Part shown: positions 1-64,000 of the stretch, piece after piece
Position numbering within the stretch: position 1 is the stretch's first letter
Layout of the letters: each line of letters starts with the position of its first letter
Source: a virus
Virus record (IMG/VR): IMGVR_UViG_3300010397_000045
Span: 9,000-72,999 of that record
DNA length: 64,000 nucleotides
Direction: 5' to 3' (one strand)
The notes under the pieces: generated by a model
What the model saw: the letters and a program-made list of their open reading frames with translations, nothing else
What the model was told of the DNA's origin: nothing
Databases searched by the model: none
Made by a program: the position numbers and the translations under genes

Positions 1-364
1 GCTCGGCGATCTCATCCAACGTCAGCTGGCGCTCAGGCATCTCCCGACGCTGCAAGCTCTTGAGCCATCCTTCTGTCTGCCGCTTGGAATCCATGCCGAT
101 ATCAACAACTTCAGGCGGTGGGGTCTGCTCAGGCGTCCTAGTTGCAAGTGCGCTGATGCCACTTTTATGTATCTTGGCAGCGATGACACGCAGTTGATCC
201 TTCTCGCAGGTGGACAGCTCCTGCCACCTCTTCTGCAACAAGTCCAAAGCCATCTTGGCAAAGCCGCTCATCGACGGCCCGTCACCACCTTTCCAGTGAA
301 AACACAACCCGCACGGTGGGCGCCCACAGAAATCATCCCGCCTAGGCTCGTTTGGAATCCACAC
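1..364 (-). CDS. Hypothetical protein, 3' end truncated by the window edge
   Basis: Manual translation from GTG at 364 (MWIPNEPRRDDFCGRPPCGLCFHW...) stays open to position 1; GGAGG upstream; directly follows 368..691. Confidence 0.6.
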   Translation of the reverse strand, partial: MWIPNEPRRDDFCGRPPCGLCFHWKGGDGPSMSGFAKMALDLLQKRWQELSTCEKDQLRVIAAKIHKSGISALATRTPEQTPPPEVVDIGMDSKRQTEGWLKSLQRREMPERQLTLDEIAE

Positions 365-367
365 GAC

Positions 368-691
368 CTAACCCTCCATCGATTCGTCAAACAGCCATCC
401 AAGCCCATCGGTCTTGAGGATGATCGACAGGTTGGTCCCACCCTTCATACCCAACAGTACGCGCTTCAACTCCGCCGCGCGAGCGTCGACGTCGAGGCGG
501 CCCAATCGCTGGTTGAGACGGGTGACGATGTTAGGCCGCGGGTTGCCCGACTGCAGCTCGTTCAACATCAGTGCCGCCACCTGCCGCCGCGTAAGTCCTG
601 GCAGAAGCTTGTTGAGCGTGGGCCAGCTCGAGGCGGCTTCAAACAAATCGACATCGGTCAGGAGCGCAGCACCCCCAGGTTGCTTCTTCAC
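368..691 (-). CDS. Hypothetical phage protein (107 aa)
   Basis: ORF track; 4-bp overlap with the upstream gene 688..1575. Confidence 0.7.
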   Translation of the reverse strand: MKKQPGGAALLTDVDLFEAASSWPTLNKLLPGLTRRQVAALMLNELQSGNPRPNIVTRLNQRLGRLDVDARAAELKRVLLGMKGGTNLSIILKTDGLGWLFDESMEG

Positions 692-1575
692 GCCGCCCTT
701 CCCCGCGCCGCCTTGCGCTCCTTCTTGAGGTCCTTGACCGAGGCACGCCGGGCGCCGGTCACGGGGCGCTTAGGCGCCGGCTTCTCACCCGGTGCCATGA
801 TGGTCGGCGGCGCAAGTAGCATTTTGCCTTCTTTCACCTCGCGCATCTTGCGGCCCAGCAGGGTTGATTCCAACCAACCCTCGGACCCGACCTTGACCCC
901 CTTGGTCGGCGTCAGCCACTCGGGCCGCACGCGGGTGATGAGCCCGCCGAACTTGGGCGTCGCGTACTGGGCGCCCTCGCCCTTGCGGGATGCCTCGGTG
1001 TGCAACTCCGTGCAGACGAGGTAGATGGGTGCGCCGTGGACGCCCGCCACCGCCTTGACGTATAGCGAGAAGGGTCTCAAACCGGCCGGTGAGAACTCGA
1101 AGGAGCCCAACTGCGGATCATCGGATTTGTCATCGGCTAACAGCAACGCAGCGCGGCGGCGGCCCTGACAGGCCCGCGACCAGGCCGACGCGTTGGGGTT
1201 GGTCGAGGTGCCGGGGCGGTTCTGCGGACACGTGGCGCAGGGTCCATCGTGCTGCTTTTTGGGCGCCGTCTCGTGCGGTGCCAGCTCCGTGTCCCGCTCG
1301 GCAAGCGCGAAACACACGGGGGATGACTTGTCATCTGGATCGTATGCGTCCTCGTAATACGCCTGTGTGAATGACGTCGCCAGGATGACGACGCGCAGGG
1401 GTTTTGGTAACTTCTCATCGTTCAACATGAACTCACCGGCCTTCAGGCGAATGATGTTCTGCGTGCCATAGACCGGCTCCGCGGCGACGAGCGCCTTGGC
1501 GGACTCCGCCATGGCGGGGAGCATCTGGCGCTCCAGCTCATCGACGCTGATGGGTAAAGTATTCTTCTTAGCCAT
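688..1575 (-). CDS. Putative ssDNA-binding/annealing protein of the phage replication module
   Basis: 295 aa with YYEDAYDP...PVCFA, CATCPQN and ACQGRRR (Cys cluster) and a basic C-terminal tail, a pattern recalled from conserved phage replication-region proteins; AGGAG RBS. Function is inferred. Confidence 0.55.
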   Translation of the reverse strand: MAKKNTLPISVDELERQMLPAMAESAKALVAAEPVYGTQNIIRLKAGEFMLNDEKLPKPLRVVILATSFTQAYYEDAYDPDDKSSPVCFALAERDTELAPHETAPKKQHDGPCATCPQNRPGTSTNPNASAWSRACQGRRRAALLLADDKSDDPQLGSFEFSPAGLRPFSLYVKAVAGVHGAPIYLVCTELHTEASRKGEGAQYATPKFGGLITRVRPEWLTPTKGVKVGSEGWLESTLLGRKMREVKEGKMLLAPPTIMAPGEKPAPKRPVTGARRASVKDLKKERKAARGRAA

Positions 1576-1576
1576 G

Positions 1577-1825
1577 TTAACTCCTAGTTGGTTTCCAGGT
1601 CATTACCTGGACATGCTCATCATTGAAAGTTGGATCTATCGCACTCTCTGAATCTTCCCCACAAGCCTCCATGAGCTCACGCAGCTCTTGACACTGTTTT
1701 AGATATGCAGTCATGCTTTCGTCTGTGCGCCGCTGCGCCTCCACTACCTCACGCCGTGTAACACGCAAGCCAGTGCGGTGTAGCCCCAAATGATCGCGCA
1801 ACACCCGTTTTACGTAGTCGCTCAT
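1577..1825 (-). CDS. Hypothetical protein
   Basis: Start moved to ATG 1825 (MSDYVKR), giving a 4-bp overlap with the stop of 1822..2325. Confidence 0.6.
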   Translation of the reverse strand: MSDYVKRVLRDHLGLHRTGLRVTRREVVEAQRRTDESMTAYLKQCQELRELMEACGEDSESAIDPTFNDEHVQVMTWKPTRS

Positions 1826-2325
1826 TTGAGCCCCATCGCCCGCAGTTGCTCTCTCACAGATTCGCTGATAGCATCGATCTCCTCGCGCTTCCAGCAATCC
1901 TTGTCGGCACACGGTGGGCCGTCGTGATCGTCGTCGCATTTGACGGCAGGTTTATCCCAGTCGGCTACATGAGCTTGGATGCTGCGCTCCACGTTCGGCC
2001 GCAAGATCTCCATCAACATGGAGCCGGCAGGCATCCCATTCATTTGCCTGGTAAAATCCGTGAGCATCTTCTCAGGATCGCGCGTCTCGGCGTAGTGGCT
2101 CAACACGACAAGGGCCAACAACTCGTTCTGCTGGAGCTGTAATACGTGGGGTGTGAGCGCCTGACAGACCCAGTACATGACAGATGTCATGTTCTTCTCG
2201 AACATGTCCTCACGCCCGCGTTTGCGTGCCTCGACCAGTATTCCAAGCAACACCATAACGCGTCCCATCAACGGGCCATCAGCCCTGTCAACCTTGCCCG
2301 CGAACATTTCCTCTAATGTACTCAT
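1822..2325 (-). CDS. Hypothetical protein (167 aa)
   Basis: ORF track; GAGAGG RBS upstream. Confidence 0.7.
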   Translation of the reverse strand: MSTLEEMFAGKVDRADGPLMGRVMVLLGILVEARKRGREDMFEKNMTSVMYWVCQALTPHVLQLQQNELLALVVLSHYAETRDPEKMLTDFTRQMNGMPAGSMLMEILRPNVERSIQAHVADWDKPAVKCDDDHDGPPCADKDCWKREEIDAISESVREQLRAMGLK

Positions 2326-2446
2326 GACTGCAGACCTCTCGTGTTGTATTTAAAGAAGGAGCCCGCCCAACGCAGGAAGCCAGCGCTAAATCCGTGGCAC
2401 AGAATTCCAACAGCTTATCTGGGTTTCCCCCGTTTTTAACAGGGAC

Positions 2447-2506
2447 AACCTTGCTCACTTTCACCTTGCAGCCTTGCGTCAATTGAACCTTGCGCACTTT
2501 CACCTT
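2447..2506 (-). repeat. 21-nt direct repeat AAGGTGAAAGTG(C/A)GCAAGGTT, two copies, within an AAG-periodic tract
   Basis: Plus strand aaccttgctcactttcacctt (2447-2467) and aaccttgcgcactttcacctt (2486-2506), 20/21 identical. Confidence 0.85.
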
Positions 2507-2538
2507 TGAGCCTTGAGCCTCTTAAGTTGGACTTGCCA

Positions 2539-2625
2539 TGGTTGCTTGTGGAGGATTCGAACCTCCGAGCCTTGTTAAGGCAACACCCTTTCGGGCGCCG
2601 TGTCTACCAACTTCACCAACAAGCG
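2539..2625 (-). tRNA. tRNA-Leu-like element lacking a canonical anticodon loop (GAAA tetraloop instead), with encoded CCA
   Basis: CGCUUGU UG GUGAAGUUGGUAGACAC G GCGCCC-GAAA-GGGUGU U GCCUU-AAC-AAGGC UC GGAGG-UUCGAAU-CCUCC ACAAGCA A CCA: perfect T arm, Leu-type D arm, long variable arm, A73, C1:A72 mismatch. Confidence 0.8.
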
Positions 2626-2702
2626 TTTGACGACCGCATAACGCCGCGGTCAGCGTTCTGTCTACTTGGATTCTACTCTGCGTGTCGGGCATCGTAAAAA
2701 CT

Positions 2703-3251
2703 CTACTTCAACGTAATCGGCTGGTCTAGCCGACCCTCCAACAAATCCGTCGTCGCATTCACGATCTCCAAGTGCCCATCTATGATCGATGGCTCGCGGC
2801 GATACAGGTCCAACCGGCGGTCGCGCTCCTCCGGGTCCCAGTGCCGTACGATCTTCACCATCAGCGGATCGGCCCCAGGCGCCAGCTGCACCTGGCCCTC
2901 GCGCCGGTTACCATCACCGATGTCGCCCCACAGCCTCAACGCTAGCGGGGCCAGGTCCTTGCGGCGGTGAATCCACCCGGCAATCGTGTGAGTCACCTGC
3001 TTGCCATCCAGCTCTATCGTGACGTTGGTCAACAAGTTGGTTCGCTGAATCGCCAGGCGCAGATGCAGGATGCGCTTCAGCGTATCCTCATGGCTTTGAG
3101 TCCACTCCCGGATTTTCTGCTTCATGTCTTCGTACTTCGGCGTGTCGGTTGACAGGTTGGCGCAGTTGGCGGCAACCTTGGTCCGCAGGTCCGCCGCCTT
3201 TTCGGCCAGGTCCCGCAACTCTCTCATCGCCTGTATGATCTTCACCTTCAT
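2703..3251 (-). CDS. DIP1984/DUF6847-like helical protein (182 aa)
   Basis: MKVKIIQAMRELRDL... start, LRLAIQRTNLLT core, TIAGWIHRR and IDGHLEIVNATTDL end match the family pattern as remembered; GAGGAG RBS. Confidence 0.65.
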   Translation of the reverse strand: MKVKIIQAMRELRDLAEKAADLRTKVAANCANLSTDTPKYEDMKQKIREWTQSHEDTLKRILHLRLAIQRTNLLTNVTIELDGKQVTHTIAGWIHRRKDLAPLALRLWGDIGDGNRREGQVQLAPGADPLMVKIVRHWDPEERDRRLDLYRREPSIIDGHLEIVNATTDLLEGRLDQPITLK

Positions 3252-3466
3252 TCTCCTCGGGTTCGAATTGCCGCGGGTTAACCGCGCTTATCAGTATCAC
3301 CGCAAACACCAGGATGAGCATCGCCAGTCCAATCACTGGCAGGATGTCAGCCAGTTGTTTCATACCGTGGCGGGGTGCGGCCCGGACGGGCTGGACGGAA
3401 GTGGGTCTGCGTAAACTCCCGGTCCGGCTGGCCGAGTACGCTCGGGGCCGCACCCTACCTTTGAAA

Positions 3467-3688
3467 TCATGTTGGTATCTCCACCAGATATGCCACACCT
3501 GCGAATGGGTCAGACGTACCGACAGGTACCACGGACCACGTACGGCAATACATAGTACCTCGGATGAGCGACCGCCTCGCACCGTATAACTCGACGAGTC
3601 TGTGACCGGGGTACTTCGTCTGGCACACCTGGTCTGGAGGGTTGTCGTACAGTATCGCGTCCGGGTGGCACAACTCGAGCGTTCTCAT
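3467..3688 (-). CDS. Hypothetical protein
   Basis: ORF track; 4-bp overlap with 3685..4299. Confidence 0.5.
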   Translation of the reverse strand: MRTLELCHPDAILYDNPPDQVCQTKYPGHRLVELYGARRSLIRGTMYCRTWSVVPVGTSDPFAGVAYLVEIPT

Positions 3689-4299
3689 AACAGCCGCGTT
3701 CTATCGCCAGCAGCAACACGATCATCGCGATCGCTGCGAGTCTGTACATCCACATCGAGAACCCTCCCGGTTGCCTTGTCGAACCTCAATCCATGTGCAG
3801 GGCAGACCAACACGCCGCCAACTTCTTCGTACATCGCCTCCACGGGCGTACCCTTGTGTGGGCAGCGCCCGTTCATAATCGCCTGGCCACAATACCGATC
3901 GCGCAAGCGCACCTGCCACGGCACGATCGCAGGTCTGAGACAGACCATTAGCCGCGGGATGAGCGTGAGATATGGCAGGATATCGGCATCCATGCAGATG
4001 CTCGAGGTCTCGAGCCTGTTCGGACTGCCCAACCGGCGCAACTCACTGCGGTATAAGTCCTCCGGCACGAACTGCCAGTTGATGTGCGCGTGATGGCCTT
4101 TGAAGGCACCCGATGACGTGTTGAAGCTGTTGGGTATGAAACCCTCATCCACCTGGAACTCGTGCAACAACGGCAGCCAACCGTTAAAACCCTGGTAGTC
4201 CCTTAGGATATACGAGCCGCCCGACGGCGTCTGCTTGTCGAGCACCACGTTGAGCTGTAGGCACAACACGTTGTACTGCTTCCCCACTTCGTAACTCAT
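3685..4299 (-). CDS. Protein with a C-terminal Rieske [2Fe-2S]-type motif
   Basis: CPHKG...VLVCPAHGLRFDKATG is the Rieske CxH / CxxH signature; AGGAG RBS. Confidence 0.75.
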   Translation of the reverse strand: MSYEVGKQYNVLCLQLNVVLDKQTPSGGSYILRDYQGFNGWLPLLHEFQVDEGFIPNSFNTSSGAFKGHHAHINWQFVPEDLYRSELRRLGSPNRLETSSICMDADILPYLTLIPRLMVCLRPAIVPWQVRLRDRYCGQAIMNGRCPHKGTPVEAMYEEVGGVLVCPAHGLRFDKATGRVLDVDVQTRSDRDDRVAAGDRTRLL

Positions 4300-4369
4300 C
4301 GCCGCTCCTTACACCACCCACATGTGCAAGCGGGCCGTTTGAGTTGCCACCATAATTTGTCGGCGTTTT

Positions 4370-4774
4370 TCATCGCCGCTTCACCGCTAACAGCGCCAGG
4401 CTCACCTTGGCGAAGACTTCGGTGCCCGGCACGATGATCTTGGATTCCAGGCGCTCACGCCAGGCGTTGAGACCCACGCGCTTCTGCAACAGCTCGAAGG
4501 CTTTGCCTTTCACCATGTAGGCATAGAACTTGTCCCAGTCCGTGACGTTGGGAAAGGCATCCTTAATGGGGTGGTTGTGCACCTCGACCCTGGCAAGCTT
4601 GCCGCTGGCGCCCTCCAGCTTCTGCGCGCCGAACTGCTCGAGTAGGTATTGCTCCAGGCGTGAGTACTCGGCCTTGCACACCTTGGCGGCTGCGGTGTAT
4701 TCGGAAGCCTCATCGTCGAGCTTCTTCATGGCGTCGATGATGCCGCCGAGCGTTTTCGGAATTGCCATTCCCAT
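4370..4774 (-). CDS. Conserved phage replication-region protein
   Basis: 134 aa, coiled-coil N-terminus and VTDWDKFYAY...FELLQKRV...VPG motif, recalled from proteins encoded near SSB-like genes. Confidence 0.65.
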   Translation of the reverse strand: MGMAIPKTLGGIIDAMKKLDDEASEYTAAAKVCKAEYSRLEQYLLEQFGAQKLEGASGKLARVEVHNHPIKDAFPNVTDWDKFYAYMVKGKAFELLQKRVGLNAWRERLESKIIVPGTEVFAKVSLALLAVKRR

Positions 4775-4859
4775 TTTGCCAGCTCCCAGATTAAACGAAA
4801 ATTTTGTTTGCCTTAGCCTGGCGAGCCTTATACGCCTAAAAGATCTGTGATGTAAAGGT

Positions 4860-5228
4860 TTATTTTTGTGTAGTTAGTGAACGCAGCTTTGTTGGAATGA
4901 AGCTATGCTTCCTCGCGATATCCAACAAGCGGTGATACTTCTCGCTGATCGTTCTGATAAACCTGTTGTACTCAACATGTTGGGCTATGACCGTGCAGCG
5001 GTTCAGATCGGCCATAAGCCTATAATTCTCGCACCTTTCGAGCGCCTCGTCGCGCTCACGGTAAGCCTGTTCGAGCAGGACCTTGAGCCCGCCGCAGTTC
5101 TCGCGCAGCTCGAGGAGCCTCCATTTATCGCCCGCCGGGTCGGCGTCCTGCTCGAGGTCCCGCACATAATCCTTCAGCGGCTGTGGCAGTGCATTTATCT
5201 GCTCAGCGAGCGGCTTCCAGGTGATCAT
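4860..5228 (-). CDS. Hypothetical protein
   Basis: ORF track; 4-bp overlap with the upstream gene. Confidence 0.6.
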   Translation of the reverse strand: MITWKPLAEQINALPQPLKDYVRDLEQDADPAGDKWRLLELRENCGGLKVLLEQAYRERDEALERCENYRLMADLNRCTVIAQHVEYNRFIRTISEKYHRLLDIARKHSFIPTKLRSLTTQK

Positions 5229-5752
5229 TTTCCGAACTCTACCTTATTGGCTGCAGCCGACAGCAACCGCGCTTTCATCGCTACGGGTCCATGCTCCTTG
5301 CGCGCAGTCTCTACCTCGATATACTTGGCCAGCCAGTGCTGGGCCTTCTTGAGGTCCTCGAGTCCGTTTTTCGTCTTCCACCGCATCACGTAGTAGAGCA
5401 CCTCGGATTGGAAGACATCGAGGTCGTTCAGGATGCTGACGTCCCACGGCTCGATGCCCATCTTTTTGTAATGATCGCCGCCATGTTGGATGGCGTTGGC
5501 GTCCGCAAGGGTGCGCGGCTGGCCGACGGGCACCCTTTCCGCCGAGCAACCTGGCTTGTGGACGATCAATTGACCGTCGTCGATCGCCCACGCGCCGCAA
5601 TCTGTGCAGGTGTTCATGGAATCTCCTCGTACGTATATGGAATCTGGCCTGGCGTAGCAGTAGCCACCCAGGATCTCGACCCGTACCAACTCCGGGTCCG
5701 GGTCGTCGCTATCCCGCAGCAGGTTCACGAAACTTGTGCTCAGTGTGCCCAT
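5225..5752 (-). CDS. DUF3310 (T7 gp1.7/SaV-like nucleotide kinase-related) domain protein
   Basis: GGDHYKKMGIEPWD...YVMRWKTKNGLEDLKKAQHWL signature. Start position uncertain. Confidence 0.8.
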   Translation of the reverse strand: MGTLSTSFVNLLRDSDDPDPELVRVEILGGYCYARPDSIYVRGDSMNTCTDCGAWAIDDGQLIVHKPGCSAERVPVGQPRTLADANAIQHGGDHYKKMGIEPWDVSILNDLDVFQSEVLYYVMRWKTKNGLEDLKKAQHWLAKYIEVETARKEHGPVAMKARLLSAAANKVEFGK

Positions 5753-6110
5753 CGCTGCCCAACACGCAGCGTCTGAAGTCGTCGTCTATGAAGTCGCACC
5801 GCAGATGCTGTGGTGGGTCGCATTTACAACGCCCTTGGAAATGCTCGCAACCTTCCTGGAGCTTCTGTGGATGCTGGGTCGCGTAGAGCTTGGCGTCCCA
5901 TGCTTCCTGCCGGACCTGCCGTGGGTAGCTGCCGTGCGAGAGGGCGAAGAGTGGGTGCAGCTCTTTCTGCTCCCGGCGCCACAACAGCTCACGGGCCATG
6001 ATGAGAGTATCACCGAGCACGTCGGGGTATGTGCTTAGTGTGGATGGATCGTCCACATACCCGCGCAGGCGTTGCGTTGGGACGAACTCGACCGGCTTTT
6101 CGTCTGACAT
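5709..6110 (-). CDS. Hypothetical protein
   Basis: ORF track; GGAGGGG RBS. Confidence 0.6.
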   Translation of the reverse strand: MSDEKPVEFVPTQRLRGYVDDPSTLSTYPDVLGDTLIMARELLWRREQKELHPLFALSHGSYPRQVRQEAWDAKLYATQHPQKLQEGCEHFQGRCKCDPPQHLRCDFIDDDFRRCVLGSDGHTEHKFREPAAG

Positions 6111-6113
6111 GTT

Positions 6114-6308
6114 TCACCCCTCCCTTATGAGAAGTCCGGCCTCGAGCCGCCTTACCCTTATCCGCAGCTCGGCGATCATCCGGGCCATCATCGCCTCGCG
6201 TGCTCCGGATGTTGATGATCTCCCGTACCGGGAGTAAAGCTCCAGGTCCATCGTTCTCACCTCTGCCTCGATCTCGTCGGCGCTTACTTCTCCTCCAACC
6301 GTATTCAT
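6114..6308 (-). CDS. Hypothetical protein
   Basis: Start moved to ATG 6308 (MNTVGG), which has AGGAG upstream. Confidence 0.55.
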   Translation of the reverse strand: MNTVGGEVSADEIEAEVRTMDLELYSRYGRSSTSGAREAMMARMIAELRIRVRRLEAGLLIREG

Positions 6309-6441
6309 CGTGATACTCCTTGGGCCCACCTATGGGACACCCGCAGGCGAGCCCGCGTTGGTTACGGTGCGGCTTTGCCGTCCAGTACTTCGGGCAACAC
6401 ACCCAGCCGTTCAGCGGCATGATCTTAATAGCCATACACGC

Positions 6442-7023
6442 TCACCCGTTCTCCGATGACGCGCCGTGAACCGTGCAGGCCGAATCCCTCACGAGCTTTC
6501 CATCTTCGCTGTAGTAACAGCCCCAACTGCACTGACCTGTCGGACGCCTAATGCGATCATCGGCGGCTTTGGGTTCCACCAAGTAGGCATCGCCGTTGCT
6601 GTTGTAGGCGACTTTCGGTTGCTCGCTGGCTTTCTGAGCGTTCTGTCTGTTGGCGAATGCATCAGATAGGGCGTTCCAGAAGCGCTCGCCCTTGCCTTCG
6701 ATGACATGGACGCTATGCCACCCGGGCTCTTTCGGTTCCAAGCAAGCGAGGACCTCGGCAAGTGCAGATTCGGCAGCGGCCAATCTGGTCTGTACGTTCA
6801 CGGGGATGGCTACGAACTGACTGGTGCAGTTTGGGCAGATCACCATGTCGTTGTTCGGCTCGCGTGGACCTAGGTTCGTCTCGGGAGCGGGCGATAAGTT
6901 CATGAGTAGGTCGTACGCGGCGAGCAGATCATCAACGAGCGGATTTGCTGAAGGTATGGAAGCCGCGCGAAGGCGAAGCCGTTCCGCCAAGTCCTTCGCA
7001 TTTGAGGGAAGTTGCTCATTCAT
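6442..7023 (-). CDS. Hypothetical protein with CxxC motifs
   Basis: ORF track; likely start ATG 7023 (MNEQLPS); contains CPNC. Confidence 0.55.
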   Translation of the reverse strand: MNEQLPSNAKDLAERLRLRAASIPSANPLVDDLLAAYDLLMNLSPAPETNLGPREPNNDMVICPNCTSQFVAIPVNVQTRLAAAESALAEVLACLEPKEPGWHSVHVIEGKGERFWNALSDAFANRQNAQKASEQPKVAYNSNGDAYLVEPKAADDRIRRPTGQCSWGCYYSEDGKLVRDSACTVHGASSENG

Positions 7024-7134
7024 AAATCCACCGTCCCCAATGCCAGCGAGGCCCATATATTTCGCGCATCGTTAACGACAATTTCCATGATCGATGTCGC
7101 GGGACACTTACTACGTGAACATTCCGTACCGTCC

Positions 7135-7183
7135 CGTTGATCGGCTTGCCTCGCACGTTGATCAGCTTGCCTCGCACGCTGAT
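7135..7183. repeat. 21-bp tandem repeat (about 2.3 copies)
   Basis: cgttgatcggcttgcctcgca / cgttgatcagcttgcctcgca / cgctgat; encodes VRGKLIN-VRGKPIN in ORF 7016..7279. Confidence 0.85.
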
Positions 7184-7307
7184 AGCGCGCGCTTCCGATG
7201 TCCGAGCGACTGTCATAGGCGCCACCTCGATTTGAACCATAGAACAGTTACCACGGCGAAAATTCCCATGCTGATCCAACCGACAATTAGACCTTGATGA
7301 TATGGAG

Positions 7308-7544
7308 TCATGACGACCACGAATGCTCGACTACCCGAGGTGCCCCGCTTGCGAACTTCATTTCTGCAACGACTTTCTCAGCATCGGCGCGAGTCGGGAA
7401 TTGCTCGGCATGGTTGGGATTGCTACACCAATCACCGGGACCGCAATAATACATGGGGGCGAACCGGGCTTCGATCAGCCACCAAGACCCATTTTCAGGT
7501 TGTGTAAATCTACCCATAGTTGTTGTTCTCCTGGCAGCATTCAA
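7308..7544 (-). CDS. Hypothetical protein
   Basis: ORF track; same strand as neighbours. Start may be the internal ATG (MGRFTQ). Confidence 0.5.
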   Translation of the reverse strand: MNAARRTTTMGRFTQPENGSWWLIEARFAPMYYCGPGDWCSNPNHAEQFPTRADAEKVVAEMKFASGAPRVVEHSWSS

Positions 7545-7559
7545 AATGTGTTTCAGACG

Positions 7560-7799
7560 TCATGAGTTCAACCTCACATTACGTGTTGGCCCGTCATAGT
7601 GAGCCCGGCGCACGGCCCTCAGCATCCGGCGCGCCTCGGAGCCCTCCATGTTGGTGAAGGTGGTTATGCGGCTGCCACCATGGGGCGCCGCTGCCATCAC
7701 GAATGCGATGCCGTCCGCGAAGGTGTTGGAGGCGAGCTTTTCGACCGCGGTCGCGAACTCAACCCACTTCTTCTCATCTACCAGCAGTTCATTACCCAT
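7560..7799 (-). CDS. Hypothetical protein
   Basis: ORF track; starts 3 nt after the primase stop with a GGAG RBS. Confidence 0.6.
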   Translation of the reverse strand: MGNELLVDEKKWVEFATAVEKLASNTFADGIAFVMAAAPHGGSRITTFTNMEGSEARRMLRAVRRAHYDGPTRNVRLNS

Positions 7800-7802
7800 T
7801 AT

Positions 7803-9806
7803 CTACTCCAGTGTGTTAGTTACAGTTGAGTCCATATGCGCGCTGCGCTCGGCATGGGATGCGCGCTCCCACTTATCGACATTGCGCATGGCGAACAGGA
7901 CGTCGATGACACCCCTCTTGCAGCGTGTTTTGGACAACTGTTTTATGTTGGGGTTACGCCGCAATGCGCGCGCCACTGCCACCAATGAAAACTCGCTTCT
8001 AGGGTTGTGCACCTGTAATAACGAGGTCAACTCTTTTACTGTCCACAGGTCGCGCTTCGACCCCATCACATAACCATCGAAGCCACCAACTAACTCACGC
8101 ACGGCGTAATCGATGAAAGAACCCGAGATGCCGATCATCCACGCTTTGGCGTCGGTCATGGGCGCAGCCCCGCGTGGGTCAAAGCCGTTCGTGTTGATAT
8201 GTAACAGGTAGTCGAAGATCGCCGCGGCATTGGTTTTGTTCTTGAACCACGGATCGTAGTTCTGCGTATACCAGGCTTCAGGGTGTATCTGGTCCGATAT
8301 CTCCCATACGAACCAGCGGCGGTCCTTGGCGTCGAGCGATAGCGCGTCGGGGTTGTTGGTAGTGAGGTAGATGTTGGCGCAGTCGCGCAGCTCGTATTCC
8401 ACCTGAAACTTCGCATTGATCGTTACATACTCCTGGGTGATGAGGTTGTTGAGGAACGCCACGTCCTCGCGCTTATCGCGCCCGGTTACCTCATCTCCCA
8501 GTATGAACTGCTTGTGCTTGGCCCACTCGTTGAACGAGTCGTGTATGTTCTGCGCTCTTATCCCCTTGAAGTTGTCCCCGTAGATGGGCCGCATCGTCTC
8601 GGCAAGGAGCGACTTGCCGACACCCTGCATGGTGGAGAACATCAACACACCGGTATAGAGCTTGACACCGGGATGTTGTAATGGGTAAGCTAGCCATTGG
8701 AGAAACCATTTGCGGTATCTACCATCTACATCAGCATGAAACACCTGGTCCAGAAGCTCCATGAAAGGGGTAACATCACCTTTTGCAGGTTTAACACCCC
8801 AACCCTTCCATACGTTGAAAGATCCGTCTGGTGGTGTTTCGGGTTGGCCTGGTGCGTACACCAGTGATTTAGCCGTGCGTTTACCAGGCCACTTGGACCA
8901 TTCTATAAATGTGTTGACCTGCTTCTGTTTGCCGTCCATGTCATACTTAACCATCGTACGATCCCCATAAGCGATCGTGGCAAGTGTCTGGAGCTTCGAA
9001 TACAACGTACGGCTGGGCAGGTGATACACAGCTACCTTGTCGGTTATAATACACAACTCTTTGTTCAGATTCTCCAAAGCCACCAGATCATCGAACGGAA
9101 CCGGTACCAGTTTATCAAAAGCCTCCCGGCCATTGGCGACCAGGTAGTCGTCGAGCCCGGCCTTCTCACCCGCCTTTAACGATGGCAGTCGTACGGCGAA
9201 TGGATGGCCACCATGATGACGTATTACACGTGCCAGTGCGTGCAGGGCATTATCAACATGGGGGTTGGGTACGGCATCATTGTCGAAACAGATCAGGATG
9301 CGGCGACCGTTCATGAAAGGCACCAGGCTATCAATCAACGTATGTTTCTGTCCTCGAGAGCCCCAACTCCATACACCGCCCAACCCTATACACGGCAGAC
9401 GTAGAAACTTGACAGCAGCAGCAGCTTTCTTCTCTCCTTCTGTAATGATGAGGTCAACCTTGGGGTCTGCTTTGACGTCGGCCCAAGTCCATTTACCGGC
9501 ACACAGTGTTGGTGGTGGGAAATAAGCGTGCACCCCTGTGCCCTTGGGTTGGGTGTACTTCCACAATTTACCGGTGCCTTTGTCAACAACCTCATCCGTG
9601 AATTTGTAGCGTGAAAAACAATTGACTTTACCCGTAAGGTCGAAATAGGGGATCTCGTACCCGGCAGCCTCCTGTTTTACGAGTTTCTTCATGGATGTCG
9701 GGGTCACCGGTCGTACACACATGTGCTTGGCATCCTTGGAATCCAGACCGGACCTGCTTAGATCCTTTAACATGGACTCGTAGACGGCCTGCTCGACGAC
9801 GGTCAT
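7803..9806 (-). CDS. Primase-helicase (N-terminal DUF3854-like Toprim domain, C-terminal DUF5906/SF3-like NTPase)
   Basis: IITEGEKKA, GLGGVWSW, ICFDND and GLDDYL Toprim motifs; QGVGKS Walker A, ILGDEV Walker B, TTNN and DRRW. Confidence 0.9.
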   Translation of the reverse strand: MTVVEQAVYESMLKDLSRSGLDSKDAKHMCVRPVTPTSMKKLVKQEAAGYEIPYFDLTGKVNCFSRYKFTDEVVDKGTGKLWKYTQPKGTGVHAYFPPPTLCAGKWTWADVKADPKVDLIITEGEKKAAAAVKFLRLPCIGLGGVWSWGSRGQKHTLIDSLVPFMNGRRILICFDNDAVPNPHVDNALHALARVIRHHGGHPFAVRLPSLKAGEKAGLDDYLVANGREAFDKLVPVPFDDLVALENLNKELCIITDKVAVYHLPSRTLYSKLQTLATIAYGDRTMVKYDMDGKQKQVNTFIEWSKWPGKRTAKSLVYAPGQPETPPDGSFNVWKGWGVKPAKGDVTPFMELLDQVFHADVDGRYRKWFLQWLAYPLQHPGVKLYTGVLMFSTMQGVGKSLLAETMRPIYGDNFKGIRAQNIHDSFNEWAKHKQFILGDEVTGRDKREDVAFLNNLITQEYVTINAKFQVEYELRDCANIYLTTNNPDALSLDAKDRRWFVWEISDQIHPEAWYTQNYDPWFKNKTNAAAIFDYLLHINTNGFDPRGAAPMTDAKAWMIGISGSFIDYAVRELVGGFDGYVMGSKRDLWTVKELTSLLQVHNPRSEFSLVAVARALRRNPNIKQLSKTRCKRGVIDVLFAMRNVDKWERASHAERSAHMDSTVTNTLE

Positions 9807-10054
9807 TGATAAACCCTCGTCTCATCCTGAGATGCGTTCACAAGAGCTTCACGTATGTCGTCTATTGTTATAGGCGCTTCTGATGCTATCATGCATACCA
9901 ACCCTACAGGAAGCAGCGCCAGGACCATCTGATGTGTGGCGGTGCATTTCTGTTCTTCGACCCATTCACTGATGCATGGGGGACAGTCTTGCGGATCTAT
10001 ACGCTCGACACATCGCAGGAGTTCCTGCGGCGTCATTTGCTCGAATACGGTCAT
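9803..10054 (-). CDS. Hypothetical protein, first gene of the leftward replication operon
   Basis: ATG 10054 preceded by GAGGG at 8 nt; 4-bp overlap with the primase start. Confidence 0.6.
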   Translation of the reverse strand: MTVFEQMTPQELLRCVERIDPQDCPPCISEWVEEQKCTATHQMVLALLPVGLVCMIASEAPITIDDIREALVNASQDETRVYQ

Positions 10055-10061
10055 GTCAGAC

Positions 10062-10181
10062 ACCCTCGCCGTATGTTGTAGTAGGCGACGCGAGGGCCTG
10101 TTGCTGTTTCAAGAGGTAGGGCTTCCAGATGGTGAGGGACACCACCTGGTACCAGGAAACCCAACGCGAAGCCCTCGCGCC
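10062..10181 (-). promoter_or_regulatory. Structured 5' leader with mutually exclusive pairings over the RBS
   Basis: GGCGCGAGGGC (10181-10171) pairs with GCCCUCGCGUC (10097-10087); inner stem CCAGGUGGUG/CACCAUCUGG; GCCCUCGC can alternatively pair with the SD-containing GCGAGGGU (10069-10062). Confidence 0.55.
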
Positions 10182-10188
10182 AGTCCGA

Positions 10189-10217
10189 ACCCTAGCAAAA
10201 AATCTAAGTGAAGTAAA
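10189..10217 (-). promoter_or_regulatory. Sigma70-like leftward promoter TTTACT-N17-TAGGGT with extended TG
   Basis: -35 at 10217-10212 and -10 at 10194-10189; same TTTACT -35 and 17-nt spacer as the promoters at 59838-59866 and 60269-60297. Confidence 0.6.
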
Positions 10218-10219
10218 TA

Positions 10220-10565
10220 GTTAGAGTGTTTTCGTCATCGACTTAAAACAAAAGTTTAACTTTAATAAAATAGTTTAAGCTGTGTTGCGTGTGTCGAATT
10301 CGGCCTCCCCTTACTTATATAGGCTACTAAACTTTATTTTCTTATCTTTAACTCTCCTATTAGTCCTAGAAAAAGGAACCACAACACACAAACGATAGAT
10401 TAGATCTATAAATATCGGCGTTTGCTCTGTGTGTTCATTTTTTAAAAACGCCTAAAAAGAACCCACAACACACCCCCTAAAACGCTGTTTCGTGCGGTAA
10501 ATACCGGTATTTCGCCCCCGAAAAACTCGTCCCACAACATCGTTGATAACTCAACTATTAGTTTA
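10220..10565. other. AT-rich non-coding region with CCACAACA repeats; candidate replication origin
   Basis: Visibly the most AT-rich stretch of the window; ccacaacacac at about 10379 and 10463, ccacaaca at about 10532; adjacent to the primase operon at the strand switch. Confidence 0.5.
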
Positions 10566-10569
10566 AGTT

Positions 10570-10598
10570 TTGCAAAGCAGCCCGATGCGTGCTAGAGT
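10570..10598 (+). promoter_or_regulatory. Sigma70-like rightward promoter TTGCAA-N17-TAGAGT with extended TG
   Basis: -35 at 10570-10575, -10 at 10593-10598. Confidence 0.55.
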
Positions 10599-10620
10599 GG
10601 CTCCCGCAGATACCCCCGTT

Positions 10621-10653
10621 ACGGGCGGCCTCGAGAGGGGTTGCCCGTTTTTT
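10621..10653 (+). terminator. Intrinsic terminator-like hairpin between the promoter and the Q-like gene
   Basis: ACGGGCGGCCTC-GAGA-GGGGTTGCCCGT followed by TTTTT. Confidence 0.7.
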
Positions 10654-10666
10654 CGATGGAGTTGAA

Positions 10667-11113
10667 ATGGGTAGGGGCAATCCGGTCACGGCAACGTTGG
10701 ATGCGTTGTCAGGTTTCAAAGTTCGTGGGAGTCTACCAGCGGACCTAATACCAACTGACAGAATAATTCAACGTTGGTATGTGTCAGTTACAGGGTTTCT
10801 GCCATCGGAGCGTTGGGATGAAGCGCGCAAAGCAAAGCTATCACCACTCAATGATACGCTGTCTATCATTGTTGATCAGATAATAGCCAGGGCTCCCGAA
10901 CGCAGGAATGAAATTATCTGGGCCTGGTACGGAACGCCTGCCCCAACGCGCATCATTGCCGAGGAACTCGGGGTATCGTCCTCGATGTTGAAGCTCGAGC
11001 TTCACAGTACTTTGCAGTATATGTTGCTGAAATTCAAGACAAATGGGCACCCGGAGCTGCTGCGGCTCCTCCTGGTGCATGCGCGGGAGGCTTTACAGGA
11101 GCCTGGCCGTTAG
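10667..11113 (+). CDS. Putative late transcription regulator / antiterminator Q-like protein with a C-terminal HTH
   Basis: Start moved to ATG 10667 (GGAG RBS); IIQRW...VDQIIA...WY...IAEELGVS pattern; sits immediately before terS. Confidence 0.55.
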   Translation: MGRGNPVTATLDALSGFKVRGSLPADLIPTDRIIQRWYVSVTGFLPSERWDEARKAKLSPLNDTLSIIVDQIIARAPERRNEIIWAWYGTPAPTRIIAEELGVSSSMLKLELHSTLQYMLLKFKTNGHPELLRLLLVHAREALQEPGR

Positions 11114-11121
11114 GGTATAAA
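11092..11121 (+). promoter_or_regulatory. Possible late promoter TTTACA-N18-TATAAA
   Basis: Overlaps the end of the Q-like gene upstream of terS, analogous to the position of lambda pR'. Confidence 0.35.
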
Positions 11122-11191
11122 CCTGCGGCAAGATGCCCCATCCGTGCGTGTTGGGGAATGAAGCAACACATTTCACGAGTGGAATCATTAC

Positions 11192-11647
11192 GTGCCGAGA
11201 GCCAACACCAACGCAACACCACCTGTTAGTATGCGGGTTCCATTGACCTATCGACAGTCGGAGGCGGCGCGAAGGGCGATCAAAGCGGGAGCATTGATTC
11301 GACGACTTCAATCGTTCGCGCTCAACGAAATGGTCATGGCAACCAACGGCAACGGGCGAGGCCGTGGTAAGTTGGTTCCTGTTGACATGAGCGCTGAGCA
11401 GGTTCGCGCGGCGTTTGGTTTGCTCGCGAAAGTTTTGCCCGACGTCAACCGTGTTGAATTGGCTGGCGGCGAGGACATCGGCAAGAACGCTGCCGCGATC
11501 GATGCCACGCAGCGCATTGTTGATATGTTTGACAACACGATGTCCCCCGTGCAGGCATCAATGGAATATCAACGGCTGATGCACGAAGCCGCGCCGCTCG
11601 AGCAAGCAAAGCTCCCGGCGCCGCCGCTCGAGGGAGAGTTGGTTTGA
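11192..11647 (+). CDS. terS: Terminase small subunit (probable)
   Basis: LIRRLQSFAL...MSAEQVRAAFGLLAKVLPD motif; upstream of terL. Confidence 0.7.
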   Translation: MPRANTNATPPVSMRVPLTYRQSEAARRAIKAGALIRRLQSFALNEMVMATNGNGRGRGKLVPVDMSAEQVRAAFGLLAKVLPDVNRVELAGGEDIGKNAAAIDATQRIVDMFDNTMSPVQASMEYQRLMHEAAPLEQAKLPAPPLEGELV

Positions 11648-11784
11648 ACGTCGACAAAGTGTTGTATTGGCTGTTGTTGATCCTAGCCGCCGTTTACATT
11701 GGTATGATTATTTGAACGCCGTGAAGCCCCGCTACCGCTTCATTGCGAGATATAACATGTGGCTGCTTGCGCTGAGCGCTACTG

Positions 11785-11979
11785 ATGAGTGATCGGTGCC
11801 CGCGTTGTGGCGATTGGGTTATGGCGAAAGACCAGCGCGATCACTCATGCCGAACGGCGGAGGGAAAGAGCGTATTCACGAGCCAGCCGCTGGGTCCGGG
11901 GTACGTTTCGCCGGACGACTACGATGAATGGATCAAGCGATATATGCGAGGAGAGGCGAATGGCGAAACGAGGGGTTGA
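11785..11979 (+). CDS. Small CxxC protein
   Basis: ORF track (CPRCG). Confidence 0.45.
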   Translation: MSDRCPRCGDWVMAKDQRDHSCRTAEGKSVFTSQPLGPGYVSPDDYDEWIKRYMRGEANGETRG

Positions 11980-12123
11980 ACTAGCACGTTGGATTGATTT
12001 GCACACCGGCGGCTCGGGGTTACACGGTGACGTGCTCGAAGCCTCTTGGGCCGTGGCGCGTGAGTTCCGAGTTCCCGGGCCTGGCGGACGTCATACCCCT
12101 TTGCCTATGTGGCTTAGACCTGG

Positions 12124-13863
12124 ATGAACGCCGCGGTACGCTTCCACACTGTTGAATCGACCAAAACCCACATCAAGGGCCAGGCGCGCACCGTCTATCT
12201 TCCCTTCGAGTTTGATTGGAAGAAGCCTGATTACAACGCGGTGTTCGAATGGCGGGTGCGCAAGCTGCTGCAGTTGCGCAAGGACCCCAAGCGCTTCACG
12301 GCGCTGCGCAACTGGTATGGCAACAACCCGGCACAGTTCATTGTTGATTGGGGTTGTACCTACGATCCACGCAACATAGAGCGTGGGTTGCCGGCGCTGT
12401 TACCCTTCATCCTGTTCCCCAAACAGATCGAGTGGATCGACTGGGCGCTCGAGCGCTGGCGTGCGTCCGAGCCTGGACTCACGGAGAAGTCGCGTGACTG
12501 TGGCGTGAGCTGGTTGTTTATGGCGATGTCGTGCCATCTGTGCATTTATATTCCAGGCATGGCGATCGGTGTTGGAAGTGCCAAGGCTGATAAGGTGGAT
12601 CGTTCAGATGATCCCGACTCGCTGTTCTTCAAGGCGCGGTTCTTCATGGATAACCTGCCACCTGAATTGCGTGGTGGGTACGATCCCAACAAGCACACCT
12701 CGTACATGCGAATGCGTTGGCCCAACACTAACGCCACGCTCACGGGTGAGGCGGGAGACAACATCGGGCGCGGCGGCCGCAAGTCGATCTATGGCATTGA
12801 TGAGGCAGCACACCTCGAGCACCCTGCGCTCGTCGAGTCGTCGCTGTTGTCTACAGCTAACTGTCGGCTTGACTTCTCGAGCGTCGCCGGCATGGCCAAC
12901 CCCTTCGCGCAGAAGCGGCATTTAGGTAAGGTCAAGTTCTTCACCTTCCACTGGCGCGACGACCCGCGCAAGGACCAGGCGTGGTACGACAAGCTCGCAG
13001 CTTCCTCTGACTCCGTGGCCCTTGCTCAGGATGTTGACATCAACTATATGGCCTCCACAGCCGGCGCAGTCTTGCCTGCCGAGTGGGTCAACGCTGCCGT
13101 GGGTGCGGCCGAGCGGTTGGGTTACACACCTTCTGGAGTTAAGCGCGCAGGGCTTGATATCGCTGACCAAGGTCCGGCACTGAATGCGCTTGCTACCCGC
13201 CATGGCTCGAGCCTGACACATCTGCGCCAATGGCCTGGCAGGCAGTCTGACATTTATCAGACTGCAGTCAACACGTTCAACTACTGCGATGATGATGGCG
13301 TCGCGCAGTTCTTCTACGATGCCGACGGTGTTGGTGCTGGCATGCGTGGTGATGCGCGTGTCATTAACGAGTCGCGCAGGTCCACGGGCGCGATCAACAT
13401 CGAGGATTGCCCCTTCCATGGAGGCGCGGGTGTCGACGATCCCGAGGGTAAGATCACGGCAGGTGCCACGAGCGATCGCGGCGAGAGGACTAACAAGGAG
13501 TTCTTCCTCAACCTCAAGGCGCAGAGTTGGTGGACTATACGTAGGCGGTTGGGTAACACATTCAGGGCGGTTACAGGTTATGTATCAGGCAAAGGATCAG
13601 TGGACTTGGAACGTGGACAATACCGGTCGTTTGATGACCTGCTCGTTGTCGACCTGGATGACTGCCTATTCATATCTCCTGACCTTGATCTGTTACCTCA
13701 GCTATTGATGGAGTTGGTGCAACCGACCTACTCGCGCAACACCAACGGCAAGATCGTGATAGACAAGGCACCTGATGGCTCGGCATCTCCCAACCTGGCG
13801 GACGCCGTTATGATCGCGTTCAACCCGTTGTTGGCGGTGTTGGATACATGGGGTAAGTTGTGA
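12124..13863 (+). CDS. terL: Terminase large subunit
   Basis: LFPKQ, EKSRDCGVSW Walker A variant, GIDEAAH Walker B, GLDIAD nuclease motif, YDADGVG and SPNLADA. Confidence 0.95.
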   Translation: MNAAVRFHTVESTKTHIKGQARTVYLPFEFDWKKPDYNAVFEWRVRKLLQLRKDPKRFTALRNWYGNNPAQFIVDWGCTYDPRNIERGLPALLPFILFPKQIEWIDWALERWRASEPGLTEKSRDCGVSWLFMAMSCHLCIYIPGMAIGVGSAKADKVDRSDDPDSLFFKARFFMDNLPPELRGGYDPNKHTSYMRMRWPNTNATLTGEAGDNIGRGGRKSIYGIDEAAHLEHPALVESSLLSTANCRLDFSSVAGMANPFAQKRHLGKVKFFTFHWRDDPRKDQAWYDKLAASSDSVALAQDVDINYMASTAGAVLPAEWVNAAVGAAERLGYTPSGVKRAGLDIADQGPALNALATRHGSSLTHLRQWPGRQSDIYQTAVNTFNYCDDDGVAQFFYDADGVGAGMRGDARVINESRRSTGAINIEDCPFHGGAGVDDPEGKITAGATSDRGERTNKEFFLNLKAQSWWTIRRRLGNTFRAVTGYVSGKGSVDLERGQYRSFDDLLVVDLDDCLFISPDLDLLPQLLMELVQPTYSRNTNGKIVIDKAPDGSASPNLADAVMIAFNPLLAVLDTWGKL

Positions 13864-14538
13864 GTTGCTTTATTGTTGGTTTCGTAGGTGCTTTCACTGG
13901 TGTTGTTCTTGGGTTCATAACACCGTATATCTGGAGTAAGGTGAAAAGTGTGGTGAAGTTATGATCAGTCGAAAGAGTTCGCGCAGACCGAGAGGTCCGA
14001 TAGTCGTGTTGCCTGATGGTTTCACGGCCCGCGGTTTGACGGAGCCGCAGATGGATGAGTTCTTTGCCACGGTCGACGCCATGCGCCGACGACGTACTGA
14101 GCGCGCAATAACGAGGTATCATCATGATCAGGGGTGTGCGACGTCACATGGAAGGCCCTAAGTACACGGTTACACATACCGAGTTGCGTGGGCTTACGGA
14201 GAGGCAGATGGAAGAGTTCAGAGACGCGATAGAGCGGGCGCGCAGGCGTAAACTGCTCGAGCTGTTTGAGACCGTTGTGGTGACTTGGGTATGAACAGGC
14301 CACGTGGTTGGGACCATAGATATCGTATGCCGCCCGAGTCAGATTCAGTGATCTATGTCAATAGTTTTGGTTACGCCTCGTTCAAGCGGCCGTCGTTCAT
14401 CGATCCCGTGAAGTACGCCTGGAACCACATGCACCCTGACATCGTGATGCCCAAACACCTGGGCGGCATCGAGGCCGGGATGCCCGGCATGCCACGGCCC
14501 AACAAGAAGGTTGCCGATTACCAGAGGTATTCAACACT

Positions 14539-14709
14539 ATGAACATTCTTCCCCTGGCGTTGCAGATCGCGGCGTTGGTTTGCTTCGCTATCTCCTTCTT
14601 CAATGCCCTGCCGAGGTACAACTGGATGGTGGGCGGCTTCTTCTGCCTGCTGTTATCATGGATGGTTGGTCCCGGCGCGCACATCCCGCTGCACACCGTG
14701 GGACCGTGA
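14539..14709 (+). CDS. Small membrane protein
   Basis: Manual translation MNILPLALQIAALVCFAISFF...; two hydrophobic segments; GAGG RBS. Confidence 0.5.
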   Translation: MNILPLALQIAALVCFAISFFNALPRYNWMVGGFFCLLLSWMVGPGAHIPLHTVGP

Positions 14710-14921
14710 TTGTGACAGACGAACAAATCAGATACATGGTAAACCGCTTTCTGGGTTGGCGGCTGCCGGATAATTTCAGCCCCGATGCTGGGATCAGCTT
14801 CAAGGCTTTGTTTAACGAACACACGTCGCACCCCATGGTGCATCGGCCTATCGGAACCAACCTCTTTGATGCCACGCAGGCGGAAGCCATGGTTCGCCAC
14901 ATGGTGGAGGGAATGCCGTGA
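14706..14921 (+). CDS. Conserved small phage protein
   Basis: MVNRFLGWRLPDNFSPDAGISF...PIGTNLFDATQAEAMV; start moved to GTG 14706 (4-bp overlap). Confidence 0.6.
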   Translation: MIVTDEQIRYMVNRFLGWRLPDNFSPDAGISFKALFNEHTSHPMVHRPIGTNLFDATQAEAMVRHMVEGMP

Positions 14922-15232
14922 CTACCAACACGCTGCTGCGCGTCGAGCCCGGCAAGCTGCCGCAGGCGGTTGATGGCCAGGCGCTCGACTCCAACTCACT
15001 GCATGACTGGCTTGCGCTGCCTGTGCAACACTTCATCGACCGGCATCCTGAGAAGTCCAGGCAACAGTTGATCAATGAGGTGACCGAGGTCGTGGCTGAG
15101 TTGATTGGCTCCTCGACATCCGAGTGGCGCGATGCCTTGCGCATGACCGACAGGGCTAAGCGGCACCTCGAGGAGCAGGTTGGTCGCAAGTGGCGGACGT
15201 TTGTGCAGCTGAGGGCCAACGGCGGTTTGTAG
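14918..15232 (+). CDS. Hypothetical protein
   Basis: ORF track; 4-bp overlap; GGAGG RBS. Confidence 0.6.
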   Translation: MTTNTLLRVEPGKLPQAVDGQALDSNSLHDWLALPVQHFIDRHPEKSRQQLINEVTEVVAELIGSSTSEWRDALRMTDRAKRHLEEQVGRKWRTFVQLRANGGL

Positions 15233-15256
15233 AGTTGTAACCAACAAAGGGGTTCT

Positions 15257-15517
15257 GTGATGGGTACATTCAGGGTCGATGTTCAGGCAGTTGGTGGCCA
15301 CGGTTGCCAGCGCGATGTGAAGGACGGCGAGGTGGTGCAAGGTTGTGGTAAACCTAACTGCCCTGATTGCATAGTGCGCGAATTCGTCGGCAAGCTCAAA
15401 GCCATCAGCGTGTTCAGCTACGGCGTGGAATGTCACGCGAAACTCATACATTGGCCTGGTCAGCCCAACGAGGTGGTGGACGATCTGCTCACTGGTATCC
15501 GCAAGGGGAATTTCTGA
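15257..15517 (+). CDS. Hypothetical Cys-rich small protein
   Basis: ORF track (GHGC, CGKPNCPDC). Confidence 0.6.
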   Translation: MMGTFRVDVQAVGGHGCQRDVKDGEVVQGCGKPNCPDCIVREFVGKLKAISVFSYGVECHAKLIHWPGQPNEVVDDLLTGIRKGNF

Positions 15518-15518
15518 C

Positions 15519-15713
15519 GTGGTAGCCAAGAAGCCCATAAACGTCGAGTTGGAGCTGATGCGCAAGGAGCGGGACGATGCGTTGAAGGAGCGCGATGAGG
15601 CGTTGGTAATTCTGAGTCTGATTTTTCCAGATACGTACCTATCGCCGTCTGAGAGTGTCGAGTTGAAGTTGCGTACCTATCGCAACATGGTGAAGGGCAA
15701 AGCACGTGTTTAG
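15519..15713 (+). CDS. Hypothetical protein
   Basis: ORF track. Confidence 0.5.
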   Translation: MVAKKPINVELELMRKERDDALKERDEALVILSLIFPDTYLSPSESVELKLRTYRNMVKGKARV

Positions 15714-15872
15714 TCTGCACGAGCCTTGTGACGCGGCCGTGCGCCGCCGCGAAGCGCTCGACCGCCGCGAGCACGATGAGGCGTTGGCCTACATGCGTAC
15801 CGAGGAGTTCCAGCGGTTGATACGCCCACTCGTGTTGGAAGCCATGCGCGGCGTTGCGAGGAGGCGCGGACC

Positions 15873-17807
15873 ATGAGCGAGGACCTGGGACCGTTGACCC
15901 GCCCGCAAGACGTCAAGCCCCGCGTGCGTTTACAACCTGACGGCTCGATGTTGCAGATGCGGGGTGGCAAGCTCTTTACCAACGACTCGTTTGAGAACTT
16001 CCTCACCCGCACCGGGATCAACCAGGGGAATGTGTCGTCGGGCGGCACCTACGGATTCAACCCCATCACCCGGCTGCACACGCGCCTCGAGTGGGCGTAC
16101 CGCGGTAGTTGGATCGTCGGCACCATCGTCGATTGCATCGCCGAAGATATGACCCGCGACGGTGTTGAGTTTAAGTCGGATGCGACCCCAGAGGATGTGG
16201 CCGACTTTGAGCAGACCCAGATCGAGGACCTCCAGGTGTGGACGTGCATGTGCGAGGTTGCCAAATGGGCACGCCTCTACGGTGGCGCCCTTGCCTTCAT
16301 CATGATCGACGGGCAAAAGCCCGATAGCCCGCTCGACCCTGACACTGTTGGCAAAGATCAATTTAAAGGCATATTCCCCCTCGACCGCTGGGCCGTGCAG
16401 CCCAGCCTCCAGGAACTCGTGACCGATGCCGGACCGGACTTGGGGAATCCCAAGTACTATGAGGTGATATCTGACATCGGCAACGGCTTACCTGCCATGA
16501 AGATACATTACACCCGTGTGGTCCGCATGGAGGGCGTCAGGTTGCCGTACTGGCAGCGCATCACTGAGAATGGTTGGGGAATGTCGGTTGTCGAGCGGCT
16601 GTTCGATCGCCTGGTTGCGTTCGACTCTGCCACCCAGGGAGCCGCGCAGTTGGTATACAAGGCGCACCTGCGGACTTACAAGGTCAAGGACCTGCGCAAA
16701 ATCATAGCAGCCGGCGGCGCGGCGCTCGACGGTCTGCTCAAGCAGATGGACTTCATACGTAAGTACCAATCGTCTGAGGGTATGACCCTCATGGATGTGG
16801 AAGATGAATTCGAAGTACACCCGTACTCGTTCGAGGGGCTCGATGACATACTGCTGCAGTTCGGCCAACAACTCTCCGGCGCCTGTCAGATACCATTGGT
16901 TCGACTCTTCGGTCAGTCTCCAGCTGGTCTCAACTCAACAGGTGAGTCTGATCTACGTACCTACTACGACGGCGTCAAGCGCCAACAGGTGAGTTTGTTG
17001 GCCCGCGGCGTCCGCCGCATATACCACTGCGCTTGGCGCTCGGAGCATGGCTCTGATCCTCCCAACGGGTGGAAAGTGCCGTTCAAGTCACTGTACCAGA
17101 TGGACGAGGGCGAGCGCGCAGAGGTTGCATCCAAGACCACCGACTCGATCATGAAGCCATATGAGGCGGGGTTGGTGCCGGAGTCTGTCACGTTGAAGGA
17201 CCTCAAGGAGTCGTCGCGCGTCACGGGCATACACACCAGTATCACTGATGAGATGATCGCGAAGGCCGAGAAGGAGGACAAGGGTGAGGTTCCAGAGCCG
17301 GAGTTGGAACCTGATAGCGGCGGCCCCGGTGATGTAATGAATGGCGAAGGCGGACCTAACGTCGGACCCGACTCAGACCCCAAGGACGGGGTGCACCCAA
17401 CCGACACAAGCATATCGCTCGACGCTGCCGGGTGGGAGGAAGGTAAGCATCCGCGCGATAACGGCGGTGAGTTTGCATCTGGCGGCGGTGGGGGAGGAGC
17501 CGGGGAAGAAAGCAAACCCAAAAGCAACAAATCGAATCCCAAGCTTCCTCGATTTCGACCCGACGGTGGAACGATCGTAGATACTCCACCTAAAGGCAGT
17601 TCGGCCGAAAAGAAAGGTTTGAAGGTGGGTCACGATGTGTCAGGTAACTACCATGACGTAGACCGCAAATTCATGAAAGTGACCGGTAAGGTAATCGGGT
17701 TCGTACACAACAAGCGCGGGTCGCGACACGGCGACGTCGCGATCTACGACGAGAAGGGTGGGACGCTCTACTTCGTAGATAGCAAGAATGTTTACAGGCA
17801 ACGTTGA
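15873..17807 (+). CDS. Portal protein (DUF1073 type) with an acidic linker and an extra C-terminal domain
   Basis: YRGSWIVGTIVDCIAEDMTR, WARLYGG, IHYTRV, IPLVRLFGQSPAGLNSTGESDLRTYYD; extension starting WEEGKHPRDNGGEF. Confidence 0.92.
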   Translation: MSEDLGPLTRPQDVKPRVRLQPDGSMLQMRGGKLFTNDSFENFLTRTGINQGNVSSGGTYGFNPITRLHTRLEWAYRGSWIVGTIVDCIAEDMTRDGVEFKSDATPEDVADFEQTQIEDLQVWTCMCEVAKWARLYGGALAFIMIDGQKPDSPLDPDTVGKDQFKGIFPLDRWAVQPSLQELVTDAGPDLGNPKYYEVISDIGNGLPAMKIHYTRVVRMEGVRLPYWQRITENGWGMSVVERLFDRLVAFDSATQGAAQLVYKAHLRTYKVKDLRKIIAAGGAALDGLLKQMDFIRKYQSSEGMTLMDVEDEFEVHPYSFEGLDDILLQFGQQLSGACQIPLVRLFGQSPAGLNSTGESDLRTYYDGVKRQQVSLLARGVRRIYHCAWRSEHGSDPPNGWKVPFKSLYQMDEGERAEVASKTTDSIMKPYEAGLVPESVTLKDLKESSRVTGIHTSITDEMIAKAEKEDKGEVPEPELEPDSGGPGDVMNGEGGPNVGPDSDPKDGVHPTDTSISLDAAGWEEGKHPRDNGGEFASGGGGGGAGEESKPKSNKSNPKLPRFRPDGGTIVDTPPKGSSAEKKGLKVGHDVSGNYHDVDRKFMKVTGKVIGFVHNKRGSRHGDVAIYDEKGGTLYFVDSKNVYRQR

Positions 17808-18495
17808 TGCCGCCTCGAGGGTTGTCCGGCCGCGCCTGCAGGCGACCCAGGCCGAAAAGCGGTATGGCCGGGCACTTGAGGCGCTCGCATCCAATGTTGG
17901 GAAGCTCGCCGAGCAGGTTGATCCCGATGACCTCCCGCGTATGATGCAGGCATACGCAGACGCATTGCGGCCGTGGGCGACCCGGGTCGCGACCAAGATG
18001 GTGGCCGAGGTCGATGCGCGCAACGTGGCCGCGCTGTCGAAGCTGGACGTGTCCTCACGTCTGCGCCGTGACCTGCGCGACGTCGATGTTGACTTTGCAG
18101 GTTTACAACTCATTGAGCGCCAGGTTGAGTTCATACTCGACATTCCGCGCAGGGCGGCCGAGCGCGCGAGTGAGGATTACGACCCGGTGGCGGCCGCGCG
18201 TTCGAGTGCCCGGCGGGTTGCGCGGCTCGCGGTATCTGAAGCCTCCACCGTGCTTACCAAGGCGCGTGCAACCTCGGTTGGCTCGACACACTACGTATGG
18301 CGCACAGCCCGCGACTCGAAGGTGCGCGAATCCCATCGACGCATGGAAGGTGCGGTGTGTGAGTGGGCCAACCCGCCGGCGGTGCCAGGCGAAGGCAACC
18401 ACCATGCGGGTGAGATATGGGGTTGCCGCTGCAGAGCGGAGCCTATCATTAATGACCCGTACGCACCCGCGGTGCGCGGCAAACGAAGGAGGTAA
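17788..18495 (+). CDS. Head morphogenesis protein (SPP1 gp7 / MuF-like)
   Basis: YVWRTARDSKVRESHRRMEG...HAGEIWGCRC; follows the portal. Confidence 0.9.
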   Translation: MFTGNVDAASRVVRPRLQATQAEKRYGRALEALASNVGKLAEQVDPDDLPRMMQAYADALRPWATRVATKMVAEVDARNVAALSKLDVSSRLRRDLRDVDVDFAGLQLIERQVEFILDIPRRAAERASEDYDPVAAARSSARRVARLAVSEASTVLTKARATSVGSTHYVWRTARDSKVRESHRRMEGAVCEWANPPAVPGEGNHHAGEIWGCRCRAEPIINDPYAPAVRGKRRR

Positions 18496-18500
18496 AATCA

Positions 18501-19049
18501 ATGGCTGATACACCTATATCGCCTGGTACAGGCTCTTTGGCAATTGCGACGTTGGCCGCAGTCGCATTGCTGCGGACCGTCACGGCGATAACACCCACGG
18601 TTGGTGCTGTAACGGCTGCCGGCGTTGCCCCGACGGTATCAAAACCAACAGTTACGGCGATGGTTCCGACCGTGGGTGCGATCGCCGTGGCAGGCGTGGC
18701 CTCTACGGTGGCGCAGTCGATCGGGCCCGTGGTCAGTGTTGGGGTGCCGTTCGAGTCGGCGACCATCACGTGGCCCTCGATGCCGAACGGGTTGGCTGGC
18801 TCGATCCACCCACCCATGCGGTACCGCACCGCTTCGTTCCAGGTGTTTGGCGTCTTTGGCGCCGGCGGTTCCATAAAGTTGCAGGGCTCTAACGACGGCG
18901 CCAACTGGGCGGACCTGACACCAACGGCACTCACGGGTGCCGGGTGGTTTGCTGCTTTGGGTGCGAGTGAGAGGCCCAAATACATCCGGCCCAACTGTAC
19001 GGCCGGCGATGCCACGACCGCTCTCACGGTCGTTGGTTGGTTTTCATAA
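18501..19049 (+). CDS. Virion accessory protein with TPTVGAV-type repeats and a small beta domain
   Basis: ITPTVGAVTAAGVAP and VPTVGAIAVAGVAS repeats; IKLQGSNDGANW motif; GGAGG RBS. Confidence 0.7.
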   Translation: MADTPISPGTGSLAIATLAAVALLRTVTAITPTVGAVTAAGVAPTVSKPTVTAMVPTVGAIAVAGVASTVAQSIGPVVSVGVPFESATITWPSMPNGLAGSIHPPMRYRTASFQVFGVFGAGGSIKLQGSNDGANWADLTPTALTGAGWFAALGASERPKYIRPNCTAGDATTALTVVGWFS

Positions 19050-19063
19050 AGGATTAGGAGGCC

Positions 19064-19396
19064 ATGCGATTAGATATCTACATACACATCGTTAACGACG
19101 ATGCGACACAACATTCGATACTTGAAAAGGTGACCCAAATGGCTGTTGATATGACCAAACTTGTGGCTGCCGTCGCAGCCGAGAAGACCGTCCTCGATTC
19201 GGCGATCGCTTTCATCAATGGTGTTCCGGCGCTGGTGGCCGCGACTGTCAAGCAGGCGCTCCTCGACGAGGGCGTTGCAGATGCCGCGGCACAGGCTGCC
19301 GCAGACCAGGCTCAGGCTGACATCGAGGCAGAGACCGCCTCCGTGCAGGCTGCTCTGACAGCCACCCCGACACCTCCGGTGACGCCAACACCGTGA
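19064..19396 (+). CDS. Ala-rich coiled-coil protein
   Basis: ORF track; AGGAGG RBS. Confidence 0.7.
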   Translation: MRLDIYIHIVNDDATQHSILEKVTQMAVDMTKLVAAVAAEKTVLDSAIAFINGVPALVAATVKQALLDEGVADAAAQAAADQAQADIEAETASVQAALTATPTPPVTPTP

Positions 19397-19722
19397 GTTT
19401 CTTTTTGTTCGTAAAAAGGGTGCTGGACTTGGCCGGCACCCGCAACATACCAAGCGCTTGCGACGAACCGGCATTTGGCGGTATTGGACGCGTGGCGCAC
19501 GACATCCGAGGAGAATGCAACATGTTTTCAGGCGACGCAGGATTCTTGTCAGATCCACCCGTGCTCACCGTCAAGGAGAACCGCACGCACTGCGAGGCGT
19601 GCGGTGCGAAGCTCGAGCCCAACGTCATGCACAAATGCGCAGGCAACGAGGAGTGGAAACCCCAAACCATCACCTCTCAGGATGTCGGTAGTATCGATGA
19701 TGTACTGGGGGTGGCGAAATGA
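19393..19722 (+). CDS. Hypothetical protein with CxxC
   Basis: ORF track; 4-bp overlaps at both ends. Confidence 0.5.
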   Translation: MSFFLFVKRVLDLAGTRNIPSACDEPAFGGIGRVAHDIRGECNMFSGDAGFLSDPPVLTVKENRTHCEACGAKLEPNVMHKCAGNEEWKPQTITSQDVGSIDDVLGVAK

Positions 19723-21692
19723 ACGCCGCCATCGAGCGTGACGAATTGGAGCGGCGATATCAGGGACGGCGTCAGCCGCAAGACGCCTCGTGCCACCTGA
19801 TCTGGCAAGAGGGTGCGGCCGAGCTGTGGGTTGGCAACAAGGAGGCTTCGCAGACGTTTACCGGCAACGTGTTGTGTGTGCTTGAATACCCGCACTGTTG
19901 GCGTGCGGATGGTACGACGCACATACACATCATGTACGATAACATGGCGCTGCGCTCACAGTTGGATGCGGCTGCCGAATTCATAACCCAGCACATGAAG
20001 GTCGGGTCCAGGCTCCTCGTACACTGCGCGGCTGGCATGGAGCGCTCGCCGCTCACGGTTGCCTGGTGGTTGGTGAAGACCGGACGTTGCCCGGACCTCG
20101 ATGCGGCATACGTCACGTTGCGCGCGGCGCGTCCCATCGTCGCCGATCGGCGGAATTGGATCGAGCCTGACATACAGCCTAAGGAACTCGAGGAGCTGAC
20201 CGAGCAGGGCAAGTACGAGTTGATGTGGAAGTACCCACAGTATCGTCGCGTGGCTCCAGGCGCGCAGGTGGCTGAGCAGTTCCTCAGGCTCGCTCAACCG
20301 CGAACCGGCAGCACCGTGATTGACTTCGGTGCCGGCACGGGCCAGGGCGCGATGTGCATGGCGCTCGCGGCGGACCTCCTCTACCGCCAGCCGGTCAAGG
20401 TGCACATGTTGGACTTCGCACGCAACTGTCTCGACGACGAGGTGCGCGATGCAGTCGCAGCGCAGCCGTTGCTCGAGTTCACCCAACATGACCTGACGAA
20501 GCCTGCGCCCCTCTCGGCGCCTTATGGATTCTGCACGGACGTCATGGAGCACATCCCACCGGACCAGGTGGACCTGGTGTTGCAGAACATACTGGCTGCG
20601 GCCCAGCATGTGTTCTTCCAGATCAGTTGCACCGACGACTCGTGCGGAACGTTGATAGGCGAGAAGTTACACCTGTCCGTGCACCCGCCGGCCTGGTGGA
20701 AGGAGAAGTTGGAGAAGTTTCAGTGCGTCTTCCACTACTGGCACGCGGCTGATGATGGGTCAACATGCATCGCGTACGTATCGGCCTGGGCCGACGGCCA
20801 GGAGGTTGTCGACAAAGGTGAACTTAACACCGAGGAGGAGACCATCCGCGCCAACGTGCGGGCCAACCTCTTAGCCGGGTGGAAGCAGGTACGGCCATAC
20901 GAGCCACAGCATACCGAGGTGATGATCCTGGGTGGAGGTCCATCGCTCAACGGACAGCTTGACACCATCCGGCGCATGTCGGCTGAGGGTGTCAAGATCG
21001 TGACCCTGAACGGCGCGTACAACTGGGCGCTCGAGCACGGGTTGCAGGTGGGTTCGCAGGTCGTCGTCGATGCGCGCCCGTTCAACGCTCGCTTCACGAA
21101 GCCGGTGGACCCGAAAACCAACTACCTGATTGGATCGCAATGCGACCCCAGTGTGCTCGAGGGTTTGCCGAAGGAGCGCACGTTCCTGTGGCATACGACC
21201 GCGGAAGCGATCCGTGACATTCTAGTGGAGCTGTCACCCGACGATGCGCAGGGCCGGCCAACCTGGTTCGGCATCCCTGGCGGTACCACGGTGTTGCTGC
21301 GTGCGATCCCGCTCCTCAAAATGTTGGGTTATCGGAAGTTCCACCTGTTCGGGTGTGACTCGTGCGTGGTGCACAAGGATACGTGCTCGGATGACAACTC
21401 TGATTTCTGGAATCATCACGCCTACCAACAGGTTGAGAACGACGGTGTGCCACTCTACCCCGCTGTGGTTGGCGGGCGCACATTTCGCTGCACCGCCTGG
21501 CAGATCGCCCAGGCACAAGAGTTCATTTCACTTATCAAGCATATGGGCGATATGTTCGAGCTGGAGGTGTACGGTGACGGCCTGTTGCGTTGGATACTGC
21601 AGCACGGCGCGGACATGTGCGACGAGATGGATGCCCATCGAACTGATGAGGCTCTTGGGATCGAAACTCCCGGCGCCCCGTGGGGAATGTGA
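19719..21692 (+). CDS. Three-domain enzyme: dual-specificity phosphatase + class I SAM methyltransferase + DUF115/Maf-like glycosyltransferase fold
   Basis: LVHCAAGMERS (HCxxGxxR); VIDFGAGTG...TDVMEHIP...HLSV; VMILGGGPSL...VTLNGA...GGTTVLLRAIPLLKMLGYRKFHLFGCDS. Confidence 0.8.
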   Translation: MNAAIERDELERRYQGRRQPQDASCHLIWQEGAAELWVGNKEASQTFTGNVLCVLEYPHCWRADGTTHIHIMYDNMALRSQLDAAAEFITQHMKVGSRLLVHCAAGMERSPLTVAWWLVKTGRCPDLDAAYVTLRAARPIVADRRNWIEPDIQPKELEELTEQGKYELMWKYPQYRRVAPGAQVAEQFLRLAQPRTGSTVIDFGAGTGQGAMCMALAADLLYRQPVKVHMLDFARNCLDDEVRDAVAAQPLLEFTQHDLTKPAPLSAPYGFCTDVMEHIPPDQVDLVLQNILAAAQHVFFQISCTDDSCGTLIGEKLHLSVHPPAWWKEKLEKFQCVFHYWHAADDGSTCIAYVSAWADGQEVVDKGELNTEEETIRANVRANLLAGWKQVRPYEPQHTEVMILGGGPSLNGQLDTIRRMSAEGVKIVTLNGAYNWALEHGLQVGSQVVVDARPFNARFTKPVDPKTNYLIGSQCDPSVLEGLPKERTFLWHTTAEAIRDILVELSPDDAQGRPTWFGIPGGTTVLLRAIPLLKMLGYRKFHLFGCDSCVVHKDTCSDDNSDFWNHHAYQQVENDGVPLYPAVVGGRTFRCTAWQIAQAQEFISLIKHMGDMFELEVYGDGLLRWILQHGADMCDEMDAHRTDEALGIETPGAPWGM

Positions 21693-21877
21693 TGAGTAAC
21701 AAGGGATCGTCTCAGCAACCTGCCCGCGCGTCCGAACGGTTGTTCGGGCACGCGGCTTTCGAGACACGTGATTTTGCACTTGCGCGCAACCGGCGGCGCA
21801 AGGCTAACAAGGCTGCGAAGGCGGCCAAGCGTAAGAACCGCCGGTAGTTTCAATTCAAACACTCGAGGTAATTCAAC

Positions 21878-22357
21878 ATGGCAGCTGGTGCATGGAAAAT
21901 TTACACCCGCGCAAAGCGGTATCTTGGGGCCGGTTCCGGCACCATCACGCTCGGCGCGGGTGTGTTCAAGATGGCCCTACACAGGACGTCGGCGTCAGCC
22001 AACATCCTGAAGGTATCGAACGGTGGCATCTCCACGTGGGGATCGATCGGTTCGGAAATCTCGGCGACGGGCGGATATGCCGCCAACGGCAGGAACCTGC
22101 CGCCGGCCACGGGCAAGTGGACGGTGGGTGCCTCGACGAAGCAGATGAAGTTCACGTACACGACCGCGGGCCTGGTGTTCACGGCCAACGGCGCGAACCT
22201 GAACAACATCCGTTACGCCGTCATCCGCAACTCGACGGGCGCGGGCGCAGGCAAGGCCCTGTGCTTCTGCACACTGTCGACGGCAGCCTTCACCATCACC
22301 TCGCCCAATACGCTGACGATATCGCCGGCGGCCACGGGCGTGTTCACGATGGCGTGA
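21878..22357 (+). CDS. Virion structural protein (head fibre/decoration-associated)
   Basis: 159 aa, beta-rich; FKMALH...EISATGGYAANG...RYAVI...ALCF pattern; GAGG RBS. Confidence 0.7.
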   Translation: MAAGAWKIYTRAKRYLGAGSGTITLGAGVFKMALHRTSASANILKVSNGGISTWGSIGSEISATGGYAANGRNLPPATGKWTVGASTKQMKFTYTTAGLVFTANGANLNNIRYAVIRNSTGAGAGKALCFCTLSTAAFTITSPNTLTISPAATGVFTMA

Positions 22358-22400
22358 GGTCCGTCGTTCGTGAGTACCAACTGCGCGCTGGGGTCTGACG

Positions 22401-24422
22401 GTGGGAACTAACATTGTCTTCACCCCAGCGCTGCAGGCGCCTATCGGACTCATGCCATCTACGGGCGCGGTTGCCTGCGTTGGCAACTCATCTGGAGGTG
22501 GGGCCTTTGCGGCTGTGCAACCGCCGCAGGGTGCCTTGTTGTTTGTGACCGCCGCGCCGTCGATGGCGTTGGGCGTAGGCACGCAGGCGGGTGCCGTTGG
22601 GTTGGCGGGTCAGCAGGCTGCGGTCACGCAGCGTGCGGCAACATTGCGTAACCCCGCAGTCGGAGGCGTGGGCCTAGCTGGGCAGGCGCCTGTCGTTGCA
22701 GTGACTACAAGTCAGTTGAGTGCCAACCTGATTTACTCGGATAACGTCAAGGGGCCTAACTGGCAGGGCGACGCGTCGTTCGGTACTGGGAGTGCCGTCA
22801 ACTATCAGGATACGACCCACCCACAGAGTGGCCATACGTACTCCATAGCGGTGCCGGCCAACACAGTCTGGCAGCCGCAGAGTACCAATTGGGACGGCTC
22901 CCTGGGGGGTGGGTTCGGCGCTGACATCTCGCCTTATGTTGGGTTGCAATTCGATCTTTGGACGGCGAACCCGACCCACCAGTTCGACATGCAGGCGCAC
23001 TACGATGGCATCGTGGTGTCGGGTGGTCAGCCGGTCGTGGCGCCGACATACCTGGATAACATCACGGAGGTCGTTGGTACCCTCGCCGGCAGTGGGTGGA
23101 ACACTAAGTTGTTCATACCGAGCGTTGTGTTGGGTCAGCTCGGCAATGTGGTCGGGTATCAGTTCTACATACGCGACAACAATGTCGGTACGGTGTACCT
23201 TGACAACGTTCAGTGGGTGGCCGGCCCCTTTAGTTGGATCTACTCGGGAGGACAGGCGCGGACCTGGAACGGGAGTTCCTACACGCGCGACCCCTCCACC
23301 CCATTCAATGGTTGGTCCGATGCCAGCAGCAATGCGTCGACTAACTACGCGCAGGACCCCAGTGGTCTATCGGTCAAGTGTGGACCTACGGGCTTGCAGA
23401 ATCCGAGCGGTACGGTTGCTCCGGTGATAACGGATCTGTGGGTGGCGTATCAGGGTCAGACCGCGCCGGGGCAGGCAACCATCGGAGGTACCAACAACAG
23501 TTCGTTGTTCGGCTCGGTGGATTCGATGACGCTGGCATGGACTTCGCAACCTGGGTCGTTCCCCATATCCGGTTACAACATCTACCGCAGTGAGGATCTG
23601 TTTGTAACCCGTGTCAAGCTCAACTCCAGTCTGATTCCGGCTGGTACGACGAATTACCAGGACAACACGGCCGTCAACTGCGTCGCCACCTTCTGCGGCG
23701 GTTCGACCAACCCACAATCGGGTGCCCCGGCGCTGTGGTGGCCTGCGCGTAACTACCGTTACAAAGTTGAGGCGGTGGATTCGCAGGGTACGGTAGGTCC
23801 GCTCAGCGCCACGCAGAAGATGTACGTTTACAACTTCAACTCCGGCGGTCAGAACAACCCTACGATCAATGGGAATCCCGCCGGTGGCATGAAGTGGGGT
23901 GGAGACCTCGGTGGTGGCTTCGAGCTGTCGTACAACGACACTGGACCTAACGAGACAGGTCGCGCGATCCTGGTAGGTGACAACGCGGGCTACTGGTTGC
24001 CTACTTCGGGTTATATCTATCCGCAGTGGGCGAAACAGGTGGGAGGCACCGATTACTTTTACATCGATATCAACTTCGCGATCGTTGGCGGCCTGACGTT
24101 GCATGCTGAGTTGAATCCCAACGATCATAAGATCGATTTGTTGGCCTCGGCGCACGCGGCCCCAGGCAACGCCCCGGGTAACCCGTCGTTGGATCTGACG
24201 GCGTACTGCTACGCGGTCAACGGCGTGGTCGATTCCCGTTGGCCCAACATGCCGATGTCCGCCATCCCCACCGGCGTCTACTGTACGTTTAAGGTGCCGC
24301 GCACGCACTACATGACCGATGCGGGTACGTTGCAAAACTGTGTGTACAAATGGTTGATCAACAAGTGGGGTGGATCGATTGGCAACGGAACTCGGTTCGA
24401 CAAGATCTTCTACGGACCTTAG
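22401..24422 (+). CDS. Virion protein with N-terminal repeats, carbohydrate-binding-module-like domains and an FnIII domain
   Basis: LIYSDN...YVGLQFD...VYLDNVQW (CBM-like); LAWT...SGYNIYRS...YQD...YRYKVEAVDSQG (FnIII). Confidence 0.7.
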   Translation: MGTNIVFTPALQAPIGLMPSTGAVACVGNSSGGGAFAAVQPPQGALLFVTAAPSMALGVGTQAGAVGLAGQQAAVTQRAATLRNPAVGGVGLAGQAPVVAVTTSQLSANLIYSDNVKGPNWQGDASFGTGSAVNYQDTTHPQSGHTYSIAVPANTVWQPQSTNWDGSLGGGFGADISPYVGLQFDLWTANPTHQFDMQAHYDGIVVSGGQPVVAPTYLDNITEVVGTLAGSGWNTKLFIPSVVLGQLGNVVGYQFYIRDNNVGTVYLDNVQWVAGPFSWIYSGGQARTWNGSSYTRDPSTPFNGWSDASSNASTNYAQDPSGLSVKCGPTGLQNPSGTVAPVITDLWVAYQGQTAPGQATIGGTNNSSLFGSVDSMTLAWTSQPGSFPISGYNIYRSEDLFVTRVKLNSSLIPAGTTNYQDNTAVNCVATFCGGSTNPQSGAPALWWPARNYRYKVEAVDSQGTVGPLSATQKMYVYNFNSGGQNNPTINGNPAGGMKWGGDLGGGFELSYNDTGPNETGRAILVGDNAGYWLPTSGYIYPQWAKQVGGTDYFYIDINFAIVGGLTLHAELNPNDHKIDLLASAHAAPGNAPGNPSLDLTAYCYAVNGVVDSRWPNMPMSAIPTGVYCTFKVPRTHYMTDAGTLQNCVYKWLINKWGGSIGNGTRFDKIFYGP

Positions 24423-25823
24423 ATGGCTATCACTGCGCCCTGCCCCGTCGCCAAAGTAACTGTCACCGCTGCAGGTGGTATGTGGCGTTGCAACCATGCC
24501 GGGTTCAACACGACGTTGTATGGATACTTCACGTTCTCGGCATTGCCAACGCAGGCGGGTTACAAGTATCTGGTGCAGTTCTACAACACGAGCGGCGCCG
24601 CGGTAGGCGTGGCGGTCGATCCGTCCTCTTACACGCACCACGACCACGGCATCGGGTCGGCCAATTGGACAGTATACTCCATACCATTGTCGGCGTTCGG
24701 CAGCATCGGGACGGTAGGCGGCGTTAGCATCAAAGACAACAGCGGCGCCGCATCTAACACGTTCTACCTGTCGGCTGTTGGGTTCTGGGGCAGCCCGGCC
24801 AGCGGCTTCAGGTTCGCACCTGGGCACTATGCGCATAGCCGGTTTGGTTATCACTTCGACACGCAGACCGTCTTCGACGGCATCATCAGTGATCTGCAGA
24901 CATTGCCCGTGCCGTTCCGTGGTGTGTCCATCAACGCCTACTACGGTAATTTCGATAGGGGTACGAGCAGTGCCGACTTCAGTCAGGGTATAACCAACGT
25001 CCGTACCGTGTTGGACGCGGCCCTGGCGGCTGGCAAGTTCGTGGGGTTACATTTCAGTGAGCAGAACTTCACCAGCTCGGCGTTCCCCAATTCACCGACC
25101 TATCCGACGTGGTGGAACTCCGGGTGGTGCAAGACTGGCAGCGTTCCGCAGATCTACGCCGATCTGACGCAGACGGCCGTAGTCAACACCATCACGGCGC
25201 AGATCCAGGCTTATGGCGCAGCGTTCAAGGATCACCCGGCGCTCGCGTGGTTCAGCCCGTTTGACGACTCGTCGATTAGCACGACCAACTTTGATGGGAC
25301 CACGTACTACGCGAACCGGGTGTCACTGTTCCAAGTGGCAAGAAACGCCTTCCCTCGGACGATGATACGAGGCTACTGGAGTTTCACCAATCAGGCAGCC
25401 GCGCAGTACCAGGCGTTGATTCAAAGTTGCTTCAACTTGGGGGGCTTCCTGTTGGCGTCTCCCGACCCGCCGCTCGTCGGGCCTCTTCAGTCTAACATCA
25501 ATCGGGACATTACCGGGTACCGCGTCTACAGGGGTGACATAGGCACGGTTGATTTCAGGCCCAACTATCGCGTGGCTGCTGAGGTCCAGGACATCGGGCT
25601 GAGTGTGTCGCAGAATAACCTCTCCACACCTTCGAATATATTCACGTACCTGACGTCGACCAGCCAGATCAACCCATCGTTCATGATCTGGCAACAGGAG
25701 AGTGACGGCAACGCGCAGACCAGCTGGTCGGCTATCAAGACCTACGTGGCAGGTCTCGGTGGTCCCAATTATGGTATCCGGGTAACCTCGCCTAACGACG
25801 GGTTTGCATATCAACTCCTATGA
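24423..25823 (+). CDS. Virion protein: partial CBM-like N-terminus plus putative glycoside-hydrolase-like TIM barrel
   Basis: WTVYSIPLSAFG...FYLSAVGF; RFAPGHY...LDAALAAGK...YPTW...AYGAAFKDHPAL (GH-A-like pattern). Catalytic residues not confirmed. Confidence 0.55.
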   Translation: MAITAPCPVAKVTVTAAGGMWRCNHAGFNTTLYGYFTFSALPTQAGYKYLVQFYNTSGAAVGVAVDPSSYTHHDHGIGSANWTVYSIPLSAFGSIGTVGGVSIKDNSGAASNTFYLSAVGFWGSPASGFRFAPGHYAHSRFGYHFDTQTVFDGIISDLQTLPVPFRGVSINAYYGNFDRGTSSADFSQGITNVRTVLDAALAAGKFVGLHFSEQNFTSSAFPNSPTYPTWWNSGWCKTGSVPQIYADLTQTAVVNTITAQIQAYGAAFKDHPALAWFSPFDDSSISTTNFDGTTYYANRVSLFQVARNAFPRTMIRGYWSFTNQAAAQYQALIQSCFNLGGFLLASPDPPLVGPLQSNINRDITGYRVYRGDIGTVDFRPNYRVAAEVQDIGLSVSQNNLSTPSNIFTYLTSTSQINPSFMIWQQESDGNAQTSWSAIKTYVAGLGGPNYGIRVTSPNDGFAYQLL

Positions 25824-26563
25824 CGTTCGCACTCAGATCAAAAACTGGATTAGTACCTAACGGGCCGTCGTCGTTCCCGGCGGGCGTGACGCCGGGTGAC
25901 CTGTTGGTTGGGTTTACGGCGACTGATGGCAACGGTCAGACGTTTACCACGCCCAACCCAGGCGGTACGCAACCGTGGGTCAGGCTGGGTACGGCTGTCA
26001 ATGCGACCTCCGTGTGTGTCATTGCGCGTTTCTACCAGGCAGGTGACACGGTGCCGCCGTTCGTGTGGTCCGGTGGCAATGTCGAGGCTGACATTGCGGC
26101 GTTCTCGGGCGGCACGTACACCGACCTGGCGACCATCGTCGATCAGTATTCGGACCGCGCTTCTACGAGCACCACGCTGATAGTGTTGAATGGTGGATCA
26201 TTAGCGCCCACGAAAGACAACGGCTTGGCTATCATGGGTGGCCGGATACGCAAGACCAGCGTGTCTGACGCTGCGACGTTCAGCGCCATGCCGACTGGTT
26301 TTACCAAGCTCTCGAGTGCAAATCCAAACGGCAACAATCAGGCGACGGTCTGGATGTATTCCATCCAGGGCGCCAAGGCTACGATCGCACTCCAGCAGAC
26401 TGTTGCGATGAACGTGCCAGAGAGTGCGGGCCAGAACACCCAGGGGTTGGGGATGGTGCTGTTCGTCGGTACGGCCGTACCTTCTGGGGCTGTCGCGCTG
26501 GCTGGAGGCAACCCGAACGTCATACGTGCGCTCAATTCCGTACTCACACCGGTGACTGCCTAA
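25820..26563 (+). CDS. Virion accessory beta-rich protein
   Basis: PAGVTPGDLLV motif; C-terminal VPSGAVALAGGNP repeat unit. Confidence 0.65.
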   Translation: MTFALRSKTGLVPNGPSSFPAGVTPGDLLVGFTATDGNGQTFTTPNPGGTQPWVRLGTAVNATSVCVIARFYQAGDTVPPFVWSGGNVEADIAAFSGGTYTDLATIVDQYSDRASTSTTLIVLNGGSLAPTKDNGLAIMGGRIRKTSVSDAATFSAMPTGFTKLSSANPNGNNQATVWMYSIQGAKATIALQQTVAMNVPESAGQNTQGLGMVLFVGTAVPSGAVALAGGNPNVIRALNSVLTPVTA

Positions 26564-29260
26564 ATGCCAGGCTCAATACGCCAGAAAGTCACGCTGGACC
26601 CGACGCCGTCCGACATGGATATGATGTTCGGCACGCCTGAGGCCATGTGGGCGGCATTCCCACTGGCTACGTTGCCGGGTAGCACCATCCTGGCGATGAC
26701 GCAGATCGCCAACCTGTCCAGTAACACCATCACGGCTTTTTCCGATACCGTCAATGGCTCCTGGCCATCGGCGTTGCGACGCCTGAGTAATCCGTCCTTC
26801 GGCAGTGACAACGCCTTGTGGTGTCTGCAGAACGCAGCGTCTATCCCTGCCGGGGCGTTCGGCCGGGCGACTTCGGCTGGCACCAAGACCACACTGACGG
26901 ACAACAATAACACGTGGACTACCAACCAATGGGCGGGCGCTTTCTTCCGCAGCGTCAACCAGGCGTTCGAGACGACCGTGCTGTCCAACACGGCGCACAC
27001 GCTCACGTTGAGTTCGTCACTGCCTGCGGCGGTTGCCAACGGTGAGACGTATGTCGTAGGTGGGTGGTTGAAGGCGACAGCCAGTGGCTTCGATGACTTC
27101 AACGCGTTCACTATAGTCGAGGTGCAGGGAGTGGCGGCATCGTCACTCATCGACCACAACGCCGCGGTCACTACTACGTCCACTCCTGGCACTAACGATA
27201 TCTCGACGGGCTCCATAGCGGGAGGCTCGGCGCCGGCGACCATCGTGTGCTTCGGTGTCAACGATGTTGATAATCACACGACGTACGTGCCATTGGCGGA
27301 CACGACGGCGACGGATGACGGTACGGCCTGGTCGTGGAGCCTCGGCCAGCCGATCATGCGCATTCAGCATTACAACAAGACCAACCCAGGTACGTTCACG
27401 GGTCACTTCAGCTCGCAGGCCACGGGTGGAGACCATTACCAGTCGTTCATAGTCGGTCTACGGGACGCGACCAACGCCCCGACGGCAGGCAGTATCGCGC
27501 TGACCGGTCTCGGGCCGGTCATGAATATTGGCATTAAGGTCTCCACGGCATCCTTGGGGTTGACTGGAGTTGCATCGGCCGTATTGCCTGGTGTTGCCCC
27601 ACAGATGTTGCAGGGTGTGCTGCAGCTTGTTGGATTGGCACCGCAACTCGCTCTCGGCATCATACTGACAGGCGGTGGAAACCTGGGGTTGACAGGCAAC
27701 GCTCCGGTTCTGTCCACCGGCAATACGACTCTGATACCCGGTACCGGAAGCGCGCAGATCACAGGCGCCGCCCCTGGACTGCTCCCCAAGGTTATACCGA
27801 CCGCAGGCGCGCTCGGGTTGGTGGGAGCGGCTCCGCAGTTGGGCCTGAACATCGTCATGGGTGGTGTCACCACAGGGGCATTGAGCCTGGCGTCGAGCGG
27901 CCCCAGCATCGGTCCCGGGATCGTACCTCCGGCCGGGACCATCGTATTGACGGCCGTCGGGTTGCGTGCGCCTAACATAGCCCCTTCTGCCGGTAGCCTG
28001 ACACTGACCGGACTGGCTCCGACACCCAACCAGGGCTCACCCATAGCGGTGCCGGCTGCGGTTGCGATTTCCATGCAGGGGGTGGCGCCCAACCTGACTT
28101 TGAGCGTGCCAGCTCCGCCTACCGCCAACCTGGTGCTGGGTGGGTACGCTCCGCAGTTGTTCTTCCAGTATTTCCTGACGCCGGGCACAGGTGCCCTATC
28201 TGTGGTTGGCAACCTTCTTGGGGGGCAGGTCACCAACGTCCAGTTGGGTACGACGCCGGGCCAGGTGCTCATCTCTGGTGCGGCGCCTGCACTGGGTATA
28301 AGGCTCAACACGGCGGCCGGCGCGTTGGTTGTCGCGGGTCAGGCACCCGTGATTGTTGCCGGTACAGTGTTGGTACCGAGTACGGCGGCGTTGCAATTCT
28401 CGGGGGCGGCTCCCGCGTTTGCCGGCGGGCTCGGGTTGGCACCGAGCGCCGGAAGCCTGTCACTCGCCGGCACGGCGCCGGTGGTGACGCGGACGAACGT
28501 CATACCCGCGGGCTCTGTGGCCATCGCGGGGCAGGCACCGAAGTTGGGTCTGACGATAGCCCCGTCGGTTGGCAACCTGGCATTCGCGGGTGCGGCGGGT
28601 ACGGTCAACGGCCAGACCATCATCGTACCATCCGTAGGCGCGTTGTCGTTCTCCGGCTCTGTTCCGACGCAGAATTACTTCAGGACGCCTTCGCCGGGTG
28701 CGGTGGCCCTCGCGACGGCACCCCCGGTACTCAATCTCGGCATGACTCCAGCCGTCGGGTCGTTGGCTGTGTTGGGTGGCGCGGCATCTGTGTCACAGGC
28801 AGGTTTGCCACTTCCGCAGACTGGCGTGATCGCCGTGACGGGCGCGGCGCCTCGGATGGACCTACGTATTGCGGTGCCGGCGGGTGGGCTCGCGCTGTCG
28901 AGCGCCCTACCTTTGGTCAACTCGCTTACGACGTTGACACCTGCGGCGGGGTCAATTACTTTTGCGTCTGTTGGTTCAGGTGTTTTACACGTGGGTGTCA
29001 TCGTCCCACCATCTGGCCGGGTCGGGTTCTCGAGCGATCCGTCGCAGATGTCGCGGCAGGGGTTCGCGGCACCAGGTACGGTCAGGATCAGCATCAACGG
29101 CGGCGTCCCGATCGTATACCAGACTACCAACGGATTCATCATCCCGGGCACCGCAAGCCTGAGCATGGTTGGTCAGCCGGCTATCAACTCGCTGTACACC
29201 ATGGACGATCCGCTGATAGTCATCTTGCCGGGTCCCGTGGACTACATAGTCATACTGTAA
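26564..29260 (+). CDS. Large virion fibre-like protein: N-terminal globular domain plus about 590 aa of PxxGx(I/L)xLxGxAP repeats
   Basis: 898 aa; repeats such as APTAGSIALTGLGP, IPTAGALGLVGAAP and APSAGSLSLAGTAP. Confidence 0.75.
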   Translation: MPGSIRQKVTLDPTPSDMDMMFGTPEAMWAAFPLATLPGSTILAMTQIANLSSNTITAFSDTVNGSWPSALRRLSNPSFGSDNALWCLQNAASIPAGAFGRATSAGTKTTLTDNNNTWTTNQWAGAFFRSVNQAFETTVLSNTAHTLTLSSSLPAAVANGETYVVGGWLKATASGFDDFNAFTIVEVQGVAASSLIDHNAAVTTTSTPGTNDISTGSIAGGSAPATIVCFGVNDVDNHTTYVPLADTTATDDGTAWSWSLGQPIMRIQHYNKTNPGTFTGHFSSQATGGDHYQSFIVGLRDATNAPTAGSIALTGLGPVMNIGIKVSTASLGLTGVASAVLPGVAPQMLQGVLQLVGLAPQLALGIILTGGGNLGLTGNAPVLSTGNTTLIPGTGSAQITGAAPGLLPKVIPTAGALGLVGAAPQLGLNIVMGGVTTGALSLASSGPSIGPGIVPPAGTIVLTAVGLRAPNIAPSAGSLTLTGLAPTPNQGSPIAVPAAVAISMQGVAPNLTLSVPAPPTANLVLGGYAPQLFFQYFLTPGTGALSVVGNLLGGQVTNVQLGTTPGQVLISGAAPALGIRLNTAAGALVVAGQAPVIVAGTVLVPSTAALQFSGAAPAFAGGLGLAPSAGSLSLAGTAPVVTRTNVIPAGSVAIAGQAPKLGLTIAPSVGNLAFAGAAGTVNGQTIIVPSVGALSFSGSVPTQNYFRTPSPGAVALATAPPVLNLGMTPAVGSLAVLGGAASVSQAGLPLPQTGVIAVTGAAPRMDLRIAVPAGGLALSSALPLVNSLTTLTPAAGSITFASVGSGVLHVGVIVPPSGRVGFSSDPSQMSRQGFAAPGTVRISINGGVPIVYQTTNGFIIPGTASLSMVGQPAINSLYTMDDPLIVILPGPVDYIVIL

Positions 29261-29270
29261 GGGTGCATCG

Positions 29271-29591
29271 ATGCTTCAATTTCCAGACATAGACCCAGAT
29301 GCGATCAGAGTCCTGGCGTTTGACGCCAGCAACCAGTTGCGGCCGGATGAAGTGTTGATGGGTGGGGTTACGATCCTGGCGTTGATATGCACGGCCGGGT
29401 TGGACCCGAACCCCAACGGCATGGTCATCGGCCCGACCTCATACGACCCTGCCGGGCGGCAGATGCTGGTTCCGGTGGCTCCCACCCTGCTTCGCAACGG
29501 TAACGATTACGAGATCGAGGTCGCATCTGCCACGAACCAACCCCCGAAGTTGATCGTGGGCCGCGCGCTACTGTCTGTCAGGATATCATAG
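29271..29591 (+). CDS. Putative fibre adaptor protein
   Basis: 106 aa; DPDAIRVLAFD N-terminal motif recalled from small adaptors that follow fibre genes. Confidence 0.5.
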   Translation: MLQFPDIDPDAIRVLAFDASNQLRPDEVLMGGVTILALICTAGLDPNPNGMVIGPTSYDPAGRQMLVPVAPTLLRNGNDYEIEVASATNQPPKLIVGRALLSVRIS

Positions 29592-29593
29592 CT

Positions 29594-31498
29594 ATGCCTA
29601 TCCACAAAACATCGGGTGGTTGGCAGTGGGGTAATAACGGTCACGTGTACCCCAACCGCGAGGGTGCCGAGAAGCAGGCGGCCGCGGCGCACGCGCATGG
29701 TTTTACCGGAGACGCCAACGCCGCAGGCGTCGCCCTGCGTTCGCCCCAAGGCCGTCTGCTGTTCCTCAAACGCAGCGACGCCGGCGATCACCCTGGTGAG
29801 TGGTGCTTTCCCGGTGGGAAGATCGAGGCGGGCGAGGATTCACTGGCTGCGGCGTTGCGTGAGACCCGTGAAGAGACGGGACACAACGTCAAAGAGACGA
29901 CGCCGGTTGAGTCACGCAACGGATTTGCGACGTTTGCGGAAGCGGTCGAGCAAGAGTTCGTCCCGGCCTTGAACGAGGAACACACGGCCTACGCCTGGGC
30001 GAACCCGTGGGACGCGCCAGAGCCGTTGCATCCGGGCGTCAAGGAGACTTTGAGCATGCTGTCGTCAAACCGCATACACGATGCTGACACGTTGGATTTT
30101 GCCGGGTACTACGCGCCCGAGAAGATCCGGGGCACGGAGAAGCGTCGCATAACCCCGGAAGGGTTTATGGTCATCGAGGGTAATCCGATCGCCCGCATAG
30201 GTGAGCAGGTCTACAACTCGCGCGAGATCAACAAGGATGTGTCCACCGATGACCCGAAATACATCAAGCCCAACGGCTCCGGCGTCATCGTAGTCGAGCG
30301 CCTCGAGGAAGAGGTGTTCCACCCGGAGACGCTCGCCTCCTTCGAAGGCAAGGATCTGACCATCGAACACCCTCCAGAGGGTGTTGATATCACCAACTGG
30401 AAAAATATGACCGTGGGGCATGTGCAGAACGTGCGCCGCGGGACTGGCATCGAAGACGACCTGGTGCTCGCCGACATCATAGTCAAAGATCCGATGGCGA
30501 TCGAGCACATCAACAAATACCTCCCGGAAATCTCGGCCGGTTACCGTGCCGATTACGAGCCGGTCGAGCCTGGGAGGGCTATTCAGCGCAACATTATCGG
30601 CAATCATGTGGCCGGGGTAAAAGCCGGGCGCGCAGGTGCCCGGGTTGCAATCCGTGACCATGCAATAGATACAGGAGACATAGATATGCCCACGCCAAAC
30701 CGGACGTCAGTGTTGCGCGCAGTGCTCGCAGCAATTGGGGTCAAGACGGAAGACGTTGCCCGAGTCGAGTCGGCCGTGAGTGCGGTCGACACTATCGACG
30801 AGTCCAGCAACGAGAAGGAGACCGCGAAGAAGATGCACGAGATTTCGAATGACATGAAGGCCGTCAAGGACTGGATGGCTGCACGCGATGCCGAGCGCGA
30901 GGAGGAGAAGAAGATTGCGAAGGAGGCGCTCGACAAGAAGACGCGCGATGCTGAGAAGGAGGAGACCGAGAAGGCTGCGGCAGCCAAGGAGTTGGCTGAG
31001 AAAGAAGCTGTCGGTGACACCATCATCGAGGCCGAGGGCACCGGTAGCGCGGTCAACCTGGGCAAGACCTGGAAAGGGTCGATGACGGGCGACGCAGCCG
31101 CCGAGGAGCCGATCCTCTCGGCGATCAACGCCCGCGCGGAGATCCTGGCACCGGGAGCTCCTAAGCTCACGGCGGACTCTATCAAGGGCAATCAGGGGCG
31201 TGCTCTCGCGGCACATCTGCGTTACGTGTTGACGCAGCATGCCACCACTCCCACCGGCCGCGTCAATGTGCAGCAGTTTCTCGTTGGTGATTCGATTGAG
31301 AAATTGAGTGGCACCAAGCTGGTAGGTGTGTTCAACGGTGCCGCGGCGTTGGCCCGTGCCAAGAACAACCAGTTGTCGTTGGTGACGGCGCGTCGCGCGA
31401 CTTCTGATGGAGTTAGCAAGGCGCCACGTACCGCGGCCGAGATCAATGCTGCCAACCGTGAGTATTGGGCAAAACGTAACGGCGGGGCGTCTTCGTAA
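29594..31498 (+). CDS. NUDIX hydrolase fused to DUF2213 prohead protease/scaffold
   Basis: Nudix box GGKIEAGEDSLAAALRETREETG; TPEGF...IARIGEQVY...SFEGKDLTIEHP...EISAGY...QRNIIGNHVA...GRAG; charged scaffold tail. Confidence 0.9.
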   Translation: MPIHKTSGGWQWGNNGHVYPNREGAEKQAAAAHAHGFTGDANAAGVALRSPQGRLLFLKRSDAGDHPGEWCFPGGKIEAGEDSLAAALRETREETGHNVKETTPVESRNGFATFAEAVEQEFVPALNEEHTAYAWANPWDAPEPLHPGVKETLSMLSSNRIHDADTLDFAGYYAPEKIRGTEKRRITPEGFMVIEGNPIARIGEQVYNSREINKDVSTDDPKYIKPNGSGVIVVERLEEEVFHPETLASFEGKDLTIEHPPEGVDITNWKNMTVGHVQNVRRGTGIEDDLVLADIIVKDPMAIEHINKYLPEISAGYRADYEPVEPGRAIQRNIIGNHVAGVKAGRAGARVAIRDHAIDTGDIDMPTPNRTSVLRAVLAAIGVKTEDVARVESAVSAVDTIDESSNEKETAKKMHEISNDMKAVKDWMAARDAEREEEKKIAKEALDKKTRDAEKEETEKAAAAKELAEKEAVGDTIIEAEGTGSAVNLGKTWKGSMTGDAAAEEPILSAINARAEILAPGAPKLTADSIKGNQGRALAAHLRYVLTQHATTPTGRVNVQQFLVGDSIEKLSGTKLVGVFNGAAALARAKNNQLSLVTARRATSDGVSKAPRTAAEINAANREYWAKRNGGASS

Positions 31499-31531
31499 AA
31501 CCCTGGCCATTTCATAGAAAGAGGATACAAC

Positions 31532-32035
31532 ATGTCTGTTATCACATTTCGGATGCCTTTCGGTGTCCAGGGTGACATTACCCGCCCTTCACAGGCGCAC
31601 GTCGAGTCACTGGTTTTGGGTGCAACGGCGTTCGCACAGTTCGGGCTCCCGGGTAAGGTCTCCGGCAACAAGTTCATCCCGGTGGCTGCCAACAACGATG
31701 TTATATACGGATTCCTGGCACGTCCGTTTCCAATTACTGGAGCGAGCGCGTCGGACCCGCTCGGAACTTCGGTTCCTCCCGCCACGGGCATTGCCAACGT
31801 TCTGAAGCGCGGTTACATATCGGCACTCGTGCAGCTGAACGCCGCGACCTGTGCGTTGGGGTCTGGTGTGTTCGTGCGGTATCAGAACCCGTCAGGCAGT
31901 CAGATTATCGCAGGTGTCGAAGGTGCGACCACCGGCAACAACTACCAGATCCTGACGGCGACCGCCGCCCAGAACACCTATTTCACTGGCCCGGCGGATG
32001 CCAACAACCTGGCTGAAGTCGCTTTTAACATCTGA
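31532..32035 (+). CDS. Capsid decoration/cement protein
   Basis: FRMPFGVQGDITR...VLKRGYI...AEVAFNI; lies between protease and MCP. Confidence 0.8.
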   Translation: MSVITFRMPFGVQGDITRPSQAHVESLVLGATAFAQFGLPGKVSGNKFIPVAANNDVIYGFLARPFPITGASASDPLGTSVPPATGIANVLKRGYISALVQLNAATCALGSGVFVRYQNPSGSQIIAGVEGATTGNNYQILTATAAQNTYFTGPADANNLAEVAFNI

Positions 32036-32070
32036 GGCTGGAGCCCAGAGTCAATTTGAGGTAAAACAAA

Positions 32071-33180
32071 ATGATCCATGTAGCGTCAGCCTCGCACAAG
32101 CGAGGAATCACGTTGCCTTTGACTGTAGTCAAAGACACCAACACCCCGTTGTTTCGGCGCCGGAGCGTCAGCGTGCCGGAGGCTGCGCGCATGCTGCGCA
32201 ACGTCGATACACGGGATTCGTTCACATTCGATGCCGCCACCGCGGATGCCGCCGGCGTGTTCCTGGTGGGAGAATTGGAGCGGCTCGACCAACGGTTGCA
32301 CATGCCACTGGCATCGGTGACCTGGAGCCGGGACATCGATCTGCGCGAAGATGTTACCATCGCAGATGAGCGTTCCAGCTATACCAACAGCCAGTTCGGC
32401 CAGGTTCCGGGCGTGGCTGGTTCCAACAAGGCGTGGGTCGGCAAGGAAGCCAACGCCATCGTCAACGTGTCGCTCGACATCGGCAAGACAACCCAGCCGC
32501 TAGAGCTGTGGGCGACGACACTGTCGTGGACGATCCCCGAGCTGGCGTCCGCGCAGCAGGTCGGCCGCCCAGTGGACGACCAGAAGCATATGGCGATGCA
32601 GTTGAAGCATCAGATGGACTGCGACGAGCAGGTCTACGTGGGTGATGCTGCGTTGTCTATGCCCGGCCTCCTCAACCATACGCTGCTGACCAACGTCGGC
32701 AACGCGGTCACGGGCAGCTGGGCAGGTGCGACGCCGGCGCAGATCCTGGCCGATGTCAACTCACTGCTCAACAGCGTGTGGGCTGCGGCGGCGTGGGCGG
32801 TGATTCCGAATCGCCTGCTTCTGTCTCCGACCGAGTATTCGATCATCGTGTCTACGTTGATCAGCTCAGCAGGTAACATCTCAATCAAGAAGTTCCTCGA
32901 GATGAACAACCTGGCGTCGGCGAACGGTCAGCCGCTCGAGATCCAGCCTGTCAAATGGCTGCTCGGCACCAACAACTCCAACACCTTGGGCGTCGCCGCG
33001 ACCAACTCCATGTTTGCGTACGTGAAGGACCCGTTGCGGGTGCGGTGGCCGTATGTACCGCTGCAGCGAACCCCCCTCGAGTGGCGGTCTATATGGCAGA
33101 TGGTGACCTACTACGGACGTCTGGGTGTCATGGAGATGGTGTACCCAGAGGTGTGCGGACGTCGGTCTAATCTGGGTTGA
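32071..33180 (+). CDS. Major capsid protein (DUF2184 type)
   Basis: FLVGELERLDQRLHMPLASVTWSRDIDLREDV, WTIPEL, DEQVYVGD and YYGRLG motifs. Confidence 0.93.
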   Translation: MIHVASASHKRGITLPLTVVKDTNTPLFRRRSVSVPEAARMLRNVDTRDSFTFDAATADAAGVFLVGELERLDQRLHMPLASVTWSRDIDLREDVTIADERSSYTNSQFGQVPGVAGSNKAWVGKEANAIVNVSLDIGKTTQPLELWATTLSWTIPELASAQQVGRPVDDQKHMAMQLKHQMDCDEQVYVGDAALSMPGLLNHTLLTNVGNAVTGSWAGATPAQILADVNSLLNSVWAAAAWAVIPNRLLLSPTEYSIIVSTLISSAGNISIKKFLEMNNLASANGQPLEIQPVKWLLGTNNSNTLGVAATNSMFAYVKDPLRVRWPYVPLQRTPLEWRSIWQMVTYYGRLGVMEMVYPEVCGRRSNLG

Positions 33181-33196
33181 GGTTCTGTCACTCAGT

Positions 33197-33221
33197 ACCC
33201 CCGGGTTTCCGGGCCGGGGGT
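33197..33221 (+). terminator. Hairpin after the major capsid gene
   Basis: ACCCCCGG...CCGGGGGT; weak U-tract. Confidence 0.5.
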
Positions 33222-33242
33222 TGATCTTCCGATAAAGGAGCA

Positions 33243-33791
33243 TTGCAAATGAAAGTAGTATTGTTGAGACCGTTCGTGTACTCGCACAGGCCGACCAGCG
33301 GCTCGCGGTTGACGACAGAGACGAAGTTCCTTCCCGACATGAACAAGCAGACCAAGGCGTGGGAGCCGACTGAGACCACCATTCCAGATGACATCTGGAG
33401 TGACCCGTGGGTTTCAGAGCAGTACGCGGATGGCGCCATCGAGCGCCTGGAGGTGACGAAGAACCGCATGCAGATGGCTCACGACAGACTTCAAGAAGAG
33501 CTAGAGGCCAACGCGAAGATCGTGCAGCAGGCAGAGGCGGCGTTCGCGCGGGCGCAGGGTGCGGCGAACGTGAAGCAGCAGCGCGAGAACACGGTTGCCG
33601 ACGAACTTAACACACCAGTCAACCAGTTGAAGAACCAACAGGGGGCTGACATCGGCGGCGCAGACAGGGCTGCGCTGGATCGGGAGTTGAACACACCCGT
33701 CAACGTTCTGCAACAGCGGCAGTCTGGGTCACTCGAGGAGCCCACGCAACCTGAGATCGACGAGCCCAAGAAAGGTCGCAAAGGTAAGTAA
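33243..33791 (+). CDS. Hypothetical head-associated protein
   Basis: AAGGAG RBS; internal duplicated ELNTPVN motif. Confidence 0.65.
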   Translation: MQMKVVLLRPFVYSHRPTSGSRLTTETKFLPDMNKQTKAWEPTETTIPDDIWSDPWVSEQYADGAIERLEVTKNRMQMAHDRLQEELEANAKIVQQAEAAFARAQGAANVKQQRENTVADELNTPVNQLKNQQGADIGGADRAALDRELNTPVNVLQQRQSGSLEEPTQPEIDEPKKGRKGK

Positions 33792-33793
33792 CC

Positions 33794-34273
33794 ATGGCCG
33801 TCACCCCCCAGTCGTTCAGGCAGACGTTCCGGATGTTCAAGAATCCGGACGTTGCGCCGGACGACGCCATCGTGTACTACACCACCCTTGCCATGAACGC
33901 CCTGGCAGGCTCGACAATGGGTACCCGGTTCGATGCCATCTCGCTTGACAGGGCTGTGAGTCTGTACGTGGCACACAGCCTAACCCTCGATGCTCGTGAT
34001 ATAGACGCCATCGGGGGCGGACAGAATCAGACTCCTACTGGGGCGGTACCGGGTGAGATCAAGGGGCCGGCAACCACCAAGACGGTCGACAAGGTGTCGG
34101 TGAGTTTCGACACCAAAGCCGTCAGTTGGGAAGATGAGGCATACTGGAATCAGACACGCTTTGGTGTCGAGCTTGTAAACATGATCAGGATGTTCGGAGC
34201 GGGTGGTATCCAACTGGGAACTCCGGGAGCTGGCGACGTTGATTCTGTTGGCTGGGGTGTGGGTTGGTGGTGA
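33794..34273 (+). CDS. Head-tail adaptor (DUF4054)
   Basis: FRQTF...LYVAH...VDKVSVSFD...WNQTRFG. Confidence 0.85.
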   Translation: MAVTPQSFRQTFRMFKNPDVAPDDAIVYYTTLAMNALAGSTMGTRFDAISLDRAVSLYVAHSLTLDARDIDAIGGGQNQTPTGAVPGEIKGPATTKTVDKVSVSFDTKAVSWEDEAYWNQTRFGVELVNMIRMFGAGGIQLGTPGAGDVDSVGWGVGWW

Positions 34274-34277
34274 TACC

Positions 34278-34904
34278 GTGGCGATAGATATCATAAGGAA
34301 TGACCGGGTGCGTGGGATGTTGCAATCCATCTACGTGCTCACGGGCGAGCAGCTGGTCATCGGCATACCCGAGAACAACTCGCCTAGATCCGACAGTGGG
34401 TTGACCAATGCCGAGCTGGGTTATATCCACGAGCGCGGCGCGCCCGGTGCCAACATACCGGCGCGGCCGTTCCTGGTCCCAGGCGTGCGCAAGGCCGTGC
34501 CGTTCATGCTGCCACATTTGAAACGGGCGTGTAACTTCGCGTTGGATATGAATTACGTCAAGGCGCACAAGGCGCTCGAGCAAGCGGGCTCCGTGGCGGA
34601 GAGGTTCGTCAAGCGTGAGATCATGACTGGCAACTTCGCGCCGCTGCAGCCAAGTACGATCGCCAACCGGTTCCGCGGCCGCGGCGTGTCAGGTCCGTCG
34701 CGCGGTGAGAGACGATATCTGACGCTCATCGGGTTGGGGGCGTCCCCACAGTTGGCGCAGGACGCCGTCGGGATACACCCGCTCATCAACAGCCGCCAGC
34801 TGTATAACTCGATCGGTTATGCTGTGCGGCGGGTATTCCAGGATCGTTGGGTTGACAAGGTCGTGCGTGCTATCAATCAGGTCATTAACGTCAAGGGTAA
34901 GTAA
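34278..34904 (+). CDS. Neck/tail completion protein
   Basis: VIGIP...TNAELGYIHERG...NIPARPFL...APLQPSTI...PLINSRQLYNSI; start moved to GTG 34278. Confidence 0.8.
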   Translation: MAIDIIRNDRVRGMLQSIYVLTGEQLVIGIPENNSPRSDSGLTNAELGYIHERGAPGANIPARPFLVPGVRKAVPFMLPHLKRACNFALDMNYVKAHKALEQAGSVAERFVKREIMTGNFAPLQPSTIANRFRGRGVSGPSRGERRYLTLIGLGASPQLAQDAVGIHPLINSRQLYNSIGYAVRRVFQDRWVDKVVRAINQVINVKGK

Positions 34905-35276
34905 ATGCCACGCCTGGACGTATCCGATGTGTTGACCGACTCTAACTTCTGCGATGCGACGCTCAGGTGCGAGCGGTACAACATCAGCATCAACCCGCAG
35001 GGACGCTCGGTGACGGTTCAGACGCTGCTGGGGTTCGCAGGCGTGATTACCAGCGACTCAGGTGAAAGGTTGAATCGCGGCATCATAGGTGAGCACGCTA
35101 CCGACACCATCACAGTAATCACGCGTTTCAGGCTGCGCGATGCCGGGTCCGGGGCCACAGCCGACATCGTGCAATGGAACGGCAACCGGTACACGGTGGT
35201 GTCGGTCAACGACTACAGCACGTACGGCGTCGGGTTCACAGAAAACATATGCGAAATGGTACCACTGGCAGGATGA
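34905..35276 (+). CDS. Head closure protein
   Basis: MPRLDVSDVLTD...ADIVQWNGNRYTV...DYSTYGVGF. Confidence 0.8.
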   Translation: MPRLDVSDVLTDSNFCDATLRCERYNISINPQGRSVTVQTLLGFAGVITSDSGERLNRGIIGEHATDTITVITRFRLRDAGSGATADIVQWNGNRYTVVSVNDYSTYGVGFTENICEMVPLAG

Positions 35277-35283
35277 ATCAAAC

Positions 35284-36312
35284 ATGCTACTTCTAACGTC
35301 GACCAGTGATCTTGTCCAGGTTATAACCGGATCTTCTGGCGCTATAGCTGTACACGAGAGTCATGTTGACAACAATGCTGGCACCATAACACCGGGACGC
35401 GCTAACACGGCGTCGATCACCACGAACACTACGACGACGGTGGTAGCCTCTCCTGGCGCGAGCGTACAGCGTAACGTCAAGACGTTATTCATTTTCAACA
35501 CGCATGCTAGTGTGTCGAATCTGATCACGGTCAAGCATACGGATGGGACCAACGCCGAGCAGCTTTGGAGTGGCACGCTGCTGGCCGGCGAATCAGTTGT
35601 CATGGACGAGGCCGGGTGCTGGTGGAAGTACTCTGCCAATGGCCAGTTGCAGACTGTCGGCTTGCCGGTCACGACCAAGGGCGACGTCGTTGTGTTTGAC
35701 ACCACACCGAACCGGTTGGGGGTGGGCTCTGATAGCCAAGTGTTGATGGCGGCGGCGTCGGCCACGTCTGGGTTGAAGTATGCCAATGTGGTGCAATCCA
35801 ACCGATCCACCAGCACGGTGAGTGCCGGATATGCCACTGATACTTACCTCGCAGGCTCGAGTATTACCATCCCAGCAGGTGGACCTCGTGTAGGCACGGT
35901 ATACCGCTGCAAATTTGACATGGTCAAGACGGCGGCGGGTACAGCCGCCTTTACGATCAACGTGCGTTATGGAACAGCCGGCACGACCTCGGACGCCTCT
36001 ATCCTATCCTTTGCTTTTACGGCCGGCACTGGTGTCGCCGACACAGGTGAGTTTGAGATTGAGTTGCACTTCCGCACAGTAGGCTCGGGTACGAGCGCCG
36101 TGGTGGTCGGGTTATGCAAGTGTGACCACCAGTTGGCTGCCACAGGGCTCACCGCCCAGGGCGCAGCCGGTTACGCGCAGATTACGACCGTGTCGAGCGG
36201 ATTTAACAGCACGCCGGCTGGATCGATCCTGGGGCTTTCGGTTAACGGCGGCGCCTCGTTCTCGGGCACCAACACAATCGTTCAGACTGAGACGTTTAAC
36301 CTGGATATCTGA
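35284..36312 (+). CDS. Virion accessory/fibre protein (Thr/Ser-rich)
   Basis: Start moved to ATG 35284; TTKGDVVV...RLGVGSDSQVL...GLKY fibre-shaft motif. Confidence 0.7.
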   Translation: MLLLTSTSDLVQVITGSSGAIAVHESHVDNNAGTITPGRANTASITTNTTTTVVASPGASVQRNVKTLFIFNTHASVSNLITVKHTDGTNAEQLWSGTLLAGESVVMDEAGCWWKYSANGQLQTVGLPVTTKGDVVVFDTTPNRLGVGSDSQVLMAAASATSGLKYANVVQSNRSTSTVSAGYATDTYLAGSSITIPAGGPRVGTVYRCKFDMVKTAAGTAAFTINVRYGTAGTTSDASILSFAFTAGTGVADTGEFEIELHFRTVGSGTSAVVVGLCKCDHQLAATGLTAQGAAGYAQITTVSSGFNSTPAGSILGLSVNGGASFSGTNTIVQTETFNLDI

Positions 36313-36317
36313 TTGAC

Positions 36318-37334
36318 ATGGCCGGCTCCAGACGACAACAGATGTTCAACGACCCGAACCCGTCTAACCTGGGTAACGTCGCGGGCATCCCGCCGTTCTT
36401 GGTTATGACGACGCTGACGCCTACGCTGGCCGGCAGTACGATCCTCGTGCATGCATGTGTTGCGAACCTCTCAGGTAACTTTGTTGACAAGGTTAAAGAC
36501 AGCGTCAATGGGTTCTACACGCCGGCGCGACGCATCGACAATCCTACTAATGGACTCTCCAATGGATTGTGGTACAAGCAGAACGCCGCCGCCTTGGGGG
36601 TTGGTGATCACGGCAGCGTGACGAGCGGCACGTCCACGTCACTTACCGATACGAGCAAGAATTGGACAGGGGTCAACTTTACTGGCAAGACGGTGCTCGA
36701 ATACAGCTCTGGCAACTCATGGACGGTAACCTCCAACACGGCCACGGTTCTAAACTTCTCGGCTGGTGCCACGCCCGTGGCTGGGAATCTGTACGTGGTC
36801 GGTGATTACATCTCGGTCATCATGTCCAACTCGGACGACTACAATGCAGGACATGCCGAGGAATGGACCGGTGTCGCGGCGAACTCGGTCGTCGACCACA
36901 ACATGACCGCGACGGACATCCCCGTATCTGGCGGTGTGGTTGGACCGAACTGTGTGACGACCGGGTTGATCGTATTAGGACCCGATCCGTGCACGCTGAT
37001 TGGTCATTGTACGAACGACGTGGATGGCGGCTCGACGCCGTTCGTGCCGACCATCGGGCAGGGACTCGGTTACAGTGATGATGGCACGATGTGGATCTTC
37101 GACGTAGGCGCCCCCATCGCGCGTTTGCAGAGCGTGTACATACCCAACCCACTGGCTCTGCCGTCACTGACGCTCGACATGAAGTTTACCGCGCAGCACC
37201 CGGACAACTTCCAGGCGAATGTAATCGCTTTGCGGGACGCGCCGGTGGCTACCTCCCAGGTGGGACCCAGCAATCGCTGGCGGCGGCGCTGGAGCGGTGA
37301 GTCGATGGGGTTGAACATCAAGGAGTGGTGGTGA
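36318..37334 (+). CDS. Virion protein, paralog of the N-terminal domain of 26564..29260
   Basis: TLAGSTILVHACVANLS...DSVNG vs TLPGSTILAMTQIANLS...DTVNG; shared NDVD and DDGT-W motifs. Confidence 0.75.
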   Translation: MAGSRRQQMFNDPNPSNLGNVAGIPPFLVMTTLTPTLAGSTILVHACVANLSGNFVDKVKDSVNGFYTPARRIDNPTNGLSNGLWYKQNAAALGVGDHGSVTSGTSTSLTDTSKNWTGVNFTGKTVLEYSSGNSWTVTSNTATVLNFSAGATPVAGNLYVVGDYISVIMSNSDDYNAGHAEEWTGVAANSVVDHNMTATDIPVSGGVVGPNCVTTGLIVLGPDPCTLIGHCTNDVDGGSTPFVPTIGQGLGYSDDGTMWIFDVGAPIARLQSVYIPNPLALPSLTLDMKFTAQHPDNFQANVIALRDAPVATSQVGPSNRWRRRWSGESMGLNIKEWW

Positions 37335-37335
37335 G

Positions 37336-38700
37336 ATGAGCGAAGACCTCATCATCCAGAAATGGTTCGACCTGGACGTGCTGCAGCCGACGGGTGGCAG
37401 CAACACGACCATAACGCCAGCTGTTGGGGCCATTGCTTTAGCCGGCGTGGGTTCTATTCTCAATCTGGGTGTTACACCCCTGGTCGGTGCCATCACGATT
37501 GCAGGCGTGGCGTCCGGAATCGTGCGTGGTACGGTCATCACTCCAACCGTCGGTGCCATCACACTGGCAGGGGTGGCGCCGGGTATCGTTCTAGGCTTTG
37601 TGCTCATACCCCCCGTAGGGTCTATTACACTTGGTGGGGTTGCTCCAGGCATTACGTTAGGTACGGTCATTACCCCCACTGTGGGGTCGATTACTCTGAC
37701 CGGCGTGGCGCCGGGCATCGTTCGCGGCACCGCGCTGACGCCTACCATAGGCTCGATCACAATCAACGGAGTTGCCCCCGGCATCGCGCTGGGTACGGTG
37801 ATGACGCCCACCGTGGGAGCCATCACACTGACAGGCGTCGCGCCAACCGTCATACGTGGCACGGTGATAACACCCACCGTGGGAGCCGTCACATTGGCGG
37901 GCGTTGCGCCTGCGCTCATTCAGGGTACCGTCATAACCCCATCGGCGGGCGCGATAACGCTGGCGGGTGTCGCATCCACGATTGTGCGGGGCACCGTCAT
38001 AACTCCTTCGGTGGGTTCGGTAACTCTGGCGGGTGTTGCTGGTGTTATGAATATCGGGATCGCGCCACCAACGGGTGCGATCGTGTTGGGTGGGGTGGCT
38101 CCCAACGTCTTCAGTGGTTTGACTCCGGCGGTAGGTGCGATCACGCTGAACGGAGTTGCGGTTACACTCAAGCTGGGTGTTGCGCCGCTTCCAGGGTCGA
38201 TCACGCTAGGCGGGGTGGCGCCGGGCGTCATCCAGGGCACGGTGCTGCAACCGGGTGCAGGAGGGCTCACTCTCAGTGGGGTGGCACCCGGACTTGTCCG
38301 GGGAACCGTCATAGGGCCGCCCGCAGCCGTTCTGGGGCTCTCCGGGGCTGCCTTGCGGCTGGGTTTGGGGATAACGGCACCCGTAAGCCCTATGGCGCTT
38401 CTAGGGGGCTTCCCAAGCCTCGGATTAGGGCTTCAGGGCCTAACCGGCGTCCTTTCCTTGGCTGGGGCGGCCCCCGTCTTCGGACAGGTCCGCATCATAC
38501 CTGGTACGGGCGCTCTGGGGCTCGCAGGGGCGGCTGGAGCAGTCGGTATATCCATCACACCTCCTACGGGCGTCCTCGCGATCGAGGGTGGCCGGGTGAA
38601 TCCGATCAATGGTTATTCATGGACGCGCTACCTGTTACCTGCGCAGGGGCGGGTTCTGCAAGTCGAGCACGGAAACTACCTGTTACCGGTTGAATCATGA
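37336..38700 (+). CDS. Tandem-repeat fibre-like protein (20-22 aa unit TPTVGAITLxGVAPGIVRGTVI)
   Basis: 454 aa, almost entirely repeats (roughly 19 units). Confidence 0.8.
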   Translation: MSEDLIIQKWFDLDVLQPTGGSNTTITPAVGAIALAGVGSILNLGVTPLVGAITIAGVASGIVRGTVITPTVGAITLAGVAPGIVLGFVLIPPVGSITLGGVAPGITLGTVITPTVGSITLTGVAPGIVRGTALTPTIGSITINGVAPGIALGTVMTPTVGAITLTGVAPTVIRGTVITPTVGAVTLAGVAPALIQGTVITPSAGAITLAGVASTIVRGTVITPSVGSVTLAGVAGVMNIGIAPPTGAIVLGGVAPNVFSGLTPAVGAITLNGVAVTLKLGVAPLPGSITLGGVAPGVIQGTVLQPGAGGLTLSGVAPGLVRGTVIGPPAAVLGLSGAALRLGLGITAPVSPMALLGGFPSLGLGLQGLTGVLSLAGAAPVFGQVRIIPGTGALGLAGAAGAVGISITPPTGVLAIEGGRVNPINGYSWTRYLLPAQGRVLQVEHGNYLLPVES

Positions 38701-39287
38701 CAACAGCACCCTTCTACGTCCCCACGGCCCCCCTCGAGGATGATGAACTCGACACGGCGCTGCAGCAGATGGTCGTCGGCATCACCGGCATGGACCCAAC
38801 GTTGGTGCGCCCGCGGTGGCAACCAACGGTACAGAAGCAGCCGGAGCCTACTGTCGATTGGTGCTCGATCGGTGTCACTACCTCCAAGCCCGATACTAAC
38901 GCGTCCATACAGCATCTGTTCGGTGATGACATAACAGCACCGGCAGGTGACCTCGAGCAGGTGCACGAGGAGTTGGAGGTGGCTGTCAGCTTTCTGGGTC
39001 CGCACGCGAAGACGAACCTGGGTGTGCTACGTGACGGCCTTAAGATCATGCAGAACCTGGACCCGATCAAGTTGGTCGGGCTGTACTTCAAGGAGATAGG
39101 GCCGGCGCAGGTAGCGCCTGACTTTATAAATCAACAATGGATTCGACGTTGGGATACCACCATGGTATTCAGGCGCATGGTCGCCAGGGTGTATGGTATC
39201 AACAATATCGAATCGGCGGAGATCGATCTGCAGGACGATTCCAGCCACGTCAACCGTGTCATAAAAGCTCCGCCATCTGGGCGATAA
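38697..39287 (+). CDS. Neck/tail terminator protein
   Basis: LVRPRWQP...DWCSIGV...SFLGP...INQQWIRRWD; directly precedes the sheath. Confidence 0.8.
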   Translation: MTTAPFYVPTAPLEDDELDTALQQMVVGITGMDPTLVRPRWQPTVQKQPEPTVDWCSIGVTTSKPDTNASIQHLFGDDITAPAGDLEQVHEELEVAVSFLGPHAKTNLGVLRDGLKIMQNLDPIKLVGLYFKEIGPAQVAPDFINQQWIRRWDTTMVFRRMVARVYGINNIESAEIDLQDDSSHVNRVIKAPPSGR

Positions 39288-39305
39288 CTTTTGGAGTAAT
39301 CAAAC

Positions 39306-40802
39306 ATGCCAGTGTCAGTCGGTCTTTCAGTCAACGACATCGTACAAGTCGATGTACAGATGACACCCCTGGCGTCGCCACTCAGGAACTTCGGTAGCGC
39401 GTTGATCCTGGGCGACTCGGATGTCATCGACGTGTTCACCCGCTATCGGTTGTATACGTCGCTCACGGCCATCGGTACCGACTTCGGCGTAACGGCGCCG
39501 GAGTACAAGGCGGCGCAACTGTTCTTCGGGCAGTCGCCGTCGCCCGCCCAGTGTTATGTTGGAGCCTGGGCTGCCAACAATACCAGCGGCCGGTTGATAG
39601 GAGCGGCGCTGACCGCGACCCAACAGCTAATGAGTAACTTCACCGCTATACTCAACGGCGGTGTTAACTTCACGGTAGATGGGGTGGCCAGGAACCTCAG
39701 CGGCCTCAACTTCTCGCTGCAGACCAACCTCAATGGGGTAGCTTCTGTCATACAGTCGGCGTTCTCGGGTTCCGCAACCGTAGTGTGGAACGCGGCGTAC
39801 GGCCGCTTCGAGGTCCGGAGCAGCACCAACGGTACGTCCTCCGCCGTCTCGTTCGCCACGGCGGGCAGTGGTGTCGACATTTCGAGCCTGCTCAGACTCA
39901 CGTCCACGCAGGGCGGTTACACGGTAGCCGGCGTCTTGGCGGAAAGCATCTCGTCTGCCGTCAACACGTTCGTCGGTCTTACCAATGCCTGGTACGGGCT
40001 CGCACTGGGTGCTGCCACGCCGGTATCCAACAACGACATCATCAGCGTGGCTGGCATCATAGAAGCCACGGGTAGTTCCGGCAGTCGCATCTTCGGCGTC
40101 ACGACGCAGGAGCCGGCCGCGCTCCTGGCGAACTCGACCACGGATCTTGCCGCTTTGTTGAACGCCGGCAACTTCAGCCGTACGTTCTGCCAGTACTCCT
40201 CGAGCAGTCCGTACGTCGCAGCATCGGTCCTGGGCCGTGCGTTCTCGGTCAACTTCCAGGCATCCAATTCCACCATCACGCTCAAATTCAAACAAGAGCC
40301 CATCGTGGCGGCGGAGATCCTCACCGAGACGCAGTACGCGGCGCTCGCCGGTAAGAACTGCAACGCGTTCACGGTGTTCAACAACAACACCTCCATCCTG
40401 CAGGAAGGCAAGATGGCCAACGGATTCTTTTTTGACGAGGTGCACGGAGCTGACTGGCTGCAGAACCAGATACAAACCGATGTGTACAACCTGTTGTATA
40501 CATCGCCCACTAAGATTCCACAGACCGATGCCGGCATCAACCAAATCGCCGCCGTGGTGACGCAGGATTTGCAACTAGCGGTCAACAACGGTTACGTGGC
40601 CCCCGGTGTGTGGACGGGACCCAATATAGGGGCGCTGGTCAGCGGTCAGTTTCTCACGACTGGGTACTACGTATTCCAACCGCCCATCGCATTACAGTCG
40701 CAGGCCGACCGCCAAGCCCGCAAAGCACCCCCGATTCAGGCGGCCATCAAGCTCGCAGGCGCGGTGCATTTCGCCGACGTCATCGTATCAGTCAACAGGT
40801 AA
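39306..40802 (+). CDS. Tail sheath protein (DUF3383)
   Basis: PEYKAAQLFFGQSPSP, ITLKFKQEP, FFDEVHGADWL, KIPQTDAG and KLAGAVH. Confidence 0.93.
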   Translation: MPVSVGLSVNDIVQVDVQMTPLASPLRNFGSALILGDSDVIDVFTRYRLYTSLTAIGTDFGVTAPEYKAAQLFFGQSPSPAQCYVGAWAANNTSGRLIGAALTATQQLMSNFTAILNGGVNFTVDGVARNLSGLNFSLQTNLNGVASVIQSAFSGSATVVWNAAYGRFEVRSSTNGTSSAVSFATAGSGVDISSLLRLTSTQGGYTVAGVLAESISSAVNTFVGLTNAWYGLALGAATPVSNNDIISVAGIIEATGSSGSRIFGVTTQEPAALLANSTTDLAALLNAGNFSRTFCQYSSSSPYVAASVLGRAFSVNFQASNSTITLKFKQEPIVAAEILTETQYAALAGKNCNAFTVFNNNTSILQEGKMANGFFFDEVHGADWLQNQIQTDVYNLLYTSPTKIPQTDAGINQIAAVVTQDLQLAVNNGYVAPGVWTGPNIGALVSGQFLTTGYYVFQPPIALQSQADRQARKAPPIQAAIKLAGAVHFADVIVSVNR

Positions 40803-40808
40803 CAACAC

Positions 40809-41258
40809 ATGGCAACTTACGCATTCAACGATGTTGTGGCGGTCATAACAGGCCCCACGGGATCGGCAGACCTCGCTTACGGCGCGCAGGCAGCCGAGGA
40901 AGGTATCACATTCGAGCCGGTGGGAGACAAGAATACCATGACGGTGGGTGCGGACGGATCTGTCATGCATTCACTGCATGCAGATAAGTCTGGGCGGGTG
41001 ATCATACGCCTGCTCAAGACGAGCCCGACCAACGCGATCCTGCAGCGCATGTACGATATACAGACGACATCAGCGTCGCTGCACGGACAGAACACCATTC
41101 TGTGTCAACAGAAAGCAGCTGGTGATGTTACTACTGCCCGGCAGTGTGCGTTCAAGCGCAAGCCACCCATTAATTATCAGAAGGAGGGTGGGCTAATGGA
41201 ATGGGAACTGGACGCGGGCCTGCTTGACACGGTGTTGGGTACCTACCCAACGGCGTGA
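40809..41258 (+). CDS. Tail tube protein (DUF3277)
   Basis: AEEGI...NTMTVGADG...MHSLHADKSG...LLKTSP. Confidence 0.9.
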   Translation: MATYAFNDVVAVITGPTGSADLAYGAQAAEEGITFEPVGDKNTMTVGADGSVMHSLHADKSGRVIIRLLKTSPTNAILQRMYDIQTTSASLHGQNTILCQQKAAGDVTTARQCAFKRKPPINYQKEGGLMEWELDAGLLDTVLGTYPTA

Positions 41259-41464
41259 TCCTTATGACAATGATCGACGTAGACGCCGCCGGTTTGGAAC
41301 TGTTGCGCAACCACGCCTTGCGGGTGGGAACCTTAGAGCTTTGGTCTGAGGTTGCGATTGAGTGGGCCAAGGCGGCTGAAGCCGAGATTGCAAAGTTACG
41401 AGCACAGATATCAACAATACAGGCTGATACTTCCGGGAGAGATTCAGATGGAATTCGAACATGA
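41255..41464 (+). CDS. Small hypothetical protein
   Basis: ORF track; fills the gap between tube and chaperone genes. Confidence 0.45.
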   Translation: MILMTMIDVDAAGLELLRNHALRVGTLELWSEVAIEWAKAAEAEIAKLRAQISTIQADTSGRDSDGIRT

Positions 41465-41933
41465 TGGATATAAGTTCAGCGTCGATAAGCTGAACGCTTT
41501 CGGCCAGCTGCACCTGGGACGCAAGTTGGCGCCGTTGGTGCCCACTCTGGCGCCGGTACTCTTCAGGTACATGAGTATGAAGAAGGGCGACATCTTGAGT
41601 GCAAAGATACTCGAGGTGGCTGAACTGGCCGAGCCTTTCTGTGAAGCGTTGGCTGCGATGAGGACTGAGGACGCCGAACTTGTGGTGACGACGGCGTTGT
41701 CTTCGGTCAAGGTGTTGACCGATGCGAAGACTAACACCTGGTTGCCGTTTATGGTACCTGGCACGCATCGCACCTCGATCATGGAGTTGGACGACTTGGG
41801 TAAGATGTTGCCGGTTGTCATCAAAGTCATTTCGTTCAATTTGGGAAATTTTATATCCGCACTCCTTACACGCCACGGGGAGGCCAATCAGGACTCAAGT
41901 GGCGATCGCTTCCAGGCGGGGAAGATTGGCTGA
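41448..41933 (+). CDS. Tail assembly chaperone (gpG-like)
   Basis: Start ATG 41448; KLNAFGQLHLGRKLAP...NLGNF motif; upstream of the tape measure gene. Confidence 0.85.
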   Translation: MEFEHDGYKFSVDKLNAFGQLHLGRKLAPLVPTLAPVLFRYMSMKKGDILSAKILEVAELAEPFCEALAAMRTEDAELVVTTALSSVKVLTDAKTNTWLPFMVPGTHRTSIMELDDLGKMLPVVIKVISFNLGNFISALLTRHGEANQDSSGDRFQAGKIG

Positions 41934-42097
41934 TGCTTCCGACTACGAGCAACCCTCCCATGTGTACGCTCAAGGAGTTGAAGGATGGCACCTACGATCT
42001 TGCGGACATCGCCATGATGAACGACTGGTTGCTGGTGTGTGCCGATAATCAGTTGATTGCGAAAGAGGCCGCGGAGGCTGAGAGAAATGGCCGCTGA
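41843..42097 (+). CDS. -1 frameshift extension of the tail chaperone (gpGT-like, DUF6889-like)
   Basis: Slippery G-GGA-AAT / A-AAT-TTT at 41843-41852; the -1 frame reads ...LPGGEDWLMLP...LKDGTYDLADIAMMND... to TGA 42097. Confidence 0.8.
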   Translation, partial: GKFYIRTPYTPRGGQSGLKWRSLPGGEDWLMLPTTSNPPMCTLKELKDGTYDLADIAMMNDWLLVCADNQLIAKEAAEAERNGR

Positions 42098-43640
42098 AAC
42101 CATACGGGAATTCCTGATCGCGCTCGGCTTCAAGGTCGATCAGCCGACCTTGAAGAAGTTCGAGGATGCCATCACAGGTGCGACTTTCAAAGCGGGTGTG
42201 TTGGCTCAGGCTTTCGTCGGCATGGCCAAGGCATTGGCTGAGAGTTTACAGAACGCCACCAAGGACCTGAGCAACCTCTACTACACTTCCGTGCGGGTGG
42301 GCTCATCAGCGACCAACCTGAAGGCACTCACCCAGGCGAGTCAAGATTTCGGTGTATCGGCTGAGGAGGCGCTAGGTAACATCGAGAGTTTGGCTCAGCT
42401 GCTGCGGACCAGCCCGGGTAAGGAGGCTTTCATTAACAGCCTCGGCGTTCAGACCCGGGACGCCAACGGTGCGCTGCGCGATACAGTCGCTATCGCCAAT
42501 GACCTGGGTAAGGTGTTAGCCCAGCGCCCGGATTACATGGCCCAGCAGTTAGCCGACGTCATTGGACTCACGTATAAGTTCAGGAAGGCCATCCAAGATC
42601 CCGGATGGCTCGCAGATCTCGAGAAGCACCAACGACTGTTGGAGCACAGCGGGTACGACAAGGCCGCGCGAGATGCCGCGCTCCTAGAGCAGCAGTTCCG
42701 CGAGCTGGGCGACCGCTGGGACACGCTCAAGATGAAGTTCGCTGTCAACGTGTTCGAGCCTGTCATCGAGGGTCTCGAGGAGTTCACGAATTGGCTGGAC
42801 AAGAACACTCCCGGGATGATGGCCCAGTTCGAGAATTTGACCAACGCGATGGGGGCTTTCGCCAAGGCAGCCAAAGTGGCTTTGGACCCACTATTGAGTA
42901 AGTTGGAATCCATCAGTGAGGCTATTGAAAGAAAGATACCCCTCACGAAGTGGGTCAATAACCTCAACGATTGGATTGGTACCGGTCTCAAAGGTGACCT
43001 CGATTTCGTACTGGATAAGTTGGGTGTGCGCGATCAGTTCTACAAAGAGCTGAACAATACTCATCCACCCGATGGCACCCGCCGCGGCCCCAGCTCCTCC
43101 CGTGGGGTCCGCACACACAACCCTGGGAACCTCGAGTATGCCGGGCAGCCGGGCGCCGTGCGCGCAGGCGGAGGACCTGATGAGCAACGCTTCGCGGCTT
43201 TCCGTACCGACCGGGAGGGGCTCGGTGCGATGGCCAATCAGCTCGAATTGGATTTCCAGCGAGGCCGCAAGACGATCGAGGCACTGGTCGCCAAGTACGC
43301 ACCCCCTGAGGAAAACGACACGGTCGCATACATCGCGGATGTCGCGCGCCAGATGCACGTAGGTTCGCGCACCGCACTGAACTTGAAGGACCCGGCGGTG
43401 CTGGAGTCGATGATGAATGCGATGATAGCCCATGAGAATATGAACAACCCATATCGGCCCGGGCTCGTGCGCGACGCGGCCAACGCGGCCGTGCGGGGCG
43501 GTGCCAATAACGTGACGCTGAATTCCACCATCAATATAGATGGCTCCAAGGACGTGACTGCCACGAAACGCGCCGTCAATGAGGCATTGACCGAATCGTT
43601 CCGTAAAGCAACCCGTAACCTACAGCCGACAGCACAATGA
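42087..43640 (+). CDS. Tape measure protein with a C-terminal lysozyme-like domain
   Basis: MAAETIREFLIALGFKVD start; helical body; RTHNPGNL...RFAAF...KYAPPEENDTVAY. Confidence 0.9.
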   Translation: MAAETIREFLIALGFKVDQPTLKKFEDAITGATFKAGVLAQAFVGMAKALAESLQNATKDLSNLYYTSVRVGSSATNLKALTQASQDFGVSAEEALGNIESLAQLLRTSPGKEAFINSLGVQTRDANGALRDTVAIANDLGKVLAQRPDYMAQQLADVIGLTYKFRKAIQDPGWLADLEKHQRLLEHSGYDKAARDAALLEQQFRELGDRWDTLKMKFAVNVFEPVIEGLEEFTNWLDKNTPGMMAQFENLTNAMGAFAKAAKVALDPLLSKLESISEAIERKIPLTKWVNNLNDWIGTGLKGDLDFVLDKLGVRDQFYKELNNTHPPDGTRRGPSSSRGVRTHNPGNLEYAGQPGAVRAGGGPDEQRFAAFRTDREGLGAMANQLELDFQRGRKTIEALVAKYAPPEENDTVAYIADVARQMHVGSRTALNLKDPAVLESMMNAMIAHENMNNPYRPGLVRDAANAAVRGGANNVTLNSTINIDGSKDVTATKRAVNEALTESFRKATRNLQPTAQ

Positions 43641-44368
43641 GCGCCAACCTAGCCGAGATCGCCCTCATCGGGCCACTGAACGAACTGCTTAACCTGCAAG
43701 TGGTAAACCAGATAGGTGGGGTGCAGATCGACACGACTATCGAAGAGTTTTATGAAGACGCTGTTGAGATCACGGAGCACCCGGTGCAGCGCGGTGCCCA
43801 GATCGCGGACCACAGCTTCAAGCGTCCTATGGAGTTGATACTCACCTGCGGCTGGTCCAACTCGAGCCCGTCAGGATTTCTGGGGTCGTTCGGGTCCGCC
43901 GCATTGAGCGCGTTCTCACCGACACTCTCTGGGATCGTCGGCGTGGCGGCCGGCATCTCGAATTTGTTCAATCCGAGCGCCGGCACGAGCGGGTCATTCT
44001 CAGGCGGCGCCATGGCGGCTTCCGACTACGTGGCCGGCATCTACTCGCAGTTGCTGCAGATCCAGGAGGCTCGGCAGCCGATTGCCGTCACGTCCGGCTT
44101 GCGCATCTACAACAACATGTTGCTGACGTCGCTGCGTGTCAGGAGAGATGAGAAAACCCGGTTCGTCGTCATCGCCCAGGCGCATCTGCGGCAGATAATT
44201 CTGGTTGATACGCAGACCACCACCCTGCCATCGCAGAGTTCGCAGGCGAACCCAGCCAGTACGGCCGATACCGTGAATGCCGGGCCACAGCAGTTGCAGT
44301 TGCAACCAACCATATCACCACTCATCTCGATTCTGCCGCCGGTGCAGGGGATAACCGGAGGAGGTTGA
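43637..44368 (+). CDS. Baseplate/tube initiator (Dit-like)
   Basis: EITEHPVQRGAQIADH...TSGLRIYNNMLL. Confidence 0.85.
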   Translation: MSANLAEIALIGPLNELLNLQVVNQIGGVQIDTTIEEFYEDAVEITEHPVQRGAQIADHSFKRPMELILTCGWSNSSPSGFLGSFGSAALSAFSPTLSGIVGVAAGISNLFNPSAGTSGSFSGGAMAASDYVAGIYSQLLQIQEARQPIAVTSGLRIYNNMLLTSLRVRRDEKTRFVVIAQAHLRQIILVDTQTTTLPSQSSQANPASTADTVNAGPQQLQLQPTISPLISILPPVQGITGGG

Positions 44369-44369
44369 C

Positions 44370-44690
44370 GTGGCGAATCAGTACATCATACCGTTACAAG
44401 TTGGGGTACCACAGAAACTGTCTGTGCAGTTGAACGGCGTGACGTATCAATTCACGATCCTATACCGCAACGATTCTGTGATCCCGCAGTGGACGTTGGA
44501 TATCGCGGACGTCGCCGGCAACCCCCTCATTCGGGGCATACCGTTGGTGACGGGCGCCGACCTGCTGGCGCAATACAAGCACATCATATCCGGTGGCCTG
44601 CTGGTGGTTCAGCCCGCGGATGGCACCAACCAGACGCCGACGTTCGACAACCTGGGTAAGGACACCCAGCTGTGCTGGGTTACCCCATGA
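44370..44690 (+). CDS. Baseplate plug protein (DUF6983-like)
   Basis: WTLDIAD...GIPLVTGADLLAQY...PTFDNLG. Confidence 0.8.
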   Translation: MANQYIIPLQVGVPQKLSVQLNGVTYQFTILYRNDSVIPQWTLDIADVAGNPLIRGIPLVTGADLLAQYKHIISGGLLVVQPADGTNQTPTFDNLGKDTQLCWVTP

Positions 44691-45715
44691 GCCTGCAGTA
44701 TCTTCGCAACGTGTCTTTGATCGTAGGAACCGCAGGTGGTCAGGGGTTGCAACTGGGTAACCTGCGGATCGTGTTCGAGGTCAAGCGTGGCGACCTCGAG
44801 ACGCCCAACACCTGCGACGTGCGCGTGTACAACCTGTCAGACACCACGGCCAACCAGCTGCGCTCTGGGCAGAATGGCCTGCCCGAGTTCACGCAGTTGC
44901 AGTTGAGCACCTCTTATGGCGTGCAACCCCTGGCGCAGATCTTCTGGGGGTCCATCGTCCAGGTGCGCAGTGGGCGCGAAGACCAACGCAACTCGTATGT
45001 TGATATCACGGCAGCCGATGGGGATGAACCGTACAACTTTGCAGTCAGCGCGTTCTCGCTCAACTCAGGATCACAGGCTTTCACTCCTATACAGAGGATA
45101 CTCGCTGACATGGCGCGGTGGTCGTTCGGAGACCCCACGCAGACCAGCTCTAATGGTCAGGGGGTGTCGATGGGGTATGTACCGCCTGACGTGCAGAACA
45201 ACACCAACAGGTCGATTCGGGGGCGTGTGTACTTCGGTGACTGCCGCAGGGAGATGAGGCAGCTGGCCAAGAACCAGGACTGCCAATGGTCCATACAAGA
45301 CCACCAGCTCACGTTTATCCCTAACACGGGGTACATACCCGAGCCGCCCATACTGATCACCCCTGGTACCGGGCTGATAGGTACACCCGAGCAGACGCAG
45401 AGTGGGCTCAAGGTCCGGGTGCTGCTGAACCCATCTATCAAGATAGGCCGTACCATCAAGCTCGATTTCAGCAACATCAACCAGTTGCGTTACGGGCAGG
45501 AGGTTGGATCACCCGCAACCAACTTGCAACTGCAGGACAGCGTGACGAAGATGAACGCCCAGGGTCTGTACTATGTGATGCGTGCCGAACACACGGGCGA
45601 CTCACGCGGCGTTCCGTGGTACACCGACCTCACGTGCCTGGCCGTGGACGCCACGAACATACCTGCCAATGTGACAGCCAGCACGACCGTCTCCGGTGTT
45701 ATTAACAGGTACTGA
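44687..45715 (+). CDS. Baseplate hub protein
   Basis: PNTCDVRVYNLS, AADGD, WSIQD, TGLIGTP, LLNPSI and GDSRG...WY; start ATG 44687. Confidence 0.85.
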   Translation: MSLQYLRNVSLIVGTAGGQGLQLGNLRIVFEVKRGDLETPNTCDVRVYNLSDTTANQLRSGQNGLPEFTQLQLSTSYGVQPLAQIFWGSIVQVRSGREDQRNSYVDITAADGDEPYNFAVSAFSLNSGSQAFTPIQRILADMARWSFGDPTQTSSNGQGVSMGYVPPDVQNNTNRSIRGRVYFGDCRREMRQLAKNQDCQWSIQDHQLTFIPNTGYIPEPPILITPGTGLIGTPEQTQSGLKVRVLLNPSIKIGRTIKLDFSNINQLRYGQEVGSPATNLQLQDSVTKMNAQGLYYVMRAEHTGDSRGVPWYTDLTCLAVDATNIPANVTASTTVSGVINRY

Positions 45716-45720
45716 GCAAC

Positions 45721-46449
45721 ATGGAACGCCGCGAACGGGTATTCGATCTGGAGGAAACGTTGATATCGGCGTTCGAGTCGCTGGTGTCGGGTGTGTGGAC
45801 CGCGCTCCCGGGGGTGTTTCAGGCGTTCACGAACAACTACAACACCTGTGAGGTACAGTGTCCGATCAATGGCCGCGCCCGGCAACCGAACGGTATCTAT
45901 AAGGCCATCCAGATGCCCAAGTTCGTGGACGTACAACTCTGCTGGATGGGTGGGGGCGGCGCCACCTGGACGTTTCCGCTCAAGCAGGGTGATGAGGGGT
46001 TGTTGGTGTTCTCGAGCAGGTGCATAGATCAATGGTGGAAATACGGATTTCAGCAGCCGACGGGGTTGGTTGATGCGGCCGGTAACCCCTACAACCCGGC
46101 GAACAACCCGCCTGAGTTCCGCATGCATAACCTCTCTGATGGATTCTTCATCCCCGGGGTGCGTAGTCTGCCACGGGCGTTCGCCAGCTTCGATGTCAGT
46201 ACGGCGCGCCTGCGGACTGATGATGACACATGCTACTTCGAATTCGACCCGGTAAACAAGCGGGTGAAGATCGTCGCCAGTGGTGGGATCACCATGAACA
46301 CCGTGACGATTGACAACTCAGGTAACCTGGTGTCGCCGGCCACGATAACGGGACAGACTGAAGTCGTGGCGAAGACCGGCGGCAGCGCGGTGCACCTGAG
46401 CAGCCACACGCACCCGGGTAACAACCAACCACCGACGCCAGGATCATGA
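45721..46449 (+). CDS. Baseplate spike (Gp138/gpV-like)
   Basis: TALPG, TFPLKQGDEGLLVFSSRCIDQWW, RMHNLSDG and C-terminal HTH iron-binding motif. Confidence 0.9.
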   Translation: MERRERVFDLEETLISAFESLVSGVWTALPGVFQAFTNNYNTCEVQCPINGRARQPNGIYKAIQMPKFVDVQLCWMGGGGATWTFPLKQGDEGLLVFSSRCIDQWWKYGFQQPTGLVDAAGNPYNPANNPPEFRMHNLSDGFFIPGVRSLPRAFASFDVSTARLRTDDDTCYFEFDPVNKRVKIVASGGITMNTVTIDNSGNLVSPATITGQTEVVAKTGGSAVHLSSHTHPGNNQPPTPGS

Positions 46450-46826
46450 GATACAGACAACTCTCGCCTACGGGCGATTACACACTGGGCAAGTCTACGT
46501 GGCTTGTCAACTCACCCGCTACCGTGGAGCAGGCGATCAAGACGCGGCTCAAATTGTGGCTGGGAGAATGGTTTGTAGACCTCACCGACGGCACGCCGTA
46601 TCCGACCCAGGTGTTGGGTGAACGTTACGGTAAGTCACCGGATGCAGCCATCAAGGCGCGCATCCTGGGAACCCCCGGAGTCACGCAATTGATATCCTAC
46701 AGTAGCAGTTTCAACGCGCCCTCGGACGGCGTGCGGAGAACGTTGACAGTGAACGCAACAGTGCAGAGCCTCTATAGCGTGACGCCGGTGTCGGTGTCAC
46801 TACCGCTGACGGTAGGTGTGCCGTGA
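46446..46826 (+). CDS. Baseplate wedge subunit (gp25/gp46-like)
   Basis: QAIKTRLKLWLGEWFVD...GTPY...RILGTPGV. Confidence 0.85.
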   Translation: MRYRQLSPTGDYTLGKSTWLVNSPATVEQAIKTRLKLWLGEWFVDLTDGTPYPTQVLGERYGKSPDAAIKARILGTPGVTQLISYSSSFNAPSDGVRRTLTVNATVQSLYSVTPVSVSLPLTVGVP

Positions 46827-47995
46827 CGTCTCCAGTCGCCGCTACCATCGATGCGACGGGTATCTCGGCGCCGTCATACGCGCAGATTCTGGCGTACTAC
46901 ATCGGACAGTTTCAACTCATTAACGGTGCAGACTCTTACCTGGGCAACGACAGCCAGGACGGTCAACTGCTAGGTATCTTCGCCCAGGGCATCAGCGATT
47001 GTAACTCCGCCATCATCGCGGCGTACAACTCGTTTTCGCCCACTACAGCCCTCGATGCCGCCCTATCGTCCAACGTCAAACTGAATGGGTTGGCACGCAT
47101 CCTGGGGTCGTTCTCGAGCGCTGCGTTGACCGTCGTAGGTCAAGCCAACACAGTCATCACCAACGGCCAGGCGCAGGATCAGAATGGCAACCTGTGGGCC
47201 ATACCGTCTCCGACGACGATTCCCGTAGGTGGGTCCATCGTGGTGGTAGGCGTGTGCACCACCCTCGGTGCCATCGCTGCGCCGGCAAACACGATCAACA
47301 TTATCGGTACTCCTACACTGGGTTGGCAGACCGTCAACAATGCCGCTCCTGCCACACCTGGTAACCCAGTAGAGAACAACGCGCAGCTGCGCATACGCCA
47401 GGCAAGCTCGGTTGCGCTGCCGTCCGTCACGGTTTTCTCCGGGATCGTAGCAGCCATCAGGCAGGTGCCTGGCGTCACCAGGATCACCCCCTACGAGAAC
47501 AACACCAACTCTACGGACGGAAACGGCATACCCAAGACCACGTTGTGCTTCGTGATAGAAGGCGGTGCGCAGTCGGCCATCATCAACGCGATCGCCTCCA
47601 AGATGCCGCCCGGCACGGCCACGTTTGGCAACGTGTCTGGATCATACACGGATAGTTCGGGTGTCACCCGTCTGATCAACTATCAGACGCCTTCACCCGT
47701 TTCCAGCTTCGCCGCCACCATCGGGGTGCACACCCTCAACGGTTGGGCCGATAGTACGATCGTGCTCATACAGGCGGCGGTTTCGAGTTACCTCACGACG
47801 CTACCAATAGGCGGTGTTGTCAACATAGCGGCCATCACGGCCATCGCTCAGCTGTTGGGCACGTTGCAGGCGCCGACGTTCCTGGTTAAAACCGTGCAGG
47901 TATCCAAGAACGGGGGTGGTCTGCAGAGTACCGATTTCACGCTCGGGTTCAGTGAATCCGCCAACCCGGGAACCCACACGGTTAACAAGGTATGA
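46823..47995 (+). CDS. Baseplate J-like protein
   Basis: DSQDGQ, YNSFSP, VKLNGLAR, LRIRQ and YEN...DGNGIP...VIEGG. Confidence 0.9.
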   Translation: MTSPVAATIDATGISAPSYAQILAYYIGQFQLINGADSYLGNDSQDGQLLGIFAQGISDCNSAIIAAYNSFSPTTALDAALSSNVKLNGLARILGSFSSAALTVVGQANTVITNGQAQDQNGNLWAIPSPTTIPVGGSIVVVGVCTTLGAIAAPANTINIIGTPTLGWQTVNNAAPATPGNPVENNAQLRIRQASSVALPSVTVFSGIVAAIRQVPGVTRITPYENNTNSTDGNGIPKTTLCFVIEGGAQSAIINAIASKMPPGTATFGNVSGSYTDSSGVTRLINYQTPSPVSSFAATIGVHTLNGWADSTIVLIQAAVSSYLTTLPIGGVVNIAAITAIAQLLGTLQAPTFLVKTVQVSKNGGGLQSTDFTLGFSESANPGTHTVNKV

Positions 47996-49059
47996 CCGAC
48001 TACACGACGCTCATCACGAGCGAGCACAACCAACAACCGGGCTTCGTCGCGACGGTTGACCTGCTGGCCAATGGCGTCGGGAGTATCACCGCGCTTGCGC
48101 AGCTGTTGCCAGCGCTGTTCGATTTCGACAACGCCACCAACGCTCAGCTGGATGTCGATGGGCAGTGGATCGGACTTGCACGCACGGTGGGTGGCGTATT
48201 CCTTATCAACTTCTTTGGTTTTGCCGACGATGGTACTGCGCTGGGTTTTGGCGAGCTGGGTAATCCAAGCGTGGGCGGTCGCTTCGTAGAGCTGGGTGAG
48301 GACATCTCGAGCACGGCGACGTTGCACGACCCGGAGTACAGGACCGTGCTGCGGGCCAAGATCCTGCAGAACAGTTGGGATGGTGGGCTCGCGAAGTTCG
48401 AGGCCGCCTTGGCGGAAGTCCTGGGGGGTGCGACCTGCACCGTGATCGATCCCGGCAACAACGTGGTCATGTTTAAACCTAACTCGGCGCTCGACCTGGT
48501 GTTGCAGCAGTTGTTGACTGGGTATGACCTCATACCCCGCGCTGCCGGTATCCGCTATCAGTTCGTGTTCGTGCAGACCTCCTATGCCTGGACGTTCGCA
48601 GGCACCGCGACCTCGCCAGTGCTCCAGACCGTGCAGAAGAACTCCGGTAGTAACGCCTGGGACTCGGCCGCCTGGGTGGCAAGCCCGGCGCAACACATCT
48701 GGTTGCAATGGACCGTGCCCACGACCTCTGGCGCCATGATGGGCGGTCTGGCGGCTAACCCATCCGGCTCACCCAACTACCCAACACTCAACTTTGGCCT
48801 GGAGACCACCAATGGAGGCATCCAGGTGTGGGAGGCGGGCGTGCAACAGAACGGCCCGTTCCCGGGCGGCAACTGGGGCAGTTACTTGGCGGGCGACGCT
48901 TTCGCCGTCTATTGGGATGGCAAGTCTGGGGTGTACCTGCATAACGGCGTGCCATTCAAGGTGACGACGCCGGCTGTATCTCCGGGCTCACTGGCCCCGA
49001 TGTTCTCGATATTCTCGGTAGGCGATCAGGCCAACAACATCTACATCTCCGCGAGTTAA
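47992..49059 (+). CDS. DUF2612 baseplate protein with an extra C-terminal beta domain
   Basis: LITSEH...FDFDNA...QLDVDGQWIG...YRTVLRAKILQNSWDG, then about 160 extra aa (KNSGSNAWDSAA...). Confidence 0.85.
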   Translation: MTDYTTLITSEHNQQPGFVATVDLLANGVGSITALAQLLPALFDFDNATNAQLDVDGQWIGLARTVGGVFLINFFGFADDGTALGFGELGNPSVGGRFVELGEDISSTATLHDPEYRTVLRAKILQNSWDGGLAKFEAALAEVLGGATCTVIDPGNNVVMFKPNSALDLVLQQLLTGYDLIPRAAGIRYQFVFVQTSYAWTFAGTATSPVLQTVQKNSGSNAWDSAAWVASPAQHIWLQWTVPTTSGAMMGGLAANPSGSPNYPTLNFGLETTNGGIQVWEAGVQQNGPFPGGNWGSYLAGDAFAVYWDGKSGVYLHNGVPFKVTTPAVSPGSLAPMFSIFSVGDQANNIYISAS

Positions 49060-49065
49060 ACACAC

Positions 49066-50223
49066 ATGACGTATACGAAACCAACTGTACGTAGGGCGTG
49101 GGGAGAGACGGCCACTGGTGCCGATCTGACCGACCCAGGCGACATCTACGCGTCAGCCGGGTGGCCCCTCGGTCAGAAACCACCACGCCAATATTTCAAC
49201 TGGGTGCTGAATTACACATTTGCGGCCGTGCGGTACTTCTGTCAGACTGGTGTGCCTGCGTGGGATGCCGCGGAGACGTATCCGATCAACGCCGTGGTCG
49301 TGACCTCCAACGGTTATCTGATGCGGTCGTTGCAAGATAATAACATCAACCACGTTCCTGATTCTGGCGCCTCGATCGGAGTTTGGTGGAACCCACCTAA
49401 GACGGTTACGCCCCTGGCAGCTAACGCGAATGATTTTACGATACCTAACACCGCCTGGGTTCACTCCAATTTCCTGGCAGTCGGTTCGGCGTTCTCGGCC
49501 ATCAGCGGTTCCATCCAGAACGCCCAGGTGCCGTCCAGCGCCGTGACGCAATGGCAAGGCGCCCTGTCGATTGCGGGTAGCCAGATCACCGGTTCGGTGG
49601 CGTTGGCTGTCAAGGTCTCGATGGGCAACGGCAACTACTCCGCTCTCAATTTTGACAGCCAGAGCGGACAACCCAGCCGGGTGTTCGGCAGTAATAGCGG
49701 GAATAACGACACCATACATGGGTGGGACCCTAATAATTTCTCGGTGGCAAATTCGCAACAGTTGGCCGGGTTTAACCCGTCGATCAGCACGGGTGGAAAC
49801 ACCATCGCCTTGCGTGATTCCAACGGATACCTGTTCGCTCAGTATTTCAATCAGCCCAGCCCCAACAACGAGAACTCGTCCATCAGCCAGGTGATGACGA
49901 CCCAGGGAAGTGATAATTTTATACGTAAGAGCAGCCTGGTACAACTACGGGCATCCATGGGGGTGTTCACCCTCTCGGATTTCCCCAGCGGCAACGGCTG
50001 GTTCAAACTCCCGAACGGCAAGATAGTTCAATGGGGTATAGCGTCGATCAGCGGCACGACCTTCGTGGGGTTCCCCATAGCTTTCCCCAGCGCGTGCCAG
50101 AGTTTCGTGATGTCCCCTATCGGGAGTAGCAACCAGTTCTTCATGAGCGGTGGTCCCGGTACTACGGGGGTCACGGTGACGAATGGTACAGCATCCATAT
50201 GTTGGGTCGCAACCGGGGTTTAA
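49066..50223 (+). CDS. Tail fibre protein
   Basis: GWPLGQKPPRQYFNW...GVPAWDAAETY N-terminus; NGWFKLPNGKIVQWG...FPIAFP C-terminus. Confidence 0.85.
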   Translation: MTYTKPTVRRAWGETATGADLTDPGDIYASAGWPLGQKPPRQYFNWVLNYTFAAVRYFCQTGVPAWDAAETYPINAVVVTSNGYLMRSLQDNNINHVPDSGASIGVWWNPPKTVTPLAANANDFTIPNTAWVHSNFLAVGSAFSAISGSIQNAQVPSSAVTQWQGALSIAGSQITGSVALAVKVSMGNGNYSALNFDSQSGQPSRVFGSNSGNNDTIHGWDPNNFSVANSQQLAGFNPSISTGGNTIALRDSNGYLFAQYFNQPSPNNENSSISQVMTTQGSDNFIRKSSLVQLRASMGVFTLSDFPSGNGWFKLPNGKIVQWGIASISGTTFVGFPIAFPSACQSFVMSPIGSSNQFFMSGGPGTTGVTVTNGTASICWVATGV

Positions 50224-50227
50224 AATC

Positions 50228-50644
50228 ATGACCAAATATTACTACAGCCCGACGACTGGCGCGTTCTATACGCCGGAGGTGCACGGCCTGGTGGATCGGA
50301 TGCCCGGGGACATAACCGAGATAACCGAGGCAGAGTGGCAAAAGCTGTTGGCCGCGCAATCTTCCGGCAAACAGATCGTCGCCGGAACCCACGGCAAACC
50401 GATCGCGGTCAAGTACCGGCACACTGATGAGGAGTTGGCCGCAGAGTTGCGTCGAGTCCGCAACCTGGCGCTGGCCGAGACGGACGGCTTGGTGGCGCGG
50501 CACCGCGACGAGCTTGACATGGGGTTGGCTACGTCGATCGAAACCGAGAACTATCGCAGGCTCGTCAAGTGGCGCCAGGCTCTGCGCGACATAACCAAAC
50601 ATCCGAAGTTCCCACAGGTCCGACTTCCCGAGAGACCTGTTTGA
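50228..50644 (+). CDS. Tail fibre assembly chaperone
   Basis: YYYSPTTGAFY...RNLALAETD...WRQALRDI...FP; start ATG 50228. Confidence 0.85.
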   Translation: MTKYYYSPTTGAFYTPEVHGLVDRMPGDITEITEAEWQKLLAAQSSGKQIVAGTHGKPIAVKYRHTDEELAAELRRVRNLALAETDGLVARHRDELDMGLATSIETENYRRLVKWRQALRDITKHPKFPQVRLPERPV

Positions 50645-50717
50645 GTAGGGGGTCCTCACGACGCGCTGTGTTGGTAAAGAATAAACCACCGCAGTCGCGA
50701 TGTTTTCCCCGGAAGTT

Positions 50718-50748
50718 GGCGGGGTCGGCTTTCGGCCCCGTCCTTTTT
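50718..50748 (+). terminator. Intrinsic terminator between the tail and lysis genes
   Basis: GGGGTCG-GCTTT-CGGCCCC hairpin followed by TTTTT. Confidence 0.65.
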
Positions 50749-50774
50749 AATCTAACTGAAAGGAGAAACATGCG

Positions 50775-51164
50775 ATGTTTCGCACAGTCGTGGAAATGGT
50801 AATGGGCACACTATCACCCGAACAGAGGACACTAATCATGCGCTCAGCGTGGGTTTCTATAGTCTCATTTCACATGGTGTGGGTCTGCGGCTGGGTCGGG
50901 TTCACCGGGCTGGAGGCTCCGTTCGCCCGAGCTGTGGACCTGAAACAGAATAATGATCAGCTCACTAGCATAGCTTCACAGTTACAAGATGACCGCATCG
51001 AACGCCTGGAGTTGGCCATACAGACCGTCCGTGGGCAGCAGTGCCGCACAGCGACGGACTCACCCGCCAGACAGAATTACACCGACCGCCTCAACGACCT
51101 GTACGTCAAGTACTGGAAGATTGCCAAACGGGAACCTCATGTTCCAAGGTGTGATGAAACATGA
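50775..51164 (+). CDS. Membrane protein of the lysis region (holin/antiholin candidate)
   Basis: One hydrophobic segment plus a Cys pair; AAGGAG RBS. Confidence 0.5.
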   Translation: MFRTVVEMVMGTLSPEQRTLIMRSAWVSIVSFHMVWVCGWVGFTGLEAPFARAVDLKQNNDQLTSIASQLQDDRIERLELAIQTVRGQQCRTATDSPARQNYTDRLNDLYVKYWKIAKREPHVPRCDET

Positions 51165-51436
51165 ATATAGGAGACCTCGCCCAGATACTCACCCCCATAG
51201 GCGTGCTTGTGACGGCGTGGGTGTCTTGGGACAACAAGCGCATCCTACGGAAGCAGAACCAGGAACAAGCGCGTCAGTCAGAGAATATCCAGAAGATCGA
51301 GATTGCGACCAACTCCATGAAAGATCAACTGGTAGCAGCAACAGCCGTGGCCGCAGAGCTGGTGGGGCGCGCCAAAGGTGTCACGGAAGGCATCAAGCAG
51401 GAACAGGATAACCCAACCGTAGGTAGGCAACCATGA
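51161..51436 (+). CDS. Small membrane protein (holin candidate)
   Basis: N-terminal transmembrane segment; immediately upstream of the endolysin. Confidence 0.5.
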   Translation: MNIGDLAQILTPIGVLVTAWVSWDNKRILRKQNQEQARQSENIQKIEIATNSMKDQLVAATAVAAELVGRAKGVTEGIKQEQDNPTVGRQP

Positions 51437-51879
51437 AACTGAGCCCACTGGCACTGGCCATCCTCGAGTTCGCCGAAGAGTTGAAACTCGTGGCGTACCA
51501 GGATCAACACGGCGTATGGACGTGCGGTTACGGACATACCGGCCCGGACGTAGTACAGGGAACCACCTGCACGATGGACGGTGCTGCTGCGTGGCTCGCG
51601 CACGACGTGGCGCACGCCGAGGATGCAGTCACTCATACCGTCAAGGTTCCCCTGTCGCAGCGGCAGTTCGATGCGTTCGTGTTGCTGACGTATAACATCG
51701 GGGCGGCCGCCTTCGCCGGTTCCTCCCTGCTACGCCTGTTCCACGGCGGCAACACGAGTGCCGCGGCGAACGAGTTCCTGGTATGGAACCACGTACAGGG
51801 CGCACCCAACACGGGGTTGACCCGGCGGCGTCGTCTGGAAAGATCTTTGTTCCTGGATAACTCGGAGTTCCTACCATGA
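51433..51879 (+). CDS. Endolysin, GH24 lysozyme
   Basis: E-x8-D-x5-T triad (EELKLVAYQDQHGVWTCGYGHT), QFDA...YNIG and GLTRRR. Confidence 0.93.
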   Translation: MKLSPLALAILEFAEELKLVAYQDQHGVWTCGYGHTGPDVVQGTTCTMDGAAAWLAHDVAHAEDAVTHTVKVPLSQRQFDAFVLLTYNIGAAAFAGSSLLRLFHGGNTSAAANEFLVWNHVQGAPNTGLTRRRRLERSLFLDNSEFLP

Positions 51880-52181
51880 AGAGTCTGTGGATATGGTTCA
51901 AAAACAAGTTCGGTCGGGTGGTGACTGCGCTCGGCGGTGTCCTGATGACCCTGGATGCGGTGAGCCTGGACCCGATGCGCCCGTTTCTGAATGAGTACTT
52001 TGGTGAGAAAAAGGCGACCCGGGTCGTGGTGGTGACGGCGGCTTTCTTCTTCCTGCTCTCGTATATCCGCCACCAGATCGTCGCCAACCGGCACCCGGAA
52101 GATACTGCCGTACTGCCACCGCCGGCTCCCGGAACTGTCAGTAGCTCGGACGTAGCTTATGGGAAGCGTGATCCGGTATGA
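51876..52181 (+). CDS. Two-TM membrane protein (holin candidate)
   Basis: Two hydrophobic segments; lies between endolysin and spanins. Confidence 0.55.
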   Translation: MKSLWIWFKNKFGRVVTALGGVLMTLDAVSLDPMRPFLNEYFGEKKATRVVVVTAAFFFLLSYIRHQIVANRHPEDTAVLPPPAPGTVSSSDVAYGKRDPV

Positions 52182-52191
52182 ACAACATAAC

Positions 52192-52632
52192 ATGGCGATA
52201 TCAAGCGTGATTAACAAACTCGAGATATACGGCATCGCGTTGGTCGTGGCCATACTCTGTGCCTGCGCTGCATACATCAAGGGGCGCTTCGATGAGAAGG
52301 CGGCCATCGTGCGGAAAACCAACGCTGACAACACCGTGGCCATGCAGCGGTGGGTTGAGACCGCGCAACAGCGCTCCCAGGCGGACGACCTCGCACGCCA
52401 GCGCACGCAGGACTTCATCAATACTGTGACCCAAGGAATCGATCATGTCAACGCGAAGTTCGCGAGGCTCCCCACCGTCGTGGTGGATGCGCGCGGTTGT
52501 GAGCGCCTTACCACTGCTGCCCGGATGCGTTGGAACGCCGTCGAGCTTCTGTCCGCCGGACAAGCTGACGCACCCGCCGGAAGCGCGGCTCCTGACGCCG
52601 TGCCGGCAGGCAGTGTGCCTGCTACCCGATAG
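52192..52632 (+). CDS. Rz: i-spanin (Rz-like)
   Basis: N-terminal TM, coiled coil, C-terminal C...RWN motif. Confidence 0.75.
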   Translation: MAISSVINKLEIYGIALVVAILCACAAYIKGRFDEKAAIVRKTNADNTVAMQRWVETAQQRSQADDLARQRTQDFINTVTQGIDHVNAKFARLPTVVVDARGCERLTTAARMRWNAVELLSAGQADAPAGSAAPDAVPAGSVPATR

Positions 52633-52777
52633 CTTCGACGGATCGTCACTCACGGACCAGGCCAGCCAGGTCGAAGCCTGCCATGAGGAACGCGTGAAGG
52701 CATACCTGGCCTGCGCCGCCAAGGACAGGGAGCTGGTCGAGTGGGTTCAACACAGAGTAGAGGAGCAGGTCAAATGA
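52487..52777 (+). CDS. Rz1: o-spanin (Rz1-like lipoprotein), overlapping Rz
   Basis: MRAVVSALPLLPGC lipobox; Pro-rich; LLTPC...C...LVEW; in a shifted frame over the 3' part of Rz. Confidence 0.75.
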   Translation: MRAVVSALPLLPGCVGTPSSFCPPDKLTHPPEARLLTPCRQAVCLLPDSFDGSSLTDQASQVEACHEERVKAYLACAAKDRELVEWVQHRVEEQVK

Positions 52778-53214
52778 ACGTGTTAGGTTGGATATGGTTC
52801 GCGATCGTGCAGCTCGTAGCGCTCGCGTTCACCGTGGTCGGATGGCTCCTGCTGATACCCTTCGCCTGGAGCCGCGCATGGGTGGTGAGACGATCGCGCG
52901 TGGCAGACTTCGACGGGCGCCAGGTAACCGCCTGGCGTGGCGGCTGGCTTACGTGGCCGTGGGGTAACGAGGAGGACGGTGTAACCGGCGCCGATTTCTA
53001 CCGGGAGCGGTTCAAGGACGAGCGCCGGTGTGCCTACCTGTGGAGCGCCTGGAGGAACCCCGCCAACAACCTCCGGTTTGTATTTCGTTGGCGGGGTGGG
53101 CCGTTCAAACGATGGGAGTGGACCTGGACCCTGCGCGGGGCTTCGCATCCGTTGTACTTCCAGCTCGGGTGGTACCCGAACGGTTACCCGGTACTATCCG
53201 GTGGCAAGCGTTGA
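52774..53214 (+). CDS. Conserved phage membrane-associated protein
   Basis: WPWGNEEDG...YLWSAWRNPANNL motif; start ATG 52774. Confidence 0.65.
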   Translation: MNVLGWIWFAIVQLVALAFTVVGWLLLIPFAWSRAWVVRRSRVADFDGRQVTAWRGGWLTWPWGNEEDGVTGADFYRERFKDERRCAYLWSAWRNPANNLRFVFRWRGGPFKRWEWTWTLRGASHPLYFQLGWYPNGYPVLSGGKR

Positions 53215-53351
53215 CTACCCAGATCCAGGCGCGCTCGCACCAGGTGTTGTTTGTGATAACCTGTTCACGCACACCACAGCACACACAACGCCCCTGCCAG
53301 TATCCAACATCACAGTCACAATTGGGTTGGGTATACATAACACATCTCCCT

Positions 53352-53636
53352 TTAACAGATCGAGTTGACAAGCTTGGCCCGCACGGCCTCAGGTGGCATA
53401 CCCCGCGCGAGGTCGTTCTGCACTGTCGCAACAGCGTTCTCGAGTTGGGCAGCCCGCCTAGCCAGTGATATGTTAGCCCGTACCAGTTGTGCGCAGCGCT
53501 TGTCGACGCACGTGATGTCAGCTTGATATTGTGCCCCTAAGATTTCCACCATTTTACGCATCCGCCGGTAGTGGAGATACGTTATGAGGAAGCAGAACAG
53601 GAACGCTGTGATAAAACCAGCTGTGAAAGTATTCAT
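53352..53636 (-). CDS. Hypothetical membrane-anchored coiled-coil protein
   Basis: Start ATG 53636 (MNTFTAGF), 4-bp overlap with the thyX stop. Confidence 0.55.
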   Translation of the reverse strand: MNTFTAGFITAFLFCFLITYLHYRRMRKMVEILGAQYQADITCVDKRCAQLVRANISLARRAAQLENAVATVQNDLARGMPPEAVRAKLVNSIC

Positions 53637-54436
53637 ATGCGTCTGCTCCTGAATTCCAGCCACTCTTTGAACAGCTCCCGCTCGTGTTGGAACAACCCGT
53701 AGGTGCGGGGGAAATGCTCCTCTACCAACACCCCCACCGCACGCGCGCACTCGCGTGTCTCGTGCATCACCCCTTCCTCGTCTCGTAGCGTGAGGAATGC
53801 CAACCAGTTGCGAAGGTTGGCCGAGGCGCGCATCCTCGAGTAGTGGCCTACCGGCATCCCCATGCGGGCCAGCTCTTTGGGGATTCCCAACTTCAATCCC
53901 AGTTGGTAGAACTCCTCGTCGTGCTCGTACTTGTGCATGAGGGCATCGTGCCATGCCACAATCTGCTCGTCTGTCGGCGGCGTCTGGTTCTTGACCAACC
54001 CCTGCAACTGCTTGTTGTGCGTCGCGGCGGCCTCGTGCGAGCGGCGCCGGATGAGTTCAAAGTCCGGCAGGTAGTATTCCTCGGGCAGTGGCGCATAGCG
54101 GGCTGACATCTCGTTGTAGCTCTGCGTGCGGTGCCGATGCCACTCACGGAACACCGCAATTGGCGCCTGGACCTCGACGATCATGCCGGCGAACTCAAAA
54201 GGGCCCGCGTGCTTCGGGTGACTGTTGAACAGGGTTTTCAATAACAGCTCATCCAGGGTCCACCCACGGAACGAGCCCTGCGTCGATTGACGTGCGGCCT
54301 CGATGATCCCGCATTCGTAATCAGCTTTAGAAAAGGTGGCGGGATCGCTGACCCATTCCGAGATACCGGCCTTACCGGTACCCCACGACTCAATGAACTT
54401 GACGTAACCTTTCCCATCCAGAAGTTGGATATTCAT
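53633..54436 (-). CDS. thyX: FAD-dependent thymidylate synthase
   Basis: RHRTQSYNEMSARY signature, HAGPFE, KELAR and NLRNWLAFLTLR. Confidence 0.95.
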   Translation of the reverse strand: MNIQLLDGKGYVKFIESWGTGKAGISEWVSDPATFSKADYECGIIEAARQSTQGSFRGWTLDELLLKTLFNSHPKHAGPFEFAGMIVEVQAPIAVFREWHRHRTQSYNEMSARYAPLPEEYYLPDFELIRRRSHEAAATHNKQLQGLVKNQTPPTDEQIVAWHDALMHKYEHDEEFYQLGLKLGIPKELARMGMPVGHYSRMRASANLRNWLAFLTLRDEEGVMHETRECARAVGVLVEEHFPRTYGLFQHERELFKEWLEFRSRRI

Positions 54437-54960
54437 TTTTCATACTCCCATAAATCAACATGTTTACTACGACATTCGAACCATATGATCCCACTTATCT
54501 GATGTACTCCCATCTGCTTGGTAGTTATGACAACCCGCTGTTGACATTCCACCAAGGTGTCATAAACGAAGTCTTCGTTTTCCACGCACAGGTTAGGCGT
54601 GCATGTGAACATGGCGTAGATCCTGTGCTCACCCGGGGCGGCCGCAAAAACCTCCAATGTAAGAAGGGCCAGCAGGATCGCAGAACACAATACCAACCAG
54701 CCTCGCGGTGACACCCGAAGCTTTTTAAGCTGTAGCTTAGCCGCACCCCGTCCTACCCCAGCCTTCGTGACCGCAAACGGCTCGCCGGTAGCCCAGTGGC
54801 TCTCCAATCGGGCCTTCCGTAAAGCCTTCCAGGCGCGCCTGGTCGCCAACCCTTCTGCGACCTGCCAGAGGGCTACCGCAAGGATGATTAGAACGACGAT
54901 CAGGAGCAATCCCGCCTGCGACCAGCTGAGGTGCTCTTGCCACCCCCATAAGGCGCTCAT
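54433..54960 (-). CDS. Hypothetical membrane protein
   Basis: ORF track; two hydrophobic segments. Confidence 0.55.
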   Translation of the reverse strand: MSALWGWQEHLSWSQAGLLLIVVLIILAVALWQVAEGLATRRAWKALRKARLESHWATGEPFAVTKAGVGRGAAKLQLKKLRVSPRGWLVLCSAILLALLTLEVFAAAPGEHRIYAMFTCTPNLCVENEDFVYDTLVECQQRVVITTKQMGVHQISGIIWFECRSKHVDLWEYEK

Positions 54961-55102
54961 GATTCGTCCACCAGCATGGTACGAGCCACATCTATGACCA
55001 TATCCACGTCACCTCTTCCGACCGACCCATTTTTATGCCTGTGGATCTCCGTCGCCACCACGACCTCAATCAACCTCAGTAGCGCTTCGAACTGTTCGTG
55101 TG

Positions 55103-55342
55103 TCATGCTCCGTCCCCCTCTTCACGTTTCATCTGCTCGATGTGACAATGTAACTTCATCTCAGCCAGTGTTAATTGCGCCTCCAGCACTGGGATGTCAA
55201 GTGGATCGCCACCGCCCTTCCAGCTCTCACCAATGGCTGCCTCCTTGTATTCGGCTATCAACTCTCTGAGAGTGTGCCAAGCCTTCTGTCGGGCATTCTC
55301 TTTGAGAGTGGTGCCATCTACAGGTTTCTTTTTTCTGCTCAT
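55103..55342 (-). CDS. Hypothetical protein
   Basis: ORF track; 4-bp overlap. Confidence 0.6.
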   Translation of the reverse strand: MSRKKKPVDGTTLKENARQKAWHTLRELIAEYKEAAIGESWKGGGDPLDIPVLEAQLTLAEMKLHCHIEQMKREEGDGA

Positions 55343-56052
55343 AGTATATCTCTCACCTCTTTCAATTTCGCCAGCCTCTCCCGGGTTCGCCGCACGACAC
55401 CCTCAATGCGGGCGAGCGCAGCAAGTGCCTCATCGATCTCCCGGATATCGTTATCCAGGTTGCTGACCTCCTTCGGTTGGTTGGATTCGTGTTTGGAATT
55501 ACCATTCAATCGACCAGTCTCCGTGGGACTCACGCCGGACGTTGGGTGCTCATTGAAGAAATTGTCTACCTGGATCTCAGTGCGGGTCTTGCTCAAACGG
55601 TACCAACCGCGCCCTCTGCGCTCGATCCCGCGCCCGACCATTTGCAACGTTGTTTGCGACACAGTATCTGCGCTCACCTCCGGCCGCGACGATCGCACGC
55701 ATGCGAGTATGTCCTGTGATGACATCCCACTCGGATGGCGCTCGAGCAACTCCAAAATCATTTGTCGGATGGTCTTCTTGGGTTCTTCTACCGGCACAGG
55801 TGTGCTGACTTGTAACATCGCATCCTTGAGCGCGTCGCCCATCGAGGTCGTAGCGTCCGCGTAGCCAGCGCGGCGCATCTCCGCCATGAACTTCTGAAAG
55901 CCCTCGTGGTTGCAGCTTGTGCCGGAAGCGACAACGATGTCCTTCTTGTTGGGTGAGTAGAACTGCCAGTGGCCGCGTTTGGTCTCGCAGACCCTAAACC
56001 CCTGCATCTGCGCGTTCTTGATCACACGCTGCAGGTCACTCTCGTAACTCAT
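55339..56052 (-). CDS. HicA-like N-terminal domain plus winged-helix domain protein
   Basis: GFRVCETKRGHWQFYSP...VVASGT...MRRAG (HicA-like fold); ILELLERHPSGMSSQDI...IERRGRGWYRL (wHTH). Confidence 0.55.
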   Translation of the reverse strand: MSYESDLQRVIKNAQMQGFRVCETKRGHWQFYSPNKKDIVVASGTSCNHEGFQKFMAEMRRAGYADATTSMGDALKDAMLQVSTPVPVEEPKKTIRQMILELLERHPSGMSSQDILACVRSSRPEVSADTVSQTTLQMVGRGIERRGRGWYRLSKTRTEIQVDNFFNEHPTSGVSPTETGRLNGNSKHESNQPKEVSNLDNDIREIDEALAALARIEGVVRRTRERLAKLKEVRDIL

Positions 56053-56285
56053 TTTGAAGTTCTCCTATAGGGTTCCTTGTGTGTCAACTTCTGTCCATCT
56101 ACCAACCCAACCCTGTACCCCTTCTTGTGTCCGGCCCTGTAGGCATCCCGCACCAACCTGAAGGTGTCGGCCCCACTCACATCACTGGTCTCACTGGTAG
56201 GTGCTATGAACGCCTCTCCGAGGGCCTTCAAACCATACCCTTTTGCCTCCCGGAGTAATACCGTCTCCTTCTTGAAGTCAACCAT
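56049..56285 (-). CDS. Hypothetical protein
   Basis: Start moved to ATG 56285 (GGAG RBS). Confidence 0.5.
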   Translation of the reverse strand: MVDFKKETVLLREAKGYGLKALGEAFIAPTSETSDVSGADTFRLVRDAYRAGHKKGYRVGLVDGQKLTHKEPYRRTSK

Positions 56286-56359
56286 GACGCTCTCCAGATA
56301 AGAAAAACGCCCCCGGCGGGCGTTTGTTGGCCTGCCGGGGGTTTCGGGCTGTATCAGCC

Positions 56360-57328
56360 TCAATGCTTCTTGATCAGACCTCGCTTCACCATGTCGTTGT
56401 AGTACCACGACACGTAACCGGTGTTCTTGATGTTGTTATCGGGAAACTTTTTCACAGCCGCTTCGAAGATCTCTTTGGTCTCCTTGCCGGCTTTGTACAT
56501 TTCCCGGATGAACCTGGCGGGGGTACCCTCGCGGCCTAACCCATCACCCGTGTCTTGGACCTTTTGACGGCCCTTCGGCGCTGCTTTGGCCTCGACCTTC
56601 TTACCATTGGTCTTCTTACCATTGGTCTTTCCAGCCGGCTTCGCGGCTGCCTTCACAGCTGTTGCCTTTGCGGCAGGTTTCGCCTTGACAGCCTTTTTCC
56701 CCTTCGTCGTTGAACTCGTCTGTACTTCCATCTCTGCTTCCTTTGGTATAGCCGGTGGTTGGTAATGCCCGTTCGATACCTGCCCGTCCGGCTTATGCCA
56801 GGTAGGATCAAACTGTTCGAGATATCCCCGTACTATCAATTCTTTCAAGGGGCGGTGCAGGTTGGTGCGTTTATCGTCGAACTGAACCATCAACGCATCC
56901 ACCTCTACATCTGTCAGGCCGCGCAGACTCTTGCCCGACTCGATTATTGTATACTCCTCCACCCCTTTGATGTCACCCGCTGCCTTGCGTGCCGCCATCT
57001 CCGTTGCGTGCTTGGAGACGACCCGCGCGCTTTTGTTGGTTTGATCAATCAACGCAACCCATTGCATACGACCACCTTTTTGCCTGATGATTTTCTCCGT
57101 GGGTACAAGCATTGCCGCGGAGATACGCTCCAGATAATCACGAATCAATTGACGGTCCACATTCCGTCGCTCAACCTCCTCCTTGGTCAGTTTCCTGGCT
57201 GGTTCAACATGAAAGTTAAACAGGTTCCGACTCTCCAGGCGATGGGCAGTGATCTTGAAGTTACCACGCTGCAGCGCCTCTTTGGTCATTTGATCGGGCT
57301 TCCAAGCCCAATCGGCCAGAAGTTTCAT
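56360..57328 (-). CDS. Early protein with a histone H1-like Lys/Ala linker and a C-terminal LGREGTPARFIRE domain
   Basis: KKAVKAKPAAKATAVKAAAKP tract; C-terminus similar to 58821..59054. Start uncertain. Confidence 0.7.
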   Translation of the reverse strand: MKLLADWAWKPDQMTKEALQRGNFKITAHRLESRNLFNFHVEPARKLTKEEVERRNVDRQLIRDYLERISAAMLVPTEKIIRQKGGRMQWVALIDQTNKSARVVSKHATEMAARKAAGDIKGVEEYTIIESGKSLRGLTDVEVDALMVQFDDKRTNLHRPLKELIVRGYLEQFDPTWHKPDGQVSNGHYQPPAIPKEAEMEVQTSSTTKGKKAVKAKPAAKATAVKAAAKPAGKTNGKKTNGKKVEAKAAPKGRQKVQDTGDGLGREGTPARFIREMYKAGKETKEIFEAAVKKFPDNNIKNTGYVSWYYNDMVKRGLIKKH

Positions 57329-57765
57329 GGTTGCTTCGCCGGGGCTGAGTACGTGGTAGCCCACTCATCGCGTACCGCAACCCCACTCCTGCCATCGTAC
57401 AGGGTGTAGGTCAGGGTGCCATCTGAGTGACAGGTGGCGCTCGAGCAGCGGGCCCAGCGGTTGTTACCGACATGGACCTCGTACCAACGTTCCTGGCCTG
57501 TGCTGCAGACATGTCCTTGCCCGAGACCCTTCACGATTCCTCCCGCGACTCCGTTGGTTGTTGATATCGGCTCTTGATGCGATGGGCGCAGCAACCTGGT
57601 CCATACATCTGGTTGCCGGCTTTCACCTTGGCCGCATATTTGGATGTGCCCTGCGTGCGGTTTTTGTCGTGTTCCACGCGCACGGCTGTGCGATTACGTT
57701 TCACGTAAAACTCCTCCTCGGAAGATGGACGGCCGGTCAATAGTAGCACCGGACGTCCGGGGGAT

Positions 57766-57993
57766 CTACTCCGTGGCCGCCGCTGCGCCCTCCACCCGCG
57801 GCCCCTTGGTTTTCGTGCTCTCGTACACGCTGAGACCGAAGGAGATGCTGGCGTGTTTGTCCGGCAGCCGCTGGTTGCCTTCCGTCGACGCTACGATGAT
57901 GCTCTTACCGGAGCCGGAAGGACCAAAACGCTTCGACAGGTCCACGGTGATGACCAGCTTGGTACCAGTGATCTTCGTCTCGATGTTGACCAT
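57766..57993 (-). CDS. Conserved small protein
   Basis: LVITVDLSKRFGPSGSGKSIIVASTEGN motif; GAGG RBS; first gene downstream of hammerhead 1. Confidence 0.75.
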   Translation of the reverse strand: MVNIETKITGTKLVITVDLSKRFGPSGSGKSIIVASTEGNQRLPDKHASISFGLSVYESTKTKGPRVEGAAAATE

Positions 57994-58018
57994 GAATGCA
58001 AAACCTCGTGTAAGTTGA

Positions 58019-58069
58019 CCCAGACGGCTTGGCGCCGTTTCGCCCGGATTTCACGGGCTCGTCAGTGGG
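58019..58069 (-). ncRNA. Type I hammerhead ribozyme, copy 1
   Basis: CCCA CUGACGA GCCCG-UGAAAUC-CGGGC GAAA CGGC-GCCAA-GCCG UC/UGGG; predicted cut between 58023 and 58022. Confidence 0.9.
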
Positions 58070-58071
58070 AG

Positions 58072-58716
58072 TTATTTAGAGGGTGACCGGGCCCGTTGAC
58101 CGTCCCAGCGTGCCACCGCGGCGACCCTCGCAGCCTTCCAGCAATCCATGCAACACTCCTCCGTGATCCACGCCTCGGTGCACACACCGTTGGCATCGCG
58201 TGGGCGATCCTTCGCCTTCTTGCCACAGCCGCCAAGGCAGACTCGTGAGTCCGCCAATGGGTTGAAAAGCATTGCACGATCAAAAGCGGCCATGGCTGCA
58301 GCACGGAAGATCTCCCGGTCGTATTCCGGATTCTCCCCGGTAGTCAAACGGGTAACAGTTCCATCCCGCTCCTCCAATTGCAGTTCCAGAGTGCAACCTG
58401 GATCGACCAACTTCACGGTCAATACCGTATAGTGGCGCTCACTGGTTGGATCAAATTCAGGTCTTGGCATGGTCGCCAGCGTCGTCAGCGTGAGATGGCC
58501 GCCGTTGAGCTTGCGGCCATTCATCGTACCGTGATCGTAACAACCAACAATGCCGCGCTGAGGATGCACGGCAACGTAATGGCCGCCTCCTGCGGCCCAG
58601 CGTGTTATCATGCGCACTCTGCGGCAACCTAACTTCTTTGCATCAGCCTGCCACTTGGCAAGGCTGCGATAGTGTTTGACTGCGCCGCTGTCAGCATTGA
58701 GAGACAATGTGTTCAC
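58072..58716 (-). CDS. Hypothetical early protein (214 aa) between hammerheads 2 and 1
   Basis: ORF track; C-terminal Cys cluster; stop codon 2 nt before hammerhead 1. Confidence 0.65.
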   Translation of the reverse strand: MNTLSLNADSGAVKHYRSLAKWQADAKKLGCRRVRMITRWAAGGGHYVAVHPQRGIVGCYDHGTMNGRKLNGGHLTLTTLATMPRPEFDPTSERHYTVLTVKLVDPGCTLELQLEERDGTVTRLTTGENPEYDREIFRAAAMAAFDRAMLFNPLADSRVCLGGCGKKAKDRPRDANGVCTEAWITEECCMDCWKAARVAAVARWDGQRARSPSK

Positions 58717-58743
58717 GATCCCTGACTCCAGTTTTTGCCTTTT

Positions 58744-58820
58744 CCCAGACGGGTGGCGGCATCGTGCGACCGATGGTGCCGCGCCCCGTTTCGCCCGGAT
58801 CTCACGGGCTCGTCAGTGGG
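58744..58820 (-). ncRNA. Type I hammerhead ribozyme, copy 2 (extended stem III)
   Basis: CCCA CUGACGA GCCCG-UGAGAUC-CGGGC GAAA CGGG-[GCGGCA..AUCG..CGAU-GCCGC]-CCCG UC/UGGG; predicted cut between 58748 and 58747. Confidence 0.9.
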
Positions 58821-59054
58821 TTACTCCGCCGCCTGTAGCAACCCTTTCTTGCGTAGCTGTGTTCCATACCATGAGACGTAGGCAGGCGTTTTGATCTTGT
58901 TCCTTGGAAACCGCTTTTTGGCGGCTTTGAAGATCTCACCGGTACCCTTACCGGCAAGGTACTGCTCGCGGATGAAACGCGCAGGCGTACCCTCGCGACC
59001 CAGCTCGACAACCTTCGTACTCTTCGCCTTGCGGCGGTTCTTTGCCTTCGCCAT
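58821..59054 (-). CDS. Small basic protein (77 aa) with the LGREGTPARFIRE domain, between hammerheads 3 and 2
   Basis: GAGGTG RBS; TAA abuts hammerhead 2. Confidence 0.8.
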   Translation of the reverse strand: MAKAKNRRKAKSTKVVELGREGTPARFIREQYLAGKGTGEIFKAAKKRFPRNKIKTPAYVSWYGTQLRKKGLLQAAE

Positions 59055-59085
59055 AAATCACCTCTTTACGTTTTGTTTGATCTCA

Positions 59086-59136
59086 CCCAGACGGCTCGGC
59101 GCCGTTTCGCCCGGATTTCACGGGCTCCTCAGTGGG
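59086..59136 (-). ncRNA. Type I hammerhead ribozyme, copy 3
   Basis: CCCA CUGAGGA GCCCG-UGAAAUC-CGGGC GAAA CGGC-GCCGA-GCCG UC/UGGG; predicted cut between 59090 and 59089. Confidence 0.9.
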
Positions 59137-59304
59137 TTACACCTTTAGATATTTCGCCTCCAGCTTATCGAGGTTCTTCGCAGCGGCTTCACGCTGTTCA
59201 GGCGTCATGAAATTGAACCCCCGCGAACGCTCCACCGCGTTGTACGCTTTGCGGCTGACGCGTTTCAAAACCCCTTTGGGCCAGAAAACATTCTTGTGGG
59301 TCAT
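59137..59304 (-). CDS. Small hypothetical early protein
   Basis: Start ATG 59304 with GAGGAG RBS; TAA abuts hammerhead 3. Confidence 0.65.
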   Translation of the reverse strand: MTHKNVFWPKGVLKRVSRKAYNAVERSRGFNFMTPEQREAAAKNLDKLEAKYLKV

Positions 59305-59464
59305 TTCCGTCTCCTCGCCTCGACCTCGGTTGCCTTGACCCACGCCCGCGCCACAAAGTTGATAACCTCTTTGGCACCGAAAGGCCCAGACTGCTGGCTT
59401 AGCATGCGCGTGGCGTAGATCACACCTTCCGCGTAGCGTGCCTGCCGTTTTGTAATGCGCGTTT

Positions 59465-59809
59465 TCACTGTTGCGTCACGTAGCGTCGCTGCTGCGCATC
59501 CCACACCTGCACCACCTCTCCGATCGCTCCTGTCGTCCTGTCGTACGTCCCTTTTTTGCGGGGTCGTGGTTCAGAGAATCCCAGCGCCTGCGCCAGAGCA
59601 ATTTCCCAGTCAGCCTCGTCCAGCGTCTTAGGGTACTTCACGCCCCGGCGTTCCAACTCTGTGCGGTACCGAGGAGCCACCGCATTACACTCACTCACAC
59701 ATGAGGCCCGCATCGATTTAGGTGCGTGAATAGCGTTGTTCTGTACCGCTTTGAGATTCCACAACAGCTGATGTGTGGACATATCCGTCAATTTTAGTTT
59801 CTTAGCCAC
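59465..59809 (-). CDS. Hypothetical early protein, first gene after the 59838-59866 promoter
   Basis: AAGGAG RBS. Confidence 0.7.
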   Translation of the reverse strand: MAKKLKLTDMSTHQLLWNLKAVQNNAIHAPKSMRASCVSECNAVAPRYRTELERRGVKYPKTLDEADWEIALAQALGFSEPRPRKKGTYDRTTGAIGEVVQVWDAQQRRYVTQQ

Positions 59810-59837
59810 TGCCGATCACTCCTTACCCGTTGAAAAC

Positions 59838-59866
59838 ATCATCTCACATTTTCAATGGAAAGTAAA
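59838..59866 (-). promoter_or_regulatory. Early promoter TTTACT-N17-GATGAT (extended TG) with an upstream A-tract
   Basis: Near-duplicate of 60269-60308: TGCAAAAA(A)TAGTTT(T)ACTTTYCATTGA...TGTGAGA. Confidence 0.7.
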
Positions 59867-59878
59867 CTATTTTTTGCA

Positions 59879-60118
59879 TCAATCTTTGCGAAGACGGACG
59901 GACATTCGCCCCATTGTAGAAAATTCAAAGTCAAGGGTGACCTCTTCTACCACTGCGATCTGGATCGCAGAAGTCCTCTCCTGTGCTTCAAGTCGCTCTA
60001 TACGGCGCAAAGCGTTGACTAGCGCAGCCTTCAATTCCTGGTCTGTCGCTTCGCGATCTTCGAGCTGATCTGCTGCATCGCCGGGTTCACCGCGATAAAG
60101 CTCATTGAATCTACTCAT
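59879..60118 (-). CDS. Hypothetical protein
   Basis: ORF track; GGAG RBS. Confidence 0.6.
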   Translation of the reverse strand: MSRFNELYRGEPGDAADQLEDREATDQELKAALVNALRRIERLEAQERTSAIQIAVVEEVTLDFEFSTMGRMSVRLRKD

Positions 60119-60147
60119 TTCACAGTTCTCCGCTTCCTCGACTTTAC

Positions 60148-60265
60148 AAAAAAGAGGGTGGATCAGATGGGTTTGACGTCATGGGGTAGGTGGTAAGCCC
60201 GAAGGCTGCCTGACTCCCGTCGTGTCTCCCGTTTTCCGATCCACCCTCCTATCTCTTACCGTGGA
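60148..60265 (-). ncRNA. Candidate ~115-nt rod-like small RNA or attenuator
   Basis: 14-bp stem GAGGGUGGAUCGGA (60248-60235) / UCUGAUCCACCCUC (60167-60154) followed by U6; apical AGCC-UUCG-GGCU; directly downstream of a promoter. Confidence 0.6.
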
Positions 60266-60268
60266 GAT

Positions 60269-60297
60269 AGTCTCTCACAGAATCAATGAAAAGTAAA
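60269..60297 (-). promoter_or_regulatory. Early promoter TTTACT-N17-GAGACT (extended TG)
   Basis: Paralog of the 59838-59866 promoter. Confidence 0.7.
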
Positions 60298-60353
60298 ACT
60301 ATTTTTGCAGTTTTTCAGGCACCTCCTAAGCTGCTGATTCTTAAAGAATTATT

Positions 60354-60878
60354 TTAAGCCCATTTTAGCCAGAATCGACCCTCTTTCGACCCCCCTATAA
60401 AGAGGTCCCGCGCCGCAGCCCCATGGGCGTACTCCTCCAGGAAGATTACTCGGCTACAGGATGTACAACACAACAGCTTGGCACAATGGACGCAGGGGCT
60501 GTGGGTCACATAACAGGTGTGAATCGCTTGCGGGTCCCGGCATTGGAGCAAGGCATTCTGCTCGGCGTGAATAGCTTCGCAAAGGTCCAACCCCTCTCCA
60601 GGTTTCGAAGCCGACCCTTTACAGGCGTTGAGGTATTCAAAGTGCGTCTTGATGCCACGCGGTACCGCACCCGAAGCGTGCACCGGTAGGTTGCCGTCGA
60701 AGACGGTCAGCCTCTCATTACAGTGAGGCCGCCCGGGAGCCACCCCGTTGTAACCGGTCGAAAGCACGTGCCCACGAACATCTACCAATACACAACCCAC
60801 AGCCCGTCTGAGACATGTAGATTGCTCAGCGATATCGCAACATACCTTGAGCCAGGTAGTCTCCTTTGCAGGTCTCAT
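60354..60878 (-). CDS. dCMP deaminase
   Basis: STCLRRAVG, STGYNG, HAEQNA and SPCVHCAK zinc motifs. Confidence 0.93.
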   Translation of the reverse strand: MRPAKETTWLKVCCDIAEQSTCLRRAVGCVLVDVRGHVLSTGYNGVAPGRPHCNERLTVFDGNLPVHASGAVPRGIKTHFEYLNACKGSASKPGEGLDLCEAIHAEQNALLQCRDPQAIHTCYVTHSPCVHCAKLLCCTSCSRVIFLEEYAHGAAARDLFIGGSKEGRFWLKWA

Positions 60879-61813
60879 GGCACGATCCCTGTTATAAGCG
60901 GTAGCAACTGAGAGTGCACCACGATTGGATCTTTCCAGGTCCGGTAACCCAACATAGAAGCAAATGCCTGCCAGCCGTCCGGAGCCGAGGCCACAGCCCC
61001 CTGGCGCAGCGCGTATTCAGTAGCGGCGATACCTTCCGACTTGATATTAGGTGGCCCTGGAATATCGACCTCGACGTAACACTGATTGTCGATATTCAGC
61101 ACCCAACCAGCCTGGTCTGCGTCACGCTCGTAGATATGAGACGACCCTATGACCAGTGTCAGTGGGCCGGCCTCTACCTGAAGTTCAGCCGCCACGGCCC
61201 GCTGGAGCATCGCAAAGTTGAAGATGTCGTAGGGTATTCCGAGCCACGCGTCCGACGATCGCATCGACACGGTGGCCTCGAGCCGTCCTTGGCGGAACAT
61301 GTATTGCATCGTGAGAGTGCAGGGAACATCCTTGGTTGTTGTATACCCAACATCCTCACTTCGATTTTCGAGTGAATCGTAATCACGCTGTACGATATTA
61401 TATTCAGGTCTCCACACCCCGATGATCGCCTGACGTGTATCGGCGTCGTTGCGGATACGCTCGACGACCCCACCAATCTGACTACGCCACCGCGGGCCAT
61501 AGGCGCCATAGAACGTCTGCCCATCGTCGGAGTACTTCACGATGTTGGAGTTGTAGTGCCGTATCATCGCAACGTCCGAGCGCCCACAGAAAACCCACAG
61601 AAACTCGGCGAACATGAACGGGTAGTTGAGACGCCGATCCGGCAACCAGGCGGCGCACTTTGTCGTGTCAGTCAGAACATACACCTGGTTACGCAATTCG
61701 CGGGTCGCCATGCCGCGCGGGCCCACGCACTCGCCATCTTCCGAGCGCAGTACGTTGTCGAGCACGGCGGCGTACAACCGGCTCGCTGTCGACGCTTTGA
61801 TTATCCTGTGCAT
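60875..61813 (-). CDS. Thymidylate-synthase-fold enzyme, probably a dCMP hydroxymethylase/methylase
   Basis: YSDDG...GAYGPR, DTRQA, catalytic DVPCT and MRSSDAWLGIPYDIF with Asp where dUMP-specific ThyA has Asn; SSHIY. Confidence 0.8.
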   Translation of the reverse strand: MHRIIKASTASRLYAAVLDNVLRSEDGECVGPRGMATRELRNQVYVLTDTTKCAAWLPDRRLNYPFMFAEFLWVFCGRSDVAMIRHYNSNIVKYSDDGQTFYGAYGPRWRSQIGGVVERIRNDADTRQAIIGVWRPEYNIVQRDYDSLENRSEDVGYTTTKDVPCTLTMQYMFRQGRLEATVSMRSSDAWLGIPYDIFNFAMLQRAVAAELQVEAGPLTLVIGSSHIYERDADQAGWVLNIDNQCYVEVDIPGPPNIKSEGIAATEYALRQGAVASAPDGWQAFASMLGYRTWKDPIVVHSQLLPLITGIVP

Positions 61814-62352
61814 AGTGAGTCCCCCGCGGTCTCTTCGATCATCTCGATGAACGTCCCGCGGTGCGCCTCACGTGTCCAGTCGTAGTGGTACGTCGGCAGT
61901 GGCACCGAGGCGTCCGACAACACGTCGCAGAAACCGTCATACACCTGGCGCAGCTTCGACTCGCTCGGCAGGTACTCCAGGTTCCGGCGCGACGCCCAGG
62001 CTTTGGCGCACTCATCAAACGGCGGTTGACACACCACTAGGATCGCACCTGCGCGACGGGCGAGGTTCTCGAGTACCTTGCGATCGTGCGCCGGTATGCG
62101 GTCCTCACTCCGCATCAAAGGTCCGTAAATCGACTCACTGATCCAACAGCGATCGATCAACAGCAGGGTGTTGCGCTCATAGCGAATGAAATCACTCGCG
62201 TAGTGGTGAGTAACAACCTTCTCTCCCAGGTACGGGCCGTGGTTGGAACGGCGCACACTCTGTCCACGGGCCGCAGCGCGGCGCTCCCAGGCGTCAGCCA
62301 GAGTGGTCTTACCGGAACCATCGCAACCTTCGAATATCACTATGTTCATCAT
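61801..62352 (-). CDS. dNMP kinase (thymidylate-kinase-like P-loop)
   Basis: IFEGCDGSGKTT and IDRCWISESIYG. Confidence 0.88.
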   Translation of the reverse strand: MMNIVIFEGCDGSGKTTLADAWERRAAARGQSVRRSNHGPYLGEKVVTHHYASDFIRYERNTLLLIDRCWISESIYGPLMRSEDRIPAHDRKVLENLARRAGAILVVCQPPFDECAKAWASRRNLEYLPSESKLRQVYDGFCDVLSDASVPLPTYHYDWTREAHRGTFIEMIEETAGDSLCTG

Positions 62353-62362
62353 CAGTCTCCTC

Positions 62363-62947
62363 TTACATTTTCAAAAAGCTGTCCCGCCGATGCTCGATCA
62401 CACCGACGACGTCGGGCTCGCACCAACCTTCCGGCTTTACGACTTCACCGGCTGTGTAGTTACGCGGCTTCACGGGATCACCCTCGCGCCACGGACGTTT
62501 CTGCATGTTGGCCCGGTTAACCTCGTTCAATACCTCATCGAACGGCACACCCATGTAGTGTGCAGTACCGGCAGCGATCCAGGCGAGGTCCACCAGCGCG
62601 TCGGCCGCCTTCACGATGTCCCCTTCCGTATGCGCCTCGACGAACTCGCGCAACTCTTCGAACAGGAAGTTTACCCGGTACTTGAAGTCCGCGTAACGCA
62701 TGATATGTGGGCGCATGTCATCGACATGTGGTAACCCCATCTTCTTGTGGAACTCACCCACCATCTCGAACATCGTTCGCGGTAATACGACATCGGTCGA
62801 TAACGCCACACCGCGCCGCTTCAATTCAAATACCAGATCTCCCATGCTTAACCCTTCCAGCTGACACCTCGTCGACTTTGTTTCCAGTTCTGGCGATGGG
62901 TTTCCGTTCGGACCATCTGGACAATACACCATGTTAATCTCCTTCAC
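62363..62947 (-). CDS. MazG-like nucleoside triphosphate pyrophosphohydrolase (DR2231/PRA-PH-like)
   Basis: VGEFH...EELREF...ADALVDL...EVNRANMQK...VVKPEGW. Confidence 0.88.
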   Translation of the reverse strand: MKEINMVYCPDGPNGNPSPELETKSTRCQLEGLSMGDLVFELKRRGVALSTDVVLPRTMFEMVGEFHKKMGLPHVDDMRPHIMRYADFKYRVNFLFEELREFVEAHTEGDIVKAADALVDLAWIAAGTAHYMGVPFDEVLNEVNRANMQKRPWREGDPVKPRNYTAGEVVKPEGWCEPDVVGVIEHRRDSFLKM

Positions 62948-64000
62948 TCTTTACCTGCCAATTTACGTTTGTTCCAGGAGACGTCCGCGGACGTCGCCTT
63001 GCTATTTGGAAACTCAGCCCGGATCGTCTCGAGTATCCGCGCCGTGGGATCACCCGCCAGCAGGAGCTCCCGTATACGCTTGCCCACCCCTGGCCGCGAG
63101 GTCTCCTTGAAGGTTTTTACCACAGCCGGCGGCTCCACCCGCAAAGGCACCTTGGACTTCGGCCGCAAATCAACATCTCGTGTTTCGATCTTATCACGCA
63201 GAATTGTGACCTCCTCGGGTACCATCACTAGCGGTTTCTTGTTGCGACGGATGCCTATTGCCACAATGCGTGCTAGATACTTTGCTACGGGTGGGAGCAC
63301 GGCACGGCCAATCTGCGCGAATTGAGAGGAGGGGCCGCCGGTGAATGTGTACCCTTCCGGGTACCCGCAGAGTGCCGCCTGCTCTTCGGTCGAGAGAAAC
63401 CGGTGCTTGGTAGGATGCACGAACTCGCCTCCACCCAACACAACCGGGGCGTAGCGGTCCATTCTTAAACGTGATACCAGGTAACCTGGGCGGCCCTTGA
63501 TACGGCCGTCTTCCACCACCGGGTCCGGATTTCTACGATCGAACACCTCGCGGACCTTTTCACCGGGTTTAACCAACTTCAAAATACCCTTGAATGGCCG
63601 TCCTTTGGTTTCAAGGATGGTCTCAGTCTTGAACTTACGGCCTTTCCAGGCGCGCTCGACGGTAGGTTCATAGTTGAGATGAGTCGGCTGCCAATCAAGC
63701 TGCACCTTGCTCAGCACCAGGAAGAACCGCAAGCGCTTCTGTGGTACCCCGTGCTCGAGCGCATTGCACAGGATGTAGGTTGGTTTGTACCCCATTGCCA
63801 TGCCTTGGCGGGCCAGGTCGTCGATCATCTGCCGGCCATCAGAGTAGACGCCCCGCACGGATTCACATGCCCATACGGTGGGTTTCAACCGCTTGATAAG
63901 ATCGAAGCAGTTGACCCAGTGAACCATACGGGGGTCCTGTCGCCAGGCGCCACCCGCTTTGCCACCAGCCCGGGACCAAGGGGCGCAGGGAGGGTTGCAA
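62944..64000 (-). CDS. DNA cytosine-5 methyltransferase, 5' end truncated by the window edge
   Basis: Frame open to the edge: CNPPCAPWS (motif IV), ESV (VI variant), GVPQKRLRFF (VIII), RFLSTEEQAALCGYP (IX), QIGRAV (X variant). Confidence 0.88.
   Translation of the reverse strand, partial: CNPPCAPWSRAGGKAGGAWRQDPRMVHWVNCFDLIKRLKPTVWACESVRGVYSDGRQMIDDLARQGMAMGYKPTYILCNALEHGVPQKRLRFFLVLSKVQLDWQPTHLNYEPTVERAWKGRKFKTETILETKGRPFKGILKLVKPGEKVREVFDRRNPDPVVEDGRIKGRPGYLVSRLRMDRYAPVVLGGGEFVHPTKHRFLSTEEQAALCGYPEGYTFTGGPSSQFAQIGRAVLPPVAKYLARIVAIGIRRNKKPLVMVPEEVTILRDKIETRDVDLRPKSKVPLRVEPPAVVKTFKETSRPGVGKRIRELLLAGDPTARILETIRAEFPNSKATSADVSWNKRKLAGKE

Follow-up and report, generated by a model that had tools for sequence, protein, structure and literature searches.

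A viral DNA segment carries, directly 3′ of a 182-amino-acid (aa) DIP1984/DUF6847-like gene (2703..3251, minus strand), a structured RNA of about 335 nucleotides (nt; 2359..2693, minus strand) that is conserved across loci, covaries in its base pairs, is obligately linked to the gene and hosts a modular insert. Our preferred reading, to which we assign a probability of roughly 0.55, is that this is a discrete, pseudoknotted non-coding RNA of a so far undescribed class, forming with the adjacent gene a self-contained, two-part RNA–protein cassette in which several copies of the protein would bind a periodic track to give a ribonucleoprotein. Positions refer to the window, the whole 64,000-nt stretch that was analysed (positions 9,000 to 72,999 of IMG/VR virus record IMGVR_UViG_3300010397_000045). 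A sequence-only reading of the window had proposed that the gap after the gene is an organised RNA rather than a random spacer; conservation and covariation bear this out, and nearly all the parts it described (gene end, closing stem, hairpin, cloverleaf and AAG tract) are present in the sequence.

Large structured RNAs without an assigned function are seldom found, and they have repeatedly been a source of new biology. The RNA described here offers a protein-linked case beside GOLLD and ROOL, bearing on why the ornate RNAs of phages accompany tRNAs. Its neighbour belongs to an uncharacterised fold family whose single solved member has no assigned function, and the pair could give a first handle on what DIP1984/DUF6847-like proteins do. 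The design is modular (core, plug-in tRNA slot and periodic track), and the RNA–protein pair is compact and can be made and imaged directly. The features in the window, from the gene onwards, are as follows.

2703..3251, minus strand: DIP1984/DUF6847-like gene, 182 aa, predicted helical homodimer (open reading frame (ORF), profile and fold matches)
2359..2693, minus strand: entire structured RNA, bounded at both ends by the closing stem (helix P1)
2678..2690, minus strand: P1 5′ strand with a conserved unpaired A at 2685 (pairs with 2361-2375)
2667..2677, minus strand: A-rich joiner (2674-2677) and P2 5′ strand (2667-2673; pairs with 2402-2409 in the fold)
2658..2661, minus strand: P3 5′ strand, only about 4 bp in the window copy (homology to family helix 3, assigned by eye)
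2631..2652, minus strand: hairpin P4, 6-bp stem and 8-nt loop (sequence and fold)
2539..2625, minus strand: tRNA-like insert (ARAGORN ‘tRNA-???’, Rfam tRNA, fold)
2449..2524, minus strand: (Y)AAG(G) track at regular spacing, five and four sites on either side of a 16-nt gap (read from the sequence)
2428..2444, minus strand: optional hairpin Ph, just 5′ of the 3′ core (sequence and fold)
2402..2427, minus strand: GAAA joiner, Pa 5′ strand (2419-2422), Pb 5′ strand, and the P3 and P2 3′ strands (family helix 4)
2361..2383, minus strand: Pa 3′ strand, near-invariant GGCUUCC (2375-2381) and P1 3′ strand with a conserved GG bulge (2366-2367)
2347..2360, minus strand: U-rich stretch following P1, candidate 3′ end or terminator (terminator-like call at 2376-2362 plus tail)

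A conserved core that covaries on the gene’s strand

Across the family, elements of 256–442 nt share a core that consists of P1 with an A/GG internal loop, an A-rich joiner, P2 and P3, hairpin P4 and the GGCUUCC segment, with two accessory regions, an insertion slot and an unstructured AAG track, in the middle of the element. P2 and P3 are long-range helices whose 3′ strands lie within the Pa/Pb hairpin loop, forming a pseudoknot. We evaluated covariation on an unfitted MAFFT alignment of 59 sequences (A4) under a five-helix pseudoknotted model, with 500 shuffles. Paired cells amount to 82.6%, compared with 62.4% in the shuffles, none of which (0/500) reaches the observed value, and sliding the partners lowers pairing to 35.7–53.8%. 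Changes on both sides occur in 34 of 38 pairs, with 515 double-change cells observed and 182 in the shuffles. G-U pairs are frequent, with AU:26 and GU:19 at one Pa pair as an example. Since each would turn into an A-C mismatch in the complementary strand, we assign the structure to the gene’s strand.

Individual helices follow the same pattern. In P1, all 15 pairs show double changes and 82.7% of cells are paired (family alignment); both sides change in 4/4 family pairs of P2 (85.8% paired), in 8/8 pairs of family helix 3, P3 (69.4% paired, MAFFT alignment), and in 7/11 pairs of family helix 4, Pa plus Pb (88.6% paired). The closing stem that had been proposed to join the two ends of the gap is recovered by single-sequence folding as 2690-2678 with 2375-2361. 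The hairpin UGACCGC...GCGGUCG lies at 2652-2631 as described, and its position is conserved: across loci, a hairpin with a conserved loop occupies the P4 position. The window’s A-rich joiner is shorter than the conserved A-rich run of the family, and Ph, found in most aligned loci, is absent from six of the 22 in alignment A3. A further ‘GGG-GAAA-CCC’ hairpin did not survive comparison. By homology its G run closes a hairpin with 2444-2440, its GAAA is the conserved joiner and its CCCAG is the Pa 5′ strand.

The window holds a single copy of the element, matched by the 3′-domain profile in nhmmer at 2361-2502 (E 1.5e-12), and this copy is divergent, scoring 42.7 bits where typical members exceed 100. 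Its fold energy taken alone is unremarkable (z = -0.60); the case for a structured RNA therefore comes from comparison across loci and not from that value. Counted across the family, 30 of 60 elements have a U-rich tail after P1, compared with 10 of 60 control windows. A promoter-like match on the minus strand (2698..2670), which falls within the element’s 5′ end, was disregarded, because such matches are no more frequent than shuffles give (2 found; shuffle mean 0.9).

An Rfam scan of window positions 1800-3400 matches no family except tRNA. In the available parts of the literature on structured RNAs, including PMC10690425, the GOLLD/ROOL preprint, PMC4201824 and the Minerva preprint, we found no description of this RNA; PMC10690425 lists 10,006 viral candidate RNAs in its supplements, and its unnamed candidates could include it.

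Two known RNA types were considered and rejected. The Pa region, which we take to resemble the P4 region of RNase P RNA, suggested an RNase P-like core; there is no Rfam RNase P match, and the extra pair that such a core needs does not covary, its position reading GGG or A in L037, L044, L046 and L057 (by eye). For tmRNA, ARAGORN finds none in the window, and Rfam finds only an 18-nt T-arm fragment, in L027.

A variable tRNA slot and a periodic AAG track

The insert at 2539-2625 has an acceptor stem with a C:A first pair, a D arm, a long variable arm, a T arm and an encoded CCA, and it passes the Rfam tRNA model RF00005 (32.3 bits, E 1.9e-4; gathering cut-off 29). Its discriminator base is A; together with the long variable arm, this would make a class II synthetase such as LeuRS the first candidate for charging it. 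The complete tRNA-like cloverleaf that had been described is thus called by both ARAGORN and Rfam, but its anticodon is deficient: ARAGORN reports only two bases (aa) on 2625-2539, and in the fold the anticodon loop is swapped for a 7-bp stem with a GAAA tetraloop. ARAGORN and the fold give no seven-base anticodon loop with a three-base anticodon, so we regard the insert as a tRNA mimic and not a decoding tRNA. A relative (L002) has the same anticodon-less design with another stem and tetraloop.

The slot varies widely, holding tRNAs, permuted YrlA-like tRNA mimics, tRNA fragments or plain hairpins. Among 64 elements, ARAGORN calls a tRNA in 30; another 15, among them the false match L019, show just a T-arm, and 19 have neither. 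As the T-arm is missing in 19/64, the tRNA-like handle cannot be essential for core function. The inserts of L027 and L030 are permuted modules (T-arm/acceptor-like stem/D-arm), and the permuted order is seen by eye in L056 and L063 as well. In some loci tRNA arrays lie 3′ of the element, with 17 tRNAs in L035 and 7 in L080. If the slot is functional, it would explain the misplaced phage ‘tRNAs’ with impossible anticodons that gene finders report.

Downstream of the insert, the AAG-periodic tract noted in the sequence is confirmed, with nine AAG sites in 2524-2449 spaced 9, 8, 7, 8, 16, 8, 7 and 8 nt. In the family, the unstructured track of 70 nt carries about 9–10 (Y)AAG(G) sites, seen in the consensus as two half-tracts. 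We count 537 AAG triplets in 60 elements (238 expected from shuffles), with spacing peaks at 7 nt (136 intervals) and 8 nt (111), and at 14–16 nt where a site is skipped; the second G is missing at 47% of sites. A periodic, sequence-conserved and unpaired track of this kind resembles a protein-binding array and not a tertiary-contact element, which is how we interpret it. Shine-Dalgarno-like, CsrA-like and G-quadruplex readings of the AAGG sites were set aside because, judged against the usual consensus sequences, GGA or GGAGG cores are absent, and because so many sites have no second G.

Translation offers no better account of the tract. The 71-aa ORF at 2288..2503 (minus strand), which overlaps the track and whose conservation as a protein would have spoken against an RNA, is not conserved (best tblastn E 1.3 over 99 loci) and has no Pfam or PHROG match; we rejected it as a gene. 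Stops close all three frames in 23 of 60 tracts, and the 7–8 nt period is not a multiple of three.

The linked gene and its protein

The proposed tie between RNA and protein gene holds across loci. With the 3′-domain profile (E<=1e-3), we find the RNA adjacent to the gene and on its strand in 76 of 80 viral loci; L013, L039 and L040 match at a relaxed threshold, giving 79/79 loci with enough sequence, and in the remaining one, L070, the contig ends 188 nt after the gene. Among the 76, the RNA is downstream in 66 and upstream in 10. In most loci its start falls 0–20 nt past the stop codon; in others the distance exceeds 150 nt. In bacterial metagenome-assembled genomes (MAGs), it is present at all 11 loci with at least 40% protein identity. 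The RNA beside homologues at 24–29% identity is a variant: it has a closing stem, two AAG half-tracts, an A-rich motif on the 5′ side and, on the 3′ side, a motif related to that of the family. It was recognized by motif in L093, L094, L095, L098, L099 and L100 and by eye in L097 (L096 is cut at the gene). Homologues do carry a similar stem and repeat tract, across viral loci and down to this variant.

No other gene family is a conserved neighbour: apart from the gene itself (65 loci), the largest families occur in at most eight loci, and the eight-locus family is an antisense overlap of the gene itself. The spread is wide, taking in uncultivated viruses as well as MAG contigs whose labels come from many phyla, among them Acidobacteriota, Dehalococcoidales, Verrucomicrobiota, Planctomycetota-type lineages, Saccharibacteria and Synergistaceae. 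One MAG locus (L100) lies among dehydrogenase, thioredoxin and M20 peptidase genes, and in L099 the cassette adjoins a Cas3 HD gene. Searches of 50,697 phage records found no cultured relatives, either of the protein (tblastn of three family members) or of the RNA (blastn of the window RNA and the L025 3′ domain), and tblastn of two members against 72,556 plasmids found none. Two sequencing runs contain at least half of the words; both are labelled soil metagenome DNA, with no RNA run among those listed.

The gene, which ends in a TAG stop at 2705-2703, matches the Pfam DUF6847 (PF20935; 16.3 bits, cut-off 27) and NCBIfam DIP1984_fam (NF038048; 26.1 bits, cut-off 70) profiles weakly, below cut-off, over the full length, with motifs shared by eye; some homologues have a precomputed PF20935 match. 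The AlphaFold2 (AF2) model is a helical bundle with a pLDDT of 92.7. The only PDB match by Foldseek at E<=0.001 is 3kdq (E 4.2e-4, prob 1.00, TM 0.55/0.64), from the ‘septicolysin’-annotated DIP1984/DUF6847 family; the protein here has the same fold, and its sequence scores fall below both curated cut-offs. The family comprises 80 homologues at the viral loci and 746 clusters (50% identity) at E<=1e-3. Next to five canonical DUF6847 genes (121–176 bits) of Synergistota genomes there is neither an AAG track nor a similar RNA, which implies that the protein fold does not need the RNA.

Modelling predicts a symmetric homodimer, not a ring, for the protein. The homodimer model scores 0.79, the best of three controls 0.00, a mark that 20 of 30 proteins solved as one-chain pairs reach and 1 of 23 solved as single chains; its runs agree in at least 82% of contacts, with a partner pLDDT of at least 88. 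As 3kdq was solved with several chains, the pass may reflect likeness to that entry. Conserved basic positions (4, 10, 13, 18 and 25) run along helix 1, with others at 96-98. The most conserved stretch is an acidic C-terminal helix (E153, D158, E162, N165, T168 and D169) outside the predicted dimer interface; such a surface would suit contact with another protein, or catalysis, better than RNA binding. The median pI is only 7.9.

Fold comparison gave no nuclease-like match, and a search of the PADLOC defence library gave nothing below E 0.003. Among isolated phages, proteins with a neighbouring fold, all uncharacterised, occur in Aeromonas phage LAh_9, Cronobacter phage vB_CsaP_009, Vibrio phage Vp_R1 and Acinetobacter phages ME3 and PhT2. 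Among solved structures, sequence search returned only designed coiled coils (E ~0.3), and the Protein Atlas holds only clusters that are unnamed or labelled DUF6847, ‘septicolysin’, DIP1984 or Gp157, with no function given. In the available parts of the literature, we found no paper on DUF6847, only an unrelated one on DIP1984 (title and abstract), and ‘septicolysin’ only as an annotation in genome papers.

Possible roles and comparison with known systems

We propose a model in which the RNA would be made on the gene’s own transcript, a putative co-transcription, and would fold into a pseudoknotted scaffold. The homodimer, through the conserved basic stripe on its first long helix, would bind this scaffold to form a ribonucleoprotein, probably in several copies along the periodic track; both the binding and the role of the track are putative. 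Where the insert is a canonical tRNA, RNase P and 3′ processing would release it, leaving two RNA halves joined by P1–P3. Inserts that are anticodon-less, as in the window, or permuted would remain part of the RNA and expose a tRNA elbow; this elbow could give the host’s tRNA-binding machinery a handle or act as a decoy for it, a putative biological function. Several observations weigh against this preferred reading: the canonical DUF6847 genes without an RNA, the acidic conserved helix and median pI of only 7.9 of the protein, and, for the RNA, the 19/64 elements without a T-arm, the z of -0.60 and a U-rich tail in only half of elements.

A bolder and rather unlikely extension of the preferred reading pictures a mobile ribonucleoprotein of phages and some bacteria. 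DIP1984-like dimers would coat the AAGG track, the slot would show tRNAs or mimics of them (anticodon-less, permuted or suppressor), and the elbow would engage, decoy or redirect host tRNA machinery. Were this so, the host targets might be anticodon nucleases, RNase P, modification enzymes or the ribosome, and no described counterpart would exist for such a tRNA-centred device of takeover or counter-defence.

The alternative that best survives, though we also think it unlikely, is that the RNA acts essentially alone in the manner of GOLLD or ROOL, as a highly expressed scaffold or multimer carrying or accompanying phage tRNAs, and that the protein is a helper (chaperone, processing factor or regulator) rather than a stoichiometric partner on the AAG track. 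It would suit a phage-borne element with an ornate pseudoknotted fold that lies beside or around tRNA genes, whether enclosed in the variable linker (30/64 elements) or arrayed 3′ of the element (17 in L035, 7 in L080), and it would sit well with the acidic conserved face of the protein. However, the gene linkage in 79/79 evaluable loci, persisting down to 24–29% identity, is at odds with ROOL, for which the available part of the GOLLD/ROOL preprint gives no known protein partner. Furthermore, the Rfam GOLLD and ROOL models match neither window positions 1800-3400 (E<=10) nor ten loci (E<=5), and the track looks to us like a protein-binding array.

Less probable again is a regulatory or toxin–antidote-like cassette, in which the repeated sites of the RNA would serve to sequester the protein or to control its activity, or the protein would act on the RNA in this way. 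Such an arrangement would account for the scatter of a self-contained, two-part module over phages and bacterial chromosomes: the cassette stands alone among unrelated neighbours, occurs in phages, between housekeeping genes in a MAG (L100) and next to a Cas3 HD gene (L099), and carries short repeats, and the canonical DUF6847 proteins without an RNA suggest that the protein may be active in its own right. Type III antitoxins are tandem RNA repeats of tens of nucleotides encoded upstream of an endoribonuclease toxin gene. Here, the repeats are far shorter (7–8 nt), the RNA is downstream in 66/76 loci, which disfavours an antidote excess, and the protein is a helical bundle without a nuclease-like or PADLOC match; on these grounds a ToxIN-like type III system was rejected. 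A pseudoknotted core and tRNA slot would also be unneeded for simple sequestration.

We give still less credence to a purely cis-acting element, either part of the mRNA, such as a terminator or a stabiliser in the 3′ UTR, or a tRNA gene whose processing flanks are conserved. The start close to the stop codon in most loci, the U-rich tail in 30/60 elements and the embedded tRNA in about half are what such an element would show. Yet 10 loci have the RNA upstream of the gene and others have it more than 150 nt off, 19/64 elements are without a T-arm, and five covarying helices with a pseudoknot and a 70-nt track exceed what a terminator or tRNA flank would need.

A bacterial-type Y RNA of the YrlA family working with host Ro60/Rsr, suggested by the closing stem and tRNA-like module and by sub-threshold Rfam YrlA (RF02553) matches in the permuted inserts of L027 (43.7 bits) and L030 (34.5 bits; insert only, cut-off 69), is largely refuted by the absence of YrlA matches in the other 8 of the 10 loci and in the window (E<=10), by the absence of Ro60/TROVE (PF05731) from the 72,999-base virus record (0 matches; Deinococcus radiodurans and Bacteroides thetaiotaomicron controls positive), and by an RNA of about 335 nt linked to another protein. 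The likeness to YrlA drawn by the sequence-only reading has some substance in the permuted inserts, and its remark that the window has no Ro60/Rsr gene extends to the whole 73-kb virus.

Some kinship of design with Y RNAs is nevertheless apparent. Both have a closing stem and a tRNA-like module with T and D arms (present in the window; T-arm called in 45 of 64 elements, in L019 falsely), both are modular and lie next to a protein gene, and the permuted order in L027 and L030 (by eye in L056 and L063) comes with weak YrlA scores. Y RNAs carry the Ro60-binding site in a long stem. In the available part of Chen et al. 2014 (PMC4201824), Y RNAs are 80–130 nt and encoded next to Ro60, and Mycobacterium smegmatis YrlA is cut by RNase P and has CCA added, the processing we propose for canonical inserts. 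The RNA at 2359..2693 is not a Y RNA: its putative partner is, in place of Ro60/TROVE, a DIP1984-like protein of about 170 aa predicted as a helical dimer, the family’s 256–442 nt include a pseudoknotted core and an AAG track that Y RNAs lack, and the tRNA-like part is dispensable (missing in 19/64 elements).

GOLLD and ROOL share other features with the RNA. As far as the available sources describe them, they are elaborate, pseudoknotted, phage- or prophage-borne, tied to tRNA genes and of unknown function, and GOLLD sometimes holds tRNAs inside a variable linker, as the RNA here does. An RNA-only homo-oligomeric cage is a further mark of that class. The present RNA is half to a third of their size and differs in its obligate neighbour protein gene and periodic single-stranded track.

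For the track itself, the nearest parallels are TRAP and HutP, oligomeric proteins that read evenly spaced RNA triplets (GAG/UAG and UAG, respectively). The likeness lies in about ten conserved purine triplets at fixed spacing in unpaired RNA, and by analogy such a run suggests one site per protein subunit. The systems differ in that the spacing here is 7–8 nt, the sites fall into two half-tracts and the carrier is a large scaffold RNA instead of an mRNA leader; the protein is a predicted symmetric dimer and not a ring, with no fold similarity to TRAP or HutP found by Foldseek against the PDB.

A structured RNA encoded beside a DIP1984-like gene

The virus record spans 72,999 bases (IMG/VR), of which the window is a part, and encodes portal, head protease, tail sheath and tape-measure proteins, which identify the virus as a myovirus-like tailed phage; a primase is among the small genes of the leftward block. 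A 182-aa ORF is separated from the next minus-strand ORF (start 2325) by 377 nt. The sequence-only reading had described this gap as an organized RNA with a closed stem, a tRNA-like cloverleaf and an AAG tract, and our analysis locates all of these between 2690 and 2361.

Features of the gene and its RNA, 5′ to 3′ on the minus strand
2703..3251, minus: 182-aa ORF, TAG stop at 2705-2703
2690-2678, minus: 13-nt stretch, 5′ side of the closing stem
after the 2690-2678 stretch, minus: short A-rich joiner
2652-2631, minus: hairpin
2625-2539, minus: tRNA-like element, 87 nt (ARAGORN, Rfam tRNA and fold)
2524-2449, minus: nine AAG sites with spacings of 9, 8, 7, 8, 16, 8, 7 and 8 nt
2444-2428, minus: small hairpin
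after the 2444-2428 hairpin, minus: GAAA, then a divergent 3′ region
2381-2375, minus: GGCUUCC
2375-2361, minus: complement of the 2690-2678 stretch
after 2361, minus: U-rich tail

A profile search finds one copy of the RNA within the window. Two genes upstream of the cassette, a 204-aa ORF (3685-4299, minus) has a Rieske [2Fe-2S] domain at its C terminus (E 2.9e-7), an unusual find for the early region of a phage. At 3350-3400 (minus), a weak match to the Rfam Glutamine-II riboswitch (17.2 bits against a cut-off of 33, E 0.23) is probably due to chance.

The RNA accompanies the gene well beyond this phage. From 331 pattern matches, 135 relatives of the protein were confirmed and the best 80 of the 135 kept as viral loci (given L numbers below). 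ARAGORN detects a same-strand tRNA in the 700 nt that follow the stop codon at 41 of these 80 loci; the distance is usually 70-100 nt, and the anticodons differ widely. Side-by-side comparison of the downstream stretches reveals one shared architecture: closing stem, conserved A-rich 5′ motif, hairpin, variable middle, AAGG-rich tract and a conserved 3′ block ending in GGCUUCC. The proposal that homologues carry a similar RNA is borne out by an nhmmer profile of the 3′ block, built from 29 loci, which matches 76/80 viral loci at E ≤ 1e-3, every one on the strand of the gene; L013, L039 and L040 match with filters off, and L070 ends 188 nt past the gene. The RNA follows the gene in 66 loci and precedes it in 10; in downstream loci with a placeable 5′ end, the closing stem mostly starts 0-20 nt past the stop codon, and in some more than 150 nt. 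Clustering all ORFs of the loci revealed no other conserved neighbour gene: the gene's own family occurs in 65 loci, the next cluster is an antisense overlap (8 loci) and the rest reach at most 5. The cassette heads a tRNA array in some loci (17 tRNAs in L035, 3594-5626; 7 in L080), and in L074 an ARAGORN tmRNA (2306-2661; tag ANPDLALQAA*) lies directly upstream of the gene, with the structured RNA downstream of it.

A bacterial sample of one genome per species contains 19 loci with a gene for a relative. The RNA is on the gene's strand in 11/11 loci with at least 40% protein identity, and eight loci at 24-29% identity are missed by the profile. A divergent variant was recognized by motif in L093, L094, L095, L098, L099 and L100 and by eye in L097; L096 is cut at the gene. 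The variant's closing stem covaries; the variant also has an A-rich 5′ motif, a related 3′ motif and a pair of AAG half-tracts with a hairpin separating them. The distant variant cassettes of L098, L099 and L100 have cellular-looking surroundings. Because L100 neighbours dehydrogenase, thioredoxin and M20 peptidase genes and L099 lies approximately 1.8 kb from a Cas3 HD gene, the cassette is not confined to phages; sequence searches found neither gene nor RNA in cultured phages or plasmids. We put the probability that this is a real RNA class linked to the DIP1984/DUF6847-like gene at about 95%. The data establish a new class of structured RNA, read on the gene's strand and with an obligate link to one protein subfamily across deep divergence; it is built with a modular slot for tRNAs and a periodic track that is unpaired.

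A pseudoknotted core with an AAG track and a tRNA slot

The closing stem P1 is split into two parts by a conserved A that faces GG, and P2 and P3 are long-range helices. Their 3′ strands sit in the loop of the Pa/Pb hairpin, making the core a pseudoknot. The model, derived on L025, was projected onto a plain MAFFT alignment, A4, of 59 elements (the window and 58 loci), leaving out nine whose 5′ end could not be placed (L009, L012, L035, L043, L048, L050, L051, L073 and L080) and five near-duplicates (L007, L011, L023, L060 and L066). Pairing is seen in 82.6% of 2,109 cells, compared with 62.4% (s.d. 0.6) in shuffles, none of 500 reaching the observed value. As the shuffle ignores relatedness, sliding partners by 1-3 columns is the fairer control, and it too separates clearly (35.7-53.8% paired). 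Both sides change in 34/38 pairs, double-change cells number 515 against 182 in shuffles, and the covariation score is 0.539 versus 0.203; in four Pb pairs the variation is confined to one side. The terminal stem, for which covariation had been proposed as a check, is 82.7% paired, P2 85.8%, Pa/Pb 88.6% and P3, a region poorly aligned by MAFFT, 69.4%. Frequent G-U pairs indicate that it is the gene's transcribed strand that carries the structure, and a U-rich tail follows P1 in 30/60 elements versus 10/60 control windows.

Tract regions contain 537 AAG in 9,544 nt where 238 are expected, with spacing peaks at 7 nt (136 intervals) and 8 nt (111), skipped sites at 14-16 nt (99), and a preference for C or U before and G after. 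The consensus track comprises two half-tracts of 4-5 sites each, 5 + 4 in the window. There (2447-2508, minus) the half-tracts are near-identical direct repeats of approximately 22 nt, which suggests recent duplication or homogenization within the track.

Among 64 elements with assigned ends, the slot holds an ARAGORN tRNA in 30, only a T-arm in 15 (the L019 match being spurious) and neither in 19. In L039 and L040 a pair of neighbouring ARAGORN tRNAs, with act and gat anticodons, lies a short distance upstream of the 3′ core and apparently occupies the slot. Several slot tRNAs have anticodons that begin with A or comprise two bases, and suppressor-type anticodons occur in L060 (tca, 2406-2478) and L087 (tta, 3102-3177); L045 has a tta tRNA just past the element (3918-3993). 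These stop-reading tRNAs could be connected with recoding of stop codons in the phages concerned. Circular permutation is seen in some T-arm-only inserts, where the T-arm comes first, then an acceptor-like stem and then the D-arm. The YrlA likeness noted by the sequence-only reading extends to two of these permuted inserts, at 43.7 and 34.5 bits on Rfam YrlA, but both fall below the cut-off of 69 and the RNA is not a Y RNA. By eye, some inserts lacking a T-arm (L014, L025 and L044) look like a D-arm closed by a tetraloop and, after it, a stem-loop of anticodon type whose loop has 7 bases; if this reading holds, different lineages retain different tRNA parts.

The window insert is labelled 'tRNA-???' by ARAGORN, with a two-base anticodon, and scores 32.3 bits on Rfam tRNA (cut-off 29), the only family matched by the window RNA at E ≤ 10, as an Rfam scan suggested earlier now shows. 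In its single-sequence fold the acceptor, variable and T arms are recognizable, and a 7-bp stem capped by a GAAA tetraloop forms the 'anticodon' arm; the sequence encodes CCA, and C:A is the first pair of the acceptor stem. L002, which ranks among the closer relatives in viruses (57% protein identity), shares this anticodon-less design but differs from the window in stem and tetraloop, which argues that anticodon-loop loss is maintained, not accidental.

The DIP1984-like protein

The window protein matches Pfam DUF6847 (16.3 bits, cut-off 27) and NCBIfam DIP1984_fam (26.1 bits, cut-off 70) weakly. Among 214 candidates, 80 are homologues at E ≤ 0.001, of approximately 170 aa and nearly all metagenomic; a profile search of 1.84 billion representatives returned 746, 375 and 141 clusters at E ≤ 1e-3, 1e-10 and 1e-30, respectively. 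An AlphaFold2 model from 79 sequences (pLDDT 92.7) has four long helices and two small beta elements. At E ≤ 0.001 its fold matches a single PDB entry, 3kdq, an uncharacterized Corynebacterium diphtheriae protein, and its BFVD matches are uncharacterized phage proteins only. Conserved basic residues lie in helix 1 (positions 4, 10, 13, 18 and 25) and at positions 96-98, the C-terminal helix is the most conserved and acidic, and the family median pI is 7.9.

A two-copy model scores 0.79, a mark reached by 20/30 proteins solved as one-chain pairs and 1/23 solved as single chains; the best of three controls scores 0.00. Contact agreement between runs is at least 82% and partner pLDDT at least 88. 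Because both copies build the interface from the same residues, the predicted assembly is a symmetric dimer, although this pass may reflect likeness to 3kdq, which was solved with several chains. A search of 201 Synergistota genomes found five canonical DUF6847 genes (121-176 bits), and no AAG track or similar RNA lies beside these five. Among the control genomes, that of Deinococcus radiodurans has a Pfam DUF6847 match above cut-off; this cultivable species could serve for studying the canonical, RNA-less branch.

A proposed ribonucleoprotein and its relation to known systems

We interpret the RNA and the DIP1984-like protein as a ribonucleoprotein. In this model the RNA would arise together with the transcript of the gene and fold through P1-P3 and the Pa/Pb pseudoknot, and the dimeric protein would bind it, most likely as several copies on the two half-tracts. 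Direct binding is somewhat favoured; the AAG track is tentatively put forward as the binding site, and we infer that the two-fold protein and the two-part track match each other. Canonical slot tRNAs may be freed by RNase P and 3′ processing, for which Mycobacterium smegmatis YrlA is a precedent (PMC4201824), leaving a two-piece scaffold held by P1-P3, and mimics such as the window insert would stay attached and display a tRNA elbow. A tRNA-directed role in takeover or counter-defence seems unlikely. Weighing against the ribonucleoprotein and tRNA reading, canonical DUF6847 members need no RNA, the protein's conserved face is acidic, and 19/64 elements have no T-arm.

Apart from the tRNA insert, no Rfam 15 family matches the RNA, and searches of 8.1 million papers and 0.36 million preprints by family names and feature combination found no description of it, a scope that excludes the supplementary lists of unnamed candidates in PMC10690425. 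Membership tests rejected Y RNA, GOLLD, ROOL, tmRNA, RNase P RNA and type III antitoxin as its identity. The ribonucleoprotein we propose resembles Ro60-Y RNA in joining a protein to a modular RNA that is encoded beside it and includes a tRNA mimic, and GOLLD and ROOL as ornate phage RNAs in the company of tRNAs. Proteins reading evenly spaced triplets, among them TRAP and HutP, offer a third analogy.

What the first reader, a model, noticed from the sequence alone, without database searches (positions are those of the whole stretch)
2539..2625. Anticodon-less tRNA mimic: Leu-type body, GAAA tetraloop in place of the anticodon loop, C1:A72 mismatch, encoded CCA
Seen: the T arm (GGAGG-UUCGAAU-CCUCC), D arm (GUGAAGUUGGUAGACAC), long variable arm (GCCUU-AAC-AAGGC), A73 and CCA are intact. 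The anticodon arm is GCGCCC-GAAA-GGGUGU, a stable GNRA-capped hairpin that cannot form a 7-nt loop. A clean tetraloop replacement looks selected rather than decayed. Established: bacterial LeuRS relies on A73 and the tertiary fold rather than the anticodon, and an unpaired 1:72 is a hallmark of initiator tRNA. Inference: it could be a chargeable non-decoding decoy (against anticodon nucleases or tRNA-sensing defences), an aminoacyl donor, or an RNase P/Z processing signal inside the larger RNA.
Basis: partly seen in the sequence, partly recalled or inferred. Interest (0 to 1): 0.85.

Follow-up and report, generated by a model that had tools for sequence, protein, structure and literature searches.

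The report
tRNA-shaped module of phage non-coding RNA
The anticodon-less tRNA look-alike is real, and it is the tRNA-shaped part of a larger, previously uncatalogued non-coding RNA gene that many soil and water phages carry, in which this part can be a normal tRNA, a tRNA without a working anticodon, or even a rearranged tRNA shape.

Summary
An 87-nt class II (Leu-type) cloverleaf lies on the minus strand at 2625..2539. It has a C-G-closed GAAA tetraloop where the anticodon loop should be, a C1:A72 mismatch, A73 and an encoded CCA. It is the only tRNA-like gene in this 73-kb soil phage.

It is not a stand-alone gene. It sits inside a non-coding unit of about 310 nt:
- a sigma-70-like promoter;
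- a 5' hairpin;
- the tRNA-like module;
- a conserved 3' domain with purine-rich AAGG repeats and covarying hairpins;
- an intrinsic terminator.

A covariance model of the 3' domain hits the window once. It hits 136 of 164 loci found through the neighbouring DUF6847-like gene, and 0 of 98 unrelated phage loci.

Directly upstream of that domain, 118 distinct relatives carry:
- good tRNAs of many anticodons (32);
- tRNAs with A34 anticodons (9);
- 6-nt-loop tRNA-likes (5, including a UUCG-capped one);
- T-arm remnants or circularly permuted, YrlA-like tRNA shapes (29; 12 of the 118 are permuted);
- nothing recognisable (43).

Best reading: a non-decoding structural or processing module, not a decoder. 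A decaying pseudo-tRNA is the main rival. A decoy or aminoacyl-donor role has no support. No RNA data or close relatives were available.

The parts
2670..2698 (-). Sigma-70-like promoter: -35 TTTACG (2698-2693), 17-nt spacer, -10 TAGAAT (2675-2670). It overlaps the family-wide 5' box GACACGCAGAGTAGAAT (2686-2670).
   Evidence: Consensus scan: 2 promoter-like sites found against 0.6 expected. The box aligns with ..GACRCGCAGAGATAAAAAC.. in 47 relatives. It occurs once in the 73-kb genome even with 3 mismatches allowed. That it acts as a promoter is inferred.
2632..2651 (-). 5' hairpin P1, GACCGC-GGCGUUAU-GCGGUC, 6 nt upstream of the tRNA-like module.
   Evidence: Read. Relatives have a hairpin at the same place. 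Its stem sequence varies and its loop is conserved (..RCGAUA..) (alignment read by eye; not tested statistically).
2539..2625 (-). The finding: an 87-nt class II tRNA-shaped module. The 16-nt arm at 2598-2583 is capped by GAAA (2592-2589). It has C1:A72, A73 and an encoded CCA (2541-2539).
2344..2536 (-). Conserved 3' RNA domain. It holds two purine-rich units of about 39 nt with AAGG repeats (30-nt cores 2515-2486 and 2476-2447), hairpin CCCUG-UUAAAAA-CGGGG (2444-2428), a long covarying hairpin and a terminator stem.
   Evidence: Direct repeats. Alignment A2 of 52 sequences. Pair counts. Covariance model R1 hits 2344-2536(-) at 103.9 bits, E = 2.4e-27, and this is the only hit in the genome.
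2352..2376 (-). Intrinsic-terminator-like end of the unit: stem-loop CCUGCGUUGGGCGGG followed by CUCCUUCUUU.
   Evidence: Terminator scan. Homologous GGCUUCC..GGGNGG stems followed by U-rich tracts are seen in relatives.
2703..3251 (-). Upstream neighbour gene: 182 aa, a DUF6847 / DIP1984 / Gp157-like helical protein of unknown function. It is the gene with which the RNA travels.
   Evidence: GC3 0.81. 80 homologues. AlphaFold model with pLDDT 91.8. The only fold match with E <= 0.001 is PDB 3kdq, of unknown function. Atlas leads.

Best explanation
The element is the tRNA-shaped module of a phage non-coding RNA gene of about 310 nt, roughly 2663..2352 on the minus strand. It is not a decoder.

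Layout of the unit: its own promoter, a 5' hairpin, the module, a conserved 3' domain (AAGG-repeat units plus hairpins) and an intrinsic terminator.

In this RNA family the slot directly 5' of the 3' domain holds a tRNA fold whose decoding parts are free to vary. What is kept in this copy is the L-shaped body: a 7-position acceptor stem (6 pairs plus C1:A72), the D/T-loop elbow and the CCA. The arm that would carry the anticodon is simply closed with a stable GNRA tetraloop.

Most likely mechanism for this normal-topology copy: the body is handled by the host's tRNA machinery. RNase P would cut at 2626|2625, and the 3' end would be trimmed to the encoded CCA. That would cut the primary transcript into a short 5' leader, a very stable 87-nt tRNA-like RNA and a 3' domain with a defined 5' end. 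Alternatively or in addition, the body may act as a nuclease-resistant docking domain, as has been proposed for the tRNA-like module of bacterial Y RNAs.

Shown: the architecture, the family, the interchangeability of the module, and non-decoding variants including circular permutations.

Inferred: transcription, cleavage sites and any binding partner.
For: 1. One unit.
- A promoter-like site at 2698-2670 and a terminator-like site at 2376-2362 bracket the region.
- The 377-nt gap between genes is non-coding.

2. The flanks are a conserved RNA.
- The 5' box and hairpin align in 47 relatives.
- The 3' domain aligns in 52 sequences.
- For the 20 pairs I tested: 86.1% of cells are paired; the covariation score is 0.297 against 0.134 in shuffles (0 of 500 shuffles reach it) and at most 0.161 when partners are slid; 7 of 11 pairs of the long hairpin change on both sides.

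3. Specificity of model R1.
- One hit in the window, none in the other 9 kb of the genome, and hits in 72 of 80 metagenome loci. The 8 misses have 0-368 nt of downstream sequence.
- 64 of 84 further loci hit at E <= 3.5e-8.
- 0 of 98 unrelated phage loci, 752 kb, hit.

4. Content of the slot in 118 distinct loci.
- 32 ARAGORN tRNAs with 7-nt loops, of many different anticodons
- 9 with A34 anticodons
- 5 with 6-nt loops: this one CGAAAG, L134 G-UUCG-C, L202 CUCAAA, L206 AUUAUA, L296 CUGUAA
- 29 with only a T-arm motif
- 43 with none
- The module's 3' end abuts the start of R1; most gaps are -9 to +30 nt.

5. Circular permutation.
- 12 of 118 loci have the order T arm, acceptor stem closed by a loop (GUAA, GAAA, GUUA and others), D arm, with a closing 'anticodon' helix made from the two flanks.
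- All 9 of these that were among the 16 loci scanned against Rfam hit YrlA: 26.7-46.5 bits, E from 3e-7 to 0.17, below the 69-bit cut-off. None of the 7 other loci scanned hit it.
- A capped acceptor with an opened anticodon loop is not a decay product. It shows that the tRNA shape itself is used in this family.

6. Tetraloops. Hairpins capped by GNRA or UNCG tetraloops are about twice as frequent in the slots as in shuffles: 21 against 11.3 +/- 3.5. The highest of 200 shuffles reached 22, so this is modest support.

7. This copy's body is intact in all four arms. It has U8, A14, G18-G19 and a GUUCGAAUC T loop.

8. Precedents in print.
- Passages read in PMC4201824: the tRNA-like domain of M. 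smegmatis YrlA is cut by RNase P and receives CCA, and D. radiodurans Yrn1 has a 5-bp 'anticodon' stem with a 6-nt loop.
- Passages read in bioRxiv 10.1101/2024.12.08.627333: phage GOLLD RNAs sometimes carry tRNAs in a linker region.
Against: - 43 of 118 family members have no recognisable tRNA shape in the slot. The 3' domain therefore does not strictly need one.
- In all 19 normal-order relatives I scanned, the slot tRNA scores 50.3-71.8 bits with the Rfam tRNA model. This holds even for those with 6-nt loops. The slot may simply be a place where phages express a real tRNA, and this copy (32.3 bits) may be a broken one.
- L165 has a canonical tRNA-Leu(UAA) at the same place, with a closely similar D arm and variable arm.
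- L296's loop CUGUAA is what a single-base deletion in a Thr(UGU) loop would give. Ordinary inactivation does happen here.
- No relative closer than 58% identity in the neighbour protein could be fetched. Whether the tetraloop is retained is therefore untested.
- No RNA run holding this sequence was listed. Transcription, processing and ends are all inferred.
- The fold energy of the 87-mer is not unusual.
Confidence: 0.6

Rival explanations
1. A recently inactivated phage tRNA-Leu gene (pseudo-tRNA). On this reading the conserved RNA locus is just an expression site where these phages keep one tRNA. This copy lost its anticodon loop by mutation and is on its way to the remnants seen in other relatives. 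The GAAA cap is an accident.
For: - Relatives carry good tRNAs at the same place: 19 of 19 scanned score 50.3-71.8 bits.
- L165 has a homologous-looking tRNA-Leu(UAA).
- There is a continuum from tRNAs through 6-nt loops to T-arm-only remnants and nothing: 32 / 9 / 5 / 29 / 43 of 118.
- L296 looks like a one-base deletion.
- This copy scores only 32.3 bits and has a C1:A72 mismatch.
Against: - Apart from C1:A72, no stem pair is broken and all elbow nucleotides are canonical.
- Getting from a canonical loop such as L165's CUUAAAA to C-GAAA-G needs a deletion plus substitutions, all inside 7 of 87 positions (inference).
- Permuted, acceptor-capped tRNA shapes in the same family show that a non-decoding tRNA fold is used there.
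- Capped hairpins are moderately enriched in the slots.
Confidence: 0.25
2. A chargeable, non-decoding tRNA. LeuRS, which does not read the anticodon, would leucylate it. The Leu-RNA would then serve as a decoy for tRNA-targeting defences or as an aminoacyl donor.
For: - A73, an encoded CCA, an intact elbow and a Leu-type D loop are present.
- That bacterial LeuRS ignores the anticodon is established knowledge, recalled and not tested here.
- PMC4201824 (passages read) raises possible aminoacylation of M. smegmatis YrlA after CCA addition.
Against: - No FemAB-type gene was found.
- The only L/F-transferase match is 15.5 bits, below the 22.7 cut-off, inside a Mu-F-like head protein.
- Relatives' modules are of many identities, and some have a capped acceptor that cannot be charged. 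Charging is therefore not a family property.
- Without an anticodon loop it cannot mimic the substrate of an anticodon nuclease (inference).
Confidence: 0.07
3. Assembly or sequencing slip: a base missing from a normal 7-nt loop.
For: Metagenome assembly at modest depth (8.6 in X1). Only one run covers the loop.
Against: - The IMG/VR record and Logan's separate assembly of X1 agree, with no indel over 1800-3400.
- Adding one base does not give a Leu anticodon. For example, C-U-GAA-A-G would read Phe in a Leu body (read directly from the sequence).
- Four other family members also have 6-nt loops.
Confidence: 0.03
4. Phage attachment site (attP) carrying a copy of a host tRNA gene.
For: Different relatives carry different tRNA types at one conserved place. 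Short repeats lie next to the element.
Against: - No tyrosine-integrase domain in the genome. Serine recombinases were not searched.
- The genome has its own PolA, primase and helicase and looks lytic.
- A whole tRNA, including its 5' half, is present.
- The adjacent repeats are part of a covarying, strand-specific RNA domain.
Confidence: 0.02

Closest known systems
Bacterial and phage Y RNA-like RNAs (YrlA, Rfam RF02553; D. radiodurans Yrn1)
   Same: - A non-coding RNA that contains a tRNA-mimicking domain with T and D arms and no decoding function.
- Both topologies described for Y RNAs occur in this family. In one, the stem-loop between the arms takes the acceptor position (YrlA type; permuted relatives hit RF02553 at 26.7-46.5 bits). 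In the other it takes the anticodon position (Yrn1 type, with a 5-bp stem and a 6-nt loop, as in this window).
- M. smegmatis YrlA is cut by RNase P and receives CCA (PMC4201824, passages read).
   Different: - The window itself gives no YrlA match at E <= 10, and the relatives stay below the 69-bit cut-off.
- No Ro60/TROVE gene in this phage, nor in the 4 related phage records that could be searched.
- The partner domain is a 198-position AAGG-repeat domain, not a Ro-binding helix.
- In many members the module is a full, high-scoring tRNA.
GOLLD and ROOL large phage RNAs
   Same: Phage-encoded non-coding RNAs of unknown function that lie beside tRNAs. GOLLD sometimes carries tRNAs covalently in a linker region (bioRxiv 10.1101/2024.12.08.627333 and PMC5737381, passages read).
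   Different: - No Rfam match to either in the window or in 35 related loci.
- This RNA is much smaller (about 310 nt against about 600-800 nt).
- Its 3' domain is largely single-stranded and purine-rich.
tRNA-like processing handles of other long RNAs (MALAT1 mascRNA; murine gammaherpesvirus 68 tRNA-miRNA transcripts; E. coli 3'ETS-leuZ)
   Same: A tRNA or tRNA-like fold inside a longer transcript is cut by RNase P or RNase Z. This sets the ends of the neighbouring functional RNA.
   Different: Those are eukaryotic, eukaryotic-viral or chromosomal cases. No processing data exist for this phage RNA.
Canonical phage tRNA-Leu genes
   Same: Class II body, Leu-type D loop, A73 and CCA. The Rfam tRNA score is above the cut-off (32.3 against 29).
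   Different: A 6-nt loop that closes to a GAAA tetraloop, no U33, no anticodon, and C1:A72.

Membership tests
tRNA (Rfam RF00005) | Covariance-model score at or above the gathering cut-off of 29 bits | tested here: met
   32.3 bits, E = 7e-5, in the 601-base scan. It was not listed in the whole-window run with default filters.
tRNA (functional decoder) | 7-nt anticodon loop with U33 and a 3-base anticodon | tested here: not met
   The loop is CGAAAG (6 nt), or GAAA closed by C-G. ARAGORN reports a 2-base anticodon.
tRNA-Leu | Class II variable arm, Leu-type D loop, A73; leucylation by LeuRS | tested here: inconclusive
   The sequence features are present and the D arm and variable arm resemble L165's tRNA-Leu(UAA). 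Charging cannot be tested with these tools.
YrlA / Y RNA-like (Rfam RF02553) | Covariance-model score at or above 69 bits | tested here: not met
   No match at E <= 10 in window 2300-2900. Nine permuted relatives score 26.7-46.5 bits.
YrlA / Y RNA-like | Encoded next to a Ro60 (TROVE-domain) gene | tested here: not met
   The Pfam TROVE family finds nothing in the phage genome or in 4 related phage records. A fifth record was not held. A host-encoded Ro60 cannot be excluded.
YrlA / Y RNA-like | tRNA-like domain with T and D arms and tertiary-pair nucleotides | tested here: met
   for the window. for permuted relatives.
tmRNA | tRNA-like domain formed by the two RNA ends, plus a tag reading frame | tested here: not met
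   ARAGORN's tmRNA search finds none in the genome. The AAGG repeats have a 7-8 nt period, which does not keep a reading frame (read from the sequences).
GOLLD / ROOL | Match to the Rfam models | tested here: not met
   No match in the window or in 35 related loci at E <= 1 or 0.1.
New family: 'R1' phage ncRNA next to DUF6847-like genes | Match to model R1 on the strand of the DUF6847-like gene, next to it | tested here: met
   Window 2344-2536(-), 103.9 bits. The window sequence was one of the 52 sequences the model was built from, so its own match is expected. Independent support comes from hits in loci not used to build the model (for example L165, L169, L159, L161, L250, L239, L245) and from 0 hits in 98 control loci.

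The most novel reading that the evidence does not exclude
The whole unit is a new, widespread class of phage non-coding RNA. It would be a Y-RNA-like, two-module molecule that works without Ro60.

On this reading, an interchangeable tRNA-fold module docks onto a host factor that reads the tRNA elbow, such as RNase P, the ribosome or a tRNA enzyme. That module may be a real tRNA, an anticodon-less tRNA or a circularly permuted tRNA. The purine-rich AAGG-repeat domain, with its two sets of AAG units at 7-8 nt spacing, would bind a multimeric RNA-binding protein. The adjacent DUF6847/Gp157-like protein is one candidate. Together they would form a ribonucleoprotein that acts in the phage's early or replication programme.

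The window's tetraloop copy would then be a deliberately 'disarmed' tRNA rather than a broken one.
Probability: 0.25. Interest if true: 0.85.

Novelty: new variant of a known kind. Interest (0 to 1): 0.7.

Why it matters
tRNA mimicry in non-coding RNAs is known (Y RNAs, tmRNA, viral tRNA-like structures), but what the mimic is for remains open. The authors of the YrlA paper say they do not know what its tRNA-like module interacts with (PMC4201824, passages read).

This phage RNA family offers a natural experiment. At one slot next to one conserved RNA domain it shows the same fold in four states: a working tRNA, a tRNA with a disabled anticodon, a circularly permuted tRNA shape, and none. That makes the question testable by swapping modules.

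It also adds a candidate RNA family that Rfam 15 does not hold. I found it in 136 of the 164 related loci fetched, from soils, sediments and waters.

Finally, it shows that 'tRNA-???' calls in phage genomes should not be dismissed as junk or taken as exotic decoders without looking at what lies beside them.

Tried and rejected
- GenBank phages hold no similar DNA: megablast with 1.6 kb and blastn with 361 nt both found nothing.
- The nearest cultured PolA is only 37-38% identical (Stenotrophomonas AXL3, Pseudoxanthomonas PW916), so no cultured relative is available.
- IMG/VR scans:
  - The exact T-arm-to-CCA string gave 0 matches.
  - The D-loop...T-loop pattern gave 0 matches.
  - Single-protein scans with both neighbour genes and with PolA found no relatives.
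  - Portal relatives are 41-53% identical, mostly 43-45-kb proviruses. In the 5 of those records searched, the only tRNAs found were ordinary ones, in 2 records.
None proved to be a close relative. L116 shares 15 nt of the D arm and has a GAAAUU loop, but its acceptor stem is degenerate and it lies in an AT-rich tRNA cluster.
- RNAalifold on the full, gappy alignment A2 predicted no pairs. A local RNAalifold run on sub-alignments gave the structure that I then tested.
- The downstream genes of the window have no homologues downstream of the RNA in relatives (blastp, E <= 1e-3). The RNA therefore travels with the upstream DUF6847-like gene, not with the downstream one.
- Function of the DUF6847-like protein:
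  - PHROGs gave only a weak 'tail fiber' family, matched by 16 of 57 members.
  - The PDB sequence profile gave nothing.
  - The only fold match with E <= 0.001 was 3kdq, of unknown function.
- Sequencing runs: no RNA holder was listed. Runs X2-X4 do not cover the tetraloop.
The short contigs that encode the 88%- and 63%-identical neighbour proteins (P0002, P0003) could therefore not be fetched.
- Supplementary tables of PMC4201824, which list phage YrlA RNAs, were not seen and may bear on whether any member of this family was already listed.
- Literature searches:
  - 'tRNA-like / bacteriophage / noncoding RNA / anticodon': 24 papers, none on this RNA.
  - 'GOLLD / ROOL / tRNA / phage': 8 papers.
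  - 'DUF6847': 0 papers.
  - 'YrlA / tRNA-like / phage': 2 papers.
Full report
**1. What is in the window**

On the minus strand at 2625..2539 lies an 87-nt sequence that folds as a class II tRNA. Its parts are:
- an acceptor stem of six pairs under an unpaired C1/A72;
- a 3-bp D stem with the Leu-type loop AAGUUGGUAGA;
- a 5-bp variable stem, GCCUU-AAC-AAGGC;
- a canonical T arm, GGAGG-UUCGAAU-CCUCC;
- A73 and an encoded CCA.

The arm in the anticodon position has 16 nt instead of 17: GCGCC-CGAAAG-GGUGU. Its loop can close to C-GAAA-G, a GNRA tetraloop at 2592-2589.

ARAGORN reports 'tRNA-???' with a two-base anticodon, and this is its only call in the 72,999-bp genome. The Rfam tRNA model gives 32.3 bits against a cut-off of 29. 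The whole-window run with fast filters lists nothing. The cloverleaf is the minimum-energy fold, but its energy is not unusual: z = -1.76, and 8 of 200 shuffles fold as well.

Logan's separate assembly of run X1 spans 1800-3400 in one contig of depth 8.6, with two substitutions and no indel. X1 may be the source sample, and runs X2-X4 do not cover the loop.

**2. What genome this is**

The window is bases 9000-72999 of an IMG/VR virus record that CheckV rates complete. Near-identical sequence occurs in soil and root metagenomes of many studies.

The minus-strand block holds a PolA, a helicase, an exonuclease, a primase, thymidylate-synthase-like genes, a MazG-like gene and a dTMP kinase-like gene. 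The plus-strand block holds the portal, a Mu-F-like head protein, the protease and the major head protein.

I found no tyrosine integrase, no Ro60/TROVE protein and no FemAB-type transferase. The one Leu/Phe-transferase match is sub-threshold and lies in the Mu-F-like head protein. The nearest cultured PolA is 37-38% identical.

**3. The element is part of a larger non-coding gene**

It sits in a 377-nt gap between two minus-strand genes. In order, the gap holds:
- a sigma-70-like promoter, TTTACG-17-TAGAAT, at 2698-2670;
- a hairpin at 2651-2632;
- the tRNA-like module;
- two 30-nt direct repeats, 39 nt apart and rich in AAGG;
- further hairpins;
- a terminator-like stem with a U-rich tail at 2376-2352.

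**4. Relatives**

Single-protein and DNA searches of IMG/VR and GenBank phages found nothing close. The upstream neighbour gene (182 aa, weakly DUF6847) has 80 homologues in the large protein collection.

With an alignment of 57 of them I fetched:
- 80 metagenome loci (the best 80 of 310 relatives);
- 16 genome-bin loci;
- 68 IMG/VR loci.

All are at most 58% identical to the window's protein.

In these loci the non-coding region is conserved:
- a 5' box (..GACRCGCAGAGATAAAAAC..) and a hairpin with a conserved loop;
- a 3' domain of about 200 nt with the consensus ..CUCAAGGCUCAAGGCUCAAG..AAGGUAGCAAGGUU..GCAAGG..AAGGUAGCAAGGAUGU, then a hairpin, then ..GAAUGUCCUG.., then a long hairpin with a U-rich loop, then GGCUUCCUG..GGGAGG.

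For the 20 pairs I proposed, the counts on alignment A2 are:
- 86.1% of cells are paired;
- the covariation score is 0.297, against 0.134 +/- 0.009 in shuffles (0 of 500 reach it) and at most 0.161 with slid partners;
- 7 of the 11 pairs of the long hairpin change on both sides.

**5. A model of the 3' domain, with a control**

Model R1 has 198 positions. Its hits are:
- the window once, at 2344-2536(-), 103.9 bits, and nothing in the remaining 9.4 kb of the genome;
- 72 of 80 metagenome loci, 71 of them with E <= 2.1e-11. The 8 without a hit have only 0-368 nt downstream of the gene;
- 64 of the 84 other loci at E <= 3.5e-8. The misses are mostly remote homologues of 23-32% identity or cut contigs;
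- none of 98 unrelated phage loci, 752,055 bases.

All hits lie on the strand of the DUF6847-like gene. In some 16 loci the RNA lies just upstream of that gene instead of downstream.

Rfam 15 has no family for it. The only matches in the window region and in 35 related loci were tRNA, sub-threshold YrlA and chance hits.

**6. What sits in the slot**

I took the 260 nt upstream of the R1 hit in the 134 loci with a usable hit, plus the window. I dropped duplicates and loci with less than 150 nt upstream. That left 118 sequences, which sort as follows:
- ARAGORN finds a tRNA-shaped gene abutting the domain in 46 (most gaps are -9 to +30 nt).
- 32 of these have a 7-nt loop. Their anticodons are very varied: Thr UGU/CGU, Gln CUG/UUG, Met CAU, Asn GUU, Ile UAU/GAU, Ser UGA/GCU/CGA, Leu UAA, Glu UUC, UCA.
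- 9 have a 7-nt loop but an A34 anticodon, which I recall is unusual in bacteria and phages.
- 5 have a 6-nt loop: the window (CGAAAG), L134 (G-UUCG-C on a perfect 5-bp stem), L202 (CUCAAA), L206 (AUUAUA) and L296 (CUGUAA).
- 29 have only a T-arm motif.
- 43 have nothing recognisable.

All 19 normal-order relatives that I scanned with Rfam score 50.3-71.8 bits as tRNA, including three with 6-nt loops. In 28 of the 46, ARAGORN's drawing shows at least one unpaired acceptor position, so C1:A72 is not distinctive.

L150 and L152 share one body. They differ in the third anticodon base (ACA against ACU) and by paired changes in the anticodon and T stems.

**7. Circularly permuted tRNA shapes**

Many 'T-arm only' members read as follows: 3' strand of an anticodon-like stem, variable bases, T arm, a 5-9-bp hairpin in the acceptor position closed by a loop (GUAA, GAAA, GUUA and others), two bases, D arm, then the 5' strand of the anticodon-like stem, followed directly by the 3' domain.

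A strict script finds 12 of 118 such modules. Of 16 loci scanned against Rfam, the 9 that the script calls permuted all match YrlA, the bacterial Y RNA-like family: 26.7-46.5 bits, E from 3e-7 to 0.17, cut-off 69. The other 7 do not.

Such a module has no free acceptor end and no anticodon loop. It is neither a tRNA nor a decayed tRNA gene. This is my strongest argument that this RNA family uses the tRNA fold as a module.

The YrlA paper (PMC4201824, passages read) describes both orientations in known Y RNAs. It notes a 5-bp 'anticodon' stem with a 6-nt loop in D. radiodurans Yrn1. [quoted passage not shown] It also warns that dimeric tRNAs can mimic YrlA in searches. That does not apply here, because the flanking halves of a second tRNA are missing and the two flanks pair with each other.

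**8. Reading of the window's copy**

It is the normal-order version of such a module, with the arm that is not needed closed by a tetraloop. For this topology I commit to handling by the tRNA machinery as the most likely mechanism:
- RNase P cuts at 2626|2625.
- The 3' end is trimmed to the encoded CCA.
- The 3' domain is thereby released with a defined 5' end.

A protective or docking role without cleavage is the alternative within the same explanation. My confidence is 0.6. Everything beyond architecture and comparative pattern is inferred.

**9. What speaks against this reading**

- 43 of 118 members lack a recognisable tRNA shape.
- Many members have first-rate tRNAs.
- L165 has a normal tRNA-Leu(UAA) with nearly the same D arm and a similar variable arm.
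- L296 looks like a single-base deletion.
- No relative close enough to test retention of the tetraloop could be fetched.
- No RNA data exist.

A decaying pseudo-tRNA therefore remains a serious rival (0.25). Enrichment of tetraloop-capped hairpins in the slots is only moderate: 21 against 11.3 +/- 3.5, with 22 the highest of 200 shuffles.

A chargeable decoy or donor (0.07), an assembly slip (0.03) and an att site (0.02) have little or no support.

**10. The partner gene**

The DUF6847-like protein gives a confident helical model (pLDDT 91.8). Its only fold match in the PDB with E <= 0.001 is 3kdq, of unknown function. In the ESM atlas it resembles clusters named DIP1984 family and Siphovirus Gp157 family, which are leads only. 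Its function, and whether it binds the RNA, are open.

**11. Novelty**

- tRNA mimicry inside non-coding RNAs is known (Y RNAs), and so is covalent linkage of tRNAs to phage RNAs (GOLLD).
- New here is an uncatalogued RNA domain that travels with a DUF6847-like gene and not with Ro60.
- Also new is a slot that shows real tRNAs, disarmed tRNAs and permuted tRNA shapes side by side.
- My four literature searches found no description of it. The supplementary lists of phage YrlA RNAs in PMC4201824 could not be seen.

Noticed in passing
IMG/VR loci L015-L132, for example L018, L032, L046, L051, L071, L087: About 26 of the 118 stretches found with the pattern share three nearly invariant features: acceptor stem AGUCAGG/CCUGACU, D arm UGGUAGACGC and T arm RCAGG-UUCGARU-CCUGY. 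Their middle part, 31-48 nt, is hypervariable and has no recognisable anticodon arm. ARAGORN mostly makes no call. This looks like another family of phage tRNA-shaped RNAs with a replaced centre. None of those checked (L015-L100) carries the R1 domain.
   Followed up: partly
L214, L215, L216, L217, L219, L253, L259, L268-L271, L273, L276, L278, L280, L284: In these relatives the R1 RNA ends a few bases upstream of the DUF6847-like gene instead of following it. Seven of them (L214, L216, L217, L268, L270, L273, L278) still have a tRNA directly upstream of the RNA. The tRNA is therefore linked to the RNA, not to the gene. In this layout the terminator-like stem GGCUUCC..GGGAGG could mask the gene's ribosome-binding site.
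   Followed up: no
window 2569-2574 and 2561-2574 (minus strand), compared with 2502-2515 and 2463-2476: The 3' strand of the variable arm plus the start of the T stem (CAAGGCUCGGAGGU) is 86% identical to the 14-nt unit of the downstream AAGG array. The tetraloop region CGAAAGGG also contains AAGG. This may be chance, or the array motif may reach into the module.
   Followed up: no
window 2447-2515 and related loci: The AAGG array consists of AAG units at 7-8 nt spacing. They fall into two sets about 39 nt apart. From memory, this layout recalls RNAs bound by ring-shaped proteins such as HutP or TRAP. No binding protein is known here.
   Followed up: no
L150 and L152; also L205 and L251: Near-identical tRNA bodies with CCA carry the anticodons ACA and ACU. 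The difference comes with compensatory changes in the stems. In all, 9 of the 41 tRNAs with 7-nt loops in the slot have A34.
   Followed up: partly
window 53633-54436 and 60875-61813 (minus strand): There are two thymidylate-synthase-like genes, plus a dTMP-kinase-like and a MazG-like gene. This gene set suggests modified or unusual thymidine metabolism in this phage.
   Followed up: no

Follow-up and report, generated by a model that had tools for sequence, protein, structure and literature searches.

Type I hammerhead ribozymes at the gene borders of a putative leftward operon in an uncultured phage

Three Hammerheads in a Putative Phage Operon

On the evidence of its sequence, the minus strand of the window (the whole 64,000-nt stretch of DNA analyzed here) is strongly supported as carrying three genuine type I hammerhead motifs, at 59086..59136 (referred to as HH1), 58744..58820 (HH2) and 58019..58069 (HH3). 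We consider it probable, at roughly 0.8, that all three are functional ribozymes lying in a single leftward operon, which runs from ~59.85 kb to a terminator at 56.3 kb. The best-supported and most likely reading is that they would cut the operon transcript into single-gene mRNAs without the help of a protein. Ribozyme-punctuated phage operons are not new, as those of Perreault et al. (2011; PMC3088659) precede this one, and since gene-flanking clusters were already tested in 2011, the novelty claimed in a preliminary description of this region was overrated. The three sites do yield concrete, testable predictions of RNA ends in an operon whose genes are orphans.

Sequence and Core Structure of the Three Copies

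Read directly from the sequence, each copy has the type I topology, in which stem I is open and loops close stems II and III, with its order of elements, i.e., the 5' strand of stem I, CUGANGA, the stem II hairpin, GAAA, the stem III hairpin, UH, and the 3' strand of stem I. Judged by the core criteria listed by Perreault et al. (2011), in which H17 is any nucleotide but G, the nucleotides C3 U4 G5 A6 N7 G8 A9 and G12 A13 A14, the A15.1-U16.1 pair, and H17 are all present in 3/3 copies, and the core-adjacent pairs 1.1-2.1, 10.1-11.1, and 15.1-16.1 are U-A, G-C, and A-U, respectively, in all of them. HH1 consists in its 5' part of CCCA (59136-59133), the core CUGAGGA, stem II (GCCCG/CGGGC) with the loop UGAAAUC, and GAAA, and in its 3' part of stem III (CGGC-GCCGA-GCCG), U-C, and UGGG (59089-59086); A59137 and U59085 may add an optional fifth pair to stem I. 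HH2 has CCCA (58820-58817), the core CUGACGA, the loop UGAGAUC, an extended 39-nt stem III closed by CGGG/CCCG, and UGGG (58747-58744). HH3 has CCCA (58069-58066), the core CUGACGA, the loop UGAAAUC, stem III CGGC-GCCAA-GCCG, and UGGG (58022-58019).

Hammerheads as a class cleave themselves site-specifically 3' of H17, leaving a 2',3'-cyclic phosphate and a 5'-OH end. The predicted cuts thus fall after C59090 in HH1 (new 5'-OH end at 59089), C58748 in HH2 (new 5' end at 58747), and C58023 in HH3 (new 5' end at 58022), in agreement with the three RNA ends given in the preliminary description. The differences among the copies that it had pointed out are likewise seen in sequence and fold: N7 is G, C, and C in HH1, HH2, and HH3, respectively; HH2 has a compensatory change in the fourth pair of stem III, from C-G to G-C; and stem III of HH2 is 39 nt long vs. 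13 nt in the other copies, the additional 26 nt being paired within an extended hairpin. HH1 and HH3 are direct repeats with 96% identity at a distance of 1,067 bp, and the hammerhead copies form the top direct-repeat family (D1) of the region. The stem I strands CCCA/UGGG are common to all three copies.

Pattern, Covariance Model, and Folding Tests

A 32-nt pattern covering the core and stem II matches the window three times, and not once in 100 shuffles. We also built a covariance model, R1, from six hammerheads of equal length found in other viral contigs, with the structure given by hand and no sequence taken from the window. Run on the window with filters off, R1 finds only HH1 (62.1 bits, E 3.5e-19), HH3 (61.6 bits, E ~1e-19), and HH2 (39.3 bits, E 3.7e-11), the next match being at 9.4 bits (E 1.3), and the same three sites are the only ones found in the whole 72,999-bp record. 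Two loose CUGAnGA...CGAAA matches, at 11782 and 21643 in the window, have no R1 match and are attributed to chance.

Folded alone, each of the three copies has the hammerhead three-way junction as both its minimum free energy (MFE) and its centroid structure, with modest folding z-scores (-1.4 to -1.7). Folded together with the downstream leader, HH2 and HH3 have as their MFE structure a competing fold, in which the 5' half of the ribozyme pairs with the downstream Shine-Dalgarno (SD) region, with ensemble frequencies of ~1-2% and z-scores near 0.

No Rfam family matches the window at its gathering threshold, and RF00008 reaches 18-23 bits (threshold 48.5) with alignments in the wrong circular permutation. 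RF00163 aligns HH3 alone over its full length (model positions 1-45) and in the right topology, at 21.6 bits vs. a gathering score of 34. The threshold is a property of the curated models and not of the ribozyme class, to which we assign the copies. As this subclass is missed by Rfam at curated thresholds, ribozyme-punctuated phage operons are probably under-annotated.

The Same Class in Other Viral Contigs

A search with a pattern in which stem II was fixed led to 51 other viral contigs or stretches. By a strict parse, 59/65 sites, including the three in the window, are complete hammerheads with differing stems I and III, and R1 gives 153 matches at E<=0.01 in 533 kb of viral sequence. The type I subclass is common in uncultured phage genomes, where it forms arrays of 2-12 copies, on a single strand at each locus, always the coding strand, with a median spacing of 631 nt. 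In an alignment of 103 distinct rows, 96.2% of the cells are paired, 13/15 base pairs are altered on both sides, and all three helices covary; the covariation score is 0.537, compared with 0.114 after shuffling (0/500 shuffles reach 0.537) and at most 0.046 when partner columns are slid against each other. Over more than 100 distinct copies, 11 core nucleotides are invariant, while the stems vary with compensation. The intact core and pairs, the junction as MFE structure, and this massive covariation in other phages together bear out the hammerhead identity of the window copies.

We consider it extremely unlikely that the three copies are inactive look-alikes, i.e., a repeated intergenic element (a hairpin, a terminator, or a binding site for a protein) with no more than a chance likeness to hammerheads. 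Such a reading could appeal to the scores below the Rfam thresholds, to the short stem I, and to the 4/18 consensus-conforming candidates that were inactive in the assays described by Perreault et al. (PMC3088659). It is opposed by the lack of any match in the 100 shuffles, by an E-value of ~1e-19 from an independently built model, and by the combination of an invariant core with three covarying stems; moreover, no T run follows the hairpins, and the terminator search lists none at the hammerhead sites. Nor does a stem I of 4-5 bp, over which the preliminary description had worried, mark the copies as odd, since 5 bp is the mode of the class (53/92 distinct copies).

The pattern Y-GNRA-K-N describes loop II of the window copies and of 32/92 distinct copies of the family, and an A directly follows stem I on its 3' side in 78% of the copies, in DNA of ~58% GC. 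Both features would be compatible with a module that docks stem I to stem II, a tertiary contact by which hammerheads can cleave fast at physiological Mg2+, with no covarying pseudoknot identified.

The source of the window is a 73-kb tailed phage, an uncultured myovirus, with a record of 72,999 bp. No close relative was found among GenBank phages by megablast or tblastn, and searches of viral contigs with the 214-aa and 334-aa proteins of the region (see below), and with an alignment of its 77-aa protein, gave no related locus. In metagenome contigs, the exact HH1-type pattern had 0 matches, and the alignment of the 77-aa domain found one 1,441-bp locus without a hammerhead by R1. Pattern matches in 58 genome contigs (22/61 sites of type I) are spread over many phyla, including archaeal metagenome-assembled genomes, and are uninformative on the host.

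Gene Junctions and the Putative Hammerhead-Bearing Operon

All flanked ORFs are on the minus strand, as are the hammerheads, whose starts are 751 and 316 nt apart with one ORF in each interval. Upstream of HH1 is a 55-aa ORF (59137..59304), which ends at TAA 59139-59137 and whose ATG overlaps the TGA of the preceding ORF as ATGA (59304-59301); a longer 68-aa reading of it has no match in Pfam or PHROG. Between HH1 and HH2 is a 77-aa ORF with a Lys-rich N-terminus (58821..59054), without a family or function in Pfam, PHROGs, or the protein atlas. Its domain recurs at the C-terminus of a 334-aa ORF (58% identity, E 4e-24), and it has one homologue, 67% identical, on another contig of ~72.7 kb. 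Between HH2 and HH3 is a 214-aa ORF with a Cys-rich C-terminus (58072..58716), which has no family in Pfam, PHROGs, or the protein atlas and no relatives in GenBank phages or viral contigs. Downstream of HH3 is a 75-aa ORF (57766..57993).

The upstream stops (TAA 59139-59137, TAA 58823-58821, and TAA 58074-58072) are 0, 0, and 2 nt before CCCA, and the next starts (ATG 59054, GTG 58716, and ATG 57993) are 35, 31, and 29 nt past the predicted cuts; the preliminary description had put these distances at 0-2 nt and about 30-35 nt, respectively.

Several signs point to an operon, namely the ATGA overlap, short intergenic gaps, a promoter-like repeat upstream, and a terminator downstream. The repeat is an AT-rich motif detected by motif searches on the minus strand at 59842..59879, the second of two copies (the other at 60273-60310). 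It lies ~33 nt upstream of GTG 59809, where it may serve as the promoter from which the unit with the hammerheads is transcribed. The candidate end of the unit is a terminator-like GC hairpin followed by a T run on the same strand (56305..56325), just past the 334-aa ORF. Because terminators are lacking between the hammerheads, the flanked genes are likely co-transcribed. The operon is located in the leftward non-structural arm, among nucleotide-metabolism genes. The early timing assumed in the preliminary description is plausible but unproven.

Position of the Ribozymes and the Question of Their Role

The arrangement at the three junctions follows a positional rule of the class. With the upstream stop assigned by the longest-frame rule, the upstream ORF ends at the edge or in the core of the ribozyme in 70/83 distinct sites, 44 of them at -1 to +3 nt of stem I and 26 at the core UGA, and the next start preceded by an SD is a median of 34 nt past the predicted cut (interquartile range 27-40). 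This rule may help explain why phages place ribozymes between genes.

The same rule could be taken to mean that cleavage is conditional and depends on translation. A terminating or queued ribosome would block folding of the ribozyme, as the upstream stop adjoins or sits inside it, so that cutting, and with it the release and activation of the downstream cistron, would report the level of translation of the upstream ORF, or alternatively Mg2+. We regard this as unlikely. In its favor are the 70 sites counted above, with a stop no more than 3 nt from stem I or in the core UGA, and 6 sites of another lineage where the 3' strand of stem I itself forms the SD of the following gene; in addition, the downstream SD is paired in the competing folds with the 5' half of HH2 and HH3, and regulated cleavage of phage hammerheads was raised by Perreault et al. 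(PMC3088659). The tight spacing may, however, be plain genome compaction; the core UGA accounts for about one third of the adjacent sites (26/70), as expected from the chance of frame if ORFs extend maximally; and the alternative folds have no statistical support. There is also no evident ligand-binding or sensor element.

A different suggestion from the same arrays is that the hammerheads are active but were selected at the DNA level or spread selfishly, as conserved ~50-nt linker repeats at the borders of small gene cassettes that promote the exchange of cassettes or their spread through recombination, with RNA cleavage tolerated or secondary. The near-identity and spacing of HH1 and HH3 would suit such a role, as would the flanked genes being orphans without a family match, the bracketing of single small genes by arrays elsewhere (at the 631-nt median spacing), and the inconstant identities of flanked genes in the arrays described by Perreault et al. 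(PMC3088659). We nonetheless think it improbable. Selection is clearly on the RNA fold rather than on DNA identity, as seen in the compensated stems and the 11 fixed core nucleotides. Furthermore, copies within a lineage differ strongly in stems II and III, which makes them a poor substrate for homologous recombination, and every array is on the coding strand.

The conserved stem I raises one further possibility. With CCCA/UGGG in 3/3 copies, the new 5' end from one cleavage is able to base-pair with the following ribozyme and restore a nicked hammerhead, so that the RNA excised between two hammerheads might be rejoined into circular or spliced phage RNAs, either through the hammerhead reaction run in reverse or through a host ligase of the RtcB type. 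Among copies of the same lineage, 91/198 pairs have identical sequence in the proximal 4 nt of stem I, vs. 43/198 for stem III. Such homogeneity is explicable by common descent and is absent from several lineages (L034, L005, and L008), a 4-bp helix is a weak clamp for end joining, and spliced or circular products of such arrays were sought by Perreault et al., who reported finding none (data not shown; PMC3088659). Rejoining is thus very unlikely. Equally doubtful in our view is its corollary, that re-ligated single-gene RNAs would form exonuclease-proof circular mRNAs, with the stop codon at the ribozyme edge setting the exit of ribosomes from the circle.

Proposed Self-Cutting of the Operon Transcript

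Cutting of the transcript by its own ribozymes is the preferred reading. Each ribozyme would fold once its own 3' stem I strand has been transcribed, and would then cut after C17, at 59090, 58748, and 58023. Owing to the type I topology, the upstream fragment would keep both its stop codon and the entire ribozyme, and its 3' end would consist of two stable hairpins and a 2',3'-cyclic phosphate. The downstream fragment would start with a 5'-OH and a leader of 29-35 nt with its own Shine-Dalgarno site. In this way the 77-aa and 214-aa genes would be released as RNAs of 342 and 725 nt, and their stability and translation could be uncoupled from those of their neighbors. Against this, a ribosome that terminates 0-2 nt ahead of stem I would occupy the ribozyme and disrupt its fold, and cleavage must then fall between ribosome passages. 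The data show the motif, its fold, its covariation across the family, and its positional rule; that the genes are co-transcribed, that cleavage takes place in vivo, and that mRNA stability and translation are affected is what we infer. The 5'-OH ends, which the preliminary description took to be poor activators of RNase E, may stabilize the RNA, as established knowledge would suggest.

Comparison with Known Systems

Among the closest known systems are the clustered hammerheads that flank single prophage genes as described by Perreault et al. (2011; PMC3088659), in particular the triple arrays of Agrobacterium tumefaciens, Azorhizobium caulinodans, and Clostridium scindens. Cleavage was shown for three triple arrays in vitro, and the A. 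tumefaciens hammerheads also cleave in Escherichia coli (PMC3088659). The preliminary description was right that phage examples exist, but calling them isolated understated these gene-flanking clusters. In those arrays, as in the window, several hammerheads are found close together on either side of single genes or short gene blocks of phage DNA, the genes between them are small and vary, and the role proposed is the processing of long phage transcripts into single-gene mRNAs (PMC3088659). The processing that the preliminary description suggested is thus supported for analogous triple arrays by published cleavage, and may be extended to the present operon by analogy. Compared with the arrays as that paper describes them, the present case differs in the phage (an uncultured 73-kb myovirus) and in the flanked genes, and its cuts are predicted only. 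The stop-adjacency rule is measured here; the words "stop codon" are absent from Perreault et al. (2011; PMC3088659), where the rule is not stated.

Two other cases are also comparable. In cells of Desulfovibrio vulgaris, three type II hammerheads situated close to phage-like genes cleave themselves, as cyPhyRNA-seq detected in cellular RNA via 2',3'-cyclic phosphate and 5'-OH ends (PMC8782182). The bacterial/phage context is the same as here, but these are type II ribozymes at three separate loci instead of a type I array in a single operon (PMC8782182). The lytic haloviruses HF1/HF2 carry in their early region the hammerhead HHphage, 13 nt upstream of a start codon, and a 5' end has been mapped close to where it cleaves; unlike the window copies, it is present once, has a variant core that needs high salt, and belongs to an archaeal host (PMC3088659). 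What hammerheads do biologically in bacteria and phages continues to be described in the literature as unresolved (PMC6765202).

The Rfam families Hammerhead_1 (RF00163, type I) and Hammerhead_3 (RF00008), both of clan CL00010, have the same catalytic core and three-helix junction as the window copies, whose UGAAAU-type loop II matches the consensus loop of RF00008. Functionally, RNase III sites in T7 early mRNA are intercistronic cuts made by a host protein enzyme that leaves 5'-phosphate ends, and RiboJ is an engineered synthetic ribozyme insulator. Both are analogies of function only, in that the upstream mRNA gets a 3' hairpin and each cistron a defined leader; the difference is that here the RNA would cut itself, leaving a 5'-OH.

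Three hammerheads on the minus strand

An element of 51-77 nt with all the parts of a type I hammerhead occurs three times on the minus strand of the window, at 59136-59086 (HH1), 58820-58744 (HH2) and 58069-58019 (HH3). Each copy begins with a 5' stem I strand (CCCA), followed by the core CUGA(G/C)GA, a stem II hairpin (GCCCG-UGA(A/G)AUC-CGGGC) with GAAA after it, a stem III hairpin with U-C after it, and the 3' stem I strand (UGGG) that closes the element. The preliminary description had reported three such hammerheads, and our reading of the sequence confirms them, with the same coordinates and the same predicted cuts after C59090, C58748 and C58023. It also agrees that the stop codons lie 0, 0 and 2 nt before stem I, that the next start codons lie 35, 31 and 29 nt past the cuts, that position N7 is G, C and C across the three copies, and that the fourth stem III pair of HH2 is flipped in a compensatory manner. 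The 26-nt insertion in HH2 folds as an extension of stem III, as had been proposed.

Several independent checks place the three elements beyond chance. A 32-nt pattern of core plus stem II matches three times, vs. none in 100 shuffles, and the three copies form the top direct-repeat family of the region. A covariance model (R1), built from six hammerheads of other viral contigs without any window sequence and run with all filters off, matches only these three sites in the window (62.1, 61.6, and 39.3 bits; next best 9.4 bits), and again only these three over the complete 72,999-bp record. Elsewhere in the window, two core-like matches of a looser kind have no R1 match and were counted as chance.

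Among the points against the elements, folding z-scores of the isolated copies are only -1.4 to -1.7. When the downstream leader is included, the predicted optimum for HH2 and HH3 is a competing fold involving the next Shine-Dalgarno sequence (SD), of low ensemble frequency and without statistical support in either case. In the HH2 fold (58687-58826, minus strand), CC.CUGAC of the 5' half pairs with GUCAGGG of the SD region of the next gene; the HH3 fold (57964-58075, minus strand) is similar.

Rfam 15 returned no match in the window at curated thresholds. Under permissive settings, its type III model scores 18-23 bits (threshold 48.5), with an alignment that covers just the core and stem II and has the wrong permutation, and its type I model (RF00163) aligns HH3 over the full length at 21.6 bits (threshold 34). 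The copies are below the operational thresholds of Rfam, yet show every sequence and structure feature that defines the class.

The same class in other genomes

A pattern fixing only the core and stem II identified 51 stretches in IMG/VR, and a strict parse recovered complete hammerheads at 59 of 65 sites (including the three in the window), with 42 different sequences. Two of the six parse failures are chance matches, and four are, by eye, hammerheads that have a stem III of 2 bp or one mismatch. Searching these loci and the window (533 kb) with R1 gave 153 matches at E<=0.01, many with other stem II sequences. In the resulting family alignment (150 rows, 103 distinct), which is fitted to the structure of R1 and hence biased toward pairing, standard pairs fill 96.2% of cells and both sides change in 13 of 15 pairs; a model-free parse gives the same compensation. 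The covariation score is 0.537, vs. 0.114 for shuffled alignments (0 of 500 shuffles reach 0.537), and does not exceed 0.046 when partners are shifted by 1-3 columns.

The motif is also present in bacterial and archaeal genome assemblies, with the type I fold at 22 of 61 sites, and these matches gave no clue to the host of the phage. On four bacterial genome contigs (L094, L097, L115, and L072), stem II and its loop (GCCCG-UGCAAKU-CGGGC) occur at sites that fail the type I parse and look, by eye, like hammerheads of another permutation.

Placement and arrays

Regularities across the family suggest that placement is under selection. Placement was counted at 97 distinct valid sites, after removal of rows whose core departs from the consensus or whose stem I has fewer than 3 bp, as well as six rows without aligned C3, U16.1 or H17 columns (among them the incomplete row of HH2). 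At 83 of these sites, an open frame of 60 codons or more lies upstream: its stop codon falls within -1 to +3 nt of stem I at 44 sites, is the UGA of the core CUGA itself at 26 (e.g., L008:2774-2840 and L034:7805-7863), and lies farther away at 13. A start codon preceded by an SD follows within 150 nt at 83 of the 97 sites, at a median of 34 nt from the cut (interquartile range 27-40). Of 92 distinct copies, 53 have a stem I of 5 bp and 23 one of 4 bp, and in 78% an A directly follows the 3' strand of stem I. Because these two lengths prevail, the short stem I in the window is the norm of the class, and the 4-5 bp flagged earlier as a concern are no mark of oddity.

Among 16 loci picked as representatives of 52 sources, arrays contain 2-12 copies, invariably on one strand, with a median spacing of 631 nt (<=1,200 nt in 49 of 58 spacings). 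The longest stretches include 12 copies in about 8 kb (L034:5229-13468) and 8 copies (L018:5202-11951), and neighboring copies in L004-L054 are usually separated by one small gene.

In one lineage (L009:5565-5627, L012:1910-1972, L020:3732-3793, and relatives; 6 sites counted), the SD of the next gene, 10-13 nt before its ATG, is formed by the 3' strand of stem I (GGAG), and cleavage there would expose the SD at the extreme 5' end of the new RNA. When copies of one lineage are compared in pairs, 91 of 198 pairs (46%) have the same proximal 4 nt in stem I; the shares for stem III and stem II are 22% and 9%, and one stem I is common to all copies in L018, L026, L038, and the window. This sameness may come from common descent or from some constraint that acts on stem I.

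Genomic context

The record is that of a myovirus, with portal, protease, major head, sheath, tape measure, and baseplate genes on the plus strand at about 10.6-53 kb. The hammerheads lie in the leftward arm, along with genes for a C5 methyltransferase, MazG, a kinase, two thymidylate-synthase-like proteins, and a dCMP deaminase, with a primase further on; given these nucleotide genes and the primase, early or middle expression of the arm is plausible. The two thymidylate-synthase-like genes with the dCMP deaminase, thymidylate-kinase-like, MazG, and C5 cytosine methyltransferase genes (53633-54436 and 60354-63927, minus strand) form a set typical of phages that replace or modify a DNA pyrimidine.

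Intergenic gaps ahead of gene strings on the minus strand hold two copies (60273-60310 and 59842-59879) of an AT-rich, roughly 38-nt motif, GCAAAAA-TAGTTT-ACTTT-CATTGA-n3-TGTGAGA, which is probably a promoter or operator of the phage. The second copy is just upstream of the string with the ribozymes, and two genes of that string overlap by ATGA. After a 334-aa ORF comes a clean terminator-like hairpin (56325-56305, minus strand); between the ribozymes no such hairpin was found.

The ORFs bracketed by the hammerheads (77 and 214 aa) and those adjoining them (55 and 75 aa) have no family match. The 77-aa protein (58821-59054) shares 58% identity with the C-terminal domain of the 334-aa ORF (56363-56581) on the same strand and in the same operon, and both contain LGREGTPARFIRE...YVSWY. 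The 334-aa ORF also contains an exact tandem 15-nt repeat (56597-56626) that yields a repeated KTNGK in a lysine/alanine-rich linker.

Proposed role and comparison with known hammerheads

The best-supported reading is that the hammerheads would cut the operon transcript, without any protein, into single-gene mRNAs. Under the type I order, the stop codon and nearly the whole ribozyme would remain on the upstream RNA, which would have two GC-rich hairpins and a cyclic phosphate at its end. At the start of the downstream RNA there would be a 5'-OH and the four or five nucleotides left from stem I, and after them a leader that carries the SD and is unstructured in predicted folds. The three cuts would free RNAs of 342 and 725 nt, with one gene apiece. 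From what is generally known of bacterial RNA decay, ends of these kinds would be expected to slow 3' exonucleases and to escape 5'-end-dependent decay. A point against such processing is that a ribosome halting right at stem I would unfold the ribozyme.

The preliminary description referred to isolated phage examples, but clusters of hammerheads flanking prophage genes were already in print in 2011. In that survey, individual genes or short gene blocks in prophages were often flanked by several hammerheads, implying that long phage transcripts are processed to operon-length or gene-length mRNAs (Perreault et al., 2011, PMC3088659). The authors saw cleavage of triple arrays from three bacteria during in vitro transcription and of the Agrobacterium array in E. 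coli, and found no spliced or circular products; the phrase "stop codon" does not occur in their paper (PMC3088659). A 2019 review still called the purpose of bacterial and phage hammerheads unresolved (PMC6765202). Our literature search, whose coverage leaves out most subscription journals, found no later studies of phage hammerhead arrays and no papers linking hammerheads to stop-codon placement in prophages. Three things here go beyond the routine: the blind spot of Rfam, how common and how long such arrays are in uncultured phages, and the stop-codon rule. Each merits a separate systematic study. The three hammerheads in the window are a newly found instance of a phenomenon already described in prophages.
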